Source: Minisyncoccota bacterium
GTDB lineage: Bacteria > Patescibacteriota > Minisyncoccia > Phycocordibacterales > SBAW01
NCBI GenBank assembly: GCA_035510635.1
Contig: DATKGU010000001.1
Span: 649 to 64,648 of the forward strand
Reading direction: 5' to 3'
DNA length: 64,000 nt
The notes beneath the pieces were generated by a model. It saw only the letters and a program-made list of their open reading frames with translations, was not told the DNA's origin and did no database searches. Both the position numbers and the translations under genes were made by a program. Shown here one piece after another: positions 1-64,000 of the stretch; within the stretch, counting starts at the first letter, position 1; each line of letters starts with the position of its first letter.

Positions 1-524
1 TGCGCGACTTGGCGGCGACACAAATTCTCGAGAAATTTCCTGAGGCGCCTGAACGTAAACCTGACCATAAGGTTGTCGGCCAGTGCGACGATTACCTCAA
101 ACGGTTATTCAGCTATTGCTATGAGCTTGCAAAAAAGTTGAAGCCGTTACATGGGGAGATTGAAGATCTGGGGGTTGAGTTTATGGAACCCCTCGACTTG
201 TTAATGGACATCGCAGCGGGGAAAGAAGACGCTTCGGACTTGTTTACTGAAAAGTTTGGAGGTCTAAGAATAATCAGTTTGCAAGTGATGGCGTTGCGGC
301 TCGGAAAGTTGAGGAAAGACCTCAAGCCAAAACAAGATTATCTTAATTTAATTGCGGCACACATTGTCCCCGAACTTCATCGGCGCATTCCCGATGCCGG
401 CAAATGTTCGCGCGTGGCGGTCACATCTGATTGGTCGGTTATTGCCGTTGAAGACGAGCAATTAAAAGATATATTGCAAAAGGGCCCCGCAAGCGTGTTC
501 GCTATTTTCACACGTAAACATTAG
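1..524 (+). CDS. hypothetical protein (5' end probably outside window; TTG at 9 is only a possible start)
   Basis: Frame is open to position 1. No recognisable motifs. Sits where rpsJ would normally precede rplC but is not S10. Confidence 0.45.
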   Translation, partial: RDLAATQILEKFPEAPERKPDHKVVGQCDDYLKRLFSYCYELAKKLKPLHGEIEDLGVEFMEPLDLLMDIAAGKEDASDLFTEKFGGLRIISLQVMALRLGKLRKDLKPKQDYLNLIAAHIVPELHRRIPDAGKCSRVAVTSDWSVIAVEDEQLKDILQKGPASVFAIFTRKH

Positions 525-534
525 AGTACATGTG

Positions 535-566
535 CCCGTTGCTTTTGGCGGCGGGCTTTTTCTTTT
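535..566 (+). terminator. intrinsic terminator-like hairpin (cccgttgc/gcggcggg, 8 bp) plus T-run
   Basis: Inverted repeat followed by ctttttctttt directly after the stop at 524. Confidence 0.55.
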
Positions 567-567
567 C

Positions 568-596
568 TTGCATAAAAAACAGGGTTGATGTATATT
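568..596 (+). promoter_or_regulatory. sigma70-like promoter TTGCAT-17-TATATT, followed by a leader hairpin plus T-run before rplC
   Basis: Consensus-like -35/-10 hexamers with 17-nt spacing. Downstream gcctg...caggc stem followed by tttttt (598-658), resembling an attenuator. Confidence 0.5.
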
Positions 597-668
597 GCCT
601 GAGACTCTCGAAATAGAGTTGATCCATGTCCCAGGCTTTTTTGGCCAATTGGGGGACCAATAGACAAC

Positions 669-1307
669 ATGAAATTTATCCTTGGAACAAAAGGGAAGAT
701 GACCACCGTATTTACGGAAGACGGCCGCGCTTGTGCAGCGACCGTCATTAATGCTACCCCAGCCGTGGTTACGCAAATCAAAACGAAAGAAAAGGAGGGC
801 TACAACGCGGTGCAGATTGGCGCTATCGACAAAAAAGAGAGCCACACCAACAAGGCACAGCTTGGGCATGCCAAGGGCAAAGCGTTTGCCAATTTTAAAG
901 AATATAAGGAGCGCGGCGGTGCATTGCCAGCAGGAGTTGAGGTTGGTGCAACCATCGACGTCACTGCTTTTGTCGAAGGAGAGAAGGTACAGGTTTCGGC
1001 AATCTCAAAAGGCCGCGGCTTCCAGGGCGTGGTTAAACGCCACGGCTTCCATGGCGGCCCGCGCTCACATGGTCAAAAGCACTCTGAGCGCTCTCCTGGC
1101 TCCATTGGTGGCTCAGGTGGTCGTGCAGGAGGTCGCGTGGCAAAGGGTATGCGCATGGCCGGCCGCATGGGTCAGGACCGCGTTACCGTTCGCAACTTGG
1201 CAGTGCTCCAGGTGCTCCCAGCAACCAACGAGATTGTTATCGCGGGCGCAGTGCCGGGTCGCCGTGGTACGGTTGTCGAGATTCGCGGCGCTGCAGCAAA
1301 GAAATAA
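669..1307 (+). CDS. rplC: 50S ribosomal protein L3
   Basis: Protein matches the L3 family throughout, including the Gly-rich GSIGGSGGRAGGRV region. Confidence 0.95.
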   Translation: MKFILGTKGKMTTVFTEDGRACAATVINATPAVVTQIKTKEKEGYNAVQIGAIDKKESHTNKAQLGHAKGKAFANFKEYKERGGALPAGVEVGATIDVTAFVEGEKVQVSAISKGRGFQGVVKRHGFHGGPRSHGQKHSERSPGSIGGSGGRAGGRVAKGMRMAGRMGQDRVTVRNLAVLQVLPATNEIVIAGAVPGRRGTVVEIRGAAAKK

Positions 1308-1310
1308 TTT

Positions 1311-2018
1311 ATGGCAACTAAAACTACTACAACTAAAAAAAGTAAGCTGGAGGCAACGCTTTTTAACGCGGCTGGCGAACAGGCAGGTACCTTTACTTTG
1401 CCGGAAAATCTCTTTGGCTTGCCGTGGAATGCCGACTTGGTGCATCAGGTGGTGCAGGGCATGCAAGCCAACGCACGCATGGGCAATGCACACACCAAAG
1501 ACCGCGGCGAGGTGCGCGGCGGCGGCCGCAAGCCGTGGCAGCAAAAGGGCACCGGCCGCGCGCGCCAAGGCTCGAGCCGCTCGCCTATCTGGAAGGGAGG
1601 CGGCGTCACACACGGCCCTCGCAATGACAAAGACTACAGCCAAAAAATAAACCGCCAGTCGCGCCAAAAGGCATTGCTCGTGGTGCTCTCGCGCAAGCTC
1701 AAAGACGGCGAAGTTATTTTGATAGACAAACTCAACTTTGCCGCGCCTAAGGCAAAAGAGGCAAAGCTTGTGATAGACGCCTTTGGCAAAATCGGCATGC
1801 GCGCGCTCAAAAAGAAAAATGCTGCTTTGATTGCGCTCCCTGCCATGCACGCGCCGACCTTTAAGAGTTTTGCCAACTTCGGAAACGTCGAGATGATAGA
1901 GGCGCGCAACTTAAACCCGCTCTCGCTCCTCTCGAGCAAGTACCTCGTGTTGGTAGACCCGGCCGCGGCTATTGAGACGCTCTCAAAAAAGCGCGTGGTT
2001 AAAACGGACGCAAAATAA
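1311..2018 (+). CDS. rplD: 50S ribosomal protein L4
   Basis: L4 family signature (GGGRKPWQQKGTGRARQGS), conserved operon position. Confidence 0.95.
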   Translation: MATKTTTTKKSKLEATLFNAAGEQAGTFTLPENLFGLPWNADLVHQVVQGMQANARMGNAHTKDRGEVRGGGRKPWQQKGTGRARQGSSRSPIWKGGGVTHGPRNDKDYSQKINRQSRQKALLVVLSRKLKDGEVILIDKLNFAAPKAKEAKLVIDAFGKIGMRALKKKNAALIALPAMHAPTFKSFANFGNVEMIEARNLNPLSLLSSKYLVLVDPAAAIETLSKKRVVKTDAK

Positions 2019-2021
2019 TAT

Positions 2022-2309
2022 ATGGAAAAGCACTCGGGAAAAATTTTACACTCGCCGCGCATTACCGAAAAAGGCGCATACCTCTCGGGGCATGGAGCCT
2101 ACGTGTTTAATGTTGCAAAGGGCGTCAGCAAAAAAGAGATAGCCAACGCCGTGCACACACTCTACAAAGTAACACCGCGCAAAATTGCAGTGCTCGCGGT
2201 GCCAAGTAAGCAGGTTAAAACACGCAACACCAACCGCACCGGTGCCACCGCCAAGGGTCGCAAGGCGTATGTGTATCTTAAAAAGGGAGAGACCATTGAT
2301 CTGGTATAA
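2022..2309 (+). CDS. rplW: 50S ribosomal protein L23
   Basis: L23-like 95 aa protein between rplD and rplB. Confidence 0.9.
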   Translation: MEKHSGKILHSPRITEKGAYLSGHGAYVFNVAKGVSKKEIANAVHTLYKVTPRKIAVLAVPSKQVKTRNTNRTGATAKGRKAYVYLKKGETIDLV

Positions 2310-2318
2310 AACAATTTT

Positions 2319-3167
2319 ATGAAAAGCTATAAACCATACACCAAGTCGCGCCGCCACATGACAACGGTCTCCTTCCGCAAAGTGTTAACCGCGAGCGAGC
2401 CGCACAAAGCACTCACCTCAGGGAGCAAGCGCGGGTTTGGCCGCAACAACGCGGGCCGCATCACCGTGCGCCATCAGGGCGGCGGACACAAGCGCTTGCT
2501 GCGCGATGTCGACTTTGGCTACAAAAAGCAGGTGCCTGCACGCATCGAAACGGTGGAGTATGACCCAAACCGCTCGGGCTTTATCGGTCTTTTGATTTAC
2601 AAAGATGGCGAGCGCCGCTACGCACTTTTGCCAAAGAGCGCCAAGGTTGGCGACACTATCGAAACTTCTGCCACTGCTGAGGTGAAACCGGGCAACCGCA
2701 TGCCATTGGTAAAAGTCCCAGTGGGTGCTTTTGTTTACAATGTTGAAATTAAACCGGGCAACGGCGGCAAGCTTGGCCGCTCGGCTGGCACACACATCGA
2801 GGTTATCGCACAGGACAACGGCTACACCGACCTCAAGATGCCTTCAAGCGAGGTGCGCAAAGTGCTCGACACCTGCTGGGCAACGCTCGGCGAGGTTTCC
2901 AACGATGAGCATCACCTTGTGGTGATTGGCAAAGCAGGCCGCTCGCGCTGGATGGGTATCCGCCCGACAGTGCGCGGTACCGCGATGAACCCTGTTGACC
3001 ACCCACACGGCGGCGGCGAGGGTAGGCAAGGCCGCGGTTTGCGCCGTGCAAAGAGCGCTTGGGGCAAACCCACAGGCAAAGGTCAAAAGACCCGCACACC
3101 TAAAAAGTATTCCAACCACCTCATTGTGTCTCGTCGCAAAGTGGGCAAGCGCGGAGCACAGCAGTAG
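2319..3167 (+). CDS. rplB: 50S ribosomal protein L2
   Basis: L2 motifs (VEYDPNRSGFIGL, HPHGGGEG). Confidence 0.95.
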   Translation: MKSYKPYTKSRRHMTTVSFRKVLTASEPHKALTSGSKRGFGRNNAGRITVRHQGGGHKRLLRDVDFGYKKQVPARIETVEYDPNRSGFIGLLIYKDGERRYALLPKSAKVGDTIETSATAEVKPGNRMPLVKVPVGAFVYNVEIKPGNGGKLGRSAGTHIEVIAQDNGYTDLKMPSSEVRKVLDTCWATLGEVSNDEHHLVVIGKAGRSRWMGIRPTVRGTAMNPVDHPHGGGEGRQGRGLRRAKSAWGKPTGKGQKTRTPKKYSNHLIVSRRKVGKRGAQQ

Positions 3168-3189
3168 GTTGGGAGAAAAGGGGAGAAGT

Positions 3190-3246
3190 TTGACTATCTA
3201 ATAAGTTTCCTGTAGTATCGAGCAAATCCCGCTTGGCGGGTTTTTG
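3190..3246 (+). promoter_or_regulatory. internal promoter TTGACT-17-TAGTAT plus cccgc/gcggg hairpin with T-run ahead of rpsS
   Basis: Hexamers at 3190-3195 and 3213-3218. Hairpin 3228-3240 followed by ttttt. Same promoter-then-hairpin-U architecture recurs at 568-660 and 17743-17800. Confidence 0.45.
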
Positions 3247-3268
3247 TTTAGAGAAGGGCACCAAAATA

Positions 3269-3628
3269 ATGGCACGATCACTTAAAAAAGGTCCGTACGT
3301 GGACGAGAAGCTCCTCAAGAAGATTGAGGGCAAGAAACCTCAGACAGCTGAGGCTATTAAAACGTGGGCACGTCGCTCGCAGATTGCGCCTGAGATGGTT
3401 GGCTTTACCTTTGGCGTCCACAACGGCAAGACGCACGTTGCCGTGTTGGTAAGCGAGGACATGGTGGGGCACCGCCTCGGCGAGTTTTCTCCAACAAAGA
3501 AGTTCCAGCGCCACGGCGGTAAGATGCAAAAGGAAATGGAGCAAAAGGCTAAAGAAGGCGAGATTGCATCCGCACAGGCTGCTAAAGCTGCCACCGATGC
3601 CAAGACCGCCGCTGCTGCAAAAAAATAA
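3269..3628 (+). CDS. rpsS: 30S ribosomal protein S19 with Lys/Ala-rich C-terminal extension
   Basis: [12 protein letters not shown]... S19 core. ORF track start 3233 is over-extended; the ATG at 3269 gives the canonical N-terminus. Confidence 0.93.
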
Positions 3629-3653
3629 ACTGCATACCCATTCGTAAACTCAT

Positions 3654-4004
3654 ATGACAGACGCAAGCGCAAAACTCAAAAACTATCGCCAGTCGCCCCG
3701 CAAGGTGCGCCTCGTTGCCGACTTGGTGCGCGGTAAAACCGCCGAGCACGCGCTTGCGCTCCTGGCTACGCTCCCTAAGCGTGCATCCGAGGCTATGAGC
3801 AAGCTCATCCTATCGGCTGTAGCCAATGCAAAGCTTCCGGCCAACGAGCTCATCATCTCTACCATCCAGGTCAACAGCGGTATCGTATTTAAGCGCGCAA
3901 TGCCTCGCGCCCGCGGCCGCTCAGCCCCCATCCGCAAAAAAACCAGCGTCGTAACCCTCGGCTTGTCGCGCCGCCCGGCTAAAGTGGCAGCAGCCGCTAA
4001 ATAA
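3654..4004 (+). CDS. rplV: 50S ribosomal protein L22
   Basis: L22 family sequence and operon position. Confidence 0.93.
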   Translation: MTDASAKLKNYRQSPRKVRLVADLVRGKTAEHALALLATLPKRASEAMSKLILSAVANAKLPANELIISTIQVNSGIVFKRAMPRARGRSAPIRKKTSVVTLGLSRRPAKVAAAAK

Positions 4005-4008
4005 TTTT

Positions 4009-4680
4009 ATGTCTAAAGTTGTACATCCATTTGCACACCGCCTTGGCATCCTCCGCGACTGGAGGCATCGTTGGTTTGCCACGGGCCCGCAGTATCAAGC
4101 CTATCTCAAGGCAGACATCCTACTCCGCGAATATTTGCAAAAGGAAATGCGCGGCATGTACATCGGCGGCATCGACATTGAGCGCGGCGCTGGGACACTG
4201 CGCGTTATCCTCAAGACCTCGCGCCCCGGCGTTATCATCGGCCGCTCTGGCGAGGGCTCGCTCAAGCTCAAAAACAAAATCGCTGCATTTCTCAAGAGCA
4301 AAAAACTCGAAGTGCCGGAGATAAAACTCGACATCGAGGAAATCCGCTCGCCTGAGAGCAATGCGGCAATCGTGGCCTACATGGTCGCCGAGAGTTTGGA
4401 AAAGCGCTTGGCGTTTCGCCGCGTGCTCAAGCAAACGATAGAGAAGGTGATGGCCAACCGCGATGTGCTCGGCGTGCGCATCCAGCTTGGTGGCATGCTT
4501 GGCGGCGGCTCTATGTCGCGCACCGAGCAGCTCAAAAAAGGCCGCATCCCGCTCCAAACCTTCCGCTCCGACATCGACTTTGCGCGCGAGAGGGCAAACT
4601 TGCCGCTTGGTGTCATTGGCATCAAGGTGTGGATATACAAAGGCGAGGTCTTTTCCACGCCAAGTGGAAAAGACAAATAA
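4009..4680 (+). CDS. rpsC: 30S ribosomal protein S3
   Basis: KH-domain S3 sequence (GIDIERGAGTLRVILKTSRPGVIIGRSG). Confidence 0.95.
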   Translation: MSKVVHPFAHRLGILRDWRHRWFATGPQYQAYLKADILLREYLQKEMRGMYIGGIDIERGAGTLRVILKTSRPGVIIGRSGEGSLKLKNKIAAFLKSKKLEVPEIKLDIEEIRSPESNAAIVAYMVAESLEKRLAFRRVLKQTIEKVMANRDVLGVRIQLGGMLGGGSMSRTEQLKKGRIPLQTFRSDIDFARERANLPLGVIGIKVWIYKGEVFSTPSGKDK

Positions 4681-4704
4681 AAAAGCGCTGACTATATAAC
4701 TACT

Positions 4705-5127
4705 ATGTTAACTCCTAAGAAAGTAAAATATCGCAAGTGGCACACCATGCGCCGCAATGCCAAAAAGGGCAAGGTGGAAACCCGCGGCATTACGGTGGCC
4801 TTTGGCTCGCACGGCCTTAAAGCTACCACGCATGCACGCATCCGCTCCAACCAGCTCGAGAGCGCCCGCAAGGTGGTGGTGCGCAGTTTGGGTAAAACCG
4901 GCAAGATGTGGACGCGCGTATTTCCTGACAAGCCGTTTACGCAAAAGCCGCCGGAGGTAAAGCTCGGTAAAGGTAAGGGCGACCCGGTAGGGTACGAGGT
5001 TGATGTCTGGCCCGGCCGCATCATCTTTGAGGTAGATGGCGTAACCGATGTGCTTGCAACCAAAGCGCTCGCCAGTGCCGCCAAAAAACTTCCGCTCCAA
5101 GCAAAAGTGGTCGCAAGGCATCAATAA
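4705..5127 (+). CDS. rplP: 50S ribosomal protein L16
   Basis: L16 family (KYRKWHTMRRNAKKGK...). Confidence 0.95.
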   Translation: MLTPKKVKYRKWHTMRRNAKKGKVETRGITVAFGSHGLKATTHARIRSNQLESARKVVVRSLGKTGKMWTRVFPDKPFTQKPPEVKLGKGKGDPVGYEVDVWPGRIIFEVDGVTDVLATKALASAAKKLPLQAKVVARHQ

Positions 5128-5133
5128 AAATAT

Positions 5134-5325
5134 ATGGCAAAGAAAAACGATTTACATAACCACACCGAGGAAGAGCTCAACACGCTTGTTGCCGACAAGC
5201 GCGAGGAGTTGCGCGTCTTGCGTTTTGCCGCTTCTGGGAGTAAAAACAAAAACGTAAAGCTTGGGAGCACGCTCCGCAAACAAATAGCCCGCGCACTTAC
5301 CGCCAAGCGTGCGCTCAAAAAATAA
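5134..5325 (+). CDS. rpmC: 50S ribosomal protein L29
   Basis: 63 aa L29-like protein, conserved position. Confidence 0.9.
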   Translation: MAKKNDLHNHTEEELNTLVADKREELRVLRFAASGSKNKNVKLGSTLRKQIARALTAKRALKK

Positions 5326-5326
5326 T

Positions 5327-5578
5327 ATGGAAACGAAAATCTTAAAAGAAACACATCGCAAGATACTCCGTGGCACGGTGGTGTCCGACAAAATGCAAGA
5401 CACTGCAGTGGTGGCTGTCTCGCGCTATGTGAAGCATCCTAAATACAAAAAGTATCTTAAGATCACCAAAAAGTATCACGTGCATAATCCGGGCAACAAA
5501 GCCAAAGAGGGCGATGTGGTAAGCATCCGCTCGTGCCGCCCCCTTTCCAAGACCAAATCGTTCGAGATTTTATTTTAA
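5327..5578 (+). CDS. rpsQ: 30S ribosomal protein S17
   Basis: S17 OB-fold sequence. ATG at 5327 (METKIL) preferred over the track start 5309. Confidence 0.92.
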   Translation: METKILKETHRKILRGTVVSDKMQDTAVVAVSRYVKHPKYKKYLKITKKYHVHNPGNKAKEGDVVSIRSCRPLSKTKSFEILF

Positions 5579-5584
5579 AACACC

Positions 5585-5965
5585 ATGATCCAAGACCGCT
5601 CACTCGTAGTCATTGCAGATAACTCCGGCGCCAAAATCGGACGCATTTTCAAAATACCCGGCTCCTCACGCAAGCGCTACGCCGAGATAGGCGAGGTGGT
5701 GGTGCTCTCGGTGCAAACCGCCGAGCCGCGCAAGGCTGTTAAGAAAAAAGACGTGCTCAAGGCTGTGGTTGTGCGCCAGCGCAAACCGTTTCGCCGCAAA
5801 GACGGCTCGTATATCCGCTTTGACGAAAACGCGGTGGTCATACTCGATACCGGCGGCAAAGACAAAAAAGAGCCGAAGGCAGGCCGCATCTTTGGCCCGA
5901 TACCGCGCGAGCTCCAGGAGCTTGGCTATCAAACCATCATTTCGCGCGCGCCGGAGGTCGTATAA
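5585..5965 (+). CDS. rplN: 50S ribosomal protein L14
   Basis: L14 family (MIQDRSLVVIADNSGAK...). Confidence 0.95.
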   Translation: MIQDRSLVVIADNSGAKIGRIFKIPGSSRKRYAEIGEVVVLSVQTAEPRKAVKKKDVLKAVVVRQRKPFRRKDGSYIRFDENAVVILDTGGKDKKEPKAGRIFGPIPRELQELGYQTIISRAPEVV

Positions 5966-5972
5966 AAATTGT

Positions 5973-6254
5973 ATGAACACACTGCATATCAAAAAAGGAG
6001 ACAACGTTACCGTTCTCTCCGGTAACGAAAAAGGGAAGAGCGGCAAAGTGCTCGAGACCTACCCCAAGCTCAACATGGTGCTCGTGGAGGGCGTCATGAT
6101 GCGCAAAAAGCACCAGAAGGCGCGCCGCGAGGGTCAAAAGGGTCAAATCATCGACAAACATTTTCCTATCCACGCAAGCAATGTCGCGCTGAGTGGAGCC
6201 AAAAAGAAGACCGCTAAACCGGCAGCCAAAGCGGTAAAAAAGTCAGCAAAATAA
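5973..6254 (+). CDS. rplX: 50S ribosomal protein L24
   Basis: KOW-domain L24 (MNTLHIKKGDNVTVLSGNEKGKSGKV). Track ORF 5769-6254 is an upstream over-extension overlapping rplN. Confidence 0.92.
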   Translation: MNTLHIKKGDNVTVLSGNEKGKSGKVLETYPKLNMVLVEGVMMRKKHQKARREGQKGQIIDKHFPIHASNVALSGAKKKTAKPAAKAVKKSAK

Positions 6255-6263
6255 ACCACTACT

Positions 6264-6818
6264 ATGCCTAAATTAATTCAAGAACAACAGCAAACCGCGT
6301 TTGACGCACTCAAAGGAGAGTTTGGGTGGACCAACCGCATGCAGGTGCCTAAGCTCCAAAAGGTGGTTATCTCCGTGGGCGTAGGCAAAATGGCCAAAGA
6401 CAAAAACAAAGTCGAGTTGGTGGCCGACCGCCTTGCAAAAATTACCGGTCAAAAGCCTGCCGACCGCGGCGCTAAAAAGTCTATCGCAACGTACAAAACA
6501 CGCATCGGCGACAAAATTGGCTACCAAATTACGCTCCGCGGCAAGCGCATGCAAGATTTTCTTAACCGCCTCATCCACATTGCGCTCCCGCGCACCAAAG
6601 ACTTTAAAGGCATCGGGGCGAAAGGCATCGATGCGATGGGCAACTACACGCTCGGCATCAAAGAGCACATCGTCTTCCCCGAGACAGCCGACGAAGACAT
6701 CAAAGACGTCTTTGGCATGGCCGCAACCGTGGTAACGACTGCCAAAAACCCTAAAGAAGCAAAAGCATACCTAACGCACCTCGGTTTTCCGTTTAAGAAG
6801 GACGTTTCGCAAAAATAA
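6264..6818 (+). CDS. rplE: 50S ribosomal protein L5
   Basis: L5 family, conserved position. Confidence 0.95.
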   Translation: MPKLIQEQQQTAFDALKGEFGWTNRMQVPKLQKVVISVGVGKMAKDKNKVELVADRLAKITGQKPADRGAKKSIATYKTRIGDKIGYQITLRGKRMQDFLNRLIHIALPRTKDFKGIGAKGIDAMGNYTLGIKEHIVFPETADEDIKDVFGMAATVVTTAKNPKEAKAYLTHLGFPFKKDVSQK

Positions 6819-6942
6819 CGTTTCGTCCCTTAGTTAAAGGAGATTCTAGATTTCGACTTGGATGGTTGCAGTTGACTCCTGGGGTACCATTTTGGGAGAC
6901 TATTTACATATTCTAGTTAAAAAGTAGGGTCATATAGATTTG

Positions 6943-6971
6943 CCGCCTAGCATTGAGTCAGGCGGCTTTTT
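6943..6971 (+). terminator. intrinsic terminator (gccgcct/aggcggc stem plus ttttt) after rplE
   Basis: 7-bp GC stem, 11-nt loop, T-run. Not expected inside a contiguous spc operon, so it marks an island boundary. Confidence 0.6.
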
Positions 6972-7162
6972 CCATTCCATAGACAATGAGGAGTGTTAAT
7001 TTTTGTTGTCCCCATCCACACCCCAACTCCACCTCGTATTAAAAAGTGGGGTATTATTACTACGGTAGCTCGCATCTTTGAGAGCTATCACGTTCTTACA
7101 ATTGAATATCAGCGAGTAGCCTAAACCATCGAGCGTTCGGTGGCATGGTGAAAGCGAAAAAT

Positions 7163-7262
7163 GTCCAGTTAGACATAAAAAACCCATCATGGGAATGTCT
7201 AACTGGCCGTACCGGGAAACTGGTACGGGAGGTTTCGGCCTCCACCCGTGGTGGGCTTTTTG
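7163..7262 (+). promoter_or_regulatory. structured leader with four consecutive hairpins, the last a terminator-like stem plus T-run 7 nt before the start codon
   Basis: 12-bp perfect stem ccagttagacat/atgtctaactgg (7165-7206), then ccgtacc/ggtacgg, gagg/cctc, ccacc/ggtgg followed by ctttttgctttc and ATG at 7268. Confidence 0.45.
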
Positions 7263-7267
7263 CTTTC

Positions 7268-10200
7268 ATGAATAAATATTTCTTTCGCAATATTTCAATA
7301 AAAATCGTAGCTTCGTGGGCAACCGTTATTTTCGTGTTCGCAACATTACTCTGCTCTCCATCGGCCGCCTTAGCCATTAGCTATACACCGGGCCAAACAC
7401 TCAACCCAGCGTGTACACCCACTGACCCAACCTGTGTAGTTACTTCAACCACCAATCAGGCGGCAATATTTGTCGCCACTTCTACAACGGCTACCTCCAC
7501 TTTTGCAGGCAATGTTTCAGTCTCTGGCAATGTAGCCATCGGCAGCCTATCCGGTATCCTCAAAGCAGTAACCGGTGTTGTAACAACGGCACTTGTTAAC
7601 CTCTCTGGCGATGTCACTGGAATTCTCGGTATCAGTAATGGTGGCACTGGCACTTCAACTTCGCCAACTTACGGAAAAATATTGGTGGGCAATGGCTCGG
7701 GTGGTTACAACCTCATGGCCACTTCATCGCTCGGAATTGTTACTTCATCTGCAGTATATGCGACAAACTACGGCGTTAAATGCGATGGCGTGACCGATGA
7801 CACGGCAGCAATGCAAGCCGCAGCGAATACGGGTCGGGTTGTTATGTATCCGGCCGGCGTGTGTAAGTTCTCGACATTGGTCATCTCATCCGGTGGCATC
7901 ATCGGCGAAGGTGAGATGGTCCTTCCAGGGAGTTCCCCAAATCTTATTCCTGGCGGTACGGTATTGTTGTCGACTGATACAGGAAGTGGAAATACTATTT
8001 CTTATGTAGCCGACTGGAGTACCGGTAACCCCGGCGTATTTCGTAATTTTTCGCTATTGCCAAGCTCGGGTACGGTCCAAAAGTCCGGCGGCGTAGGTAT
8101 TTATATTAGCGGCAATGTCAGCGGCGACGGATATGTAAACAATTATACAGCAGTCGATAATATATTAATCCGTTACTTTCCCACCTCGATATCACTTCAG
8201 GACTCAGCTGCCTGGACTATCTCAAATAGTAATTTTCTTTTCTATAGAGTCGCTGGCATTGCTGCGGGTAACTTAATTGCCCCCGACCAAGGCGACTCTA
8301 GCATTTATGCGACCACTCTTTTCAATGGCAATGGAGGTGAGTGGGCGACAGAAGGTTCCGGAATCCTCCAGACTTCGAGCGGTGGCCTAAAGATTTCGGA
8401 TACAAAATTTAATGGTGGAAAATATGGCTACCAATGGGCGCAAGCAGGGCAGACCTCCGACACGTTGATTTCAAACAGCAGTTTTGAGAATATCTCAACG
8501 GCAGCTGTCGATTTTCAGAATACAATCAATACATCGGGCTCACCTGTCCGTTTTACCAATATAAAAATCACTGGAAATCAGTTTGCCGGCGACAACCGCG
8601 ATATTTATCTGGAGCCTATTTCACAATATTTGGGCTCATCTTATTGGGACAACATTGTTATATCCGGAAATACTTTCTATCTTGCGACTCTCAGCTCCAT
8701 CGAGCTAGACACGGCTCGAGAGTTTACGATCGTCGGGAATACCATAAATGGTAATTACTCTACACCGGTAGGTATTTTGATTGCATCGTCTGATGATGCT
8801 ACAGGATTTGTAGGAGCAAACAATATTTCCGGTGTCGGCACGGCGGTTGTAAACAATAGTGCCACAGTAACCGTCAGTTCCAGCAACAGTGCCGTTGGGG
8901 CTTTTAATGTTTCTGGTACGGGTGCTGCGTATCAGCTCTTTGGAAATACTGCCTTGTTCGCGAGCACCACAAACTCTTCGCTTGCCGTTGGCGCGCCTGA
9001 AGCTGCTGGCTGGATGACCGCATCTTCGTCTCCCCAATGGCGCTCGATTGCTATCGGCGCTGGTGCACTTGCCACTACTCCAATCAACAGTGCAGCAACC
9101 AAAAACATCGCTGTAGGATACAACGCACTCAATGCCAACACTTCGGGTTTTTGGAATACCGCCGTAGGAGATAGTGCGCTTAACTCCAACACCTCCGGCA
9201 TACTCAATGTTGCGACCGGAATGAATGCACTTAATGCTAATACCACTGGTGGCTATAATGTCGCGACTGGCTTTCAAGCTCTCTACACGAACACCACCGG
9301 TAGTGACAATGCAGCGGTAGGGTATAACGTCCTTAATAATAACCTAACCGCTGCAAATACCGTTGCAATAGGTTTTAGTGCGGCAGTAGGTTCGGGCAGC
9401 TATTCAAACCAAGGTGGTGTTTATATTGGTTACCAGGCAGGCGATCAGGTCCAAACGGGCTCCGACTACAACACCATCATCGGTTATAATGCCGGCTACG
9501 CTCTGACTACTGGCGCGCGCAATATTCTTATTGGTCAGTCCACTATTCCGACTTCTTACAATCAGGTCAAAACTGGCTCAAAGAACATATCAATTGGTAA
9601 TGATGTGGCAGTTGCATCTTCAACCGCATCCAACCAACTCGACATTGGCAACTTCATTTATGGAACAGGCTTGAGCGGCACTGGGGCGAGCGTCTCACCC
9701 GCATACATCGGATTCGGTACCACCACCCCATATGCTTCTCTCGAAGTTTGGGGCTCCACCAACACGGGTTCAACCACAGTCTTCTCGGTCGTGAGCAGCG
9801 CCTCCACTACACTCTTCTCCGTTTCTGCAAACGGATACGCCACCCTTCAAAACTCCCTCTACCAAAGCTCAGACCAACGCCTCAAAACTGACATTACTAC
9901 TCTGGATGCATCATCTTCTCTTGCTGCATTGTTAGCACTTACTCCTGTTTCCTATACCCGCATCGACCAGCCTGAGCTTGGTACTAACTTAGGATTCATT
10001 GCCCAACAGGTGCAACAAATCTTCCCTGAACTTGTCTCTACCAGCTCACCAACAGCTCTTACCCCTGACGGTACACTTACACTCAATTACACAGGCCTTA
10101 TTGCTCCGATTGTGAAAGCGATACAAGCGATTGCAAGTGAGATTGTTTCTATTCAAAATACGATTGCGGGGTTTGCCAATAGTTTTACAACCAAACAACT

Positions 10201-10591
10201 TTGTCTTACCGACAGTTCAGGGACAACTTGTTATACTCGTTCTCAGCTTAATGCAGTAGTTGGAAATGCTGCAACGCCCTCCGTCCAAATCAGCACCCCA
10301 ACCACCCCCGTCATCTCAACCACCACCCCTCCCACCATATCTATCCAAGGCCAAAATCCAGCCACCATACACGTCGGCGACACTTACACCGACTTGGGAG
10401 CTCTTGTCACCGACAATCAAGGCCACCGCCTGGGTTACACCACCTACCTCAATGGCACACTGGTATCAACTCTCACGATTGATACAAGCACTACAACAAC
10501 TGACACCATAGACTATGTAGCAACCGACACGTGGGGCAACACAGCAACCTCCACACGCACCGTGATAATTGCCCCAGTCTCTTCCCAGTAA
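7268..10591 (+). CDS. secreted tailspike/tail-fibre-like surface protein (1107 aa): signal peptide, pectate-lyase-like beta-helix, N-x-A-V/I-G repeat region, peptidase S74 intramolecular chaperone domain, C-terminal Ig-like (DUF5011-like) domain
   Basis: N-terminal hydrophobic signal (MNKYFFRNISIKIVASWATVIFVFATLLCSPSAALA). YGVKCDGVTDDTAAMQAAANTG matches the pectate_lyase_3/tailspike hallmark. Long runs of NTAVGYNALNANTSG-type repeats. SDQRLK...GFIAQQVQQIFPELV matches the S74 chaperone-of-endosialidase signature. C-terminal ~230 aa are near-identical to the 27815-30433 paralog. ATG 7268 preferred over track start 7145. Confidence 0.8.
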   Translation: MNKYFFRNISIKIVASWATVIFVFATLLCSPSAALAISYTPGQTLNPACTPTDPTCVVTSTTNQAAIFVATSTTATSTFAGNVSVSGNVAIGSLSGILKAVTGVVTTALVNLSGDVTGILGISNGGTGTSTSPTYGKILVGNGSGGYNLMATSSLGIVTSSAVYATNYGVKCDGVTDDTAAMQAAANTGRVVMYPAGVCKFSTLVISSGGIIGEGEMVLPGSSPNLIPGGTVLLSTDTGSGNTISYVADWSTGNPGVFRNFSLLPSSGTVQKSGGVGIYISGNVSGDGYVNNYTAVDNILIRYFPTSISLQDSAAWTISNSNFLFYRVAGIAAGNLIAPDQGDSSIYATTLFNGNGGEWATEGSGILQTSSGGLKISDTKFNGGKYGYQWAQAGQTSDTLISNSSFENISTAAVDFQNTINTSGSPVRFTNIKITGNQFAGDNRDIYLEPISQYLGSSYWDNIVISGNTFYLATLSSIELDTAREFTIVGNTINGNYSTPVGILIASSDDATGFVGANNISGVGTAVVNNSATVTVSSSNSAVGAFNVSGTGAAYQLFGNTALFASTTNSSLAVGAPEAAGWMTASSSPQWRSIAIGAGALATTPINSAATKNIAVGYNALNANTSGFWNTAVGDSALNSNTSGILNVATGMNALNANTTGGYNVATGFQALYTNTTGSDNAAVGYNVLNNNLTAANTVAIGFSAAVGSGSYSNQGGVYIGYQAGDQVQTGSDYNTIIGYNAGYALTTGARNILIGQSTIPTSYNQVKTGSKNISIGNDVAVASSTASNQLDIGNFIYGTGLSGTGASVSPAYIGFGTTTPYASLEVWGSTNTGSTTVFSVVSSASTTLFSVSANGYATLQNSLYQSSDQRLKTDITTLDASSSLAALLALTPVSYTRIDQPELGTNLGFIAQQVQQIFPELVSTSSPTALTPDGTLTLNYTGLIAPIVKAIQAIASEIVSIQNTIAGFANSFTTKQLCLTDSSGTTCYTRSQLNAVVGNAATPSVQISTPTTPVISTTTPPTISIQGQNPATIHVGDTYTDLGALVTDNQGHRLGYTTYLNGTLVSTLTIDTSTTTTDTIDYVATDTWGNTATSTRTVIIAPVSSQ

Positions 10592-10614
10592 GTGACTTGA
10601 TATATCAAGTCACT
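10591..10614. repeat. perfect 24-nt palindrome agtgacttgatatatcaagtcact at the gene junction
   Basis: Overlaps the stop codon of the preceding gene. Possible hairpin or operator. Confidence 0.5.
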
Positions 10615-10623
10615 ACAAAATCA

Positions 10624-11418
10624 ATGAAAACTTTTGTATTAAGTAGCATCACCTTTCTTGTACTTCTCTCTAGTGCAAGCATTGCTTTGGCCTCCACCGG
10701 CACCATCGACCCCACCAACCACTACGCTTGGAGCGACAACGGAGGCTGGGTCAACTGGTATGCCACTGGAGGGAATGTACAAGTAACAGACACCGCACTC
10801 ACTGGCTACATCTGGTCTGCCGGCTTTGGCTGGATTAACCTTGCTCCTACCAATGGAGGAGTACTTAACACCGGAGGCTACCTCAGTGGCTATGCCTGGG
10901 GAGCCAGCACCGGTTGGATTAGCTTCCTTGGTGTCACCATCGACCAACAGGGCGTCTTCCATGGACACACCGTGGCACAAAACATCTTTGGCACCATGAC
11001 CTTTGACTGTGATAACTGCAAGGTCACCACTACGTGGAGACAGGGAAGCACAAACACAAACACAGGCGGTGGTGGCACAGTGAGTGGCCCTCTTGCGGTG
11101 GGGTATACCAACCCTTCGACAGGCTCATCACAAGCCACCACCTCAACTAAACCTCTGCCTCCAACCCTCATACCCACCTCCAAACCCTCTACCATTCCAC
11201 AACCCACCTCTAAACCACCCTCTTCATCTAAGAGCCCAACCTACACCACTCAAACACCTCTTGTCCCCGTATTTCCAACGAATAATGTAAAAACAAATAC
11301 CAAAGGCGGCAACGCAACCCCACCTTTCACTCCTGCATCTGTTGCTCCAAGCTGCACGTGGTTAACTTGCTGGTGGCAATCAATAATTGGATTCTTTGCA
11401 CGGTTGTTTGGGAGGTAA
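10624..11418 (+). CDS. secreted repeat protein with Pro/Thr-rich linker and C-terminal hydrophobic anchor (264 aa)
   Basis: Signal peptide MKTFVLSSITFLVLLSSASIALA. Three G-W-containing repeats (GWVNWY / GFGWINL / STGWISFLG), a PT-rich stretch, and C-terminal CTWLTCWWQSIIGFFARLFGR. ATG 10624 preferred over 10531. Confidence 0.6.
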   Translation: MKTFVLSSITFLVLLSSASIALASTGTIDPTNHYAWSDNGGWVNWYATGGNVQVTDTALTGYIWSAGFGWINLAPTNGGVLNTGGYLSGYAWGASTGWISFLGVTIDQQGVFHGHTVAQNIFGTMTFDCDNCKVTTTWRQGSTNTNTGGGGTVSGPLAVGYTNPSTGSSQATTSTKPLPPTLIPTSKPSTIPQPTSKPPSSSKSPTYTTQTPLVPVFPTNNVKTNTKGGNATPPFTPASVAPSCTWLTCWWQSIIGFFARLFGR

Positions 11419-11627
11419 ATATCAAAGGGTATCATCACTGAGGAGGAATTTACAGCAAAGAAAAACAATTACTCGGCATTTAAGTTTGGGTGGTCTACCC
11501 ATATACCATTAAAGACCGACCAGCTTGCCTTGTAGAAAGGTTCTCTAGGCGTCTAGGGACGTTTCTGATGATGGAGAACGGTGGGGTATGTGGTTTCCTT
11601 CAACCCGCAATCTAATTCTTCTTCTGT

Positions 11628-11680
11628 GAGGGGATTTTATATTTTTATGCCACAAAAATAGTGGTGTAGTAAATCCCCTC
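11628..11680. repeat. 10-bp inverted repeat gaggggattt / aaatcccctc (33-nt spacer) in the intergenic region
   Basis: Seen directly in sequence. Nearby tgcaggtttatatgcaggt direct repeat at 11717-11740. Confidence 0.4.
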
Positions 11681-11945
11681 CAAAAATGCTTTTGTTCGAG
11701 CCATTTTTATATGGTCATTTTTCATGTATCTGCAGGTTTATATGCAGGTACCTAGAAGTATTTGCAACATTTTTTTGGACAAGTCAAATTGCTGTGCTAC
11801 TGTCGAGGAGTCTTGAAGAAAAAAGTCGAAAACAAGGTTCCTGAGATTGAGCTTGAGTGTACACGAGCTTTCGATCTCCTGTTTAAACTTTTAATCGGCA
11901 CGGACGAAAACGAACAAAAGCCCTTATAAAGTAAAGATAATTGTT

Positions 11946-12131
11946 ATGGATAAAAACTATAAGCATCCGTGGCTCTGTCGCGGGTGTGGGGCGAAGTTGA
12001 AGTGGCCGCTGGTGGTCAAAAGCATTTTTGGAAACGGTTGGGTTTGTTTTGGGTGCCAAGTCAAGGAGTGCATAAACGGTGATTTTATTCGCGGGCACGA
12101 GAGAGGGAAAAACATCCCTCCCCGAACATGA
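11946..12131 (+). CDS. small Cys-rich zinc-ribbon-like protein (61 aa)
   Basis: CRGCGAKLKW...CFGCQVKEC gives two CxxC pairs. First gene of a 3-gene overlapping (translationally coupled) module. Confidence 0.5.
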   Translation: MDKNYKHPWLCRGCGAKLKWPLVVKSIFGNGWVCFGCQVKECINGDFIRGHERGKNIPPRT

Positions 12132-12394
12132 GCGCTGGGCGCGGTGTGCGTTCCAGCTGGCTTGAACACAAATTGGACGAGTTGATGCACGACATCAAAG
12201 CATACGCGGAGGCCCATTCGGAAGCGTGGTGGATTTATAGCACGGACATCGAGATGCAATACGCCGAAGGCGACTACGTACAGTTGTGGGACGAACTTGA
12301 GTGGATGCGGGGCAATGTCAAAAATCCAGCGTTTCGAAATATGTTGACCGAGGCGCTGGAGTTAATAAAAGCAATAAATATCGAGTATGAGTGA
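12128..12394 (+). CDS. hypothetical acidic protein (88 aa)
   Basis: 4-nt start/stop overlap with both neighbours. No recognisable motif. Confidence 0.45.
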   Translation: MSAGRGVRSSWLEHKLDELMHDIKAYAEAHSEAWWIYSTDIEMQYAEGDYVQLWDELEWMRGNVKNPAFRNMLTEALELIKAINIEYE

Positions 12395-13055
12395 TGACTG
12401 CGGAGTGCCGCCACTCTTTCCGGGTTTTAGGCCGGAGGACTTCACAAAGGCGTTCTTCAAATATCCGAGGGTGCTGGAGCAGTACTGGCACGTCATGACG
12501 AACAGCGAGGCCAAGGTGCTCACGTTCCTGCTCCGCATGCTTCCGGGTTTCCAAAAAACACAGGATGCTGTGAGCCTGAGCCAGTTCATGGGTGGCGTCG
12601 GCTCCCACAACAAGGGTACGGGTATCAGTCGCACACAGGTTCGGCGGGCAATCGAAGGTTTAGAGGAAAAAGGGTTCATAATCCGAACGCGCCAGCCAGG
12701 GCGGTCGACGGTGTACCGTCTTCGCTACACCGAAGGATTGGCGGTCGAAACTGTGCCAGTGAAAGAAGCTCCCTTGGAGATTCAACGCCTTATACGGCTC
12801 TTCATGCCGGTCGCCGAGCATCGCGTAGAGACCTACCTACAGGACAGGACGCAGATTAAGGCAATCGAGCGGCTGGTTGAGTACTACGGCGTTGAAAAAG
12901 TTGAGGCCTACATCAACACTCTGCCGACGATTCATGGAAAGCGCTTTATGCCGGTCATCACGTCGCCGGTAGAGCTTGAACAGAAACTGCCGAAGTTGGC
13001 TGACGCTATAAAGCGGCGACGAGGCGAAGAGGGGAACAGTCAAATGCTGTTCTGA
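12387..13055 (+). CDS. winged-helix DNA-binding protein, phage replication-organiser/regulator-like (222 aa)
   Basis: SEAKVLTFLLRM...GISRTQVRRAIEGLEEKGFIIRTR looks like a wHTH. Lies in the phage-like module upstream of the serine recombinase. Confidence 0.5.
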   Translation: MSDDCGVPPLFPGFRPEDFTKAFFKYPRVLEQYWHVMTNSEAKVLTFLLRMLPGFQKTQDAVSLSQFMGGVGSHNKGTGISRTQVRRAIEGLEEKGFIIRTRQPGRSTVYRLRYTEGLAVETVPVKEAPLEIQRLIRLFMPVAEHRVETYLQDRTQIKAIERLVEYYGVEKVEAYINTLPTIHGKRFMPVITSPVELEQKLPKLADAIKRRRGEEGNSQMLF

Positions 13056-13355
13056 CCATGCCCATGCAGGGCACAGCAGCCGGTGCACTGCTTGGGCACA
13101 CACCGGGTACAAAAGTATGCACGCCTACCGTGTCCATGCCACAAACAGAACAATAGTTAATAGAACAATAGAAATTAACAATACTGGTTGAGCTTTTTCT
13201 GGAAAGGAAAAGCTGGAAAAGGAAAGTCGGGCATCATCAGTTTCAGAATGTCCGCACACTGTCCGACTTTTTCTTCGCCAGCAAATGCGCCTGTTCCGCG
13301 TCCAGTAGTTCCAACAGTTTACAACTGCTAACAGCCAATTATTATCAGCCAAATA

Positions 13356-13506
13356 ATGAATGACATCGAAGCACTGCGAGACTACATCATTGCCGACGAG
13401 ATACATCGTATCCAATCGCTGTCACACGAGGAGTTAGTGCGTGAGCTCGTCGAACTCAGTTCTCGGGAGATTGAAAAAATGACTGACTCCCAACTCTTGA
13501 TTAAGT
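13356..13506 (+). CDS. possible small ORF (50 aa) immediately upstream of the recombinase gene
   Basis: ATG 13356 to TAG 13504 (MNDIEALRDYIIADEIHRIQSLSHEELVRELVELSSREIEKMTDSQLLIK). Below the ORF-track length cut-off. Candidate Xis/RDF-like or regulator, speculative. Confidence 0.25.
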
Positions 13507-13527
13507 AGAACCCCCACAAGACCATAA

Positions 13528-15273
13528 ATGAAATTAGATAACTCACAACCTAAAAAAGAACTTCGAGCGGCGATCTACCTTAGAGTGTCGACCTTAGCCC
13601 AGTCCGAGGAGGATGCTTACGGCCTCGATGTGCAGGAGGAAAGAGCTCGTAAGTTTTGCACCTCGCAGGGGTACCTCCTCGATGAAGCTCACCTCTATAC
13701 CGACAAAATTTCCGGAGGTACACGACCGGAGGAACGTGAGGGATTATCCAAACTACTGGCCGCTGCCGAGAGAGGGGAGTTTGACTGCATGCTGGTCTAC
13801 AAAATTGACCGCGTTGCCAGAAACCTAAAAATTTTCCTTGGCATTGTTGAGCAGCTGCTGGCACTTAAACTTATCTTCCGCTCTGTCACTGAGCCAATCG
13901 ACACCTCAACCCCGATCGGGGAGATGGTGATGCAAATTTTGGCAATGTTTGCTCAATTTGAGAGAGGCATGATTCGAGACCGCACTATGAGCGGTCGAAT
14001 ACAAGCTGCCAAACATGGTTCTTGGGTGGGAAGCGTGCCTCCGTATGGGTACATCCTTAATAAAACCACCCGCAGGTTGGAGATTAATCCAAAGGAGGGG
14101 AAAATCGTGAAGCAAATATTTAAGTGGCTGGTGGATGACAAGTTGGCCGTCCACGAAATTGAGCGACGACTAAATGCAATGCAGGTGCCGGCACCATGGT
14201 CGACTAAAATTAGTACCAAAGAAACACAAAACGTTTGGCGCAAGTTCAGTGTAATAAGAGTCTTGGTCAATGAAGTACACACTGGCACCTTTTACTACCG
14301 CAAGTTCCGCAAACCGTTTAATGGCTTGACCAGCATTACTGACCCCAGCCGACTACGGCCGAGAGAGGACTGGATAGAGCAACATTGCGACCCCATTATC
14401 ACGACCGAGATGTACGAAGCGGCAAAGCGTCAACTTACACACAACCGAGAGTTTGCCCGACGCAACCGCAAGCATGAGTACCTATTCTCCAAAATCATCT
14501 ATTGTAGTGGGTGCAAACACAAAATGTTCGGTGGATTCCAGCCCGCTAGGGAAGAGTGGGGATACCAAGGTGGTCGGTACTACCACGGTGTGTATCGTAA
14601 GGACGATGCGCTAGGCAAGACAGCGCGATGCCAGTGGTGCCCCAACTACTCCGAGGCACGGCTTGAGCCGGTATGGGACTGCCTTAAAGATATATTAAAG
14701 AACCCGAAGAACATGACACGGCCTTTGGAGAAATATATACATAAGGAAAAAGACCCCCTGCCGGTCAAGCAGCGGCTTCAGGATATTGATACAGCCTTGG
14801 ATACCATAAGCAGAAAACGTGACCGTGTGGACGCGCTCTATATAAATGAGCAACTGGATGAGCAAAAGTACAAGGCCTATCAGGTCGAGTTCAAGCAAGA
14901 CGAACAGCGGCTTAGGGATGAGCAAACGCACCTCCGACAGACCTTGTTAAGCAAGCGAGAGGTTGCTGACCGCCAGAAAGCGGTGCAGCGCGCATACGAA
15001 CAAGTCAAAGCTCGGCTTGATGCCGTTACCTACGACGAGAAAGCTAAAATCGTCTCATACTTCGTTGAGCGCATCACTCTGCACGCCAAAGAGAACTATG
15101 CGGAGGTGGTGTTCAGATTCTCCAAAGGCACAGACATAGGTACCGTAGCTACCTTGCAAGGAGACAAAGCCTTCCCGCTGGTGCACAAAATCAACACCAT
15201 CCCCGAGAGGGAGCGGAGAGCCACTCTCATGGCAACGAACCCCGAGATGTTCGTGTCGAAGGTGCTGGTGTAA
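13528..15273 (+). CDS. large serine recombinase (phage integrase/transposase-type, 581 aa)
   Basis: N-terminal resolvase catalytic domain (AAIYLRVSTLAQ..., VYKIDRVARN), recombinase domain, Cys-containing zinc-ribbon region (CSGCKHK...CQWC), coiled-coil C-terminus. Confidence 0.9.
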   Translation: MKLDNSQPKKELRAAIYLRVSTLAQSEEDAYGLDVQEERARKFCTSQGYLLDEAHLYTDKISGGTRPEEREGLSKLLAAAERGEFDCMLVYKIDRVARNLKIFLGIVEQLLALKLIFRSVTEPIDTSTPIGEMVMQILAMFAQFERGMIRDRTMSGRIQAAKHGSWVGSVPPYGYILNKTTRRLEINPKEGKIVKQIFKWLVDDKLAVHEIERRLNAMQVPAPWSTKISTKETQNVWRKFSVIRVLVNEVHTGTFYYRKFRKPFNGLTSITDPSRLRPREDWIEQHCDPIITTEMYEAAKRQLTHNREFARRNRKHEYLFSKIIYCSGCKHKMFGGFQPAREEWGYQGGRYYHGVYRKDDALGKTARCQWCPNYSEARLEPVWDCLKDILKNPKNMTRPLEKYIHKEKDPLPVKQRLQDIDTALDTISRKRDRVDALYINEQLDEQKYKAYQVEFKQDEQRLRDEQTHLRQTLLSKREVADRQKAVQRAYEQVKARLDAVTYDEKAKIVSYFVERITLHAKENYAEVVFRFSKGTDIGTVATLQGDKAFPLVHKINTIPERERRATLMATNPEMFVSKVLV

Positions 15274-15285
15274 AAAAGCTGAATT

Positions 15286-15606
15286 TTACTCCGAGTCTTT
15301 CCTCCGCTGAATAGCACGTAGCACCGTAGCGGCTACAAAATCTTTGCGTGCCTCTCCCAATACGGGCAACGCAGCCAGTACAGACGCATTGTTTGTTGGG
15401 AGTAAGTCCACTTTTCCTTCGTTGTAGTTAGTAAGTTGCGTCAGGAACTCATCGAGCCACGATGGTGTTACGGTGAGCACTTCGTCAAAGTCGATTTGGA
15501 TCGCCTCATCAGGATTAAGTTGCGGACGGATAGCATTAAATGCCTCTAGCCCTGCTGGACGAGAAACAAGTACGGAGCCAAATTTTTTAAGTTGAATGGT
15601 TTGCAT
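15286..15606 (-). CDS. STAS-like (DUF4325-type) anti-sigma-antagonist-fold protein (106 aa)
   Basis: Small alpha/beta protein, IDFDEVLTVTPSWLDEFL similar to the SpoIIAA/RsbV phosphorylation loop. Adjacent to and co-oriented with the GHKL ATPase gene. Confidence 0.6.
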   Translation of the reverse strand: MQTIQLKKFGSVLVSRPAGLEAFNAIRPQLNPDEAIQIDFDEVLTVTPSWLDEFLTQLTNYNEGKVDLLPTNNASVLAALPVLGEARKDFVAATVLRAIQRRKDSE

Positions 15607-15618
15607 ATCTAACGTGTC

Positions 15619-16344
15619 TTAAAATAGTATAACAGCATATGTGCCACGGATATTTCCGTCAGTCATCTTAATGTGCATCAATCCGGGGCCGGTAGGGATG
15701 TTAACGAGGCCGATGCCCGAACGGAACAAGAGTCCAATTTCCTTTGACTCTACAACATTGCGGACCACTTTGAGTCCGTTGCCACGCTTCTCCGGGTTTC
15801 TTCCCGAAACAATTTCCGTAAACGCTACCGTTAGAGCATCGACATCGGTAGTAAGATTTGGTCGCACTTGTTGGAGTGTTGCTTTTACGCCACGTCCGCG
15901 GTCTGCAAGAACTATCACCCGCTTTGCAATGTCATATGCATAAAATACACCTGGCACATCAGGCCAGTTACCAACGTTGTGTGCGAAAGAGTTATCGCCA
16001 ATTTCTGCTGCAACCAGTGTGAGGAGCGATGCTAAGTCTTCGGGCATATGCCCCGTTTTCTGCAATTCTATCCCCATCTTAGCCACTCGACTGGTGAAGC
16101 GATCTGGTCGTTCGCAATAATATTCACTTGGAAGTGCTGGCGGTATGGCGCTTGTTGCCCATGCTAATCCAAGCATCTGAAGGTCGAGAGCAAAACTATT
16201 AAGGTCTCGTAGAGCATAATAGCGGTGCTTTCCTCCACTCCGTTCAGCACGAAGCTTCCCGGATTTCTCCCAGTTGCGTAGGGTTTGAACGGATACATTA
16301 AGTATCTTTGCCGCCTCACCTATGCGTACTTTTCCAGTATTCAC
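15619..16344 (-). CDS. excisionase/MerR-type HTH fused to GHKL (anti-sigma-factor-kinase-like) ATPase (241 aa, GTG start)
   Basis: N-terminal IGEAAKILNVSVQTLRNWEKSGKLRAERSGGKHRY resembles HTH_17/excisionase. Bergerat-fold boxes EIGDNSFAH (ExxxNxxxH), ADRGRGV (DxGxG), RGNGLKVV (GxGL). Confidence 0.75.
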   Translation of the reverse strand: MNTGKVRIGEAAKILNVSVQTLRNWEKSGKLRAERSGGKHRYYALRDLNSFALDLQMLGLAWATSAIPPALPSEYYCERPDRFTSRVAKMGIELQKTGHMPEDLASLLTLVAAEIGDNSFAHNVGNWPDVPGVFYAYDIAKRVIVLADRGRGVKATLQQVRPNLTTDVDALTVAFTEIVSGRNPEKRGNGLKVVRNVVESKEIGLLFRSGIGLVNIPTGPGLMHIKMTDGNIRGTYAVILF

Positions 16345-16362
16345 CCTGTCAGATTAGGGTCA

Positions 16363-16396
16363 AAACCTATAAAAGTCAAGATTTGTTTATAGGTTT
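16363..16396. promoter_or_regulatory. palindromic operator AAACCTATAAA-N12-TTTATAGGTTT, 19 nt upstream of the HTH-GHKL gene
   Basis: Perfect 11-bp inverted repeat. Half-site TAGGTTT recurs in a second palindrome and again at 17821-17831. Confidence 0.6.
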
Positions 16397-16426
16397 ATGT
16401 GTAAAACTTACAAAAACAGCCCTTAT

Positions 16427-16451
16427 TGTAGGTTTAACAGGGAAACCTACA
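16427..16451. promoter_or_regulatory. second operator palindrome TGTAGGTTT-N7-AAACCTACA
   Basis: 9-bp inverted repeat sharing the TAGGTTT half-site. Confidence 0.55.
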
Positions 16452-16625
16452 ACCACTGAAATGGCCTTACTATGGGTTCTAAAATTGAGACTTTGGAGGT
16501 CATAATCTTAAAGAGCCGATTCTGTATGGATATTTGTTGGGTTTTGCTATCCTCCTTTCCTAAAAGGAGGAACACAAAAACTCCCAGGGTGTTTTAGCGG
16601 AACAACTGCCAAGAAGTAAAATAAC

Positions 16626-16659
16626 AAAAAAGCTCGGATTTCAATCCGAGCTTTTTTGT
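16626..16659. terminator. bidirectional intrinsic terminator aaaaaagctcggatt tcaa tccgagctttttt
   Basis: 9-bp stem flanked by A-run and T-run. Confidence 0.65.
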
Positions 16660-16695
16660 GATATCGTCTGTGGCGGAACTGTATAGGAGCACCAC

Positions 16696-16908
16696 ATGAG
16701 CGGATATCGAGGCGTCGAGCTTGATTTTGGCGCATATAATTGGCCTCAAAATCGGGTCGAGTTTGACTTGGTGGCGTCGCAAGGCAGCAGATCGGGTTGC
16801 GCCACGACAACACCCCGCACAACCTTTAAGCCCGCGGCGCATGTCACTCCAAGGTTTCGCAAGCGGGACAAGAAGTCCACCAGCGTCGGTAAGAAGAGAA
16901 AGAAATAA
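16696..16908 (+). CDS. possible small basic protein (70 aa)
   Basis: ATG preceded by AGGAG at -8, unlike core genes here that lack SD. C-terminal KR-rich tail. No family recognised. Confidence 0.3.
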   Translation: MSGYRGVELDFGAYNWPQNRVEFDLVASQGSRSGCATTTPRTTFKPAAHVTPRFRKRDKKSTSVGKKRKK

Positions 16909-17096
16909 GGAGAGAGGCCAAAGCGACCCAGGATTATTCCGGTGTCGCTTTTTTAAATGTTGGACCTGCGAGGTCGAACAATTCTCCATATTTTAGAGGG
17001 CTAAAATAACCTTATTAAACAAGGGTCTTGACGACTTGACAAATCTATTGCTTTAACATATAATAGGTAGGAAAGCTCATTCAAAGGAGAGAGCAG

Positions 17097-17600
17097 ATGT
17101 TTCTAAGCTGGAAGTTCAATGAGGAAAAAGAACCTCGTGGGTGGGTTGAAAGGTTCACCAACGGCACTGGTCCTGACACTAAAAAAGAAATACAGCGGAG
17201 ACGACACCTACTTGAAAACGAACGTCCACCGTATCGTGTATACACAGTTGAATGGATGGATACTGATGCAACCATCTGGACTATCGAAAAGTGGTATGTG
17301 AAGGAAGTTACCCTCGCATACATTCTGAAGAAAAATGGTGAGCCTATCACTGGTGGTGGCACCATCCACTTGCCCCGCTTTGTGTATAAATATCCAGATG
17401 GAAAAACGGGTGAGGTGATAATGGAGACATACGCACTTATCCCGTCTTGGTTAGAGATAGAGCCCTTTAAAGGTCAAACCATGATCTGGGGTTTGCGTAC
17501 TGATGGCACTCGCCGCGATGCTGGAAATATATGTGAAAATTTCCTTTGCCAAGAGGTGGCTAAGGACGACAACCTTCACCCTGTTGTGAGATTGGGCTAG
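17097..17600 (+). CDS. hypothetical protein (167 aa)
   Basis: Strong SD (aaggagag) 8 nt upstream. No recognisable motifs. Last gene of the island. Confidence 0.5.
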   Translation: MFLSWKFNEEKEPRGWVERFTNGTGPDTKKEIQRRRHLLENERPPYRVYTVEWMDTDATIWTIEKWYVKEVTLAYILKKNGEPITGGGTIHLPRFVYKYPDGKTGEVIMETYALIPSWLEIEPFKGQTMIWGLRTDGTRRDAGNICENFLCQEVAKDDNLHPVVRLG

Positions 17601-17742
17601 TAGAACACTTGACTGAACTGTAAAGTCTAAATGTAATACAGATCTTTTTCTCTCTTGTCATAACGCCGGAGATTCCGGTATCGGAAATAAAGCCCACCGC
17701 AAGGTAGGGCTTTCGTATTTATGGGGAAGAAGATTATATAGT

Positions 17743-17800
17743 TTGACTTATGGGAGCTAATCGCTTATATTGCTCGTAGCCCTCAAGGGCTCCTTTTTTC
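17743..17800 (+). promoter_or_regulatory. promoter TTGACT-17-TATATT followed by hairpin agccc/gggct plus T-run, upstream of rpsZ
   Basis: Hexamers 17743-17748 and 17766-17771, hairpin 17777-17791 with ccttttttc. An orphan copy of the TTTATAGGTTT half-site lies at 17821-17831. Confidence 0.45.
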
Positions 17801-17891
17801 TAGACGGTGCCGCTTAGTCCTCCTTTATAGGTTTGGGCGAGGCATACCTCCAGAATCATAACCCCGGGGTTACGGGGTGCATCACTCACAT

Positions 17892-18077
17892 ATGGCAAAA
17901 AAGTCTACAGTAGCACGCTCAAACCGCGCACCCAAGTTTAAATCTCGGGTGGTTAATCGTTGCTTCCGCTGTGGTCGCAAGCGCGCCTTTATGCGCGACT
18001 TTGGCATGTGCCGCGCCTGCTTCCGCGAAGCCGCAAATGAAGGATTGATCCCTGGTGTCAGAAAGTCATCTTGGTAA
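17892..18077 (+). CDS. rpsZ: 30S ribosomal protein S14 type Z (zinc-binding, 61 aa)
   Basis: CxxC...CxxC motif (CFRCGRK...CRAC), typical short S14. ATG 17892 preferred over track 17877. Confidence 0.93.
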
Positions 18078-18117
18078 TTCACTAAACCCTACACCCTAAG
18101 ATCTATACCCTAATTAT

Positions 18118-18504
18118 ATGATTACTGACCCTATTGCAGACATGCTGGTACGCATCCAAAACGCCTCGATGGCGGGGAAGGACCGCGTCTCTATGCCGCG
18201 CTCACAGATGAAGCTCGCCATCGCCGAGATACTCAAGCGCGAGGGCTACGTGAGCGAGGTAGACAAAAAATCAAAAAACAACGACCTCTCGCTCATGCTT
18301 TCCTACAAAAACGGCCGCCCGGCGTTTGGCGGATTTAAACGCGTCAGCAAACTCTCCCGCCGCATGTACATGGGCGTGCGCGACATCAAACCGGTTAAGC
18401 GCGGCCATGGTCTTCTGGTGCTCTCGACTCCCGCAGGCATCCTCACAGGCAAAGAGGCGCAGATTAAGCGCGTTGGCGGCGAGGCCCTGTTCGAAATTTG
18501 GTAA
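18118..18504 (+). CDS. rpsH: 30S ribosomal protein S8
   Basis: S8 family (MITDPIADMLVRIQNA...). Confidence 0.95.
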   Translation: MITDPIADMLVRIQNASMAGKDRVSMPRSQMKLAIAEILKREGYVSEVDKKSKNNDLSLMLSYKNGRPAFGGFKRVSKLSRRMYMGVRDIKPVKRGHGLLVLSTPAGILTGKEAQIKRVGGEALFEIW

Positions 18505-18510
18505 ACCATT

Positions 18511-19044
18511 ATGTCACGACTTGCTAAACGACCCATTGCACTGCCCGCTAAAACTGAACTCACGTTCAAGGCTAACGAGCTTTCTGTAAAAGGCCCTAAA
18601 GGTACGCTCACCAAAGCGGGGCACCGCCTCATTGGTATCGAGAACGTGCCGGAGGGTGTGCAGGTATCCACCAAGGCAGACACGCTTGAGGCTCGCGCAC
18701 TTGTGGGCACCTACGCCAGCCACGTGCGCAACATGCTCGAGGGTGTTACCAAAGGTTTTACTAAAAAACTTTTAGTCGAAGGCGTCGGCTACAAGTGGGA
18801 GGTGCAGGGCAAGACGCTCAACCTCGCACTCGGATTTTCTCACCCGGTAAAAATGGACATCCCCGAGGGGCTCACCGTTAAGGCCGAGAAGAACGCCCTC
18901 ATCATTGATGGATTTGATAAAGAGCTTGTCGGACAATTTGCTGCCAACGTGCGTGCACTCAAAAAGCCGGAGCCGTACAAGGGCAAAGGTATCCGCTACG
19001 AGGGCGAGGTCATCCGCCGCAAGCAGGGTAAGAAGGCTGCATAA
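18511..19044 (+). CDS. rplF: 50S ribosomal protein L6
   Basis: L6 family, conserved position. Confidence 0.95.
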   Translation: MSRLAKRPIALPAKTELTFKANELSVKGPKGTLTKAGHRLIGIENVPEGVQVSTKADTLEARALVGTYASHVRNMLEGVTKGFTKKLLVEGVGYKWEVQGKTLNLALGFSHPVKMDIPEGLTVKAEKNALIIDGFDKELVGQFAANVRALKKPEPYKGKGIRYEGEVIRRKQGKKAA

Positions 19045-19053
19045 AGAACCACC

Positions 19054-19419
19054 ATGAAAACTAAAAGCATCACAAATCAGATAAACCGCGAGCGCCGCCA
19101 TGCGCGCATCCGCGCCAAGATTATGGGCACTCCCGAGCGCCCGCGCCTCGCCGTGTTTAAATCAAACCGTTATTTGCACGCGCAGATAATTGACGACACG
19201 CTTGGCAAGACGCTTGTTGCTGGTAGCACCAAAGAGGTAGGCGCTGCAAAAAAAGGCGTCAAAAAAATGGATGCCGCCAAACTGCTTGGTCTCGACTTGG
19301 CAAAGCGCGCCAAGGCGGCGGGTATTGAGACTGTGGTGTTCGACAGGGGAGGCTTTCGTTACACTGGGCGCATTACCACATTGGCCGACGCCGCGCGCGA
19401 GGGCGGTCTCAAATTTTAA
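19054..19419 (+). CDS. rplR: 50S ribosomal protein L18
   Basis: L18 family ([18 protein letters not shown]). Confidence 0.93.
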
Positions 19420-19425
19420 TATCAT

Positions 19426-20046
19426 ATGGATGACATCGAACAAAAAGACGTTATAGCAGAGGCGGCACCGGAGATTGTTGCCGATGTGGCTCTTCCTGTT
19501 GTCGAGGAGGTAGCGCCGGCACCTGCCGACACGCGCCGCGCGCGCCCTGATAGGCGTGGCGGCAAGCCAGGTGAGCGCGGTGGTCGCCGCCCCTCAACCC
19601 GCCGCCCCGAGCGCAAAAGCGAGTTTGACCAGCGCATCATCACGATACGCCGCGTGTCTCGCGTGGTCGCCGGCGGTCGCCGCTTCTCTTTCTCCGTGGC
19701 AATCATCATCGGCAATAAAAAAGGCAGAGTGGGTGTCGGCCTCGGCAAAGCAGGGGACACCACGCTCGCTATCGACAAGGCGGTGCGCAATGCAAAGAAA
19801 AACATGATAACGGTGCCGCTCACCAAAAACTCCTCAATAACGCACGATGTGTCCGCAAAATATTGCGCATCGATTGTCACCATGACACCGGCACGCGGCC
19901 GCGGCTTGGTGGCGGGCTCCTCGGTACGCCCGGTGCTTGAGCTCTGCGGCATCAACGACATCGTTGCCAAGATACACTCGGGCAGCAAAAACGGTCTCAA
20001 CAATGCACGCGCCGCAATTGAGGCACTAAAGACGCTAAAGGCGTAA
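19426..20046 (+). CDS. rpsE: 30S ribosomal protein S5 with ~60 aa acidic/Arg-rich N-terminal extension
   Basis: S5 dsRBD plus C-terminal domain (RRFSFSVAIIIGNKKGRVGVGLGKA). Confidence 0.93.
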   Translation: MDDIEQKDVIAEAAPEIVADVALPVVEEVAPAPADTRRARPDRRGGKPGERGGRRPSTRRPERKSEFDQRIITIRRVSRVVAGGRRFSFSVAIIIGNKKGRVGVGLGKAGDTTLAIDKAVRNAKKNMITVPLTKNSSITHDVSAKYCASIVTMTPARGRGLVAGSSVRPVLELCGINDIVAKIHSGSKNGLNNARAAIEALKTLKA

Positions 20047-20080
20047 ATAGAAATTTTAATTTCTATATATAAAAAAAGAT

Positions 20081-20527
20081 ATGCAACTCCACGATTTAAA
20101 ACGCAAAACAGAAAACAAGTCGCCTAAGCGCGTTGGCCGCGGCGGCGGTCGCGGTAAAACCTCCGGTCGCGGTACCAAGGGTCAAAAGGCGCGCGCGGGT
20201 CACAGCATCATGCCGGCCATCCGCGAGCAGCTCAAAAAGCTCCCTAAGCTCCGGGGCAGGGGCGTGGGCGGTCTCATCACCATCCAAAACAAGCCGCTTG
20301 TCGTTAATCTCTCGAGCCTCGAAACGGCGTTTCTCGCAGGCGATGCAGTCAATCCTAAAACGCTCATCGAGCGCGGCCTTATCCGCACGCGCAAAAACAT
20401 GTCCAAAGCCCCGATTGTTAAAATCCTCGGCGGCGGTGAGCTCACAAAGAAGTTTGTCATCACTGGTTGCAGTGTGTCCGGCAGTGCTCGGGCAAAGATA
20501 GAGCAGGCGGGCGGTTCGGTCGCATAA
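20081..20527 (+). CDS. rplO: 50S ribosomal protein L15
   Basis: L15 family. No rpmD (L30) between rpsE and rplO. Confidence 0.93.
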   Translation: MQLHDLKRKTENKSPKRVGRGGGRGKTSGRGTKGQKARAGHSIMPAIREQLKKLPKLRGRGVGGLITIQNKPLVVNLSSLETAFLAGDAVNPKTLIERGLIRTRKNMSKAPIVKILGGGELTKKFVITGCSVSGSARAKIEQAGGSVA

Positions 20528-20533
20528 CACTTT

Positions 20534-21808
20534 ATGATGAACACCTTTTTCCAAAAATTTGCGTTACTCATCCGTGACGCTCAATTGCGCAACCGCCTCC
20601 TTTTTGTGCTGGGCGCGTTGGCGGTGTTTCGCGTGCTTGCGGCTATCCCGATCCCTGGCGTTAATGCCGCGCAGCTCCAACTCTTTTTTTCTAACAATCA
20701 ATTTTTTGGCCTGCTCAACCTCTTTTCAGGCGGCGGGCTCTCGAGTCTCTCGCTGGTGCTCCTTGGCGTCGGCCCGTACATCACGGCCTCCATCATCATG
20801 CAGCTTCTCACTATTATGGTGCCGAGCTTAAAGCAACTCTACCAAGAGGAGGGTGAGCTTGGCCGCCAAAAGTTTAGCCAATACTCGCGCCTTATTACGC
20901 TCCCCATTGCCGCACTCCAAGGCTTTAGCTTTATTTTGATACTCGAGCGCGAGGGCGTCATTGCCTCGCTCTCGCCTTTTCAGCTTGGGGTTAACATCCT
21001 CGTGGTGGTTGCAGGCTCGATGCTGCTCATGTGGATAGGCGAGCTCATCTCTGAGTTTGGCCTCGGCAACGGCGTGTCGCTCATCATCTTTGCGGGCATT
21101 GTGGCACGCATCCCGCGCACCGCGAGCCAAGCAATATTCTCGTTTAATACTTCGCAGTTGCCGATGTACTTGGCCTTTGCCGTTGCCGCGCTCGCCATCG
21201 TGATGGCTGTGGTGGTGGTCAACGAGGCCGAGCGCCCGGTGCCGGTAACCTACGCTAAGCGCATTCGCGGGATGAAGACCTACGGCGGCCAATCAACCTA
21301 CTTGCCGCTCCGTCTCAACCAAGCAGGCGTTATTCCGATTATCTTTGCGCTTTCGTTTTTGCTTATCCCGCAAATGTTTGCGACGTTCTTCCAAGCATCA
21401 ACCCACGCATGGCTCGCAAATACCTCCTCGTTTATACTCTCGTGGCTCCAAAACCTCGGGTTTTACGGCAGTGTCTACTTTGTGCTCGTCGTATTGTTTA
21501 CTTACTTTTACACCGCGGTTACCTTCGACCCTCACGCCATTGCCGAAAATTTGCAAAAGAACGGCGCGTTTATCCCCGGCGTACGCCCCGGCGGCTCCAC
21601 GCAGGAGTACTTGGGCAAGGTAATCACTCGCATCACGCTCGTAGGCGCACTCTTCCTCGGTATTATCGCCGTGTTGCCGATTGCTATGCAGTCTTTGAGC
21701 GGTATACAGAGCCTCACAATCGGCGGCACCGCACTTCTCATCGTCGTTTCGGTCATTCTCGACCTCGCGCGCCGTGTTGACGCGCAGATATCTATACGCG
21801 AGTATTAA
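20534..21808 (+). CDS. secY: preprotein translocase subunit SecY
   Basis: 10-TM SecY sequence, conserved position. Confidence 0.95.
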   Translation: MMNTFFQKFALLIRDAQLRNRLLFVLGALAVFRVLAAIPIPGVNAAQLQLFFSNNQFFGLLNLFSGGGLSSLSLVLLGVGPYITASIIMQLLTIMVPSLKQLYQEEGELGRQKFSQYSRLITLPIAALQGFSFILILEREGVIASLSPFQLGVNILVVVAGSMLLMWIGELISEFGLGNGVSLIIFAGIVARIPRTASQAIFSFNTSQLPMYLAFAVAALAIVMAVVVVNEAERPVPVTYAKRIRGMKTYGGQSTYLPLRLNQAGVIPIIFALSFLLIPQMFATFFQASTHAWLANTSSFILSWLQNLGFYGSVYFVLVVLFTYFYTAVTFDPHAIAENLQKNGAFIPGVRPGGSTQEYLGKVITRITLVGALFLGIIAVLPIAMQSLSGIQSLTIGGTALLIVVSVILDLARRVDAQISIREY

Positions 21809-21812
21809 GCGC

Positions 21813-22388
21813 ATGGACACGCGCACGTTTCTTATGATGGGGCGGCCCGGCTCGGGCAAAGGCACCCAGGCAAAATTGCTTGCCGACAAAATCGGCGGAG
21901 TGGTGTATTCGTCGGGCAATAGGCTTAGACCGATGAGTCAAACTGACACCCCGTTTGGTCACAAAGCCAAACAGGTTATGGAGAGCGGAGATCTTATGCC
22001 CGAGTGGGCTTCGGAGTTTTTATTTGAGGAAGCGCTTATAGGCTTGCGCGCCGAGGATGGAATTGTGTTTGAAGGTGCGTGTAGGCGCGAATTGGAGGCC
22101 GTAAAATTTCACGAAGTTTCAACATGGCTTGAGCGGCCTTACATTACAATTTATTTAGACGCAAGTGAGACGGTGCTTATGGATAGGCTTCTTAAACGCT
22201 ACACACTCCAAAATCGTCCCGATGATGCAAATTCCGAAGTCATCAAAAACAGATTCGATAAATTTACTAAAAACACGCTCCCAGCAGTAAATCATTTTAA
22301 AAAAGAGGGCACGCTGCTTGCCGTCAACGGCGACCAATCAGTCGAGGCGGTGCATGCCGACGTTCTTAAAGCCCTACATTTATCGTGA
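21813..22388 (+). CDS. adk: adenylate kinase (short form)
   Basis: P-loop GRPGSGKGTQ. ATG 21813 is immediately after the secY stop. Confidence 0.9.
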   Translation: MDTRTFLMMGRPGSGKGTQAKLLADKIGGVVYSSGNRLRPMSQTDTPFGHKAKQVMESGDLMPEWASEFLFEEALIGLRAEDGIVFEGACRRELEAVKFHEVSTWLERPYITIYLDASETVLMDRLLKRYTLQNRPDDANSEVIKNRFDKFTKNTLPAVNHFKKEGTLLAVNGDQSVEAVHADVLKALHLS

Positions 22389-23146
22389 TTTCAAAAACCG
22401 AGAATGAAATAAAAAATTTGCGCACCGGAGGCAAGCTCTTGGCTCGTGTGCTTCGCGAACTTAGCGCGATGGTAGAGCCCGGTATCACGACTGCGTCGCT
22501 GGATATTGCAGCGGAGAAAATAATACGAGAGGGTGGGGGAGTGCCGGCGTTTTTAAACTATCTACCTGAAGGCGGCGCGTATCCTTTCCCTGCAACCTTG
22601 TGCATTTCTCTCAATGATGAGGTGGTGCACGGCATCCCCTCAACTGAAAGGGTATTAAAAAATGGTGATATGATCTCGCTTGATTTAGGCCTCTCGTACA
22701 ACGGTTATTTTGTCGATTCGGCTCGGACACTGTGCGTCGGCGAGGGAGACGCTACTGCGCAAAAACTTATCGAAGCCACTAAAGAGGCAACGATGGCGGG
22801 CATTAAAGCCGCGCGCGTGGGCAATAGGGTGGGCGACATCGGTGCGGCCATCGAGGAGGTGGCAAAAAAATATCATTTTGAGGTGGTAGAAGACTTGGGT
22901 GGCCATGCAGTGGGCAAAGAAGTGCACGAAACGCCGTACATCCCCAACGAGGGCGTACCGGGCACGGGCCCCAAACTCCAGGAGGGTTTGGTGATAGCAA
23001 TCGAGCCGATGCTCGCCGAGGGTAAGGGTGCTATTACGCTCATGGAAGATGAGTGGACCTACCGTATGCGCGACAAAAAACGCTGCGCGCATGTTGAGCA
23101 CACCATCATCATTACCAAGAAAGGTCCCGAGATTTTAACCGCCTAA
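22385..23146 (+). CDS. map: type I methionine aminopeptidase (GTG start overlapping adk stop)
   Basis: MAP family throughout. Confidence 0.92.
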   Translation: MISKTENEIKNLRTGGKLLARVLRELSAMVEPGITTASLDIAAEKIIREGGGVPAFLNYLPEGGAYPFPATLCISLNDEVVHGIPSTERVLKNGDMISLDLGLSYNGYFVDSARTLCVGEGDATAQKLIEATKEATMAGIKAARVGNRVGDIGAAIEEVAKKYHFEVVEDLGGHAVGKEVHETPYIPNEGVPGTGPKLQEGLVIAIEPMLAEGKGAITLMEDEWTYRMRDKKRCAHVEHTIIITKKGPEILTA

Positions 23147-23168
23147 TATTGCAAAATAAGGCTGCTTA

Positions 23169-23768
23169 TTGTACAGTGCGGTCATGATACAACCGAAGGA
23201 GGAGATAACGTATGTAATGATAAAGCCCGACGGCGTACGCAAGGGCCTTATCGGCGAGATTATCAAGCGCATGGAGCAGCGCGACCTTAAGATAATTGCG
23301 CTTGAGATGTTTCAACCTACCTTTAAAGAAATGGACAACCATTATCCCAAGAGTGAGGCGTGGATCCATCGCCTTGGCGAGCGTACCAGCGCTACCTACG
23401 AAAAATACGGACACGATTTAAAGCGCGACTTTGGTACAACCAATTTGGACAAAGTGGGCGCCACCGTACGCAAGTGGCTCATCGACTATATGGTGTCGGC
23501 GCCGCTCGTTAAAATGGTAGTGCAAGGCGTGCACGCGGTAGATATGGTGCGCAAAATTGTCGGCCCTACGATGCCCTCACTTGCCGAGATGGGCACTATC
23601 CGCGGGGATTTTTCTATCGACTCGGCTATTAGCGCCAACATTGAGAAGCGCGCGGTCATGAACTTGGTGCACGCAAGCGAGACACAAGAGGAGGCCAAGC
23701 ACGAAATCAAACACTGGTTTGGTAAAAAAGGCGTATTTAAATACAAAAGGTTTGGTGTTGACGAATAA
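23169..23768 (+). CDS. ndk: nucleoside diphosphate kinase-like protein with insertions
   Basis: YVMIKPDGV, GTIRGDFSIDS, NLVHASE motifs of the NDK fold. Confidence 0.75.
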   Translation: MYSAVMIQPKEEITYVMIKPDGVRKGLIGEIIKRMEQRDLKIIALEMFQPTFKEMDNHYPKSEAWIHRLGERTSATYEKYGHDLKRDFGTTNLDKVGATVRKWLIDYMVSAPLVKMVVQGVHAVDMVRKIVGPTMPSLAEMGTIRGDFSIDSAISANIEKRAVMNLVHASETQEEAKHEIKHWFGKKGVFKYKRFGVDE

Positions 23769-23942
23769 AACAACGGAAGAGTATAATTGGGATAGGACTG
23801 CGGAGGCAAAGTCCTTAAATACACAATCGGGAGCTTGGAGTTGTATAGTCGTAAAGATTACACACAGAGCACCCACCTGGTACTAACCAGGACAAGCTTT
23901 CGGAGTCCCACAAAAAATCTCACCCTAGGGTGAGATTTTTTG
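23758..23942 (+). ncRNA. candidate small RNA: promoter TTGACG-18-TATAAT, ~150-nt structured transcript, intrinsic terminator
   Basis: Hexamers 23758-23763 and 23782-23787. Internal hairpins aggact...agtcct and cctgg...ccagg. Terminator atctcaccc tag ggtgagat plus tttttt at 23912-23942. Confidence 0.35.
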
Positions 23943-24006
23943 TTATAGTGTATAGAGAAAGTAAAATAACAACTTTTTAAACTTATTATTTTACTTTCTC
24001 TAAACC

Positions 24007-25374
24007 ATGCAATCAAAAGTATATTTCTACGGCGCGGCGGGTTCGGTTACGGGCTCTAATTTTTTACTTGATACAGGTGGTTCCAAAACGCTCATCGATT
24101 GCGGGCTCTTTCAAGGCAAAAATGCAGGGGAGGAAAACAATTGGGCCGAGTTTCCATTTGATGCTAAAGCAATACCTGTGCTTGTAAACACGCACGCACA
24201 CATCGACCACATCGGCCGCATCCCGCTTTTGGTAAAACGCGGGTTTAAGGGCCGCATCATCTCAACCGAGGCCACACGTGCGATGTCGTTGCCGCTCCTC
24301 CTCGATTGCATGAGCCTCATCAATCACGACGCCGAGCTGCACGGCAAAGAGCCGCTCTACGACGAGCATGACATCAACGCAGCCATGGCGCTGTGGGAAG
24401 GCATTGCGTATCATCAAAAAATAGATTTGGATGACGGTGTGCAGGTGGAGCTCCTAGACTCGGGGCATATTTTGGGCTCGGCAATGGCAAAGTTTACGCG
24501 CGGGAGTAGCAACATTGTGTTTACCGGTGATTTGGGCGGCGGCAACTCGCCGCTTTTGCCGCCGATAGATGATTTAACCGACGCACAGTATCTGGTGATG
24601 GAGAGCGTCTATGGCAATAAAGTGCGGCCGGAAGGAGAGTCTGCACACACGCGCGACATGCTCGAGAATGTTATCGAGGAGAGCATTGCTCGCGGCGGCA
24701 CGCTGCTTATCCCTGCTTTCTCAACCGAGCGCACGCAAGATTTGCTGTTTGAAATCCGCACGCTCATGGTGGAAAAACGCGTGCCATCCGTGCCGGTATA
24801 TATCGACTCGCCGTTGGCAAAACAGATGACCGAAGCATTTTTGAAATATCCGCAATACTTTAGCGAAGCGCTGCAACAGCGTATTAAAAACGGAGAGAAG
24901 ATTTTTGATTTCCCCGAGATGCACACTGTCGAAGATGATGAAGAGTCACGACATTTGGGGGAGGTAGCTGGACCCAACATTATCCTTGCAGGCTCGGGCA
25001 TGAGCAACGGCGGCCGCGTGATAAACCACGAGCGCCGTATATTGCCCGACAAAAAATCGACGCTCCTTATCGTAGGATATCAAGCGGCGGGGAGCCTCGG
25101 CCGGAGGCTTGTTGAGGGCGCTAAAGAGGTTGTGATACATAAAGAAAAAGTGCCGGTACATTGCCGCGTGGAGGCTATCTACGGCTACTCGGCGCACATG
25201 GACGGCGAGCAATTGGTGGAGTTTGTAAATAAAACAAGGAGCACATTAAAAGAAGTGTTTGTGGTGATGGGCGAGCCTGTTGCCTCGAATACGTTGGTGC
25301 AACGCATCCGTGATTATCTCAGTGTGAAAGCAATAGCGCCCGAAGCGGGGGAGAGCGCTGTTGTTGAGTTTTAG
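24007..25374 (+). CDS. MBL-fold metallo-hydrolase with beta-CASP/RNA-specificity domain (RNase J/CPSF-like)
   Basis: HAHIDHIG metallo-beta-lactamase motif, beta-CASP region, C-terminal RMMBL-like segment. Confidence 0.85.
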   Translation: MQSKVYFYGAAGSVTGSNFLLDTGGSKTLIDCGLFQGKNAGEENNWAEFPFDAKAIPVLVNTHAHIDHIGRIPLLVKRGFKGRIISTEATRAMSLPLLLDCMSLINHDAELHGKEPLYDEHDINAAMALWEGIAYHQKIDLDDGVQVELLDSGHILGSAMAKFTRGSSNIVFTGDLGGGNSPLLPPIDDLTDAQYLVMESVYGNKVRPEGESAHTRDMLENVIEESIARGGTLLIPAFSTERTQDLLFEIRTLMVEKRVPSVPVYIDSPLAKQMTEAFLKYPQYFSEALQQRIKNGEKIFDFPEMHTVEDDEESRHLGEVAGPNIILAGSGMSNGGRVINHERRILPDKKSTLLIVGYQAAGSLGRRLVEGAKEVVIHKEKVPVHCRVEAIYGYSAHMDGEQLVEFVNKTRSTLKEVFVVMGEPVASNTLVQRIRDYLSVKAIAPEAGESAVVEF

Positions 25375-25485
25375 GAATCCTAAGAAAAAGGATTAGGAGG
25401 GGCTCTTGAGCGCGACGGCGCGAAAGCTGAGCAAATTTTTAGCAAAAAATTTGAGTACCCTCAGAATCCTTTTTCTTAGGATTCC
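25374..25485. repeat. perfect 21-bp inverted repeat ggaatcctaagaaaaaggatt / aatcctttttcttaggattcc with 70-nt spacer
   Basis: Exact reverse complements. Each arm is itself a small hairpin (aatcc/ggatt). First arm abuts the MBL stop codon. Confidence 0.8.
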
Positions 25486-25507
25486 TTTTGGTGGTAGTAT
25501 TGAGCAA

Positions 25508-26140
25508 ATGGAAGAAACATCGAACAAGACCGCCACGGTTGACCCAAAAAATTTGCATCTCCACATCAAGCTCGGTGTCTCCGGTGCTGCCGAGACAGGC
25601 CATTGCGGTGTTGATGCATACGACAAAGGTCTTGAGCTTGGTCGTGAGATAGCCAAGCAAGGCGCGGTATGTGTCACGGGCGCCACCACCGGCTTCCCGC
25701 TATGGGCGGCGATGGGTGCAAAATCGGCCGGAGGGTTTGTCATTGGCTTCTCACCTGCAAGCTCCGAGAAGGAACATATCGAGCAATACAACTTGCCGGT
25801 GGAGTACCACGACCTCATCGTGTACACCGGCTTTGGCTATCCGGGCCGCGATCTTATTTTTACACGCTCGGTTGACGGCATGTTTTTTGGATGCGGGCGT
25901 ATAGGCACCATACATGAGTTTACGATTGCGTTTGAGGACAACAAGCCGCTTGGTGTGTATGAGGGCGGATGGCCCACCTCGGAGGAGATAAAAAATATTT
26001 TGGCAAACGGCCACCGCCCCAACGAGCACATCCGCTTTGGCGCCGACCCAAAGGCGTTGGTAGGGGAGATACTCGCATTGATAAAAGAGGACAAAATAAA
26101 CAGAGCCTCGTTTAGGTTCGAAAACCCCGACAACGCTTGA
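25508..26140 (+). CDS. LOG/TIGR00725-like Rossmann-fold nucleotide-binding protein
   Basis: Gly-rich Rossmann signatures (VSGAAETGHCGVD, VTGATTGFP). ATG 25508 preferred over 25406, which lies inside the inverted-repeat spacer. Confidence 0.5.
   Translation: MEETSNKTATVDPKNLHLHIKLGVSGAAETGHCGVDAYDKGLELGREIAKQGAVCVTGATTGFPLWAAMGAKSAGGFVIGFSPASSEKEHIEQYNLPVEYHDLIVYTGFGYPGRDLIFTRSVDGMFFGCGRIGTIHEFTIAFEDNKPLGVYEGGWPTSEEIKNILANGHRPNEHIRFGADPKALVGEILALIKEDKINRASFRFENPDNA
26103..26140 (+). repeat. left direct repeat (att-like), the 3' end of the LOG-like gene
   Basis: agagcctcgtttaggttcgaaaaccccgacaacgcttga, about 29/38 identical to 27447-27485. Both encode ...SFRFENPD-x-A stop. Confidence 0.7.
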
Positions 26141-26299
26141 AATAAGCCCTTGTCTTATCCACAGCAAGACTTGCTAATTCCAGTATTAGGTGTATAATTA
26201 GATTTAGCTATATAGTAATTATAGCCCTATGGAATTAGAGTTTTTTCAATTCTAGTCCAATAGAATTAGAAAAGTGTTAATTCCAGTACATAATTTTAC

Positions 26300-27445
26300 A
26301 TGACAAAAACAAGACCAAAAGGACCTTTTAATCTGCCCAAACTTCCTCCCAAGGTATCCTATGCTGACATTGTTGAGCATATTGCTAAGGCGCACACAGC
26401 ACTCGCCCGTCTTGATGAAATGTTGAAGCATATGGGGAATCTATCTCACCTAGAGAGCACCTTTTTTACTCGCGAAGCAGTGTTGAGTTCTAAAATAGAA
26501 GGGACTCAAGTAACACTTGAAGATGTCCTTAAAGAAGAAGCTGAAGGAAAAAAAGAAGTTAACGAAAATACCGAAAGGCAGCGGGATATTGTTGAAGTTC
26601 TAAACTACAGGAGGGCTCTTCGTCTCGGTCTAAAAATGATTGGGGAAGGGGAGTCCCTTGCTGAAAATAACGTAAAAGAGCTTCACAAAATTCTCTTGCA
26701 ATCTGAAAGAGGAAGGACAAGAGCACCCGGGCAATTTCGTAGAGAGCAAGTATATATAGCACCAAAAGGTACGCCTATGGACGAGGCGCGATATATACCC
26801 CCGAGCCCAAATGATATTTCGGAACTGTATAGCAATTTTGATCGGTATCTCAATACGGAAAATGCTGAGCGAGATCCCCTCGTTCAAATTGCAGTGGCAC
26901 ACTATCAATTTGAAGCTATTCACCCATTTAAAGATGGGAACGGGCGTGTCGGCAGATTATTGATACCCCTTTTTCTCTATAAAAGAAAGATTATTGCTCA
27001 TCCTTTTATTTATATAAGTAAGTACTTTGAGGAACACAGACGTGATTATTACGATTTATTGGCCGACGTAAGCTATGAGAGGGCGTGGACAGCCTGGATA
27101 CGGTTTTTCCTACATGGGCTTTGTGAACAAGCCAATGAAGCTACTGAGCTTGGGAGGGCAATTATCAAATTGCGGGATGAGTACCGGTCTCACTTGGCCG
27201 AGTTACACTCGACCTATGCTTTTAATCTCCTTGATGCAATTTTTGAGAGACCATATTTCACCCCGGTCCTTATAGGCAAATTGGCTCATATTAAGAATCC
27301 CCAAACGGTATTAACGTTGATTGGTAAATTTTTAGAGGCTAAAATTATTACTGACTTAACTCCAAAGAAAAAACGCAATAAAATATATGAATTTCATCAC
27401 CTCACAAAGTTATTGCAAGGAAGAGATAAAAAAGGCTCAGACTAA
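26300..27445 (+). CDS. Fic/DOC family protein (AMPylation or related transferase)
   Basis: Canonical Fic motif HPFKDGNGRVGR. AT-rich gene and upstream region with aattag/aattcc repeats. Confidence 0.9.
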   Translation: MTKTRPKGPFNLPKLPPKVSYADIVEHIAKAHTALARLDEMLKHMGNLSHLESTFFTREAVLSSKIEGTQVTLEDVLKEEAEGKKEVNENTERQRDIVEVLNYRRALRLGLKMIGEGESLAENNVKELHKILLQSERGRTRAPGQFRREQVYIAPKGTPMDEARYIPPSPNDISELYSNFDRYLNTENAERDPLVQIAVAHYQFEAIHPFKDGNGRVGRLLIPLFLYKRKIIAHPFIYISKYFEEHRRDYYDLLADVSYERAWTAWIRFFLHGLCEQANEATELGRAIIKLRDEYRSHLAELHSTYAFNLLDAIFERPYFTPVLIGKLAHIKNPQTVLTLIGKFLEAKIITDLTPKKKRNKIYEFHHLTKLLQGRDKKGSD

Positions 27446-27446
27446 T

Positions 27447-27485
27447 AGAGTCTCGTTCCGCTTCGAAAACCCCGACTCAGCATAA
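27447..27485 (+). repeat. right direct repeat: duplicated, synonymously diverged 3' end of the LOG-like gene
   Basis: agagtctcgttccgcttcgaaaaccccgactcagcataa encodes RVSFRFENPDSA-stop versus RASFRFENPDNA-stop at 26103-26140. Confidence 0.7.
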
Positions 27486-27543
27486 AAAGTTATCCCCACA
27501 CCCCGCGCTTCCACCTCATATATAATGGTACAATGAGTGCATC

Positions 27544-27630
27544 ATGAAATCGCTCCTTGCTGGCCTTACACTTACGGCTTTAGGCTTGGTGCATATGGTG
27601 GCCGGGGGGGGGTCAGCTTGTAGCGTCTGA
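27544..27630 (+). CDS. 28-codon signal-peptide-like ORF containing a G9 homopolymer, out of frame with the downstream surface-protein gene
   Basis: MKSLLAGLTLTALGLVHMVAGGGSACSV-stop. G-run at 27604-27612. Removing one G fuses it in frame to the ORF continuing into 27815-30433. Confidence 0.6.
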   Translation: MKSLLAGLTLTALGLVHMVAGGGSACSV

Positions 27631-27814
27631 TATATCCTCTCTCTTTACTCACGCGCCCTTCGTAGCCTCTGGCGGAGTAGGGCCAACCGTTGCCGTTACA
27701 TCTCCTCAACCTTGGCACGCAAAAGGCACCTCGCAAACTGCCAGTGTATTCAACGCCACGGTAGCTATTGCATCTACTACCCCCACTCAAACTGTTCCAC
27801 CAGTACAAAGCACT

Positions 27815-30433
27815 ATGATATATCATAGTGCGTCCAGTACTCCAACCACTCCTGCTGTTGGACCTACGAGGTCGAACACAACATCCAATTCCTCCTCCAG
27901 CAAACTCACTACCGCCTATGTCACTCATGGTGAGCTTACTGCCGCTATTCAACAAGCTATTGGTACACTCCCTGCAATCACAGGAGGTTCAGGACAATCA
28001 ACCTCTCCCTCAATTCAAGCACAGTTGGATGCCCTACAAAGGGAAGTAGCCCTTACCAACAGCATCAACAACCTTGCGCCCACTAACAATGTGGCACTTA
28101 CTATTTCTAACCCTACTATTACGGGAGGTACTATCTCCAACGCCGCACTCCAAGGAAATACCCTCTCTGCCGGAGCTGCTACCTTAGGAGCTACTACTAT
28201 TGCCGGTGGTCTTACCGCCACCGGTGGTGTCACTTTTGACAGTGCGACGACGACTAACTTCTTCACAACCACTGCAAACTCGACAAATCTTTTCACAGTC
28301 AATGCTACTACAACAAGTACCTATTCGTCACTTTACAATACTTCCAGCCTGGGTAAGGGTTACGAAATTGATGGCGGCACAGTCTTGCAAGCGAGTTCAA
28401 CGCTGTACAATTTGTCTATAGGTCACCATCTTATCGGCCTTGCTCCTTATACTTTAGTTAATAGTAATACTTTCGTTGGCGAAGGGGCGTTTGATGTCAA
28501 TAACGGAAGTACCGACAATACTGCCGTGGGCGCCAATGCACTCAATTCGCTTTCAGGTCCAAGTCCAACTAGCGGCGGAAGCAATTCGGCTTTTGGTCAG
28601 GCATCGCTCTACAAATTGACTAGTGGAGGTAATAATTCCGCTTTCGGTTCGCTTGGCATGTTTAATGCCACAAGTAGCAGCAATAACGTTGCTGTTGGTT
28701 ATGGTGCTCTTTACGGCAACGCGGGAACCGGCGGCACGTATGACGACAATACCGCTATTGGTGTGAATTCTCTTTGGTCGGAGACGACTGGTAGCTACAA
28801 CACCGCTTTGGGATACTCCAGTCTTTATGCAAACACTACAGGAGGTAGTAATGTTGCTGTCGGCGCACCGGCCCTTCAGGCAAACACGACGGGTAGCCAC
28901 AATATTGCGGTAGGGATTGCTCTCCCATCAAATATCAGTGGTTCACAAAATGTCGCTATTGGTGATAATGCATTAAATAATTCTACTGCATCTTCGTACA
29001 ACACCGCCGTCGGCGTTAGTTCTTTGTATTCTGACACAAGCGGTCAGTATAATGTGGGCCAAGGCGTCCAATCTCTAAACTCTAACACGACGGGCAGCAA
29101 CAGTGCAGCCATTGGGTATCAGGCGCTCTATAACAACACTAATAGTGACCAAAATACCGCCATAGGCGCTGGAGCTGGGTACGGCAACGGTTCTTATACG
29201 AGTGGATTGAATGTTCTCATTGGGGTTAATGCAAATCGAAATGCAGCGAACAGTGCGAATTACAACACGTTTGTGGGCTACGCAGCTGGATATAACAATC
29301 AAGCTCAAGGTAATACAGGACTCGGGTATCAGGCTGGCTACGATATCACCACAGGTTATTACAATCTTGTTCTCGGTTATTATCCGACCACTGGAGTCGG
29401 GCTTACAAGTGGAAACAACAATATACTTTTTGGCTATGATGTAAGACCTGTCTCGCGGGGTGGTAGCAATCAGCTCAATATAGGCAATCTCATCTTTGGA
29501 ACTGGATTGGGTTCAGGTACGACTCTCTCAACAGGTAGCCTAGGCATCGGCACCACCTCACCCGCTACACTCCTCGAACTTGGTGGTAGTACTGCTAATC
29601 TCACTATGGATGGTTACAAGAATTGCACAGGCTTTACCTCCAACGCCAACGGCCTCGTGGCTTGCACTGCGTCAGACCAACGGTTGAAACAGGGCATTAC
29701 GCCGCTTGATGCCTCAAGCACTCTATCGGCAATTAACGCACTCACCCCCGTGTCCTTCTTCTGGAGGCCAGAGACAGACAGAGGCACACAACAGCAGTAC
29801 GGTCTCATCGCTCAAGCAGTACAACAAATCTTCCCTAATCTTGTTTCTACGAGCTCACCAACAGACTTAACTCCTGATGGCACGCTTACCGTTAACTACG
29901 ACGGCCTCATTGCGCCGATAATTATTGCAATCCAAACACTCAGCAGGGAAGTTGCTTCCCTTACAGCAACCGTGGCGGGGTTTGCAGAAAGTTTTACGAC
30001 GAAAGTTATTAATTCTCAAAAAGATAATACCCAGCAGCTTTGTATCTCCGACGGTCCCAGTGACTCCAATCCTCTGTGTATTACTAAATCACAACTCGCT
30101 AATATTCTCTCTGGTCAATCATCCCCATCGGTCCAAGTGAGCCAATCAACCACCCCCGTCGTCTCCACCTCAACCCCTCCCACCATCAATATCCAAGGTC
30201 AAAACCCTGCCACCATCCACATCGGCGACACCTACACCGACTTGGGTGCCATAGTCACCGACAACCAAGGCCACAACTTGGGTTACACCACCTACCTTAA
30301 CGGTGTGTTAGTTTCTACACTCAGCATTGATACAAGCACCACAACAACCGACACAATAGACTACGTAGCCACTGACACCTGGGGGAATACGAGTACGTCA
30401 ACCCGAACGGTAGTCATAGAAACAGCAAACTAA
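27815..30433 (+). CDS. tail-fibre-like surface protein paralog (872 aa from ATG 27815): repeat region, peptidase S74 intramolecular chaperone domain, C-terminal Ig-like domain
   Basis: NTAVG/NVAVG-type repeats. SDQRLKQGITPLD...YGLIAQAVQQIFPNLV S74 signature. C-terminal IQGQNPATIHIGDTYTDLGAIVTDNQGH...VATDTWGNT near-identical to 7268-10591. Frame is open upstream to 27584 with no in-frame ATG. Confidence 0.8.
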   Translation: MIYHSASSTPTTPAVGPTRSNTTSNSSSSKLTTAYVTHGELTAAIQQAIGTLPAITGGSGQSTSPSIQAQLDALQREVALTNSINNLAPTNNVALTISNPTITGGTISNAALQGNTLSAGAATLGATTIAGGLTATGGVTFDSATTTNFFTTTANSTNLFTVNATTTSTYSSLYNTSSLGKGYEIDGGTVLQASSTLYNLSIGHHLIGLAPYTLVNSNTFVGEGAFDVNNGSTDNTAVGANALNSLSGPSPTSGGSNSAFGQASLYKLTSGGNNSAFGSLGMFNATSSSNNVAVGYGALYGNAGTGGTYDDNTAIGVNSLWSETTGSYNTALGYSSLYANTTGGSNVAVGAPALQANTTGSHNIAVGIALPSNISGSQNVAIGDNALNNSTASSYNTAVGVSSLYSDTSGQYNVGQGVQSLNSNTTGSNSAAIGYQALYNNTNSDQNTAIGAGAGYGNGSYTSGLNVLIGVNANRNAANSANYNTFVGYAAGYNNQAQGNTGLGYQAGYDITTGYYNLVLGYYPTTGVGLTSGNNNILFGYDVRPVSRGGSNQLNIGNLIFGTGLGSGTTLSTGSLGIGTTSPATLLELGGSTANLTMDGYKNCTGFTSNANGLVACTASDQRLKQGITPLDASSTLSAINALTPVSFFWRPETDRGTQQQYGLIAQAVQQIFPNLVSTSSPTDLTPDGTLTVNYDGLIAPIIIAIQTLSREVASLTATVAGFAESFTTKVINSQKDNTQQLCISDGPSDSNPLCITKSQLANILSGQSSPSVQVSQSTTPVVSTSTPPTINIQGQNPATIHIGDTYTDLGAIVTDNQGHNLGYTTYLNGVLVSTLSIDTSTTTTDTIDYVATDTWGNTSTSTRTVVIETAN

Positions 30434-30437
30434 AATA

Positions 30438-30505
30438 TCAAGGACGGTCCTTGAAAAATCCGTGGTGTTGCCACGGATTTTCAAAAACACGGTTTGTGGT
30501 ATACT
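30438..30505 (+). promoter_or_regulatory. two palindromes (tcaaggac-g-gtccttga; aaaaatccgtgg-N5-ccacggattttt) overlapping a TATACT -10 upstream of hicB
   Basis: Perfect inverted repeats directly after the stop of the surface-protein gene. -10 tatact at 30500-30505 with ATG at 30512, so likely leaderless and autoregulated. Confidence 0.5.
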
Positions 30506-30511
30506 ACCCGC

Positions 30512-30721
30512 ATGTATACAGCTGTGTACGAAAAGGTCCCGCAAGGGTATATTGCATGGCTCGAGGAAATCCCGGGAGTGTTAACGCAGGGCAAAACCAA
30601 GCGCCAAACAGAAGAAAACCTTAAAGACGCGTTTAAAGAGTTTATGCTCGCTCAACGCACGCTCACACACAAAGAAACACGCGGTAAAGACATCACTCGG
30701 GAGCGTTTTGTTTGCGCATAG
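30512..30721 (+). CDS. hicB: HicB-family antitoxin (UPF0150 fold)
   Basis: MYTAVYEKVPQGYIAWLEEIPGVLTQGKTKRQTEENLKDAFKEFML matches the HicB N-terminal domain pattern. Overlaps hicA. Confidence 0.7.
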   Translation: MYTAVYEKVPQGYIAWLEEIPGVLTQGKTKRQTEENLKDAFKEFMLAQRTLTHKETRGKDITRERFVCA

Positions 30722-30726
30722 CAACG

Positions 30727-30921
30727 ATGAAACGCCGTGACTTTGAAAGTCATTTGCAGTTGCACAAATGCGATTTAGTGCGCGAAGGCGCTAAACACTC
30801 GGTGTATAAAAACTTTCAAACAGGGAGCAGTTCAACGGTGCCCCGGCATGCGGAGATTTGGCCGGACATGGTCAAAAAAATCTGTAAACAGCTTGGCATT
30901 CCAGTGCCCAAGGGCAAGTAA
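30727..30921 (+). CDS. hicA: HicA-family mRNA interferase toxin
   Basis: GAKHSVY...TVPRH...ICKQLGI matches HicA/YcfA motifs. Confidence 0.7.
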   Translation: MKRRDFESHLQLHKCDLVREGAKHSVYKNFQTGSSSTVPRHAEIWPDMVKKICKQLGIPVPKGK

Positions 30922-30931
30922 GGCATCTCAA

Positions 30932-30962
30932 TAAAAAACTCCGGCATGTGCCGGAGTTTTTT
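30932..30962. terminator. bidirectional terminator aaaaaactccggcatgtgccggagttttttt
   Basis: Stem ctccggca/tgccggag flanked by A and T runs. Serves hicBA (+) and rplT (-). Confidence 0.7.
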
Positions 30963-30975
30963 TGTTTGAAATTTG

Positions 30976-31329
30976 TTAGGAAACTTTGGAGACTACTCTT
31001 GCAAAGGTCTCGGGGGACTTGGCTGCGAGCTCGGAGAGCATTTTGCGGTTTATAAGGACGCCTTGTTTCTTGAGTGCGCCTATAAACTTGCTGTAGGAGA
31101 GTATACCTTCGCCGACATTGTCGAGACCGGCGTTGATGCGGACGTTCCACAAACGGCGAAAGTCGTTTTTCTTGTCGCGGCGGTGCGCAAAGGCGCTTTT
31201 GCCGGCATGAAAGACCGCCTCTTTTGCCGCGCGCTCCTTTTTGCTGCGGGCAAAGCGATAGCCTTTGACCGTTTTAAGGACATTGCGGCGGCGCTTGAGC
31301 GAATTGACTCCTCCTTTTACTCTGGACAT
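30976..31329 (-). CDS. rplT: 50S ribosomal protein L20
   Basis: L20 family sequence. Confidence 0.93.
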   Translation of the reverse strand: MSRVKGGVNSLKRRRNVLKTVKGYRFARSKKERAAKEAVFHAGKSAFAHRRDKKNDFRRLWNVRINAGLDNVGEGILSYSKFIGALKKQGVLINRKMLSELAAKSPETFARVVSKVS

Positions 31330-31529
31330 AGATTAATTCTTTGACTTTGCAGCCGTTTAAAGCGCTGGGATACTTTGGGGGTAACCTTGTAGTTTTGCGT
31401 GCGGTTGGTGCCCATTTGCGTGCGGCGGCTCTCCTTAGCATTAAAATGGTCTTGACCTGGGCGGCGCGCGGTAAGCTTGCCGTTTTTGCTGATTTTGAGG
31501 CGCTTGGTAAATGATTTGTTGGTTTTCAT
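31317..31529 (-). CDS. rpmI: 50S ribosomal protein L35
   Basis: Basic 70 aa protein between infC and rplT, L35-like. Confidence 0.85.
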   Translation of the reverse strand: MKTNKSFTKRLKISKNGKLTARRPGQDHFNAKESRRTQMGTNRTQNYKVTPKVSQRFKRLQSQRINLCPE

Positions 31530-31566
31530 GGTGTTCTTTTTTATTGTCTTCCTCGCAGGCTCGGAA

Positions 31567-32088
31567 TTACGCTGCTTTCTTTCCTACTTTTTCTATCACC
31601 GTGCTCAAGCCCTTGGGGCTCTTGCTGATAGGCTCGCCCTGCTTAAACTCGGCCGGGATAAGCTTGAGAAACCGCTCGAGCCGCTCCTTTAAAAAGGCAA
31701 ATTCCATGTACTTGTAGCGCCCCCACAAAAAGAGGTCTACTTTAACACGGTGCCCCTCACCGAGCCACTCTGCGGCCCGCTTGGCCTTAAGGGCCATATC
31801 GTTGTCGCCGGTGCCTATTTTTACCTGGACGGACTTCGTTTCGGTGGTGTGCGATTTAGCCTTTATTTCACGGCGTTTCTTCTCCTGCTCGTAGGAGAAT
31901 TTACCATATTCCATGATTTTTGCAACCGGCGGGACGGCGTTGGGCGATATCTCGATAAGGTCGAGGCCGAGCTCTTCGGCGCGCGCCAAAGCATCAGAAA
32001 GGCTTATGACGCCTATATTTTCCCCTTCGGGGCCGATAACGCGCACCTCGGCGGCGCGTATCTGATGATTGATGCGAGTAGTATCCAA
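31567..32088 (-). CDS. infC: translation initiation factor IF-3
   Basis: IF3 N- and C-domain sequence (INHQIRAAEVRVIG...). Confidence 0.92.
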   Translation of the reverse strand: MDTTRINHQIRAAEVRVIGPEGENIGVISLSDALARAEELGLDLIEISPNAVPPVAKIMEYGKFSYEQEKKRREIKAKSHTTETKSVQVKIGTGDNDMALKAKRAAEWLGEGHRVKVDLFLWGRYKYMEFAFLKERLERFLKLIPAEFKQGEPISKSPKGLSTVIEKVGKKAA

Positions 32089-32141
32089 AGCGTTTGTGGG
32101 CTTTAGTATAACACCCTTATCTGTTTTTGGTAAGAGTGTAT

Positions 32142-33284
32142 CTAGTTGTGGTGCAAACCTCTAAGGAGCGCACTGCAGTCGGCTATAAGGTTTAAGATGG
32201 TGGGTTTGTTGGGCAGCGTCTTGTCTTTTGCGATAGTCGTGAGCACCGACACGATGTCGATGAGACAGCTATTGGTTGATTTGACCACAAAAAAGGTAAC
32301 GGTCGAAGTTGCGGTGTTGCCGTAGCTGTCGGTGGCAACAACCGATGCTTTGCTTACGGTGGGCGCCGAGCTAAGCGGAAGCGGCGCAGCCGGATTTATC
32401 ACTGTACCATTAAGCCAATAGACCACATGTGCAATAGGCGACTGGTCGGTAACGGTTGCGGTCAAAAACACCGTGTTGGTTTTAGCATACAAGCTATATT
32501 GGAGCGGAGAGGTGATAGTGACACTCGGCGGTGTTGTATCAACTACGGGCGCCGGCGTGATAGTGAGCGTGCCTGGTACAAAGGTAAATGCGTAGTTGTT
32601 TGCGGAGACCAACGTGCCTGCCGTGCAGGTGATAGGGTAGGTGCCCAGCGTGCTCGCGCTGGTGGCGGTGGTCGTACATTGCGCCGAGCCGGTTACGTCA
32701 TTGGAGCTTGCGGTGTCGGGTGCCACAAAACCGCTCAGCGTTGAGGTAAATGTTGGGAGAGATGCGCCTTGCACCATGCTTTGATTGTCAGCGGTCACGG
32801 TAAGAGAAAAACGCGGCCACTGCCAGGGAATCGTGGTGAGGTCGGGCGAGGTAGTGCCTTGGCCTGTTGTAAGGTAGGTATCAGTTACGAGTGCATCACT
32901 TAACGTTGACCCTGAGTATGCGGCAGCAAAATATGTATCGCCGGGATTTGGTGTGCCAAAAGAGTTGGGGTAAGAGATAAAAGAAAAGTACGGACTCCCT
33001 TGGACAAACCCAACATTAACCTCTGTTGCGTTGCCGATGGTGCCTTTGTAAATGCCAATCACTTTGTAGCTGCCGGTTTGAGGGATGGTGTACGTGCAGG
33101 TGCCGCCGTTTGTTGGCGCGTACGAGCCGCCTACTACAAAAGGCGCGGTGTACGGATCGCACGTGACACTAAACGGGAGAGGAGTTGTCGAAGGATTTGG
33201 AGCGCTTGCAACACTTGCCCATGCCACCGGACTTCCGATAAAGAGTAGTGCAACCAGAGCAACCACATATCCTGTGTATTTCAT
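32142..33284 (-). CDS. secreted protein with C-terminal Ig-like (DUF5011-like) domain
   Basis: Signal peptide MKYTGYVVALVALLFIGSPVAWA. C-terminal VATDSYGNTATSTVTF resembles the VATDTWGNTATSTRTV segment of the tail-fibre-like proteins. Confidence 0.6.
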   Translation of the reverse strand: MKYTGYVVALVALLFIGSPVAWASVASAPNPSTTPLPFSVTCDPYTAPFVVGGSYAPTNGGTCTYTIPQTGSYKVIGIYKGTIGNATEVNVGFVQGSPYFSFISYPNSFGTPNPGDTYFAAAYSGSTLSDALVTDTYLTTGQGTTSPDLTTIPWQWPRFSLTVTADNQSMVQGASLPTFTSTLSGFVAPDTASSNDVTGSAQCTTTATSASTLGTYPITCTAGTLVSANNYAFTFVPGTLTITPAPVVDTTPPSVTITSPLQYSLYAKTNTVFLTATVTDQSPIAHVVYWLNGTVINPAAPLPLSSAPTVSKASVVATDSYGNTATSTVTFFVVKSTNSCLIDIVSVLTTIAKDKTLPNKPTILNLIADCSALLRGLHHN

Positions 33285-33356
33285 ATGATTTTAAGGTACC
33301 ACAAGTGACAATACTATGCGGGCAACTTTTGCACAGGTTCATCCGTAAGATATAGT

Positions 33357-34262
33357 ATGCAGCGATATCTCAGATATCTGGCAGCCGGTTTGACGCTCTC
33401 TGCGAGCTTGCTGGTGTGTCAGCCGGCCTATGCGGCAACGATACCCGGCCAGCAGTTAAACGTGCCGCAAGGCACCGCTTCGCTCAATTGGGCTGGATAC
33501 GTCGCTCAAAACTCAGGCACCTATACGAGCGTAACCGGTACGTGGACTATTCCTGCAGTGCCCGCAAACCCTTCGGGCGCGGCCGACGCCACATGGGTTG
33601 GTATCGGCGGGGTCCAAACGCACGATTTGATACAAGCAGGCACGCAAGCGCTGATAAACAGCAACGGCACCGTTACCTACACTGCGTGGGTTGAAACACT
33701 CCCCGGATACTCTCAAACGGTTTCTCTAGCTGTCGCAAGCGGCGACTCTATCACGGCAACGCTCAGCCAAGTGTCGCAGGATGTTTGGAGTGTTGTTATA
33801 AAAGACAACACCAGCGGGCAGAGTTATAGTGCGACGCTCAATTATGATTCGTCGCTTTCATCGGCCGAGTGGGTGGAGGAGATGGTCAGCAATCAAAACG
33901 GCGCGTTTATATCGCTCGACTCGTTTGGTATGGTCGGATTTACCGGCGCGAGCGCCACGGTTAATGGCACGAGTGAAAATCTTGCGGAGCTTAATGCGCA
34001 GCCGCTCCCGATGGTTAACAGTGCGGGCTCCATATTGGCAAGTGTCTCTGCGCTCGGCAGCGATGGCGCAAGTTTTAGCGTTACGCGCACAAGTGCCTCG
34101 CCAAGCGCGAGCGTGCCGCGCGGCACTGTAGGCCGCTGGCATGTCATACAAACGGCCACCTCAACACCGGGCGCCGACCCCGGCTTTACCTTTGTGCGCC
34201 GCTTGCGTGCGCAGACAGACGGCCGTCATATTGGGTTTAGCTTTGTGCTGATGCGATTTTAA
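33357..34262 (+). CDS. secreted peptidase G1 (eqolisin/scytalidoglutamic peptidase) family protein
   Basis: Signal peptide. NWAGY, WVGIGG, LIQAGTQ (catalytic Gln region), AEWVEEM (catalytic Glu region) conserved blocks. Confidence 0.7.
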   Translation: MQRYLRYLAAGLTLSASLLVCQPAYAATIPGQQLNVPQGTASLNWAGYVAQNSGTYTSVTGTWTIPAVPANPSGAADATWVGIGGVQTHDLIQAGTQALINSNGTVTYTAWVETLPGYSQTVSLAVASGDSITATLSQVSQDVWSVVIKDNTSGQSYSATLNYDSSLSSAEWVEEMVSNQNGAFISLDSFGMVGFTGASATVNGTSENLAELNAQPLPMVNSAGSILASVSALGSDGASFSVTRTSASPSASVPRGTVGRWHVIQTATSTPGADPGFTFVRRLRAQTDGRHIGFSFVLMRF

Positions 34263-34489
34263 AACAAAGAGGGAAGGCCAAACGACAGCAGTGTGGTGAT
34301 AAACATAAAAAATAAAAAAGTGAGTGCGCCGGTTTGAAAGGCCTGTATAAGCGGCTTTCTCTTTTCGGCATAATGGCGCGACATTTCCATGTAGTTGATA
34401 AGAAAAGCCACCAATCCTGCGAGGGTAGAAAAGACCGATCCCCACACCAAGAGGAAGGAAAAGAGCATACCTCTAAGTATTGCACACAT
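34259..34489 (-). CDS. possible small two-TM membrane protein (76 aa)
   Basis: Two hydrophobic helices. Sits in an otherwise gene-free gap. Weak. Confidence 0.3.
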   Translation of the reverse strand: MCAILRGMLFSFLLVWGSVFSTLAGLVAFLINYMEMSRHYAEKRKPLIQAFQTGALTFLFFMFITTLLSFGLPSLF

Positions 34490-34561
34490 TACATGATGTT
34501 TTCATGTGCTCCTGATTAAGTTCGCGCTATACTAGTGTAGTAAAACGCATGTAATTATTAG

Positions 34562-34930
34562 TTGTTTATAAAAATAATGGCAAAAGATATGGACAAAGAG
34601 CACGGCGAGGGGTGCACGTGTGGGTGCCAAAATGGGATGTGCGGATGTCATGGAGGCATGTGCGGAGGCTTGTGGGGTCACTATCACTGGGGCCACATGA
34701 TTATCAAGCTTTTTATCGTATTGTTTATATTTTGGGCGGGCATGCAGTTTGGCGAGCTTAAAGCTGCTGTCGACAACTTTGAGGGCGGCGGCATGGGCTA
34801 CGGTCATAGTTCCTACTATCTCAATGGTGCGCAGGGCGACATGATGGGCGGTCGGACTACGTCTGCGATGCCTGCTCAGGGCGTCACCGTACAAATGATG
34901 CGCGTCGCCACCGACACTCCCCGCCAATAA
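34562..34930 (+). CDS. Cys/His/Met/Gly-rich small membrane protein, putative metal-binding
   Basis: CTCGCQNGMCGCHGGMCGG...HYHWGH followed by a TM helix and GGGMGYGH/MMGG repeats. Sits immediately upstream of the flavin module. Confidence 0.5.
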   Translation: MFIKIMAKDMDKEHGEGCTCGCQNGMCGCHGGMCGGLWGHYHWGHMIIKLFIVLFIFWAGMQFGELKAAVDNFEGGGMGYGHSSYYLNGAQGDMMGGRTTSAMPAQGVTVQMMRVATDTPRQ

Positions 34931-35033
34931 TTTCGTACTGACCTAAATCAAAAAAACACCCGATGCGGGTGTTTTTTTGTTGAATACCTGAAACGATACT
35001 AGGTCTATAGTCGTATATACTTATATCTACGGT

Positions 35034-35618
35034 ATGAAACGGTTTGCCCTTTCGGTGTTGGTGTTTGTGGCCTCTGGGGCCTATGTGGTGTACCAATACA
35101 TGGGAGGCAGCTTTGCGAGTGCCGCTATACCTGCGCCCACCGTGGTTGCTGTACAAACCACACAACCAGTTGCCACCACGCCTGCTACGACAGTCACAAC
35201 GCAGCCAAGTACCCCCACGCAAACAACAACTCCTACTTCAACACAAACGCCAACCCCAACTCAGGTACCAACACCCACTCCTACCCCTGTGGTAACACCA
35301 ACGCCGGCTCCCGTTGTTAAACCCAAGGGTCTATATACAGACGGCACCTATACCGGCAGCACCGCCGATGCCTACTACGGCACCGTGCAAGTGCAGGTCG
35401 TTATCCAAAATGGGAAAATAGTCACGGTAAACTTTTTGCAATATCCGAGCGACCGCCGGACCTCGCAATATATCAACGCACAAGCAATGCCGCAGCTTAA
35501 GAGCGAGGCAATCGCAGCGCAGAGCGCCAACGTAAGCGGCGTCTCGGGTGCATCGGACACGAGCGCGGCTTTTATCCAATCACTTGGCGATGCGCTTACG
35601 CAGGCTAAAAACGCATAA
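35034..35618 (+). CDS. membrane-anchored FMN-binding domain protein (PT-rich linker)
   Basis: YTDGTYTGSTADAYYGTVQVQVVIQNGKIVTV matches FMN_bind (NqrC/RnfG/PplA-like). Confidence 0.75.
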   Translation: MKRFALSVLVFVASGAYVVYQYMGGSFASAAIPAPTVVAVQTTQPVATTPATTVTTQPSTPTQTTTPTSTQTPTPTQVPTPTPTPVVTPTPAPVVKPKGLYTDGTYTGSTADAYYGTVQVQVVIQNGKIVTVNFLQYPSDRRTSQYINAQAMPQLKSEAIAAQSANVSGVSGASDTSAAFIQSLGDALTQAKNA

Positions 35619-35620
35619 CT

Positions 35621-36361
35621 ATGCGAGCTACGCGGATTATCATGGCTATGCCTGTGGTTGTGGAGATAGTCGGCGGCACCGAGGCCGACCTCAACACCGT
35701 GTTTGATTATTTTACAGCGGTCGACGAGCGTTTTAGCGTCTACAAACCGCACAGTGAGATTTCAAAAATTAATCGCGGCGAGCTGCATCTCAAAGATGCA
35801 AGCAAAGAGATGCAAGAAGTGTTTGTGCTTTCCGAAAAGACCCGCGAGGAAAGCGATGGGTATTTTTCTATCACCAAACCAGACGGCACCATTGACCCTT
35901 CGGGGCTGGTGAAAGGCTGGGCGATACAAAATGCCGCGCAATTAATTGAGCACATGGGGTATCACGATTACTACGTAGAAGTTGCCGGCGATATACAAAC
36001 CAAAGGCGTTGACGAAGTGGGCCAGCCGTGGAGCATTGGCATCCGCAATCCATTTAACCGCAACGAAATTGTTAAAGTGCTCTATCCAAAAGGGAAGGGC
36101 GTTGCAACCTCGGGTACCGCTATTAGAGGACAGCATATTTATAATCCGCATGACCTTGCGCAAACCTTTGACGACGTCGTGAGCCTTACGGTTGTGGGGC
36201 CAAATATTTACGAGGCCGATAGGTTTGCCACCGCGGCGTTTGCTATGGGGCGGGGAGGTGTCACGTTTATCGAGCAGCTCCCCGCGTTTGATGGGTATAG
36301 TATTGATAGCAAAGGCATTGCAACCATGACCAGCGGCTTTGAAGCACTCACCACCCTATGA
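35621..36361 (+). CDS. ApbE-family FAD:protein FMN transferase (short form)
   Basis: IDPSGLVKGWA, VATSGT ApbE blocks. Confidence 0.75.
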   Translation: MRATRIIMAMPVVVEIVGGTEADLNTVFDYFTAVDERFSVYKPHSEISKINRGELHLKDASKEMQEVFVLSEKTREESDGYFSITKPDGTIDPSGLVKGWAIQNAAQLIEHMGYHDYYVEVAGDIQTKGVDEVGQPWSIGIRNPFNRNEIVKVLYPKGKGVATSGTAIRGQHIYNPHDLAQTFDDVVSLTVVGPNIYEADRFATAAFAMGRGGVTFIEQLPAFDGYSIDSKGIATMTSGFEALTTL

Positions 36362-37869
36362 ACTTTATAGACAACTTTTTAAATCGCATCACCATGTACC
36401 GCTTGGTGCTGTATTACCTCGTGGGTTTGGTATTGGTTGCGTTTGTGTTTGGATTTTTTGGCATATTGCCCTATGACCCAACGGCTATCGCGTTTTCGAT
36501 GGTGCTTATCTTAGCCGTGTGTTGGGTCACCAACTGGGTGTTTGCGCGCGTGTTTGAAGCGGCCACCAACATTGAGTCGGTATATATTACCGCGCTCATC
36601 TTGGTGCTTATCATCAATCCGGTTATGGCCACCGATCACACCGGCGTCGGATTTCTTATTTTTGCCAGCGTGTGGGCGATGGCGTCAAAATATATTTTTG
36701 CTATCGGTAAAAAACATGTGTTTAATCCGGCTGCGTTTGCCGTGGCGTTGACCGCGCTGGTGTTAAACGAGCCGGCCACGTGGTGGGTAGGAGGCAACTT
36801 GGCGCTGCTGCCGTTTGTGGTAGTGGGCGGCCTGTTGGTGGTGCGCAAAATACAACGCTTTGACCTTGTGGCTAGCTTTGCAGTGGTGTCGCTTGCAACT
36901 ATTGTCGCGACCTCCGGCGGCAACTACACAACGCCCATTACGCAAACGCTCCTCCACTCGTCGTTTTTCTTTTTAGCGTTTGTGATGTTGACCGAGCCGC
37001 TCACCACGCCGCCCAACCGCTGGTTGCGCGTGTTGTACGGCGCGATTGTAGGATTTCTTTTTGCGCCCAACATACACATTGGCGGGTTTTATCTCACACC
37101 AGAGCTGGCGCTTCTCGTAGGCAACATCTTTGCCTACGCGGTGAGCCCCAAAGGGCGCTATATGCTCACCTTGGTTGGCATCGAGCAGATGTCCACCGAC
37201 GTATACGACTTTGTATTTAAAAGCGACCGCAGTTTTATGTTTAAACCGGGGCAATATTTGGAGTGGACGCTTGGGCATCGTTACCCCGACGACCGCGGCA
37301 ACCGGCGATACTTTACTATTGCCTCTGCGCCAAGCGAACAAAACATGCGCCTCGGTGTTAAGTTTTATACGCCGTCGAGCACCTTTAAGCGTGCGCTTGC
37401 CAACATGAAGGTGGGGGAGAAGATATCGGCCTCGCATCTCTCGGGCGGATTTGTGTTGCCAAAAGACGCTACAAAAAAGCTGGTGTTTATTGCAGGAGGC
37501 ATTGGCATCACGCCGTTTCGCAGCATGATCCAATACATGCTCGACAAAAAAGAGCGGCGCAGTGTCGTGTTGCTCTACTCCAACAAAACCGCCGCCGATG
37601 TTGCCTACAAACCTATCTTTGACCGTGCGCAAACAGAGCTTGGAATTAAAACGCTGTATGCCTTGAGCGCCGAAAAAACCCAAGTACCCGGCATGTTTAA
37701 CGGGAGTATTGATGCCGCATTAATTGCCGAGCAGATACCGGATTATAAAGAACGCATGTTTTATCTCTCCGGCCCGCACGGCATGGTAGACGCCTTTAAA
37801 CACACACTTGTCGGCATGGGAGTTTCGCGATTTAAAATTAAAAGTGACTTCTTTCCCGGCCTTGTATAA
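36358..37869 (+). CDS. RnfD/NqrB-like membrane domain fused to FNR-like FAD/NAD(P)-binding oxidoreductase domain
   Basis: HVFNPAAFAVAL and MLTEPLTTP (RnfD/NqrB hallmarks). C-terminal RYFTIAS (RxYS FAD motif) and GGIGITPF NAD(P)-binding motif. Confidence 0.75.
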   Translation: MNFIDNFLNRITMYRLVLYYLVGLVLVAFVFGFFGILPYDPTAIAFSMVLILAVCWVTNWVFARVFEAATNIESVYITALILVLIINPVMATDHTGVGFLIFASVWAMASKYIFAIGKKHVFNPAAFAVALTALVLNEPATWWVGGNLALLPFVVVGGLLVVRKIQRFDLVASFAVVSLATIVATSGGNYTTPITQTLLHSSFFFLAFVMLTEPLTTPPNRWLRVLYGAIVGFLFAPNIHIGGFYLTPELALLVGNIFAYAVSPKGRYMLTLVGIEQMSTDVYDFVFKSDRSFMFKPGQYLEWTLGHRYPDDRGNRRYFTIASAPSEQNMRLGVKFYTPSSTFKRALANMKVGEKISASHLSGGFVLPKDATKKLVFIAGGIGITPFRSMIQYMLDKKERRSVVLLYSNKTAADVAYKPIFDRAQTELGIKTLYALSAEKTQVPGMFNGSIDAALIAEQIPDYKERMFYLSGPHGMVDAFKHTLVGMGVSRFKIKSDFFPGLV

Positions 37870-37972
37870 CCTATGAGCGAGCACAAACTATTTATCGGTA
37901 ATCGCGCCAGCGCCAAAAGTGCGCCGCACGTATACTGATGATGACAGGGGAGATGATAATTAATCACACACT

Positions 37973-38551
37973 ATGAGCCTCTACGAAAAAATAGCCACAG
38001 TCATAATCGTTATATTAGTGTTGATAATGGTTGTCTTTTCATACCACGAGTACAAAGAGCCGGCGCATGAGAGCGCCTCGGGCCCTAACTCGGGCTTTGA
38101 CCAAAGCATTGGTGCCGATTTTATCATTGGCCCGTACAACAGGGTGGTGAGCTCGCAGGTGTCGGGCGGCCTTGAGGATAATTGCACCGAGCTCCAATCT
38201 GTTTTTGTCGGCACACTCCACGATATTAAAGAGCGTCTTGAGCATTTAAAAACCTACACCGGTGTGGAGGATCCGTTTGAGGTTAATGAGGCAACGCTGC
38301 AGCTGTTGTGCAACAAAAATGTAACCCTAACGCTCAGCGACGCGAGCGACAACACGCTCGTGTTGCAAAAAATTCCGTTTGTACGAATGGTCCCGCAAAA
38401 TGGCGAGCAAGATGATATAGGCACCGAGGTGCACATCAATGCCACGCTGGTGCCCAAAGGGGGAGTAGAGCCGAGCCAACCCACAACCTATGGTGATGAA
38501 TTAATCCCCGACCGCTTCCTCGACGTAGCAACCTCGAGCCAAGTGCAGTAA
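37973..38551 (+). CDS. hypothetical N-terminally anchored protein (192 aa)
   Basis: Single N-terminal TM helix, no motifs recognised. Confidence 0.5.
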   Translation: MSLYEKIATVIIVILVLIMVVFSYHEYKEPAHESASGPNSGFDQSIGADFIIGPYNRVVSSQVSGGLEDNCTELQSVFVGTLHDIKERLEHLKTYTGVEDPFEVNEATLQLLCNKNVTLTLSDASDNTLVLQKIPFVRMVPQNGEQDDIGTEVHINATLVPKGGVEPSQPTTYGDELIPDRFLDVATSSQVQ

Positions 38552-38622
38552 TTCTCTGCACCTCATCTCAAAAACAGGCGGGGGCTTGTAGTGTTAAGGG
38601 CTTACCACTAATCCTTTTTTAC

Positions 38623-38847
38623 ATGGCAACCATCATTAATAATCCTCCGAGCGAAACTACGATTGCGCCCGACAGCTCGTCGGGCTGGGCGGTCGCGGTC
38701 ATTATACTTTTAGTAGTCATTGCAGTAGGCGCGTTTGCATGGATACGCTATCACCGCGCAGGTGTAACACCGGCGCCAAGCACCACGGTGCAGGTCAATT
38801 TGCCCAGCGTTGGTTCCAACTCCGGCACCTCCCCCGCAACTCAATAA
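38623..38847 (+). CDS. hypothetical small membrane protein (74 aa)
   Basis: One TM helix. Confidence 0.4.
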   Translation: MATIINNPPSETTIAPDSSSGWAVAVIILLVVIAVGAFAWIRYHRAGVTPAPSTTVQVNLPSVGSNSGTSPATQ

Positions 38848-39283
38848 AGTATTTGCGTTCAACATTACATTACCGAACGCTATCGTAAAAATATAGCAAC
38901 CTAAAATATCAGTAACTGTCAATATTAAGGTGAAGGTATAATACAAAGGTCTGGCACAGAAGTTAGTCACTGGCAGATATACCTACTGGAATTGGCTGGT
39001 AGGGAAGTACGTTAATAATGGTCAATAGGCACTTCAAGAAGTCGTCCGTCAGTGCAAGCGTTTCTGCACTCAGCTGAGCGACTTTGCTTAAGGCAAGCAC
39101 GACCGCCGCAAGGCTTGTAGTGTGAGTCAAGGTAATGTGCATGTTGATTATATAAACTAAGTAAAGTTCACCATTCCTGGCTATCTTTGGGTAGTCTTAT
39201 GACCGTAATAGCCCCGCGCTCCGCCGATGCATTTGCATTAATAAGGACACCAGGAGTCCGAGGAGCCGTGTGGGTATGAACTT
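38848..39283 (+). ncRNA. candidate RT-associated structured noncoding RNA (436-nt AT-rich region with extended -10 ggtataat and multiple hairpins)
   Basis: No ORF of at least 60 aa. TATAAT at about 38935. Hairpins agtgca...tgcact and ttgcttaaggcaagca. Located directly upstream of the RT gene. Confidence 0.4.
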
Positions 39284-40651
39284 ATGACTGAAGAACAAAG
39301 CATCTTACAGCAAACGTGGCTTCAAAAAGAAAGGTTAAATTTGGAACCAAGAAAAGACTATTCGCCAAAGCGGCAATATTTACATTTTGATAAACGCATA
39401 ACCTCGATAGACTCGGAGGTTCTAAAGAAAGTTTGGAATCCTAAAGCGGTAGCATCACATTCTTTTTATCCCTTCCTACGCGCAGTTAAAAGTGCCTATC
39501 TTTATAAACGTATTCCAGGTACCCGTAAACGGGGGTTGTTTAAAAAGAATCGACCTATAGATTATTCAGCGCACATGGATGCGTTAATTTTGTCTTGGTA
39601 CGCTTCCATCTTGTCAGAACTATACGAGCAAAAAGTTCGTGAGTTTGATGTTTCAAAAAATGCAATTGCGTATCGAAAATTGGATGGCAAGAATAACATT
39701 GACTTCGCAAAGGAAGTTTTTGACTTTGTTGGATCACATCCAGATTTTGTAGCCATTGCATTTGACGTAGAAAAATTTTTTGAAAATATAGACCATAAAC
39801 TTCTTAAAACATTATGGAAAGAACTATTAAAAGTTGGCGAACTCCCAGAAGATCATTACGCCGTATTTAAGGAAATAAGTTCCTTTCGATACGTTGATAT
39901 AAAGCAGATGCATAAACTGTTCGACTTTACTTTCAAGGATCAAGGCCGATTAGATAGGATATGTTCAACAAGAGATTTTAGGAATAAGGTTTGCGATGGC
40001 GGTTTTTTGAAGAAAAACCCTCGTGTTAATCAAAAAACTGGTAACTCTGTAGGTATTCCTCAAGGTTCACCGATAAGCTGTGTGATTTCTAACCTATACA
40101 TGCTTCCTTTTGATGCAGTAGTTGCTAAAAGAATACAAGACTTGGGCGGTATGTACAGAAGATATTCGGACGACATAATCATTGTGGTCCCAAGAGAAAA
40201 AGCTGACGAATGTAATTCTTTTGTTCAGAAAGAAGTCGGGAATATTGGCTTAAATATTAATGATTCTAAAACAGAAAAAGTTAAATTTTTGAATGAGGGT
40301 GGGCACATAGTTGCTCGTGACTGGAGTGAAAACGCAATTGCAAAATTACAATATCTAGGAGTTGAGTTTGATGGTGAGAATACTCGATTGCGTCATGCAG
40401 GCCTCGGGCGTTTCCAAAGACGTCGAGTGAGAAGTGTCCGACGTTTATATAATTGGTCAAAGCATAATAAAAAACCAATACCTATAGAGCCTCTAATAAA
40501 GAAATATACCCGTAAAGGAGGAAACAATTACCTATCTTATGCAGATACATCCAAAACTAAGCTCAACTCTAAGTTGATTGGCAAACAGACTTTTGAACCC
40601 CGGGTGGTTAAACAACTGAAAAAACTTCTTCCAAACAAAAAACACCCATGA
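39284..40651 (+). CDS. stand-alone reverse transcriptase (non-intron; retron/Abi/DRT-like)
   Basis: RT blocks FAIAFDVEKFFENIDH (1/2), GIPQGSPISCVISNLYM (4), RYSDDIIIV (YxDD, 5), LNINDSKTEKV (6), LGVEFDG (7). 150-aa N-terminal and basic 100-aa C-terminal extensions. Low GC. Confidence 0.85.
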   Translation: MTEEQSILQQTWLQKERLNLEPRKDYSPKRQYLHFDKRITSIDSEVLKKVWNPKAVASHSFYPFLRAVKSAYLYKRIPGTRKRGLFKKNRPIDYSAHMDALILSWYASILSELYEQKVREFDVSKNAIAYRKLDGKNNIDFAKEVFDFVGSHPDFVAIAFDVEKFFENIDHKLLKTLWKELLKVGELPEDHYAVFKEISSFRYVDIKQMHKLFDFTFKDQGRLDRICSTRDFRNKVCDGGFLKKNPRVNQKTGNSVGIPQGSPISCVISNLYMLPFDAVVAKRIQDLGGMYRRYSDDIIIVVPREKADECNSFVQKEVGNIGLNINDSKTEKVKFLNEGGHIVARDWSENAIAKLQYLGVEFDGENTRLRHAGLGRFQRRRVRSVRRLYNWSKHNKKPIPIEPLIKKYTRKGGNNYLSYADTSKTKLNSKLIGKQTFEPRVVKQLKKLLPNKKHP

Positions 40652-40670
40652 CTGGTGCTTTTTGTTCTGT

Positions 40671-41035
40671 TGGTGGAGATGGCGCGAGTTGAACGCGCGT
40701 GCAATGAAGGTTTGCAGAGAGCTTCTACAAGGTGTAGGACATTTTAGTTTTCTTAGGCTCGGATGTTTAAAATGAGCAAAATCATTTTGAGCCGCAGATT
40801 GCAAGTTTCAACGTGTGGTCGAATCAACCCCACTCGCTATATCCTGTTTTATAACATCCTACATCCGCGATCAGGTCACGCGGAGAAGATGCGAGTTGCT
40901 TAGGCTAATGCGAAAGCGAACTCGTTCGCCGAGAAATACGGCGATGCAACTGACTTTGCAGTTATGGTTACCGGATTTTTAAGAAGTTCCGGACTTCTAC
41001 CTCGCACTCAATGCATGAGCCTCATTGTCTAGGCC
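40671..41035 (-). ncRNA. ssrA: tmRNA (ssrA)
   Basis: tRNA-like ends: 5' GGGGAUG pairs with 3' CAUCUCC giving a G3:U70 Ala identity pair, T-arm cgcgc-GUUCAAC-gcgcg, ACCA-3'. Internal tag ORF ...GCG AAC GAG UUC GCU UUC GCA UUA GCC UAA = ANEFAFALA-stop. Adjacent to smpB. Confidence 0.85.
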
Positions 41036-41049
41036 CGGCATCCCCATAG

Positions 41050-41511
41050 TTATTGATTTTTCAACGTGCGTTGTATGTCGCGTTTCGTGTCCCGCTCTTT
41101 TAAGACAGAGCGCTTGTCGTACTTCTTACGACCTTTGGCTATTGCCACGCGCATCTTTACCTTCGAGCCTTTATTATACACCGTCAAAGGCACTATTGTC
41201 AATCCTTTCTGGCCTTCGGCGTCGGCAAGTTTTTGCAACTCTTTTTTGGTGAGGAGCAGGCGGCGCGTGCGGCCGCTCTCGTACTCCTTTGGCGTGTTGG
41301 CCGGCTGGTAGGGAGGGATGTCCATACCCACAATATAGGCCTCGAGGCCACCGCGCCGCCCGCTCGGGCGCACTATTATATGTGCGCCCTCGAGCTTGCC
41401 GTGTTTGGCGCGGAGCGACTTTACCTCGTGGCCGAGCAACTCTAAGCCCGCCTCAAACTCCTCGAGGGTCTCGTAGTCAAAATGCGCCTTTTTATGCTCA
41501 AGCAAATTCAC
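41050..41511 (-). CDS. smpB: SsrA-binding protein SmpB
   Basis: SmpB family sequence immediately 5' of ssrA. Confidence 0.9.
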   Translation of the reverse strand: MNLLEHKKAHFDYETLEEFEAGLELLGHEVKSLRAKHGKLEGAHIIVRPSGRRGGLEAYIVGMDIPPYQPANTPKEYESGRTRRLLLTKKELQKLADAEGQKGLTIVPLTVYNKGSKVKMRVAIAKGRKKYDKRSVLKERDTKRDIQRTLKNQ

Positions 41512-41542
41512 GTACTGACTATATCACTTTTTTATGTTCCTT

Positions 41543-41570
41543 TTGTCAAAACGCATAAAAATGTTATTAT
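41543..41570 (+). promoter_or_regulatory. promoter TTGTCA-16-TATTAT giving a leaderless ftsH transcript
   Basis: -10 ends 9 nt before the ATG at 41580. Confidence 0.45.
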
Positions 41571-41579
41571 GCGGTATTC

Positions 41580-43538
<1,959 letters not shown>

Positions 43539-43598
43539 TCCCGACCAAAGCGTCGGGATTTTTAAGAAATAAAAATCCCCGGCCTTTCGGCTGGGGAC
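43539..43598. terminator. convergent terminators for ftsH (+) and pyrD (-)
   Basis: tcccgac...gtcggga plus ttttt on the + strand. ccccagcc gaaa ggccgggg plus U-run on the - strand. Confidence 0.6.
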
Positions 43599-43605
43599 GT
43601 TGTTG

Positions 43606-44646
43606 TTACGCCGCGCTTCGCGCGGCAGAGACAAGTGCCGGACCTTGGTATATAAGCCCGGTGTATATCTGCACTAAGTCGGCGCCCTCCTTGAACACCT
43701 CCTCAAACCGTTTTTTACTATTGAGGCCGCCGACAAAGATAATCGGCAGTTTGGTGACTTTGCGTGCAACTTTGAACTTTGCCAGGGTGAGGGGATACAA
43801 CGGATTGCCGCTCAAGCCTCCTGCCTCTTTTGCAACAGGCGAGTGTGGCTCCTTGAGCGGCCGGCTAAGCGTAGTGTTGCCGATAATAAACCCGCTTGCG
43901 CCAGCACCTTCGCAGGCGCCGATTGTTTCCCTAAGCTCGCTTTCGGTAAGGTCGGGCGCGAGTTTTATCAACATCGGTTTTTGCTGTTCGCCCGATTGGC
44001 TGGCAAAGCCGCGCTCGGCCTCAACAAGCTCTCGCACAAAACGTTCGATATACTTGCTGCCTTGGAGTTCGCGCAAACCCGGCGTGTTTGGCGAGCTAAT
44101 ATTAGCAGCGGCATACGCAGCATATCGGCGCAGGCATGTCCACACAAAGATGTAGTCCTGCACCGCGTTTTCGTTGAGCGTTTGTTTCATCTTGCCGAGT
44201 GATACGCCCACGGGGATGGTTAGTCTGCGCTGTTGCTGCTGGAGATTGCTAAGGACGTGATGGACACCTCGGCTGTTGAAGCCCATCCGGTTAATGATTG
44301 CCTGTTCTTGCGGTATGCGAAACAGGCGCGGGCGCTCGTTGCCTTGTTGTACCGCCGGCAACACCGTTCCAACTTCGACAAAACCAAAGCCGAGCGCTTG
44401 GAGCAGCAGCACTATCTCGGCCTCTTTATCGAAGCCGGCGGCAAGCCCCATCCTGTTGGGGAAGGTAATACCAGCCACAGTAGCAGGCCGTGGATTTTTG
44501 TTGGCCTCGAACCACCACGCAACAAGCTTCAATAGAAACGGCTGTGTCTGGATTATTTTTGCCGCTTGTATGGTAAGAGTGTGCGCTTTTTCGGCGTCGT
44601 CTTGCGACAATGCAAAGAGGATTGACCGGACGATACGATACGGCAT
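43606..44646 (-). CDS. pyrD: dihydroorotate dehydrogenase (quinone-type, class 2)
   Basis: GLAAGFDK, GFGFVEVGTV, NRMGFNS, NISSPNTPGLR, GGLSG motifs. Start taken at MPYRIV. Confidence 0.85.
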   Translation of the reverse strand: MPYRIVRSILFALSQDDAEKAHTLTIQAAKIIQTQPFLLKLVAWWFEANKNPRPATVAGITFPNRMGLAAGFDKEAEIVLLLQALGFGFVEVGTVLPAVQQGNERPRLFRIPQEQAIINRMGFNSRGVHHVLSNLQQQQRRLTIPVGVSLGKMKQTLNENAVQDYIFVWTCLRRYAAYAAANISSPNTPGLRELQGSKYIERFVRELVEAERGFASQSGEQQKPMLIKLAPDLTESELRETIGACEGAGASGFIIGNTTLSRPLKEPHSPVAKEAGGLSGNPLYPLTLAKFKVARKVTKLPIIFVGGLNSKKRFEEVFKEGADLVQIYTGLIYQGPALVSAARSAA

Positions 44647-44761
44647 GACGTGTGCCTTTCCTAGCTGTGATGTTAAAAGAAGTTCCACTCGTACATTACA
44701 TGACTTTGTTTAAAAAGAAAAACCCGCTCTTGGAAGAGCGGGGTAGTGGTTGGCACTCGCG

Positions 44762-45907
44762 TTAGCGAGTAAATCTGGTCCACGGATTAGGAAGCCCGAA
44801 GGCGTCGTAGTCGCGGGCGAGATTTTGCGCAACACTGGCGCGGTCGGTGTCGTTGAGCGGTTCCCGACGCGCGATTTTCCATAGCACGGTTTTGTCATAG
44901 TAGCGGATGAGCGAAGCAAGTATATCCATTTCCCGTAGAACGAGTGGAAACTCCGGAAGCGGCATCAATAGGTCTTTGGTGTTGTCGGTCCCAAGGCCTA
45001 CCGGTACTCCGGCGACTAGACACTCGCGCACGGGAGCAACAGGGGGGTGCAGTGGCGCGAGGTGATTACGCATCTGCCGCATTGAAGCGGCAGCATGAGG
45101 ACAACACTCCACCCGCATATTGAGTTCTTTGAGATGGCTTATGATTTCCACTCGCTCATTGTCTTCCTTCCCGTCAATGAGCATGTGCACGGCCGACACG
45201 ATGGGGCGTTCCTCAGGGGGTACGCGCATCGCAAGTGCGCGCACCACATTAATGAGCCGTTGTGTTCCACATTCGCCGGGCGTGTTGGTCTGGTCGACAT
45301 GTACATGGAGCGGCAGTTTGTGTTTAATGGCCAGTTCATATAATAGTGCGATATGGCCCTCAAAGCCGACCGGATGGTCGCCTCTGCCGTCGCGCTCGGG
45401 GAGCGCTACGATAAACTGCGCTTTCGGTGCAAGTTCCTGTAGATGCAACCAACGAGGTTCTTGCCACGTCTTGATGCCAAAGATGGCATAGACTGCGACA
45501 TTAATCGTGATTTTCCCGGCATATTTTTTACGCAACTTAAGTGCCGCGCGAAAAGCTCTTCCGTCGATATCGTCGGAGCAGTCTACGATGAGGAATACTT
45601 GGGACTCTCGAGCTGCCATCTTCAGCTGGATGACGAATTCCATTCGTTTGAATAGTTCTTCGTCTTCATAGGCCGAACTGCGATGCAATACACCTATGGC
45701 ATCTTGTTTGACCCATAGAGGTGCGTCGATATAGATACTGAGACCACCGCTACCTTCCTTGGAGTTGCCATTCGTATAAGTGCCGACACGGTCGCCATGG
45801 ATATGACCTTCTATAAATCCCTCCCCATGCATAACCTGTGACCAAAGCCTTGCGAATGCGAGCGCGTCGCGCTTGCTTCGATTATTCTGTAAAAGAGCGG
45901 TCTTCAT
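44762..45907 (-). CDS. amidohydrolase-superfamily metal-dependent hydrolase (cytosine-deaminase-like)
   Basis: HIHGD and HVHVDQ metal-ligand motifs, C-terminal GLGTDN. Confidence 0.6.
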   Translation of the reverse strand: MKTALLQNNRSKRDALAFARLWSQVMHGEGFIEGHIHGDRVGTYTNGNSKEGSGGLSIYIDAPLWVKQDAIGVLHRSSAYEDEELFKRMEFVIQLKMAARESQVFLIVDCSDDIDGRAFRAALKLRKKYAGKITINVAVYAIFGIKTWQEPRWLHLQELAPKAQFIVALPERDGRGDHPVGFEGHIALLYELAIKHKLPLHVHVDQTNTPGECGTQRLINVVRALAMRVPPEERPIVSAVHMLIDGKEDNERVEIISHLKELNMRVECCPHAAASMRQMRNHLAPLHPPVAPVRECLVAGVPVGLGTDNTKDLLMPLPEFPLVLREMDILASLIRYYDKTVLWKIARREPLNDTDRASVAQNLARDYDAFGLPNPWTRFTR

Positions 45908-45999
45908 CCCTAGGTCCTCCGTTGTGATAAGGGAATGGTGAAGGCAAACTTACGGAAGGGTAGCATAAACGCTTGTATTGCGATAGAGTTTGGCATATT

Positions 46000-46071
46000 G
46001 GGCGCGTAGCTCAGCGGTAGAGCAGCCGTCTTATACACGGCCGGTCCCTGGTTCGATCCCAGGCGCGCCCA
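46000..46071 (+). tRNA. tRNA-Ile, gene-encoded anticodon UAU (reads AUA)
   Basis: Cloverleaf: acceptor GGGCGCG/CGCGCCC, D-arm GCUCAGCGGUAGAGC, anticodon stem GCCGU/ACGGC with loop CUUAUAC, T-arm CCUGG-UUCGAUC-CCAGG, discriminator A. Overall resembles tRNA-Ile2 but has TAT rather than CAT. Confidence 0.8.
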
Positions 46072-46078
46072 CTAAAGT

Positions 46079-48367
46079 TTATTCAAAGTGAGTTTGATTG
46101 GCTCTTGCAAAGAGCTCGTGCTGGAGGAGAGGGTACGCTAGCAGATTTTCGTCTTTTTGGATTATGGCAAGCGCCTCTTTGCGTGCGGCCTCCACAAGCT
46201 TGAGATTTTTTAGCGCTTCCATGCCGATGTCGCTGATGCCCCATTGTTTGCGGCCGGTAAGTTCGCCTGCGCCGCGCTGGAGCAAATCTTGCTCGGCAAG
46301 CTCAAAGCCGTTTTTGGCTGTCACTAATGCTTTGAGCCGTGCAAGTGTGTGCTCGCCGCGGCTCTCGGGGCAGACAAAACAATACGCTTGATGGTTGCTC
46401 CGCACCACGCGCCCGCGCAATTGGTGGAGCTGTGCCAAGCCAAAACGCTCCGCGCCTTCGATAAAAATCATCGTGGCGTTTGGCACGTTGACGCCCACCT
46501 CCACCACCGAGGTGGCCACAAGTATGTCTATCTCGTGATTCGAAAATTTTGCCATCGTTGTATCTTTTTCCTTCGGAGTCATTTTGCTGTGGAGTATGGC
46601 AATCGTGTATTCGGGAAAGATGTCTTTTTTAAGGCGCTTGGCCTCGGCCGTTACCGACTTGGCCATGATGGCAAACGCTTTGTCCGGATCGGGCTCGTCG
46701 ATGCGCGGACAAATCACGTACGCTTGGCGGCCTTCACTCAGCTGCTCGTGCATTTGTGCATACGCTTTTGCGCGCTCGGATGGTTTTACGATTTCGGTGA
46801 TGATGGGTTTGCGGCCCGCGGGCATTTGGTCGAGCAGCGTGAGGTCGAGGTCGCCATACACCGTGAGCGCGAGCGTGCGCGGGATTGGCGTGGCGGTCAT
46901 CGAGAGTAGATGTGGAAGCGGAGTAAGCTCATGACGGACACGCTGTGAGCTGCCAAGGTGGCCGGCAGGAACTTGCTCCGCTTTATTTTTCTTGGCCAAC
47001 TTTTTGCGCTGATTGACGCCAAAGCGGTGCTGCTCGTCGATGATAACGAGCGCGAGGTGTTTAAACTGCACCGACTTTTGTATCAGCGCGTGTGTGCCTA
47101 TCACGACCGGTATCTCGCCGTTGGCCACCCACTTTAAAAGTTGTGCGCGCGATATGGCGGTTGCTTTATTGCGTGCAACTTTGGAGGGAAATTTGTAACA
47201 GCCGCTGCCGGTGATGAGCCCGATGTTGATGGGGAAGTGCTCAAAATATTTTATAAACGACTCAAAGTGCTGCTTGGCCAAAATTTCGGTCGGCGCCATG
47301 TAGGCCACTTGAAGCGTGCCAAACGTTTGACCCTCGGGCCGCGTGCGCACCGCGGCAAAAACGGCCGTGGCTGCCACGGCCGTTTTGCCGCTGCCGACGT
47401 CTCCTTCGAGGAGACGAGACATGGGATGGCCGCCCTGCATGTCGTGCAAAATAGCATCGATTGCGCGGCTTTGCGCCGCGGTTGGCGTAAAAGGGAAGTG
47501 GCTTACAAACTCGGCAACCTCTTGGGGCGGCGCATCAACCGCAAAACTTTTTTCACGCAGCTGCTTCCGCCGCTCTTGGCCGCGCTCGAGCTGTATCATA
47601 AACACTTCCTCAAACGCAAAGCGCTTGCGCGCGGCCACCGAGTCGGCGAGTTTTTGCGGCGTGTGCATCCACACGAGTGCGTGGGCTCGGCTCGGCAAAT
47701 GATAGCGTTTGATAATATCGGGAGGGATAGGGTCCTCAACATTTTCGAGTGCGCCGTCTTTGATAATTTTTGCAACAGCGTGCCGCATCCAAAGCGATGT
47801 CACACCTTTTGTTTCCGGATAGACTGCAAACAGGTCGTTGGGCTTCTCAGAAAAAGGCTCTGAAAAAGTCCTCGGGCCGCGCCCGGCGTCAGACGCCGAG
47901 GCGCTTCCAGACTTTTCCATTTCCTTTTTCTGATTCGCTTCAAACAAACTTTCTTCAGCAATAGAAACTTTTTGCAATTGCGGATTTGCTAAATACAATT
48001 TGCCTGCGCTGCCGCTCACTTTGCCAACCGCGCGCACGCGCGTGCCGTCGATATACATCTTGGCAATGTACGGCTGGTTAAACCACCGGCACTTGACGCG
48101 GCCGCTACTGTCCCGCACGTACCCCTCGCTCACGGGGATGCGGCTCTTCCAACTTTTTTTGGTCTCCATTTTTTCGAGCACACCAATGATGCTCGCCTCC
48201 ATGCCAAGTGTGAGCCCCGCCACGGCCGCCTCGCCGCCGGCTTGCTCGTATCGAAAAGGGAAGTGATACAAAAGGTCGCGCACGGTGGTAATCCCGAGCC
48301 GCGCCAAGGCGGCCTTGTGAGCATCTGCGAGCCGAAACGTGTTGGAGAGGGGATCGGTGAGTCGCAT
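46079..48367 (-). CDS. recG: ATP-dependent DNA helicase RecG
   Basis: Wedge domain, helicase motifs (GDVGSGKT, DEQHRFG), C-terminal TRG region. Contains a low-complexity insertion. Confidence 0.9.
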   Translation of the reverse strand: MRLTDPLSNTFRLADAHKAALARLGITTVRDLLYHFPFRYEQAGGEAAVAGLTLGMEASIIGVLEKMETKKSWKSRIPVSEGYVRDSSGRVKCRWFNQPYIAKMYIDGTRVRAVGKVSGSAGKLYLANPQLQKVSIAEESLFEANQKKEMEKSGSASASDAGRGPRTFSEPFSEKPNDLFAVYPETKGVTSLWMRHAVAKIIKDGALENVEDPIPPDIIKRYHLPSRAHALVWMHTPQKLADSVAARKRFAFEEVFMIQLERGQERRKQLREKSFAVDAPPQEVAEFVSHFPFTPTAAQSRAIDAILHDMQGGHPMSRLLEGDVGSGKTAVAATAVFAAVRTRPEGQTFGTLQVAYMAPTEILAKQHFESFIKYFEHFPINIGLITGSGCYKFPSKVARNKATAISRAQLLKWVANGEIPVVIGTHALIQKSVQFKHLALVIIDEQHRFGVNQRKKLAKKNKAEQVPAGHLGSSQRVRHELTPLPHLLSMTATPIPRTLALTVYGDLDLTLLDQMPAGRKPIITEIVKPSERAKAYAQMHEQLSEGRQAYVICPRIDEPDPDKAFAIMAKSVTAEAKRLKKDIFPEYTIAILHSKMTPKEKDTTMAKFSNHEIDILVATSVVEVGVNVPNATMIFIEGAERFGLAQLHQLRGRVVRSNHQAYCFVCPESRGEHTLARLKALVTAKNGFELAEQDLLQRGAGELTGRKQWGISDIGMEALKNLKLVEAARKEALAIIQKDENLLAYPLLQHELFARANQTHFE

Positions 48368-48415
48368 GTTCTCCTTGAATATACACCGCCTGCGTTAGAG
48401 CGTATACTCATATTC

Positions 48416-49570
48416 ATGACTCAAAAACAAAACGATACCAAAGCTCTTGCTCTCCACAAAAAGCTCCGCGGGAAAATCCGCATCACGCCCGCTCTGCCTA
48501 TCAAAGACCGGGCCACGCTCTCTCTTATATATACGCCGGGGGTCGCGGCTGTTTCAAAGTTTATAACTGGCCCGTCTTCTTATATTGAGCAAGCAAAGCT
48601 TGCTAGAACACACACTATCAAGGGTCGCATGATTGCCGTGATTAGCGACGGCTCATCAGTGCTCGGCCTCGGCAACATCGGCCCCTATGGTGCGCTCCCA
48701 GTGATGGAAGGGAAGGCCGCGCTTTTTAAAACGTTTGCGGATGTCGACGCCTTCCCGCTCGTGCTCGACACGCAACAAGTCGACGAGGTGGTGGAAACCA
48801 TCGTGCGCATCGCGCCTGCGTTTGGCGGGATTAATCTTGAGGATATTAAAGCGCCGGAGTGTTTTGCTATTGAGGCGCGCCTTAAAGAGCGGCTCGACAT
48901 CCCCGTGATGCATGACGACCAGCATGGCACGGCCATTGCGGCGCTTGCGGCGCTCATCAACGCAGCCAAGGTGGTCAAAAAAGATTTTAAAAAATTAAAA
49001 GTGGTTGTCAGTGGTGCAGGCGCGGCCGGCACGGCCATTGCAAAGCTCCTTTTTAAAGCGGGTGTTAAAGATATTATTGTGCTCGACAGCAAAGGTATTA
49101 TCGATGCGTCGCGAGGTGATGCGCACAAAAAAGAACTTGCCGCGTTTACCAACCCGCGCAGTATTGAGGGTGGGCTCACCGATGCGCTGCTTGGTGCCGA
49201 CGCACTCATTGGCGTGTCGGGGCCTAACCTCATGGGTGCCAAAGAGGTGTCGATGATGGCAAAAGGCGCAATTATTTTTGCGATGGCCAACCCCACGCCG
49301 GAGATAACACCCGAGGAGGCGCACAAAGGCGGGGCAGCAGTGGTGGGCACCGGCCGGAGCGACTATCCCAATCAAATCAACAACTCGCTCGTCTTCCCGG
49401 GCGTGTTTCGCGGGGCGCTCGACAACAAAGTGAGCAAAATCACCGATGAGATGAAGCTCAAAGCCGCGCACAACCTTGCCGCGCTGGTCAAAAAGCCCAC
49501 GGCGCAAAAAATAGTACCCGGCGCGTTTGAGAAAGGAGTGGTCGCCGCGGTTGCAAAAGCGATTTGCTAA
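48416..49570 (+). CDS. NAD(P)-dependent malic enzyme (short form)
   Basis: Malic-enzyme N-terminal and NAD-binding domains (LSLIYTPGV, VVSGAGAAGTAI). ATG 48416 preferred over track 48242. Confidence 0.85.
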   Translation: MTQKQNDTKALALHKKLRGKIRITPALPIKDRATLSLIYTPGVAAVSKFITGPSSYIEQAKLARTHTIKGRMIAVISDGSSVLGLGNIGPYGALPVMEGKAALFKTFADVDAFPLVLDTQQVDEVVETIVRIAPAFGGINLEDIKAPECFAIEARLKERLDIPVMHDDQHGTAIAALAALINAAKVVKKDFKKLKVVVSGAGAAGTAIAKLLFKAGVKDIIVLDSKGIIDASRGDAHKKELAAFTNPRSIEGGLTDALLGADALIGVSGPNLMGAKEVSMMAKGAIIFAMANPTPEITPEEAHKGGAAVVGTGRSDYPNQINNSLVFPGVFRGALDNKVSKITDEMKLKAAHNLAALVKKPTAQKIVPGAFEKGVVAAVAKAIC

Positions 49571-50676
49571 AACGAGTCGGTTTGCGGAGAGCCTAAGCCG
49601 GTGACGTAGTCGTAATGCATGCGCGCGTCGCAAAAGTATCCGCACGAACCGTTTGAGCCGCTCGTGATATCGCGGAAATATTTGGCATGCTCGCCGGTGG
49701 ATTTGTCGGCGTAGAGCTGCGCATTGGTAACGCCTGAACCAAGCGCCGCAATGGCAGCCCATTGCGGTGCTCCTGCCGAGGTACCGCCCACAGTGTGCCA
49801 CGCGCCTTTAACATAAATAGGGAAGCCGGTGGATGGGTCGGCATCGTAGGCAACGTCGGGTATGGCGCGCATGCCGCCCGCTTTGGGGATACTGTAATTT
49901 TTTTGAAAGGTTGGCTCTTTTTCGTATGCGCTGATACCGCCGCCACTGCCGCTCCACGCGCTCTCGCTTGCAACACTGCCGTTGTTTGTAAGTGCAAGCG
50001 TTGTGCCTCCAACACCAATAACGTTGGGCGAGCTGGCAGGCCACGACGCACCGGCGCCATTATCGCCGGATGACGCAAAAAACGGCGCGCCGCTCGTGCT
50101 CACAAAATGCGAGTCCATCGAAACCTCCTCGGGAAACTCGGCGCCGCCCCAGCTCATCGAAATTGCGGATGCATTTTTAACGCTTGCCGCGTAGTCAACC
50201 GCTTTAAGCAAGTTGGCGCCGCTTGGCGTGGTTGCCTCGACCACTAAAATTTTTGCTTGCGGCGCGACAGCATGCGCCCACTCGACATCGAGCGAGGTTT
50301 CCATCGCCCAGCCGCTATTGCTTGCAATTGAAGCACTCATCGCGTGTTTGGTAAAACAGCCGTTGGCGGTTGTACATGCGGGCAAGTTAAATGCTTTATC
50401 AAACGCGGCGAGGTCGGCCTCGAGCGTTGCATCGTTGTATGCGCCGACGATAACAATCGTGCCGTGGCCGCCGCTTGCGGGGAGGTTGTATGCTTTTTTA
50501 ATTTGGCCCGGCGTCATGCCAACGGGCGTTTTGCTGGTGCCCCCAAGCGTGTGTATCGGCGGCACGCCTTGGTAATTGCTAAAGTGATACGAAGCCTCTG
50601 CCTCGGTGTAAAAAAGAGCCTCTCCCAAAAACAAGCACGTGATAAAAAATAGACCAAAAGCTGTTACATACTTCAT
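49567..50676 (-). CDS. secreted peptidase S53 (sedolisin/kumamolisin-like) family protein
   Basis: Signal peptide, pro-domain-like AYNDATLEADLAAFDKAFNLP, SSGDNGAG, catalytic GGTSAGAPQWAAI. Confidence 0.7.
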   Translation of the reverse strand: MKYVTAFGLFFITCLFLGEALFYTEAEASYHFSNYQGVPPIHTLGGTSKTPVGMTPGQIKKAYNLPASGGHGTIVIVGAYNDATLEADLAAFDKAFNLPACTTANGCFTKHAMSASIASNSGWAMETSLDVEWAHAVAPQAKILVVEATTPSGANLLKAVDYAASVKNASAISMSWGGAEFPEEVSMDSHFVSTSGAPFFASSGDNGAGASWPASSPNVIGVGGTTLALTNNGSVASESAWSGSGGGISAYEKEPTFQKNYSIPKAGGMRAIPDVAYDADPSTGFPIYVKGAWHTVGGTSAGAPQWAAIAALGSGVTNAQLYADKSTGEHAKYFRDITSGSNGSCGYFCDARMHYDYVTGLGSPQTDSF

Positions 50677-50767
50677 GCGCGCGAGCATACCAAGCCTCCT
50701 CGCGATATGCAATATAAGAAAAATAGAGATTATATTTTTCGGGTTTTAGTTCGAATCTCGGCGGGGT

Positions 50768-51400
50768 CTACAAAACTCCGAGAAGATGCGCCGCGACGAG
50801 TGACAACCACATCCACCCCGCAATGATGGAGAGGCGCTGCATGAGACCGCCGACCGAATTTAGGTGGAGCTTAAACGCGAAGCCGAGGCCGGCGAGCGCG
50901 AAGAACACCACGATCGCTATGGCCGAAATCGCCGAGTACAGAGCCCAACCGGAATCACCGGTGCCGGCAAACAAGTTCGCGAATATGACGCTCGCGGCAA
51001 TCAGTGCGGCGAAGACCGGACCCGAAGCTTGGTCGTGCAGAATGCCGCTGCGCGTGCGCTCAGCGCGGCTTGGCCACGCGAGACCTGTAATATCAGTTAC
51101 AAAGGTTCCCGCTGCTATGAGCCCTAAGCCAAATACGGCCACCAACGTTGGTGGCCACCACGAGTTTCCATATGCTGCGAGTGCTACATGCAGGCCGGGT
51201 ACGTATGCGAGCGCTAGAAAGCCGGTGATAAAGAAATTGGCTCGTTGTATCCAGCCGCGTTCGCCGATGGCAAGTGCACTCACTGGCTGACGAAGAGATT
51301 GGTAGCCGGACCGCAGCATTCCTTCGACCAGGAAGACGATAATAAAGAAAGGTCCTATCAAAACACCGCACCAAATCGATAATGTTGTGGCAGTGAGCAT
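50768..51400 (-). CDS. DUF998-like polytopic membrane protein
   Basis: Six predicted TM helices, no catalytic motifs. Confidence 0.5.
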   Translation of the reverse strand: MLTATTLSIWCGVLIGPFFIIVFLVEGMLRSGYQSLRQPVSALAIGERGWIQRANFFITGFLALAYVPGLHVALAAYGNSWWPPTLVAVFGLGLIAAGTFVTDITGLAWPSRAERTRSGILHDQASGPVFAALIAASVIFANLFAGTGDSGWALYSAISAIAIVVFFALAGLGFAFKLHLNSVGGLMQRLSIIAGWMWLSLVAAHLLGVL

Positions 51401-51545
51401 GCCGTAAGTGTACCAGTTCCCGAAGTGATCTTTTTCAAGAAAAGTTCGGTGTCCCTTCGCCCTATCTAGATTTCCTAAAAACGTGCTGCGTAACTATGCC
51501 TAAGAATAAGGCTCTCGGGTCTGTCCGATACAAAAGTCTTCGGGC

Positions 51546-51694
51546 GGAGAGGGAGGGAATTTCTCCTTCGACTCAAGTATGCCTCGTCAGGCACACTTGG
51601 TCTAGGCACCCCCTCGCTAAATTTTCTGCTGAAAATTTATGCTCCGGCGTTCGAATCCCTCACGTGATGTACTCAAGTACATCACTCCTCTCCG
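51546..51694 (+). other. tRNA-Ser-derived ~149-nt element (inverted, insertion-bearing copy; pseudo-tRNA or att remnant)
   Basis: Same acceptor ends GGAGAGG...CCUCUCC-G-CA as the adjacent tRNA-Ser. Contains GUUCGAAUCCCUC T-loop segment. Interrupted by perfect hairpins (gtgatgtact-caa-agtacatcac; aaattttc-tgct-gaaaattt). Confidence 0.4.
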
Positions 51695-51733
51695 CATAAG
51701 AAAATAACGCCCTACAGGCGTATTTTCAAACTG

Positions 51734-51820
51734 CGGAGAGGGAGGGATTCGAACCCTCGGTCCAGTTCCCCGGACAACAACTTAGCAGGTTGCTCCATTC
51801 GACCGCTCTGGCACCTCTCC
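51734..51820 (-). tRNA. tRNA-Ser (anticodon GCU)
   Basis: Reverse complement reads GGAGAGGUGCCAGAGCGGUCGAAUGGAGCAACCUGCUAAGUUG... with long variable arm, T-arm GAGGG-UUCGAAUC-CCUC, acceptor CCUCUCC, discriminator G. Confidence 0.85.
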
Positions 51821-52031
51821 GTACCAGTTACCTTACACTAATTTTGGCCGTGGCGCACGCTGAAACAACCTGCTTTTTATTTCTGCCGAGGGACTTTAGC
51901 ACCTGCCTTGCGGGCTTCTGAAAGGCCTATCGCTATCGCTTGTTTGCGGCTCTTTACCTTTTTGCCGCGGGCCCATATGTTGTTGCCATATCTCTAAGTA
52001 TGCAGAGGATTAATAAAACTGTGGTGAAGCT

Positions 52032-52706
52032 TTAAAAAATTCCGGGGACCAGATGCCAGCGGACCTTAGTTTTGTACTCCTGGTAGCCCGATAGATTTTG
52101 AGAAAGAAACTTTTCTTCATCTAACAATCGCCACACAAAACCAAGCACGATAAGAACGCAAGGAATGAGGCCCCAATACGAGCCGAGGGCCAACGTCACC
52201 CCAGGGAAATATAGTATTGCGCATGAGTACATTGGATTCCGCACGATTGCATAAGGGCCGGTAGAGATTACCTTTTGTTCCTTGCTGATTTCTACCGTCG
52301 TGGAACCAAAAGAATTTTCTTTGAATACGCGGTATACCGCCCACATGCTCACTATAATAAGCATGTTACCTATGATGGAGAGCCAAGATGGCACGCTCGA
52401 CCAGCCGAAACGGTGGTCAAGCACTGGCATGATATAGGCGGCGACGCAGAGGAGCCCCAAGCACAACACAATGACTTTCTGGAGGGGTCGTTGCTCTGCG
52501 GTTGGGCCGCCCTTCACTCTGCTTTCGAGGAGTATGGGGTCGCTTACTATGTAGAGCGTAAGGAGTGCGCTGGTAACGAACCCTACCGCAAGATAGGTCC
52601 ACGCCTGCCAATAGTGTATGGTCCCCGCTGCTAGAAATAACGCGGCTCCTATGATCACAAAGCCGACCACAAGCATAACCCACATTTTTGTCTTAGGGTT
52701 TTTCAT
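52032..52706 (-). CDS. isoprenylcysteine carboxyl methyltransferase (ICMT)/phospholipid methyltransferase family membrane protein
   Basis: VRNPMY and C-terminal EEKFL...GYQEYKTKVRWHLVPGIF motifs of the ICMT family. Confidence 0.7.
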   Translation of the reverse strand: MKNPKTKMWVMLVVGFVIIGAALFLAAGTIHYWQAWTYLAVGFVTSALLTLYIVSDPILLESRVKGGPTAEQRPLQKVIVLCLGLLCVAAYIMPVLDHRFGWSSVPSWLSIIGNMLIIVSMWAVYRVFKENSFGSTTVEISKEQKVISTGPYAIVRNPMYSCAILYFPGVTLALGSYWGLIPCVLIVLGFVWRLLDEEKFLSQNLSGYQEYKTKVRWHLVPGIF

Positions 52707-52785
52707 GCCCTTACTATACCGCTGTTTTATATTGGCACGTTTCGGCTTTCTTCATCTATTACCGTAAATAATGTATATTTCATAG

Positions 52786-54405
52786 ATGTCCATATTTACG
52801 AATGTTGTCCGCTATGTACGCTCCCTGCCGCTCCAATACTCCGTGGGGGGAGGGGTGCTCATCGTGATTGTCCTCGTCGTTGGAGTCCATCTTATTACCG
52901 GCTCTGCCGCCACTCCGGTGACGCCGCCGCAAATTTCGCACGTCACACTCGCCTCGGTCGCGAGCCTCTCTTCGCAAGCGGGGCCCTTGCCGGTGGTGGG
53001 CACCGTTACCTCGCTCAACCAGGCGAGTATTTTGGCGGAGAGTTCGGGCGAAATAACACTCCTTAATCATCAACTGGGCGACCAAGTAAGCGCCGGCAGT
53101 ATTATTGCCGAGATGGAAAACAGCAGCCAGCAAGCCGCGGTGGTACAGGCGCAGGGCGCCTATGAGGGTGCACAAGCGGCACTTACCAAAGCGCAAGGTT
53201 CGACCGCAGCCAACTCAAGCATCACCTCAACGCAGGCGGCAGGAGCCGCGGCAAATGCGCAAACCTCTGTTACTGCGTCTCTCCACAGCGCGTTTGCGGC
53301 GGCAGATGATGCGGTACATACAAAAGCCGATGCATTATTTAACAACCCGCGCAGCACCTCGCCGACCTTAGTGTCTTTTACGATCCCCGACAGTCAGCTG
53401 GTTACCACGGTTGAGAACGAGCGTTCGACGCTCGACCCGCTCATTGCAAGTATGCAAACCCTCGGCAGTGCAACCAGCACGGCTGATATCGATGCAAGCG
53501 TCACGGCGGCGATCTCAAACGCGCAAACGATAGAGTCGTTTTTAAATGACCTTATTACGGCCATCAACGAAGCGGTGCCAAACCAGTATGAGACGTCGGC
53601 TCAAATCGCAAGCAGCCAAGCAACGCTCTCTGCCGCGCGGAGCGAGGTGGTGGGCGCAGTGTCGAGCCTCACCGCTTCCAAGAGCGCGTACGACAGCGCG
53701 GTGTCCGGCGCGCAAACGGCCACCAACTCTGCCACGGCGGGGACCGGCAGCGACATTGCCACGGCTGAGGCCAATGCAAAGTCGGCGCTTGGCGCACTGC
53801 AAGCGGCCGAGGCCAATCTCGAAAAAACAATTATCCGCTCGCCGATATCGGGCACGATTGTGAGTTTGCCGATTACGCAGGGAGGCTTTGTATCGTCGTT
53901 TGCGCAGGTGGCGCAGGTTTCCAACCCGGGCGCGCTCGAGATTGACACCTATGTCACTGCCGATGATGCCAAAACAATTGCGGTTGGCGGCAAGGCTGTT
54001 ATTAGCGGCACCGTGCAAGGCGTTATTGTTTCGATCGCGCCGGCCATCGACCCGACCACCGGCAAAATTTTGGTAAAAGTCGGCTTGGTGGGGAGCCAAA
54101 GCCAGCTCACCGATGGCGACACGGTGACGCTCACGCTCGCGCGCGCAGTGTCAGCGCCGAGCACCACGGCCGCATCCGCATCATCTGCTTCACTCGTAAT
54201 ACCGATTGTCGCGGCAAAGATAACTCCCACGGGGCCGGTGGTATTTACGGTGAGCTCCTCCACACTTGTGTCGATGCCGATAACGCTCGGTACGATATTG
54301 GGCGACCAGGTCACCGTGCTCAGCGGTTTAACGCCCCAGTCCGACATCGTGACCGATGCGCGCGGGCTTTCCAACGGACAACAAGTGGTCGTGGATACGC
54401 AATAA
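52786..54405 (+). CDS. efflux transporter periplasmic adaptor (HlyD/membrane-fusion family) with long coiled coil
   Basis: N-terminal TM, coiled-coil, beta-barrel and lipoyl-like segments (IIRSPISGTIVSL). Confidence 0.8.
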   Translation: MSIFTNVVRYVRSLPLQYSVGGGVLIVIVLVVGVHLITGSAATPVTPPQISHVTLASVASLSSQAGPLPVVGTVTSLNQASILAESSGEITLLNHQLGDQVSAGSIIAEMENSSQQAAVVQAQGAYEGAQAALTKAQGSTAANSSITSTQAAGAAANAQTSVTASLHSAFAAADDAVHTKADALFNNPRSTSPTLVSFTIPDSQLVTTVENERSTLDPLIASMQTLGSATSTADIDASVTAAISNAQTIESFLNDLITAINEAVPNQYETSAQIASSQATLSAARSEVVGAVSSLTASKSAYDSAVSGAQTATNSATAGTGSDIATAEANAKSALGALQAAEANLEKTIIRSPISGTIVSLPITQGGFVSSFAQVAQVSNPGALEIDTYVTADDAKTIAVGGKAVISGTVQGVIVSIAPAIDPTTGKILVKVGLVGSQSQLTDGDTVTLTLARAVSAPSTTAASASSASLVIPIVAAKITPTGPVVFTVSSSTLVSMPITLGTILGDQVTVLSGLTPQSDIVTDARGLSNGQQVVVDTQ

Positions 54406-54411
54406 CTCTGT

Positions 54412-57400
54412 ATGCTTTGGTTATGGAACTTTTTTCTCGATAAGAAACAGTTTAGCTACGTACTCATAGCGTTTTTGGTAGCGGCCGGTTTTTACGCGCT
54501 CGTACAAATCCCAAAAGAAAACTCGCCGTCTATCGACATCCCCTATGCAGCCGTAACCACTACGCTGCCCGGCGCCTCCTCCGCCGACATGGAGACGCTG
54601 GTCACCAACAAGCTCGAGGCGCAGATTTCCGGCATCAGCAATATCGACACGCTCACCTCCGACTCGGTCGACGGCGTTTCCTCGATTGTGGTGCAATTTA
54701 ACGCCAATGCGGACTCAAACCAATCGCTGCAAGACTTGCGCGACGCGGTCTCGCGCGCGGCGCCCGACCTGCCGTCCGACGCCTCGACGCCTTTGGTGAG
54801 CAAGGTGTCGTTTAACGATTCGCCGGTTATCGTGGTCTCGGTCTCGAGCGAATTGCCGCAAAGCGCTCTCTCACAGCTTGGCACCACGCTCTCCGACGAC
54901 CTCAAAAACGTGCAGGGTGTCTCGGAGGTCGACGTTGCCGGCGTGCCCGCGCGCGAGGTTGATGTTGTGGTTAATCAGCAGGCGCTCACACAATACAAGC
55001 TCAGCCTCGTTGGCGTTATCTCCGCAATTTCGGCGAGCAATGCCGCGCTTCCGGCCGGCGCTATCACGATTGATGGCACTAACTACGACGTCAATTTTAA
55101 AGGCGGCCTCACCGACCCCTCGCAAGTTGAAGGCATTGCAGTGGGTTCCAACAACGGCGTCCCGGTGTATCTGCGTGATATTGCGACAATCTCCGACGGC
55201 CTCGCACCCGCAACAACCTACTCGCGCCTCTCGCTTAATGGTAAACCAAGCAACCAGGCCATTACGCTTTTAGTACATCGGCAGTCGGGCGCGAGCATCA
55301 TTGGCGTTGCAAGTGCGGTAAAAGAGGAGGTCACCGCGCTCCAAAAAACGCAACTGTTACAAGGCGCGCAGGTATTTATATCTCCATCGACCGACCAGAG
55401 CATCCAAATTACCAAACAGCTTGGCGACCTCACGAAGACCGGTTTTGAAACCGTGGCGCTGGTTATCATTGTGCTTCTCATCACGATAGGGTGGCGCGAG
55501 TCGCTCGTGGCAGCCTTGGCCATCCCGCTCTCGTTTCTCATTTCATTTATTGGGCTCTACATCACCGGCAACACCCTCAACTTTATCTCGCTCTTTGCGC
55601 TCATTTTGGCGGTGGGCATTTTAGTCGACTCCGGCATCGTGGTCACCGAGGCCATACACGCGCGCATGCGGATTTATAACAATCCACTGCTCGCCGCGCG
55701 CGCCGCGCTCCATGACTATGCATGGCCCTTGATTGCGGGCACGATGGCAACGGTGGCCGTGTTTGCACCGCTCTTTTTTATCTCCGGCATCATCGGCAAA
55801 TTTATTGCGGGTATTCCGTACACGCTCATCTTTGTGCTCATGGCCTCTATCTTTGTGGCGCTCGGCATCGTGCCCTTAATTGCGGTGCTGTTTACCAAGC
55901 CGCACTCCAACCGTCTTGAGCAAAAACAAGAGGAGTATACCGAGCGGCTCACCTTGTGGTACAAGCAAATGTTGCGCCGCGTGCTCAACCACCGCCGCTA
56001 TCAAAATATATTTTTGTGGACACTTTCCATATTGTTTGTGCTCTCGCTCTCGCTGCCATTTGTCGGGCTCATACAGTCGGTGTTTTTCCCGCAGAGCGAC
56101 GAAGACTATGTATACATCAACATCGAGAAGCCCGAAAACACGAGCCTCGCAGAGACCGACCTCGCCACGCGCGAGGTCGAGGAAATCCTCTATACCGACC
56201 CGGACATTCAATCATTCCAAACAACGGTGGGGCAGAGTTCATCGCTCTCCGGCTCGGGCTCCTCAGGCAGCAATCAGGCAAACATTACGGTAAACCTCTT
56301 TCCCGGGCACAAAAAATCATCAACACAAGTGGGCAACGAGCTCGAGCAAAAACTTGCACCGATTACCGATGCAAACGTCCAGGTCTTGCAATCAAGCAAT
56401 GGTCCCAGCTCTGGCGCGCCTATCCAAATACAGTTTGAGGGCGCCAACCTCGACGAGCTCACCGCGGCAGCCGACAACGGCAAACAATTGCTCGCCACTA
56501 TCCCGCATGTCACCAACATCACTGCCAGCACGCAAAACAACGGCACTGAGTTTGACCTCTCAATTGATAGGGCAAAAGTTGCCGCCGCCGGGCTCTCGAC
56601 ACAAACCATAGCGCAAACGCTGCGCGCCGCGGTGCAAGGCACCAAGGCCACCTCAATCCCCGAGCTCAGCCAAGACATCGACGTGATGGTAAAACTTAAC
56701 CTCAATCCGGCGTACACCGATCCATCGCAGACGACTGTTACCACGCTCGACTCGATTGATAACATCGCGGTTCAAACTCCCTCGGGCGGCTCTGTCCTCC
56801 TCGGGAGCCTTCTCAACAGCAATCTTGGGGCAAGCAGCGCCGACATTGCGCACAAAGATAAAAACCGCATCGAAACCGTCTCGGCCTATCCGGACGACAA
56901 AACTACCACGAGCGCCGTGGTGGCGCAGTTCCAAAAGAGGATAGGGGAGCTCCACTTGCCGGCTGACGTGTCGGTGTCGTATGGCGGCGAAACGCAAGAT
57001 ATCAATCAATCGTTTACCGAAATGTTTGTGGCGCTCATCGCGGGGCTTGTGCTCATGTTTATGATTTTGGTGATTTCGTTTAACTCAATCCGCTACACGC
57101 TCTATCTCTTGCTTATCGTGCCGCTCTCGCTCATCGGCGTGCTCGACGGCCTCGCGCTCACCAACCAGCCGATATCACTCACCTCGCTCCTTGGCGTCAT
57201 CGCGCTCGGCGGCGTCATCATCAACCACGCCATCATCCTCATGGACTCGATGATTCATCATCTGCGCGCCGAGCCCACCAAACCCATCATCGACATCGTG
57301 GTCGACTCGGCCGCAACAAGGCTGCGCCCCATTGTGCTCACCACCGTGACCACGATTGTCGGCATGATCCCGCTCGCGGAGTCTAACGCCAGCTGGGGGC

Positions 57401-57513
57401 CGCTCGCGTTTGCGGTGATGTTTGGCCTCGCGTTTGCAATATGCCTCACGCTGGTCTTGGTACCCGTACTTTTCTTTAGAGCGCCGCACAAAAAAGCGGT
57501 CGAGGAGGCGTAA
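54412..57513 (+). CDS. RND-family efflux transporter permease (AcrB-like)
   Basis: 1033 aa, 12 TM with two large loops, RND signatures. Confidence 0.9.
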   Translation: MLWLWNFFLDKKQFSYVLIAFLVAAGFYALVQIPKENSPSIDIPYAAVTTTLPGASSADMETLVTNKLEAQISGISNIDTLTSDSVDGVSSIVVQFNANADSNQSLQDLRDAVSRAAPDLPSDASTPLVSKVSFNDSPVIVVSVSSELPQSALSQLGTTLSDDLKNVQGVSEVDVAGVPAREVDVVVNQQALTQYKLSLVGVISAISASNAALPAGAITIDGTNYDVNFKGGLTDPSQVEGIAVGSNNGVPVYLRDIATISDGLAPATTYSRLSLNGKPSNQAITLLVHRQSGASIIGVASAVKEEVTALQKTQLLQGAQVFISPSTDQSIQITKQLGDLTKTGFETVALVIIVLLITIGWRESLVAALAIPLSFLISFIGLYITGNTLNFISLFALILAVGILVDSGIVVTEAIHARMRIYNNPLLAARAALHDYAWPLIAGTMATVAVFAPLFFISGIIGKFIAGIPYTLIFVLMASIFVALGIVPLIAVLFTKPHSNRLEQKQEEYTERLTLWYKQMLRRVLNHRRYQNIFLWTLSILFVLSLSLPFVGLIQSVFFPQSDEDYVYINIEKPENTSLAETDLATREVEEILYTDPDIQSFQTTVGQSSSLSGSGSSGSNQANITVNLFPGHKKSSTQVGNELEQKLAPITDANVQVLQSSNGPSSGAPIQIQFEGANLDELTAAADNGKQLLATIPHVTNITASTQNNGTEFDLSIDRAKVAAAGLSTQTIAQTLRAAVQGTKATSIPELSQDIDVMVKLNLNPAYTDPSQTTVTTLDSIDNIAVQTPSGGSVLLGSLLNSNLGASSADIAHKDKNRIETVSAYPDDKTTTSAVVAQFQKRIGELHLPADVSVSYGGETQDINQSFTEMFVALIAGLVLMFMILVISFNSIRYTLYLLLIVPLSLIGVLDGLALTNQPISLTSLLGVIALGGVIINHAIILMDSMIHHLRAEPTKPIIDIVVDSAATRLRPIVLTTVTTIVGMIPLAESNASWGPLAFAVMFGLAFAICLTLVLVPVLFFRAPHKKAVEEA

Positions 57514-57586
57514 GACGCGCTCACTGCGTATATGGAGCGCGCGGATATTTGTGCGATACAATAAGCATGGGTTTATATCGCATGAG

Positions 57587-59116
57587 ATGAAAAAATATAT
57601 CTACATAGGTGCTGGTGCGGTAGTAATCCTTGCCATAGTCGGATACTATGCGTTTGCATCTCATGCACCGCGCTATGCCACGGCCGCGGTTGTGCGCGGC
57701 TCTATCACGCAAGAGGCTTCGGCAAGCGGCAATGTCGAGGCGCCCACCACGATTGACCTCCAGTTTCAAAACAGCGGCAGGCTCGTGTCGCTTGGCGTTG
57801 ATACCGGCGCCAAAGTCTCGGCCGGCGAGGTGTTGGCGCGGCAAGACACCTCTATATTGAGCGCGCAATTAGCGCAAGCGGAGGCCGCGGTTGCAACACA
57901 GCAGGCCAATCTTGCCTCGCTTCTCCAAGGTACGCGCCCCGAGCAACTTGCCGTGCAAGAGACGCAGGTGACAAACGACCAGTCTGCGCTCGCGCAGGCA
58001 AACCAAAGCGTGATAAATGCAATCCAAAACGCGTACACGCAGTCGGACGACGCGGTGCACAATAAGGTAGACCAATTTTTTACCAATCCGCAAACTTCAA
58101 CCCCGCAAGTTTCGTTTACATCGAGCAACTCGCAGTTAATCTCTAATGTCATCGCAGACCGGGAGTCGGCGGGAGGGATGTTTCCCGGTTGGCAAACTGA
58201 GGTGGGCTCGCTCGGCACCTCAACTGACCTCTCCGCCGCCATAAGCGAGGCGCAAACAAATCTCACCTCGGTAACGCAGCTGCTCTCCGACGCCAACGCC
58301 GCGCTTAATAATGCCATTGCCGGGCAGAGCGCGAACCAGGCCAGCATAACCGGTTGGATTGCCAATGTGGCGATTGCGCGCGCCAACCTCAATGCTGCAA
58401 TCTCGGCGCTCACGAGCGCGGTGAGCGCCGAACAAGCTGCCGCCTCGGCGCTCGCCAAAGACCAAAAAAGTCTCGCGCTTGAGCAAGCCGGCTCAACGAG
58501 CGCAACCATTGACTCCCAGCAAGCGCAGGTGGTGCAGGCAGAGGCAAGCGTGTCGGTTATTAAAGCGCAAATCGCTCAAACGGAGCTCGTGTCGCCCATC
58601 GACGGCGTTGTAACCGGTGTGACGGGCTCGGTAGGCGAGACAATTTCGCCGAGCGTCGTGGTCGTTTCCATTCTTCCGACCTCCGCATTGCAGGTTAATG
58701 TAAATCTTTCGGAAGATAACATTGCCGGAGTGGCGGTTGGCCAGCCGGTATCCGTGTCGCTCGACGCGTTCCCGAGCATTGTCTGGCAAGGCACGGTAGC
58801 TAAAATAGACCCAGCCGAAACCATCATCGGTGGCGCGGTGTATTACGAAACTACGGTTATGTTTGATCAGCCCGACGCCCGCATTAAAGCCGGTATGACC
58901 GCCAATGTGCTCATCCAAACGGGCGCTGCCTCGAGTACGCTCATGGTTCCTGCAAGCGCCATACAAACCAACGACACAAGCACGTTTGTCGAACAGTATG
59001 AAAACGGAAACATCACCAATCAAACGGTAACCACGGGCCTCAAAAGCCAAAGCGGCATGGTCGAAATAACGTCCGGCCTCTCGGAGGGAGAGCTTGTGGT
59101 GACGGGTGCGCAGTAA
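57587..59116 (+). CDS. second efflux periplasmic adaptor (HlyD family)
   Basis: Same architecture as 52786-54405. ATG 57587 (MKKYIYIG) preferred over track 57422. Confidence 0.8.
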   Translation: MKKYIYIGAGAVVILAIVGYYAFASHAPRYATAAVVRGSITQEASASGNVEAPTTIDLQFQNSGRLVSLGVDTGAKVSAGEVLARQDTSILSAQLAQAEAAVATQQANLASLLQGTRPEQLAVQETQVTNDQSALAQANQSVINAIQNAYTQSDDAVHNKVDQFFTNPQTSTPQVSFTSSNSQLISNVIADRESAGGMFPGWQTEVGSLGTSTDLSAAISEAQTNLTSVTQLLSDANAALNNAIAGQSANQASITGWIANVAIARANLNAAISALTSAVSAEQAAASALAKDQKSLALEQAGSTSATIDSQQAQVVQAEASVSVIKAQIAQTELVSPIDGVVTGVTGSVGETISPSVVVVSILPTSALQVNVNLSEDNIAGVAVGQPVSVSLDAFPSIVWQGTVAKIDPAETIIGGAVYYETTVMFDQPDARIKAGMTANVLIQTGAASSTLMVPASAIQTNDTSTFVEQYENGNITNQTVTTGLKSQSGMVEITSGLSEGELVVTGAQ

Positions 59117-59123
59117 GAAGGAC

Positions 59124-60344
59124 ATGCACGATCTCTCGACCGCTTTTTTTATCGCCTACAAGTCCGTCACGCGGGGCAACAAGTCGATGCTTGTCCTCAT
59201 GATGCTCATTTTGTGCCTCTCGTTTTTTAGCACGGTGTTTATACCGGGCGTGTTTTCGGGTCTCCTCGATACGATAGTTAATTTGGAAGTTGATACGTAC
59301 ACATCGCACGTTATGATAGGTCCAGAGCAAAGTCCGACGCCCAAACAGTTTATCCAAAACCAAACCGAGTTGCGCGCGGAGCTTGCCACTATCCCCGGCG
59401 TTGTGGGCACTGCGCGCACGTATCTCACCGCCGGCTCCATATCGTACGACCCGGGGCGCAATGGCGTATACAACCGCGTCTCGGCGCAGATCATAGGCGT
59501 CGATCCCTCGGAGTCGCAAAAGATACTTACCGTAAGCCATTTTTTGGTGGCAGGACAGTTTCTCTCTGATGATGATACCGACCAAATACTATTGCCCGCA
59601 GCGGTCGCGGGCGGTTATGGCCTGCCGGAGCCCAACGATCTCGGCGGCGCTAAAGTGGGCGACAAGGTGCAGGTGGTATACGGCAACGGCGTCTCGCGCA
59701 CGTACACGGTCAAGGGCATCACCAACATCTTGTTTGGTCCTGCGCTCACCAACGCATACATCACCGCAAAGGAGGCCGAGTCGGTGCTCTCGACCTACGA
59801 CAGCGCGTCGCAAATACTCGTGCGCACCACAAGCGACAGCAACGCCGATTATATAAAATCGCGCGCAGAGGAATTTGCGCCCAATCTCCATGTGCAAACC
59901 TATCTCGACCTCATCACGGCCATCAAACCTGTCCTCAATGCGTTTACCTACATTGCGCTCATCGTGAGCGTCATCAGCGTGTTGGTGGCGGCTATTACGA
60001 TCTTTGTCATGATATATATCAACGCCGTGGGGAAGCGCCGCCAAATAGGCATACTCAAAGCGATAGGCATCAAAGAGCGCGTTATTGTTTACTCCTATAT
60101 TTTCCAGTCGCTCTTTTATGTCTTGTGCGGCGTGCTGTTGGGGCTCGCGTTTGTCTTTGGTGTTGTGGAGCCGCTCCTCAGCATACATCCTATTGAGTTG
60201 CCGTTCGGGCCGCTCGCGCTTTCCTTTAGTGTCCCGCTTGTGATGGAAAGCATCGCGGGATTTCTTATCGCCGGATTTTTCTCGGGGCTTATCCCGGCGC
60301 GGATGGTTGCCCGCGAAAACATCTTAACCGCCATTTGGGGATAA
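59124..60344 (+). CDS. ABC transporter permease, FtsX/MacB-like
   Basis: N-terminal TM, large extracytoplasmic domain, three C-terminal TMs. Confidence 0.8.
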   Translation: MHDLSTAFFIAYKSVTRGNKSMLVLMMLILCLSFFSTVFIPGVFSGLLDTIVNLEVDTYTSHVMIGPEQSPTPKQFIQNQTELRAELATIPGVVGTARTYLTAGSISYDPGRNGVYNRVSAQIIGVDPSESQKILTVSHFLVAGQFLSDDDTDQILLPAAVAGGYGLPEPNDLGGAKVGDKVQVVYGNGVSRTYTVKGITNILFGPALTNAYITAKEAESVLSTYDSASQILVRTTSDSNADYIKSRAEEFAPNLHVQTYLDLITAIKPVLNAFTYIALIVSVISVLVAAITIFVMIYINAVGKRRQIGILKAIGIKERVIVYSYIFQSLFYVLCGVLLGLAFVFGVVEPLLSIHPIELPFGPLALSFSVPLVMESIAGFLIAGFFSGLIPARMVARENILTAIWG

Positions 60345-60369
60345 TACCTGTGGTGAATGAAATTGAACC

Positions 60370-61041
60370 ATGATTAAGGCCGACAATATAAAAAAAACGT
60401 ATCCGGGAAAAGTCCCAACGCACGCGCTCAAGGGTGTGTCGTTTGAGATAGCCGACGGCGAGTTTATTGCCATCATGGGGCGCAGCGGCTCCGGCAAATC
60501 GACGCTCTTGCATCAGCTCTCGCTTATCGACACGCCCACCGAGGGACGGGTGTTTCTTAACAATCATGACGTGACGCATCTTTCGGATGTTCAAAAAACA
60601 GCCTTCCGCCTCGAGCATTTAGGCTACGTGTTTCAAGAGTATGCGCTTATTGCGGAGTTTAGTGCGCTCGAAAATGTGTACCTGCCTGCAATGGCGCTCG
60701 GGACCGGTGAGGCCGCATATAAAAAACGCGCGGCGGAGCTCTTAACCTTGGTGGGCCTTGGCGAGCGGCTGGAGCATTATCCGCACGAGCTCTCCGGCGG
60801 CGAGCAGCAGCGCGTCGCCATCGCCCGTGCGCTTATCAACGAGCCCGAAATTGTTTTTGCCGACGAACCGACCGCCAACTTGGACACCGCGTCTGCCAAA
60901 ACCGTGCTGGAGCTGTTTAGCAAACTCAACAAAGACCTCAAACAAACCATCGTGATGGTGACGCACGAGGAGGATGATAAAAAATACGTCGACCGCGTTT
61001 TGTGGCTCGAGGACGGGTTGATCGAAAAAATAGAACCCTAG
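60370..61041 (+). CDS. ABC transporter ATP-binding protein (MacB/LolD-like)
   Basis: Walker A GRSGSGKST, signature LSGGEQQR, Walker B IVFADEPT. Confidence 0.92.
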   Translation: MIKADNIKKTYPGKVPTHALKGVSFEIADGEFIAIMGRSGSGKSTLLHQLSLIDTPTEGRVFLNNHDVTHLSDVQKTAFRLEHLGYVFQEYALIAEFSALENVYLPAMALGTGEAAYKKRAAELLTLVGLGERLEHYPHELSGGEQQRVAIARALINEPEIVFADEPTANLDTASAKTVLELFSKLNKDLKQTIVMVTHEEDDKKYVDRVLWLEDGLIEKIEP

Positions 61042-61047
61042 CCTGCG

Positions 61048-62049
61048 TTATAGCGCTACAATATTTTTAGGTTCGCCCTTTTCAAAGCCGGCGATATTTT
61101 CAATAGTGGTGTCGAGGATGCGGCGCACGGCTTCATTAGTGTCAAAGGCAATGTGCGGCGTGATAATTACGCGCGGGTGGTTTATGAGGTAATGATTTTC
61201 GAGCACCACTTTGAGCTCCTCCTCTTTAGGGTGTGGGCCAGAAAGCAGAGCAAGCTCATCGCTCATGTCGCCCTCCTCCTCGAGCACATCAAGCCCGGCG
61301 CCCGCGAGCGTGCCGCTCTTTAATGCGGCAATAATCGCCTCGGTCTCCACCACTGCGCCGCGCGCGGTGTTGATAAGATACGCGCCTTTTTTAATGAGCG
61401 AAATATTTTGCAAGTTTATAAGATGATGCGTGTGCTCGTTGTAGGGGACATGGAGCGTGATGATGTCGGACTCTGCCAAAAGCTCCTCAAGCGTTGCGTA
61501 GCTAAAGTTATTATTTTTTGCGAGCGCTTCATCGCGATGTGCGTCAAACACCACCACGCGCATACCAAAGCCGTTGGCGATTTTTATTGCATACATGCCG
61601 ATGTGTCCGCCTCCGACAATGCCGATGGTCTTGCCTTGCAAATCAAAACCCGTGAGTCGCTCTTGCGAGAAAGAGCCAGTCTCGGATACTTGCTCGTGCG
61701 CCTCGCACACGCGGCGCGAGAGGGCCAAGATGAGCGCAAAGGCAAACTCGGCCACGGTGTTAACGCCGTAAGAGGGGACACTCGCCACCGCAATGCCGCG
61801 CGCTTTGGCCTCGGCAAGGTCGATATGGTCAAAGCCGGTCGAGCGCGTGGCAATGAGTTTGAGTTTTGGATATTTATCAAACACCGCTGCATCCACGTGG
61901 CCGTTAACAAACGTGCAAAGCATCTCAGCCTCGGCGTCGCCCGCGCTGTCTTGCACCGCGCCAAGTGTAAAAACAATATCTAACCCCGGCAGTTTATCTT
62001 TTATATAAGCCTCCTCCCAAGCCTCCTGTCCAAAATATACGAGTTTCAT
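61048..62049 (-). CDS. D-isomer-specific 2-hydroxyacid dehydrogenase (D-lactate dehydrogenase-like)
   Basis: GIVGGGHIG NAD-binding motif, catalytic R/E/H arrangement. Confidence 0.8.
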   Translation of the reverse strand: MKLVYFGQEAWEEAYIKDKLPGLDIVFTLGAVQDSAGDAEAEMLCTFVNGHVDAAVFDKYPKLKLIATRSTGFDHIDLAEAKARGIAVASVPSYGVNTVAEFAFALILALSRRVCEAHEQVSETGSFSQERLTGFDLQGKTIGIVGGGHIGMYAIKIANGFGMRVVVFDAHRDEALAKNNNFSYATLEELLAESDIITLHVPYNEHTHHLINLQNISLIKKGAYLINTARGAVVETEAIIAALKSGTLAGAGLDVLEEEGDMSDELALLSGPHPKEEELKVVLENHYLINHPRVIITPHIAFDTNEAVRRILDTTIENIAGFEKGEPKNIVAL

Positions 62050-62067
62050 AGTTGTATATAGTACACC

Positions 62068-62727
62068 TTACGCATTAACATCCGACTTCACTTGGCGGAC
62101 TTCTTTTTTTAACATTTTGCCTTCTTTGTCTACTTGGTAGAGCACCACCGCGCCAAAGAGCATCTCCACATCGCGCGCCCTCTCGTGCGGTATTGACTCC
62201 ATGTATATGGTGAGCGCGCGCAGCGCATTGCCGTGCGATACCACGAGCACATTGTGTCCCTCCTTGAGCAGCGGCAAAATATGGCTTTTATAAAACGGTA
62301 TGACGCGCTCATAGACCATCTTTAATGTCTCGCCGTTGGGTACTGGGCAATCCCAATTGCGGCGGATATTATCAAACGCTTCTTCGCCTATCTTTTCTTT
62401 CATCTCCCACTTGTCTTTGCCGGTGTAGTCACCGTAGTCGCGCTCGTCGAGTGCGTGCGTATACAGGGCCGGCACACGATATTGCTCGAGCTCGTTTAAC
62501 ATGCACGAGAGCGTCTCGATGGAGCGCACCTGCATCGAGGCAAAGACGTTGTCGATGTGCACTCCTTTAATAAGCGCGCCCATCTCTTTTGATTTTTCAA
62601 ATCCGTACTCGGTGAGGTGCACGTCGCGCGTGCCGGTCCACATGCCTTTTTTGTTCCACTCCGACTCGTGGTGGCGCGCGATGATAAGTGTGCCCATCGG
62701 GCGGCGTGTAAAGAAGGGGATGTTCAT
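62068..62727 (-). CDS. gpmA: 2,3-bisphosphoglycerate-dependent phosphoglycerate mutase
   Basis: RHHESEWN histidine-phosphatase motif, VVSHGNALRAL. Confidence 0.85.
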   Translation of the reverse strand: MNIPFFTRRPMGTLIIARHHESEWNKKGMWTGTRDVHLTEYGFEKSKEMGALIKGVHIDNVFASMQVRSIETLSCMLNELEQYRVPALYTHALDERDYGDYTGKDKWEMKEKIGEEAFDNIRRNWDCPVPNGETLKMVYERVIPFYKSHILPLLKEGHNVLVVSHGNALRALTIYMESIPHERARDVEMLFGAVVLYQVDKEGKMLKKEVRQVKSDVNA

Positions 62728-63521
62728 AGTAAATGAAATGCACGCTCCGTGCGGTGCTTCTCCGCCTCAACCACAACGCGCTCCATCATAGCCACCGCCT
62801 CGACAGGGAAGTGTCCGGATGCCGACTCTTCCGAGAGCATCACTGCGTCGGCGCCGTCCATGATGGCCGCCTCAACGTCGGTCACTTCGGCGCGCGTGGG
62901 AGTGTTGTGCTCGGTCATCGAGAGCATCATTTGCGTTGCAACAATAACCGGCTTGCCTGCGGCATTGGCTTTAGCAACGATTGTTTTTTGTACAAAGGGG
63001 ATGTCCTCAAGCGGCACCTCAGCCCCTAGGTCGCCGCGCGCGACCATCACGCCGTCGGCCGCTCTAATAATTGCATCGAGATTATCCACGGCCACTTTGC
63101 GCTCTATTTTTGCAATTATCTTTTGAGTGCCGCCGTATTTTTTTATTACCTCACGCAAAGCCTCGACATCCTCGGGGCCGCCGACAAACGAGAGCGCAAA
63201 AAACTCCACATTTTCTTTGATGCACACTGCCACCTGGGCTTCTTCTTGCGGCGTTAAGAGCGGGGCAGAGGGATCGTACGTGTGGCCAACCCTCTCGGCA
63301 ATGCGGCGCGCGGGGAGGTCGGCCAAAATAGGTGCACTCCGGCCGCAAGCTGCTGCGCCGGAGCGCGCCGCGTGTATTTGGTTGAGCGCTTCGGCCTCAT
63401 CCGGTATCCACGCAAAGTTGAGCCGTGCAACGTCCATGCCGGCCGCACTCATCGCGCAGAGTATCTCGGTGGTTTTAGAAGAGGGGCCGATAGTGGCAAC
63501 TATTTGTGCGCGCGAGCTCAT
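62724..63521 (-). CDS. pyruvate kinase catalytic barrel domain only (265 aa, lacks the C-terminal domain)
   Basis: IVATIGP, MVARGDLG, ATQMMLSM, MLSEESASGHFP pyruvate-kinase blocks. About 200 aa shorter than a typical pyk. Confidence 0.7.
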   Translation of the reverse strand: MSSRAQIVATIGPSSKTTEILCAMSAAGMDVARLNFAWIPDEAEALNQIHAARSGAAACGRSAPILADLPARRIAERVGHTYDPSAPLLTPQEEAQVAVCIKENVEFFALSFVGGPEDVEALREVIKKYGGTQKIIAKIERKVAVDNLDAIIRAADGVMVARGDLGAEVPLEDIPFVQKTIVAKANAAGKPVIVATQMMLSMTEHNTPTRAEVTDVEAAIMDGADAVMLSEESASGHFPVEAVAMMERVVVEAEKHRTERAFHLL

Positions 63522-63529
63522 ATTTTTTA

Positions 63530-64000
63530 TTATATATTTTTTAATTCTCTCTCAATTTCCATCAATCTATTATATTTGCACACGCGCTCGCCGCGCATCA
63601 GCGAGCCGCTCTTTATAAGGGGGCAGCTGAGCCCCGCCGCGAGGTCGGCAATAAACGTGTCGGTTGTCTCACCCGAGCGATGCGAAGCAAACGGCTTCCA
63701 GCCCTGTTTTTTGGTGAGCGTCACGGCCTCAATAGCCTCGGTGACGGTGCCAATCTGATTGGGTTTAATGAGCACTGCGTTAACGGCATTTTTTTCGATA
63801 GCAGTTTGTATCCTTTTTATATTTGTCACGAGCAAATCATCACCGACGATTGTTGTTTTGCCGCCCATCGCTGCGGTGAGCGATGTAAAACCCTCCCAAT
63901 CATCCTCGGCGAGGCCGTCTTCAATAAGCATGAGAGGGAAGCGAGCTGCCAACTCTTGATACCACGCAATCATCTCACCGTTCGAAAGTGTTTTTTCCTC
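63530..64000 (-). CDS. eno: enolase (3' part; gene continues beyond the window)
   Basis: SHRSGETTDTFIADLAAG...KYNRLMEIEREL C-terminal enolase signature. Frame is open to the window edge. Confidence 0.9.
   Translation of the reverse strand, partial: EEKTLSNGEMIAWYQELAARFPLMLIEDGLAEDDWEGFTSLTAAMGGKTTIVGDDLLVTNIKRIQTAIEKNAVNAVLIKPNQIGTVTEAIEAVTLTKKQGWKPFASHRSGETTDTFIADLAAGLSCPLIKSGSLMRGERVCKYNRLMEIERELKNI

Follow-up and report, generated by a model that had tools for sequence, protein, structure and literature searches.

The window analyzed here, a 64-kb stretch of DNA, carries a reverse transcriptase (RT) gene at 39284..40651 on the plus strand, preceded by a noncoding region and followed by the tmRNA gene ssrA (40671..41045, minus strand) and smpB (41050..41511, minus strand). 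The RT open reading frame is full length and encodes 455 aa, with QGSPIS at residues 260-265, read directly from the sequence, and a YSDD active site encoded at 40163-40174. RVT_1 is the sole Pfam domain in the protein, and Pfam found no maturase, X or endonuclease domain, in agreement with a first, sequence-only reading of this DNA that had described a single RT of this length with both motifs and without a maturase/X domain. YSDD and the other residues invariant in a 33-sequence RT alignment are all present, as they must be by definition in an alignment that includes the window RT. The locus has a single-gene architecture, in which the RT has neither extra domains nor a dedicated effector gene. 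Its neighbors are ssrA on one side and, on the other, host-like small membrane ORFs that are not common to related DRT2 loci.

Profile searches place the RT in the Drt2 family. It scored 403.5 bits against the NCBIfam Drt2 equivalog NF041746, passing the cut-off of 390, and 433 bits (E 4e-130) against the PADLOC Drt2 profile, with the next-best PADLOC family, Drt3a, at 77 bits and Drt9 at 66 bits. Residues 28-440 align with solved Drt2 structures (for example 9c0i, E 5e-65), and the GenBank entry for the protein, HUD02444.1 from a Candidatus Paceibacterota MAG, is already named Drt2. Judged by these matches, the RT is a recognizable member of the known DRT2 (UG2) phage-defense family. The sequence-only reading had considered that the class could not be assigned by eye and that the RT might be an unclassified lineage; the HMM classification that it proposed does assign a class, and the equivalog, the PADLOC profile, the solved structures and the GenBank name all contradict the idea of an unclassified lineage. 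The closest RT homologs share 44-50% RT identity with the window protein. One further locus, L089, shows 100% identity with the window across 1583 nt, which confirms the assembly but provides no comparative information. A literature search for DRT2 and Patescibacteria together found nothing.

It is scarcely credible that the RT belongs to another class, be it a retron, a group II intron remnant, a DGR or an unclassified UG/Abi lineage. The generic RT core is common to these other classes and gives weak scores with their profiles, the best retron profile (St85) reaching 57 bits, the group II RT/maturase profile TIGR04416 69.5 bits and Drt3a 79 bits, but these lie far under the respective curated cut-offs of 235, 300 and 200, whereas Drt2 passes its own. 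The lack of a maturase/X or endonuclease domain speaks against these classes as well, and Rfam gave no match to a group II intron or other RNA for the RT-associated region at E <= 1, which upholds the earlier observation that no obvious group II intron RNA accompanies the RT. A search of the whole 64-kb window found no DGR template/variable repeat pair for the ncRNA region, as had been judged by eye; the best non-self match of that region in the window is 40 nt at 80% identity (E 0.023).

The RT stop codon lies 19 nt from the 3′ CCA of the tmRNA gene, which is intact (ARAGORN; full-length match to Rfam RF00023, 91 bits), as is smpB. Both the proximity of the RT stop to the CCA end and the integrity of smpB-ssrA had been recognized beforehand, and we regard ssrA as an intact neighbor outside the system. 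A terminator-like hairpin at 40637..40663, common to the RT gene and ssrA, has the RT stop codon TGA in its loop. The same hairpin occurs again at 34951..34977, as identified by repeat search and in related loci, where it marks the far end of a window-specific block of 5.7 kb (34978-40670). Five related loci (L090, L092, L093, L095 and L096), whose conserved ssrA-side flank has 82-90% DNA identity, match the window as far as the 3′ end of ssrA, and the match picks up again at window positions 34977-34979; the DNA between those borders is either 60 nt long or ~0.9 kb with a GIY-YIG gene. The gene order of L091 is the same as that of L090. By this comparison, the site downstream of ssrA is a variable hotspot in related genomes.

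Two descriptions of this site from the sequence-only reading hold in part. GC content is 0.35-0.44 across ~38800-40800 vs 0.50-0.60 in the flanks, consistent with the AT-rich patch that had been noted, but the window-specific block measures 5.7 kb and not the ~1.8 kb proposed for that patch. Insertion at the 3′ end of ssrA is in keeping with a variable site at which related genomes lack the element, but we found no integrase or recombinase in 34978-40670, and no second copy of the ssrA 3′ end with three mismatches allowed, hence no att repeat. Direct repeats in 30000-42000 consisted of the duplicated terminator hairpin and short chance-like matches only. One such repeat, pairing 38895-38920 with 30424-30449, falls at the end of an 872-aa gene and looks like chance. 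Among the related DRT2 loci, none of 12 adjoins a tmRNA gene.

Upstream of the RT gene, on the same strand, we predict a DRT2 ncRNA of ~335 nt (38949..39283, predicted ends), in which a template stands between a 5′ handle and a 3′ scaffold. The -10 box of the putative ncRNA/RT promoter, TATAAT at 38937..38942 (plus strand), is the strong upstream -10 that had been pointed out by eye, and it aligns with TAAAAT/TAGAAT in relatives. The ncRNA promoters of relatives also have TTGACT/TTTACT at 17-bp spacing; that of the window locus combines a good -10 box with a poor -35 box. Transcription is predicted to start near 38949, leaving the first ~100 nt of the 436-nt upstream stretch as promoter and spacer outside the ncRNA proper. 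The description of this stretch as free of ORFs is right insofar as its ~435 nt contain no conserved gene, but minus-strand ORFs of 59 and 86 aa, as called mechanically, overlap it. Rfam returned only the tmRNA over 38000-41600 at E <= 1, so no curated family covers the ncRNA.

Conservation and covariation of 38848-39283 had been proposed as a check on the upstream region, and both are seen among relatives. In an alignment of six upstream regions, those of the closest RT homologs align along the whole predicted ncRNA stretch. A hairpin in the 5′ handle (38982..39003, plus strand), found by RNAalifold and by single-sequence folding, pairs CCTACTGG with CTGGTAGG around an AATTGG loop; its pairs (RNAalifold columns 41-48/56-62) show compensatory changes, for example UA to CG in 3/6 sequences. 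The 3′ scaffold (39164..39283, plus strand) contains a CCTGG/CCAGG helix (39176-39180 with 39250-39254) with two compensatory pairs, a short hairpin (39226-39239), and a long helix (39212-39222 with 39262-39274) with compensatory changes in 6/10 pairs. The covariation score observed for the long helix was reached by none of 500 shuffles. MAFFT misaligns the short hairpin, which was excluded from the formal pair counts, and the hand-drawn register of the scaffold helix was ambiguous, a +1 slide also scoring well, while the model-fitted alignment was cleaner. Covariance model R1 recovered the scaffold in three more clade loci, each time ahead of the RT gene as expected and in the right orientation; it did not detect proteobacterial ncRNAs. 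The single-sequence fold of the upstream region is no more stable than shuffles (z = -1.1), so the claim that the region is structured, made from the sequence-only reading, stands on covariation among relatives and not on the fold energy of the window sequence. Alignment, covariation and the covariance model together support a conserved structured ncRNA, predicted to be transcribed, directly upstream of the RT. The in-silico hallmarks that mark the region as a DRT2 ncRNA are a template, a split antisense promoter, a unit divisible by three and a stop-free antisense frame.

In the DRT2 family, a section of the RNA upstream of the RT gene serves the enzyme as template for tandem DNA copies, which assemble a toxic 'never-ending' gene. 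The closest known system, Klebsiella pneumoniae DRT2 (KpnDRT2), is that of Tang et al. 2024 (PMC11100668) and Wilkinson et al. 2024 (PMC12039810). The window ncRNA contains a corresponding predicted template of 150 nt (39011..39160, plus strand), delimited by the spacing of a split promoter and by a GT(T) repeat at offset 150. Jump repeat 1, GTTAA at 39011..39015 (plus strand), is the candidate analog of ACA-1 and lies within a clade motif, GTTRATAATnGTCAA; jump repeat 2, GTAAA at 39161..39165 (plus strand), is the candidate analog of ACA-2 and lies directly 3′ of the template. These repeats agree at 4/5 positions, differing at the third base, and the ACA-1/ACA-2 trinucleotide does not serve as the jump repeat in the window locus. 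At the position of jump repeat 2, relatives have a perfect GTT, TGT, ATGTT or ATCGTT, except that L002 shares GT only.

On the minus strand, the putative neo promoter is split between the two ends of the template. Its -35 box, TTGACC at 39020..39025, is near the 3′ end of the cDNA unit, and its -10 box, TATAAT, is at 39147..39152. In the genome the two boxes stand in the wrong order, and a 17-bp spacing arises across a head-to-tail junction only. This pair, with its 150-nt unit, was the top-scoring pair in an unbiased scan, and base pairing between the two boxes closes the template in the folded RNA. The six closest loci have TTGACN as the -35 box; the more distant clade loci L002 and L100 have the weaker boxes TTGGCG and TTTACA.

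In a 3x concatemer, the minus-strand repeat unit (39011..39160) provides 50 stop-free codons that read LVYIINMHITLTHTTSLAAVVLALSKVAQLSAETLALTDDFLKCLLTIIN and continue in frame into the next copy; frame 0 holds 0 stops and the other frames 24 and 3. The predicted Neo unit is 58% hydrophobic with a GRAVY of +1.1, and Neo units are 51-58% hydrophobic, as reported for published Neo proteins. Its sole in-frame ATG (39140..39142, minus strand) follows the -10 box by 4 nt, with no Shine-Dalgarno sequence ahead of it; the combination of an RBS and a start codon ~13 nt downstream of the -10 box is absent from the window locus. In clade relatives the ATG is likewise 1-7 nt after the -10 box or overlaps it, and SD-like motifs are few in the host (5/26 long ORFs by a crude count). 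Taken alone, the 77-codon antisense stop-free stretch of the window is not significant, being reached by 354/2000 shuffles.

The same organization recurs throughout the clade. In ten clade loci, the unit lengths giving a 17-bp spacer are 150, 147, 147, 159, 150, 150, 153, 135, 153 and 150 nt, all multiples of three. The antisense frame is stop-free across the junctions in 10/10 of these loci, with a chance per locus of 0.025-0.08, and GT(T) recurs exactly one unit downstream in every one. Reading frame plays no part in the promoter-spacing rule by which the unit length is found. As a positive control, the Klebsiella locus L055 yielded TATAAT/TTGACA, a 117-nt unit, a TGT repeat and a stop-free frame, which is the published architecture (PMC12039810). 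Across DRT2 loci with a unique best split promoter (n = 69), 61 units are divisible by three, and stops are absent from 60 of these. When 86 loci were scanned earlier, 45 had a unique best split promoter in the antisense direction, 40 of them with units divisible by three, as against 0/5 on the sense strand. ACA is found at the junction in 33 canonical loci, and 8 others score as CAA shifted by one position. The clade motif is missing from the 80 GTDB DRT2 loci except for a degenerate copy in L005, and so it cannot anchor distant loci.

A decaying or inactive remnant, in which the RT and ncRNA are still recognizable and no functional concatemer or Neo is made, seems unlikely to us. The mismatch in jump repeat 2, with GTA in place of GTT, the weak -35 box of the ncRNA promoter and the missing RBS ahead of the Neo ATG could each be taken as erosion. 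Yet the RT has kept its full-length ORF and YSDD, the template retains its stop-free frame, a length divisible by three and a near-consensus split promoter, and two terminal cDNA nucleotides would still be able to pair with jump repeat 2. An ATG at or beside the -10 box without SD is, moreover, common to the whole clade, which makes it a clade trait and not a sign of decay.

We find it highly improbable that the minus-strand 59-aa ORF (38963-39142) is an ordinary small gene, such as a toxin or membrane peptide, expressed from the genome as it stands, and that the RT acts on something else. With an ATG, a TATAAT 4 nt upstream and hydrophobic content, the ORF superficially resembles one, but no genomic -35 box is at a usable distance from that TATAAT, the sole good one being downstream. 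The genomic ORFs of relatives vary in where they end, and conservation lies instead in the circularly permuted frame that crosses the predicted junction, in units always divisible by three. The 3′ tail of the 59-aa ORF (VLPYQPIPVGISASD) also overlaps the covarying hairpin of the 5′ handle.

We therefore favor, at a probability of roughly 85%, the reading of this locus as a DRT2 (UG2) defense system consisting of one RT gene and an upstream ncRNA on the same strand. At the level of sequence, the analysis demonstrates that the RT belongs to this family, that the ncRNA is conserved and covaries, that the promoter is split, and that the unit is divisible by three with a stop-free frame. The proposal, made from the sequence-only reading, of a defense-associated RT with a dedicated ncRNA, of the kind that templates new genes, agrees well with the Drt2 assignment and with these neo hallmarks. 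By analogy with the Klebsiella system, on which the following steps are modeled, the RT would bind the 5′ handle and 3′ scaffold of the ncRNA and copy the 150-nt template, starting at 39160 and finishing at 39011. At its 3′ end the cDNA would carry a copy of GTTAA (39011-39015) that could re-anneal to the near-repeat GTAAA (39161-39165), and copying would restart to produce head-to-tail 150-nt cDNA repeats. The predicted repeat junction joins ...CCATTATTAAC to TTAGTTTATATAATC... (also given as ...TTGACCATTATTAAC joined to TTAGTTTATATAATCAACATG...). Second-strand synthesis, which is phage-triggered in Klebsiella, would place TTGACC exactly 17 bp upstream of TATAAT at each junction, allowing the concatemer to be transcribed antisense to the ncRNA. 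The resulting RNA would contain an ORF without a stop codon, encoding 50-aa hydrophobic repeats (Neo), and Neo expression would cause growth arrest and abort the infection. We infer cDNA synthesis, phage triggering and Neo toxicity at this locus from that analogy.

By sequence evidence, the logic of neo gene synthesis is extended to a small-genome Patescibacteria lineage, with template boundaries set out explicitly and a predicted Neo unit of 50 aa, both open to testing. Neither the published ACA jump motif nor the RBS arrangement is universal within DRT2, and annotation pipelines keyed on ACA would miss the window clade. Neo annotation was found to be difficult in 'more divergent DRT2 clades' by Tang et al. 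(PMC11100668), and the window subclade could be one of these. More speculatively, and with considerable doubt on our part, a Patescibacteria-centered DRT2 subclade may run a mechanistically distinct neo synthesis, marked by GT(T) microhomology 9 nt after the -35 box, 135-159-nt units and a start codon at or inside the -10 box. With the start codon so placed, a transcript from a given junction would be untranslatable until the next repeat, and this placement, if the idea is true, would be a built-in gate needing at least two repeats; leaderless initiation is the alternative. A still weaker suggestion is that the back-to-back placement with smpB-ssrA, with one common terminator, matters for the handling of non-stop neo mRNA. 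The locus reveals no new kind of system, and its practical value is modest.

Like retrons, the window locus pairs an RT with a cis ncRNA and would have a defense role with abortive-infection logic. Unlike them, it has no retron profile match over the cut-off and no effector gene, and its predicted product is a tandem coding concatemer instead of branched msDNA. Among the other ncRNA-templated Class 2 UG/DRT systems, DRT9 carries out poly-dA synthesis and DRT10 makes telomerase-like repeats. The window locus resembles DRT9, DRT10 and DRT3 in having an RT with an adjacent ncRNA reused as template, but it lacks a SLATT or second RT partner gene, and its RT scores far lower on Drt9 (66 bits) and Drt3a (77 bits) than on Drt2 (433 bits). 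Its predicted template is a 150-nt coding unit, in contrast to the homopolymer or short repeat of DRT9 and DRT10.

The closest counterpart is KpnDRT2. In both, a single RT gene without an effector has an ncRNA immediately upstream on the same strand, whose central template is flanked by a 5′ hairpin handle and a structured 3′ scaffold. Both place an antisense -35 box near the 3′ end of the cDNA and a -10 box near its 5′ end, 17 bp apart only across the junction. In both, the unit length is a multiple of three and a single antisense frame is free of stops, predicting a hydrophobic repeat protein. The pairing of the window promoter boxes in RNA resembles the published 'template hairpin'. The two systems differ in that RT identity is only ~37% and in that the window unit is 150 nt (135-159 nt in the clade) vs the published 111-129 nt of close Klebsiella relatives; ACA-type loci have units of 99-132 nt. 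The jump repeat of the window clade is GT(T), 9 nt after the -35 box, whereas the canonical ACA is 6 nt after it, and the window ATG, which lacks an RBS, follows the -10 box by 4 nt, whereas the published arrangement has an RBS and an ATG 13 nt downstream. The window host, finally, differs in being a Patescibacteria (Paceibacterota) MAG.

The reverse transcriptase (RT) ORF at 39284-40651 (+) encodes 455 aa with the QGSPIS and YSDD motifs read from the sequence, and RVT_1 is its sole Pfam domain. The sequence-only reading had suggested that this RT might represent an unclassified lineage; profile classification instead places it in DRT2. The protein passes the NCBI Drt2 equivalog model (403.5 bits; cut-off 390) while falling below the NCBI cut-offs for group II (69.5 versus 300), retron St85 (57 versus 235) and Drt3a (79 versus 200) RTs. 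PADLOC also calls Drt2 (433 bits, E 4e-130; runner-up family 77 bits), residues 28-440 align to Drt2 structures in the PDB (for example 9c0i, E 5e-65), and the GenBank entry for this exact sequence, HUD02444.1 of a Candidatus Paceibacterota MAG, is named "antiviral reverse transcriptase Drt2". Retron, group II intron and DGR were ruled out by profile scores, an Rfam search and the absence of repeats. Among full-length homologues the closest reach no more than 50% identity, those with a named source being mostly Patescibacteria MAGs, and enterobacterial Drt2 proteins share about 37%. The locus is a DRT2 system with clade-specific variations, in keeping with the general direction of the earlier reading, which had pointed to a defence-type RT with a dedicated ncRNA and had placed and described the RT, its motifs, the tmRNA and smpB as we find them. 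A contig from another sequencing run, SRR8676594, shares 1583 nt with the window at 100% identity (L089 1-1583, window 38631-40213), showing independent assembly of the same strain and locus.

Our definition of DRT2 follows two mechanism papers, in which an ncRNA upstream of the RT carries a ~120-nt template between ACA-1 and ACA-2. The RT copies this template, and a jump of the cDNA end from ACA-1 to ACA-2 yields tandem repeats, the junction of which sets -35 and -10 boxes 17 bp apart. The resulting neo is a stop-less ORF on a transcript antisense to the ncRNA, with a unit divisible by three (PMC11100668, PMC12039810). We took as unit length the head-to-tail repeat that gives exact 17-bp box spacing, a measure that does not use reading frame. 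The same unbiased scan of a Klebsiella DRT2 locus, L055, returned TATAAT/TTGACA, a 117-nt unit, a TGT (ACA) repeat and one stop-free frame, which is the published architecture. A single best split promoter could be assigned in 69 DRT2 loci; the unit was divisible by three in 61 of these, and 60 of the 61 were stop-free. An earlier scan of 86 loci gave 45 unique best split promoters on the antisense strand (40/45 divisible by three); on the sense strand a unique match occurred in only five loci (0/5 divisible by three).

In the window, antisense reading converts GTCAA to a TTGACN -35 box and ATTGTA/ATTATA to a TACAAT/TATAAT -10 box, two elements whose order in the genome is wrong for a promoter. 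The unit is 150 nt in the window, 147, 147, 159, 150 and 150 nt in five relatives, and 153, 135, 153 and 150 nt in four more distant clade loci; all 10 lengths are multiples of three. In clade loci, GT(T) reappears at exactly the unit-length offset from the 5' GTT, the downstream repeat reading GTT, ATGTT, GTT, TGT, ATCGTT, GTT, TGTT, GT and TGTT in the relatives. The same antisense frame of the concatenated unit is stop-free in 10/10 clade loci, the chance of a stop-free frame in a shuffled unit being 2.5-8%. The Neo unit of the window, from template 39011-39160, is LVYIINMHITLTHTTSLAAVVLALSKVAQLSAETLALTDDFLKCLLTIIN (58% hydrophobic, GRAVY +1.1). Those of the relatives are equally hydrophobic and otherwise little conserved save for a C-terminal (L)T-x-IN motif, which takes the form LTIIN in the six closest loci and is encoded by the -35 box plus the GTT repeat. 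Published Neo units are likewise hydrophobic and otherwise little conserved (PMC11100668, PMC12039810).

Conservation extends across the ncRNA. The 400-650-nt upstream regions on the contigs of the closest RT homologues align with the window from the promoter through to the RT start, with, among the conserved blocks, a covarying 5' hairpin (38982-39003), the motif GTTRATAATnGTCAA (39011-39025), ATTGTA/ATTATA (39147-39152), AGCCCC and CCAGGAGTTCGATGG. Compensatory changes occur in 13 of the 36 pairs predicted by RNAalifold, and a covariance model of the 3' scaffold finds weak matches directly upstream of the RT in three loci beyond its six training sequences (L005, L002, L099). The helix 39212-39222/39262-39274 is 89.5% paired, with two-sided changes in 6/10 pairs and a score matched by 0/500 shuffles, on a model-fitted alignment that favours the scaffold structure; a plain MAFFT alignment supports it more weakly. 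As a single sequence, the window ncRNA does not fold more stably than shuffles (z = -1.1). Just upstream of the ncRNA promoter, 38895-38920 resembles 30424-30449 at the end of an 872-aa gene (26 nt, 81% identity; by BLAST 40 nt, 80% identity, E 0.023), probably by chance.

Two other readings of these features can be weighed. One is that the minus-strand 59-aa ORF within this region is a conventional gene, an unlikely case since the genome offers no usable -35 box to pair with its -10 box and relatives conserve the permuted frame rather than the genomic ORF. Alternatively, the locus could be a decayed DRT2. The window jump repeats, GTTAA (5') and GTAAA (second), differ at one position, and the -35 box of the ncRNA promoter is weak, leaving some room for reduced activity; against this, every element is conserved clade-wide, and we consider decay improbable.

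The tmRNA gene, ssrA (40671-41045, -; ARAGORN, and full-length by Rfam at 91 bits), lies beside smpB (41050-41511, -), and its CCA end is 19 nt from the RT stop codon. Six related loci, obtained via SmpB at least 90% identical, share the order RecG...DHO-dehydrogenase, FtsH, SmpB, ssrA. The five compared by BLAST (L090, L092, L093, L095, L096; 82-90% DNA identity in the conserved ssrA-side flank) align with the window as far as the ssrA 3' end, and their alignment picks up again at 34977-34979, L091 behaving as L090; between these points the related loci carry 60 nt or ~0.9 kb with a GIY-YIG gene. A 5.7-kb block (34978-40670) is thus missing from five related genomes. Within it lie FMN_bind (35034-35618), ApbE (35621-36361), an RnfD-like/NAD-binding fusion (36358-37869), a 192-aa ORF, a 74-aa ORF and DRT2, and it is flanked by terminator-like hairpin copies (34951-34977 and 40637-40663), the ssrA-side copy containing the RT stop codon in its loop. 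GC is 0.35-0.44 over ~38800-40800 and 0.50-0.60 on both sides; since low GC is confined to the DRT2 part, base composition suggests that the block arose by two separate events. Insertion at the ssrA 3' end, as proposed earlier, agrees with the missing block and the variability of the site in related genomes, but the block has no integrase and no second ssrA 3'-end repeat was found. Judging from these alignments, the region downstream of ssrA is a variable hotspot. Three related genomes have, at this site, a gene for a GIY-YIG nuclease together with an ORF of 137-142 aa (L093 8871-9281; L095 9059-9325; L096 1354-1605), one site thus bearing different cargo.

No tmRNA gene lies near any of 12 related DRT2 loci, and the DRT2-ssrA adjacency is most likely incidental. 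Several of the 12 adjoin tRNA genes, large serine recombinases, an OLD-family nuclease or a type I restriction system. Such neighbours of the closest homologues (OLD-family nuclease, type I restriction-modification or large serine recombinases; L081 4319-6130, L084 4375-7368, L086 1032-2582, L083 3875-5279) fit small mobile islands or defence islands, which are absent from the window. One large serine recombinase beside a close homologue overlaps a tRNA-Thr gene. Elsewhere in the window, a tRNA-Ile with a TAT anticodon (46000-46072), whose synteny is kept across this lineage (also in L090, L093 and L095), reads AUA directly, not via a modified CAU anticodon. A small ORF at 34562-34930 (+), rich in Cys, Gly, His and Met (GEGCTCGCQNGMCGCHGGMCGGLWGHYHWGH) and without a Pfam match, is possibly a metal-binding membrane peptide; the DNA holding it aligns to related genomes (34979-34524, 77-81% identity).

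The window Neo differs from the published system in that its sole in-frame ATG lies 4 nt past the -10 box, without a Shine-Dalgarno (ATG/-10 region 39140-39152, -). In clade relatives, including L002, L005, L100 and L101, the ATG is 1-7 nt past the -10 box or overlaps it, again with no Shine-Dalgarno. With the ATG so close, a transcript started at the usual distance would begin downstream of its own repeat's ATG, and we infer that in this DRT2 clade the junction transcript probably cannot use it. Translation would then be leaderless or begin at the next repeat; Shine-Dalgarno motifs are seemingly few in the host (5/26 long ORFs, a crude count). The junction differs as well: canonical DRT2 loci have an ACA repeat 6 nt past the -35 box, whereas the window clade has a GT(T) repeat 9 nt past it and longer units.
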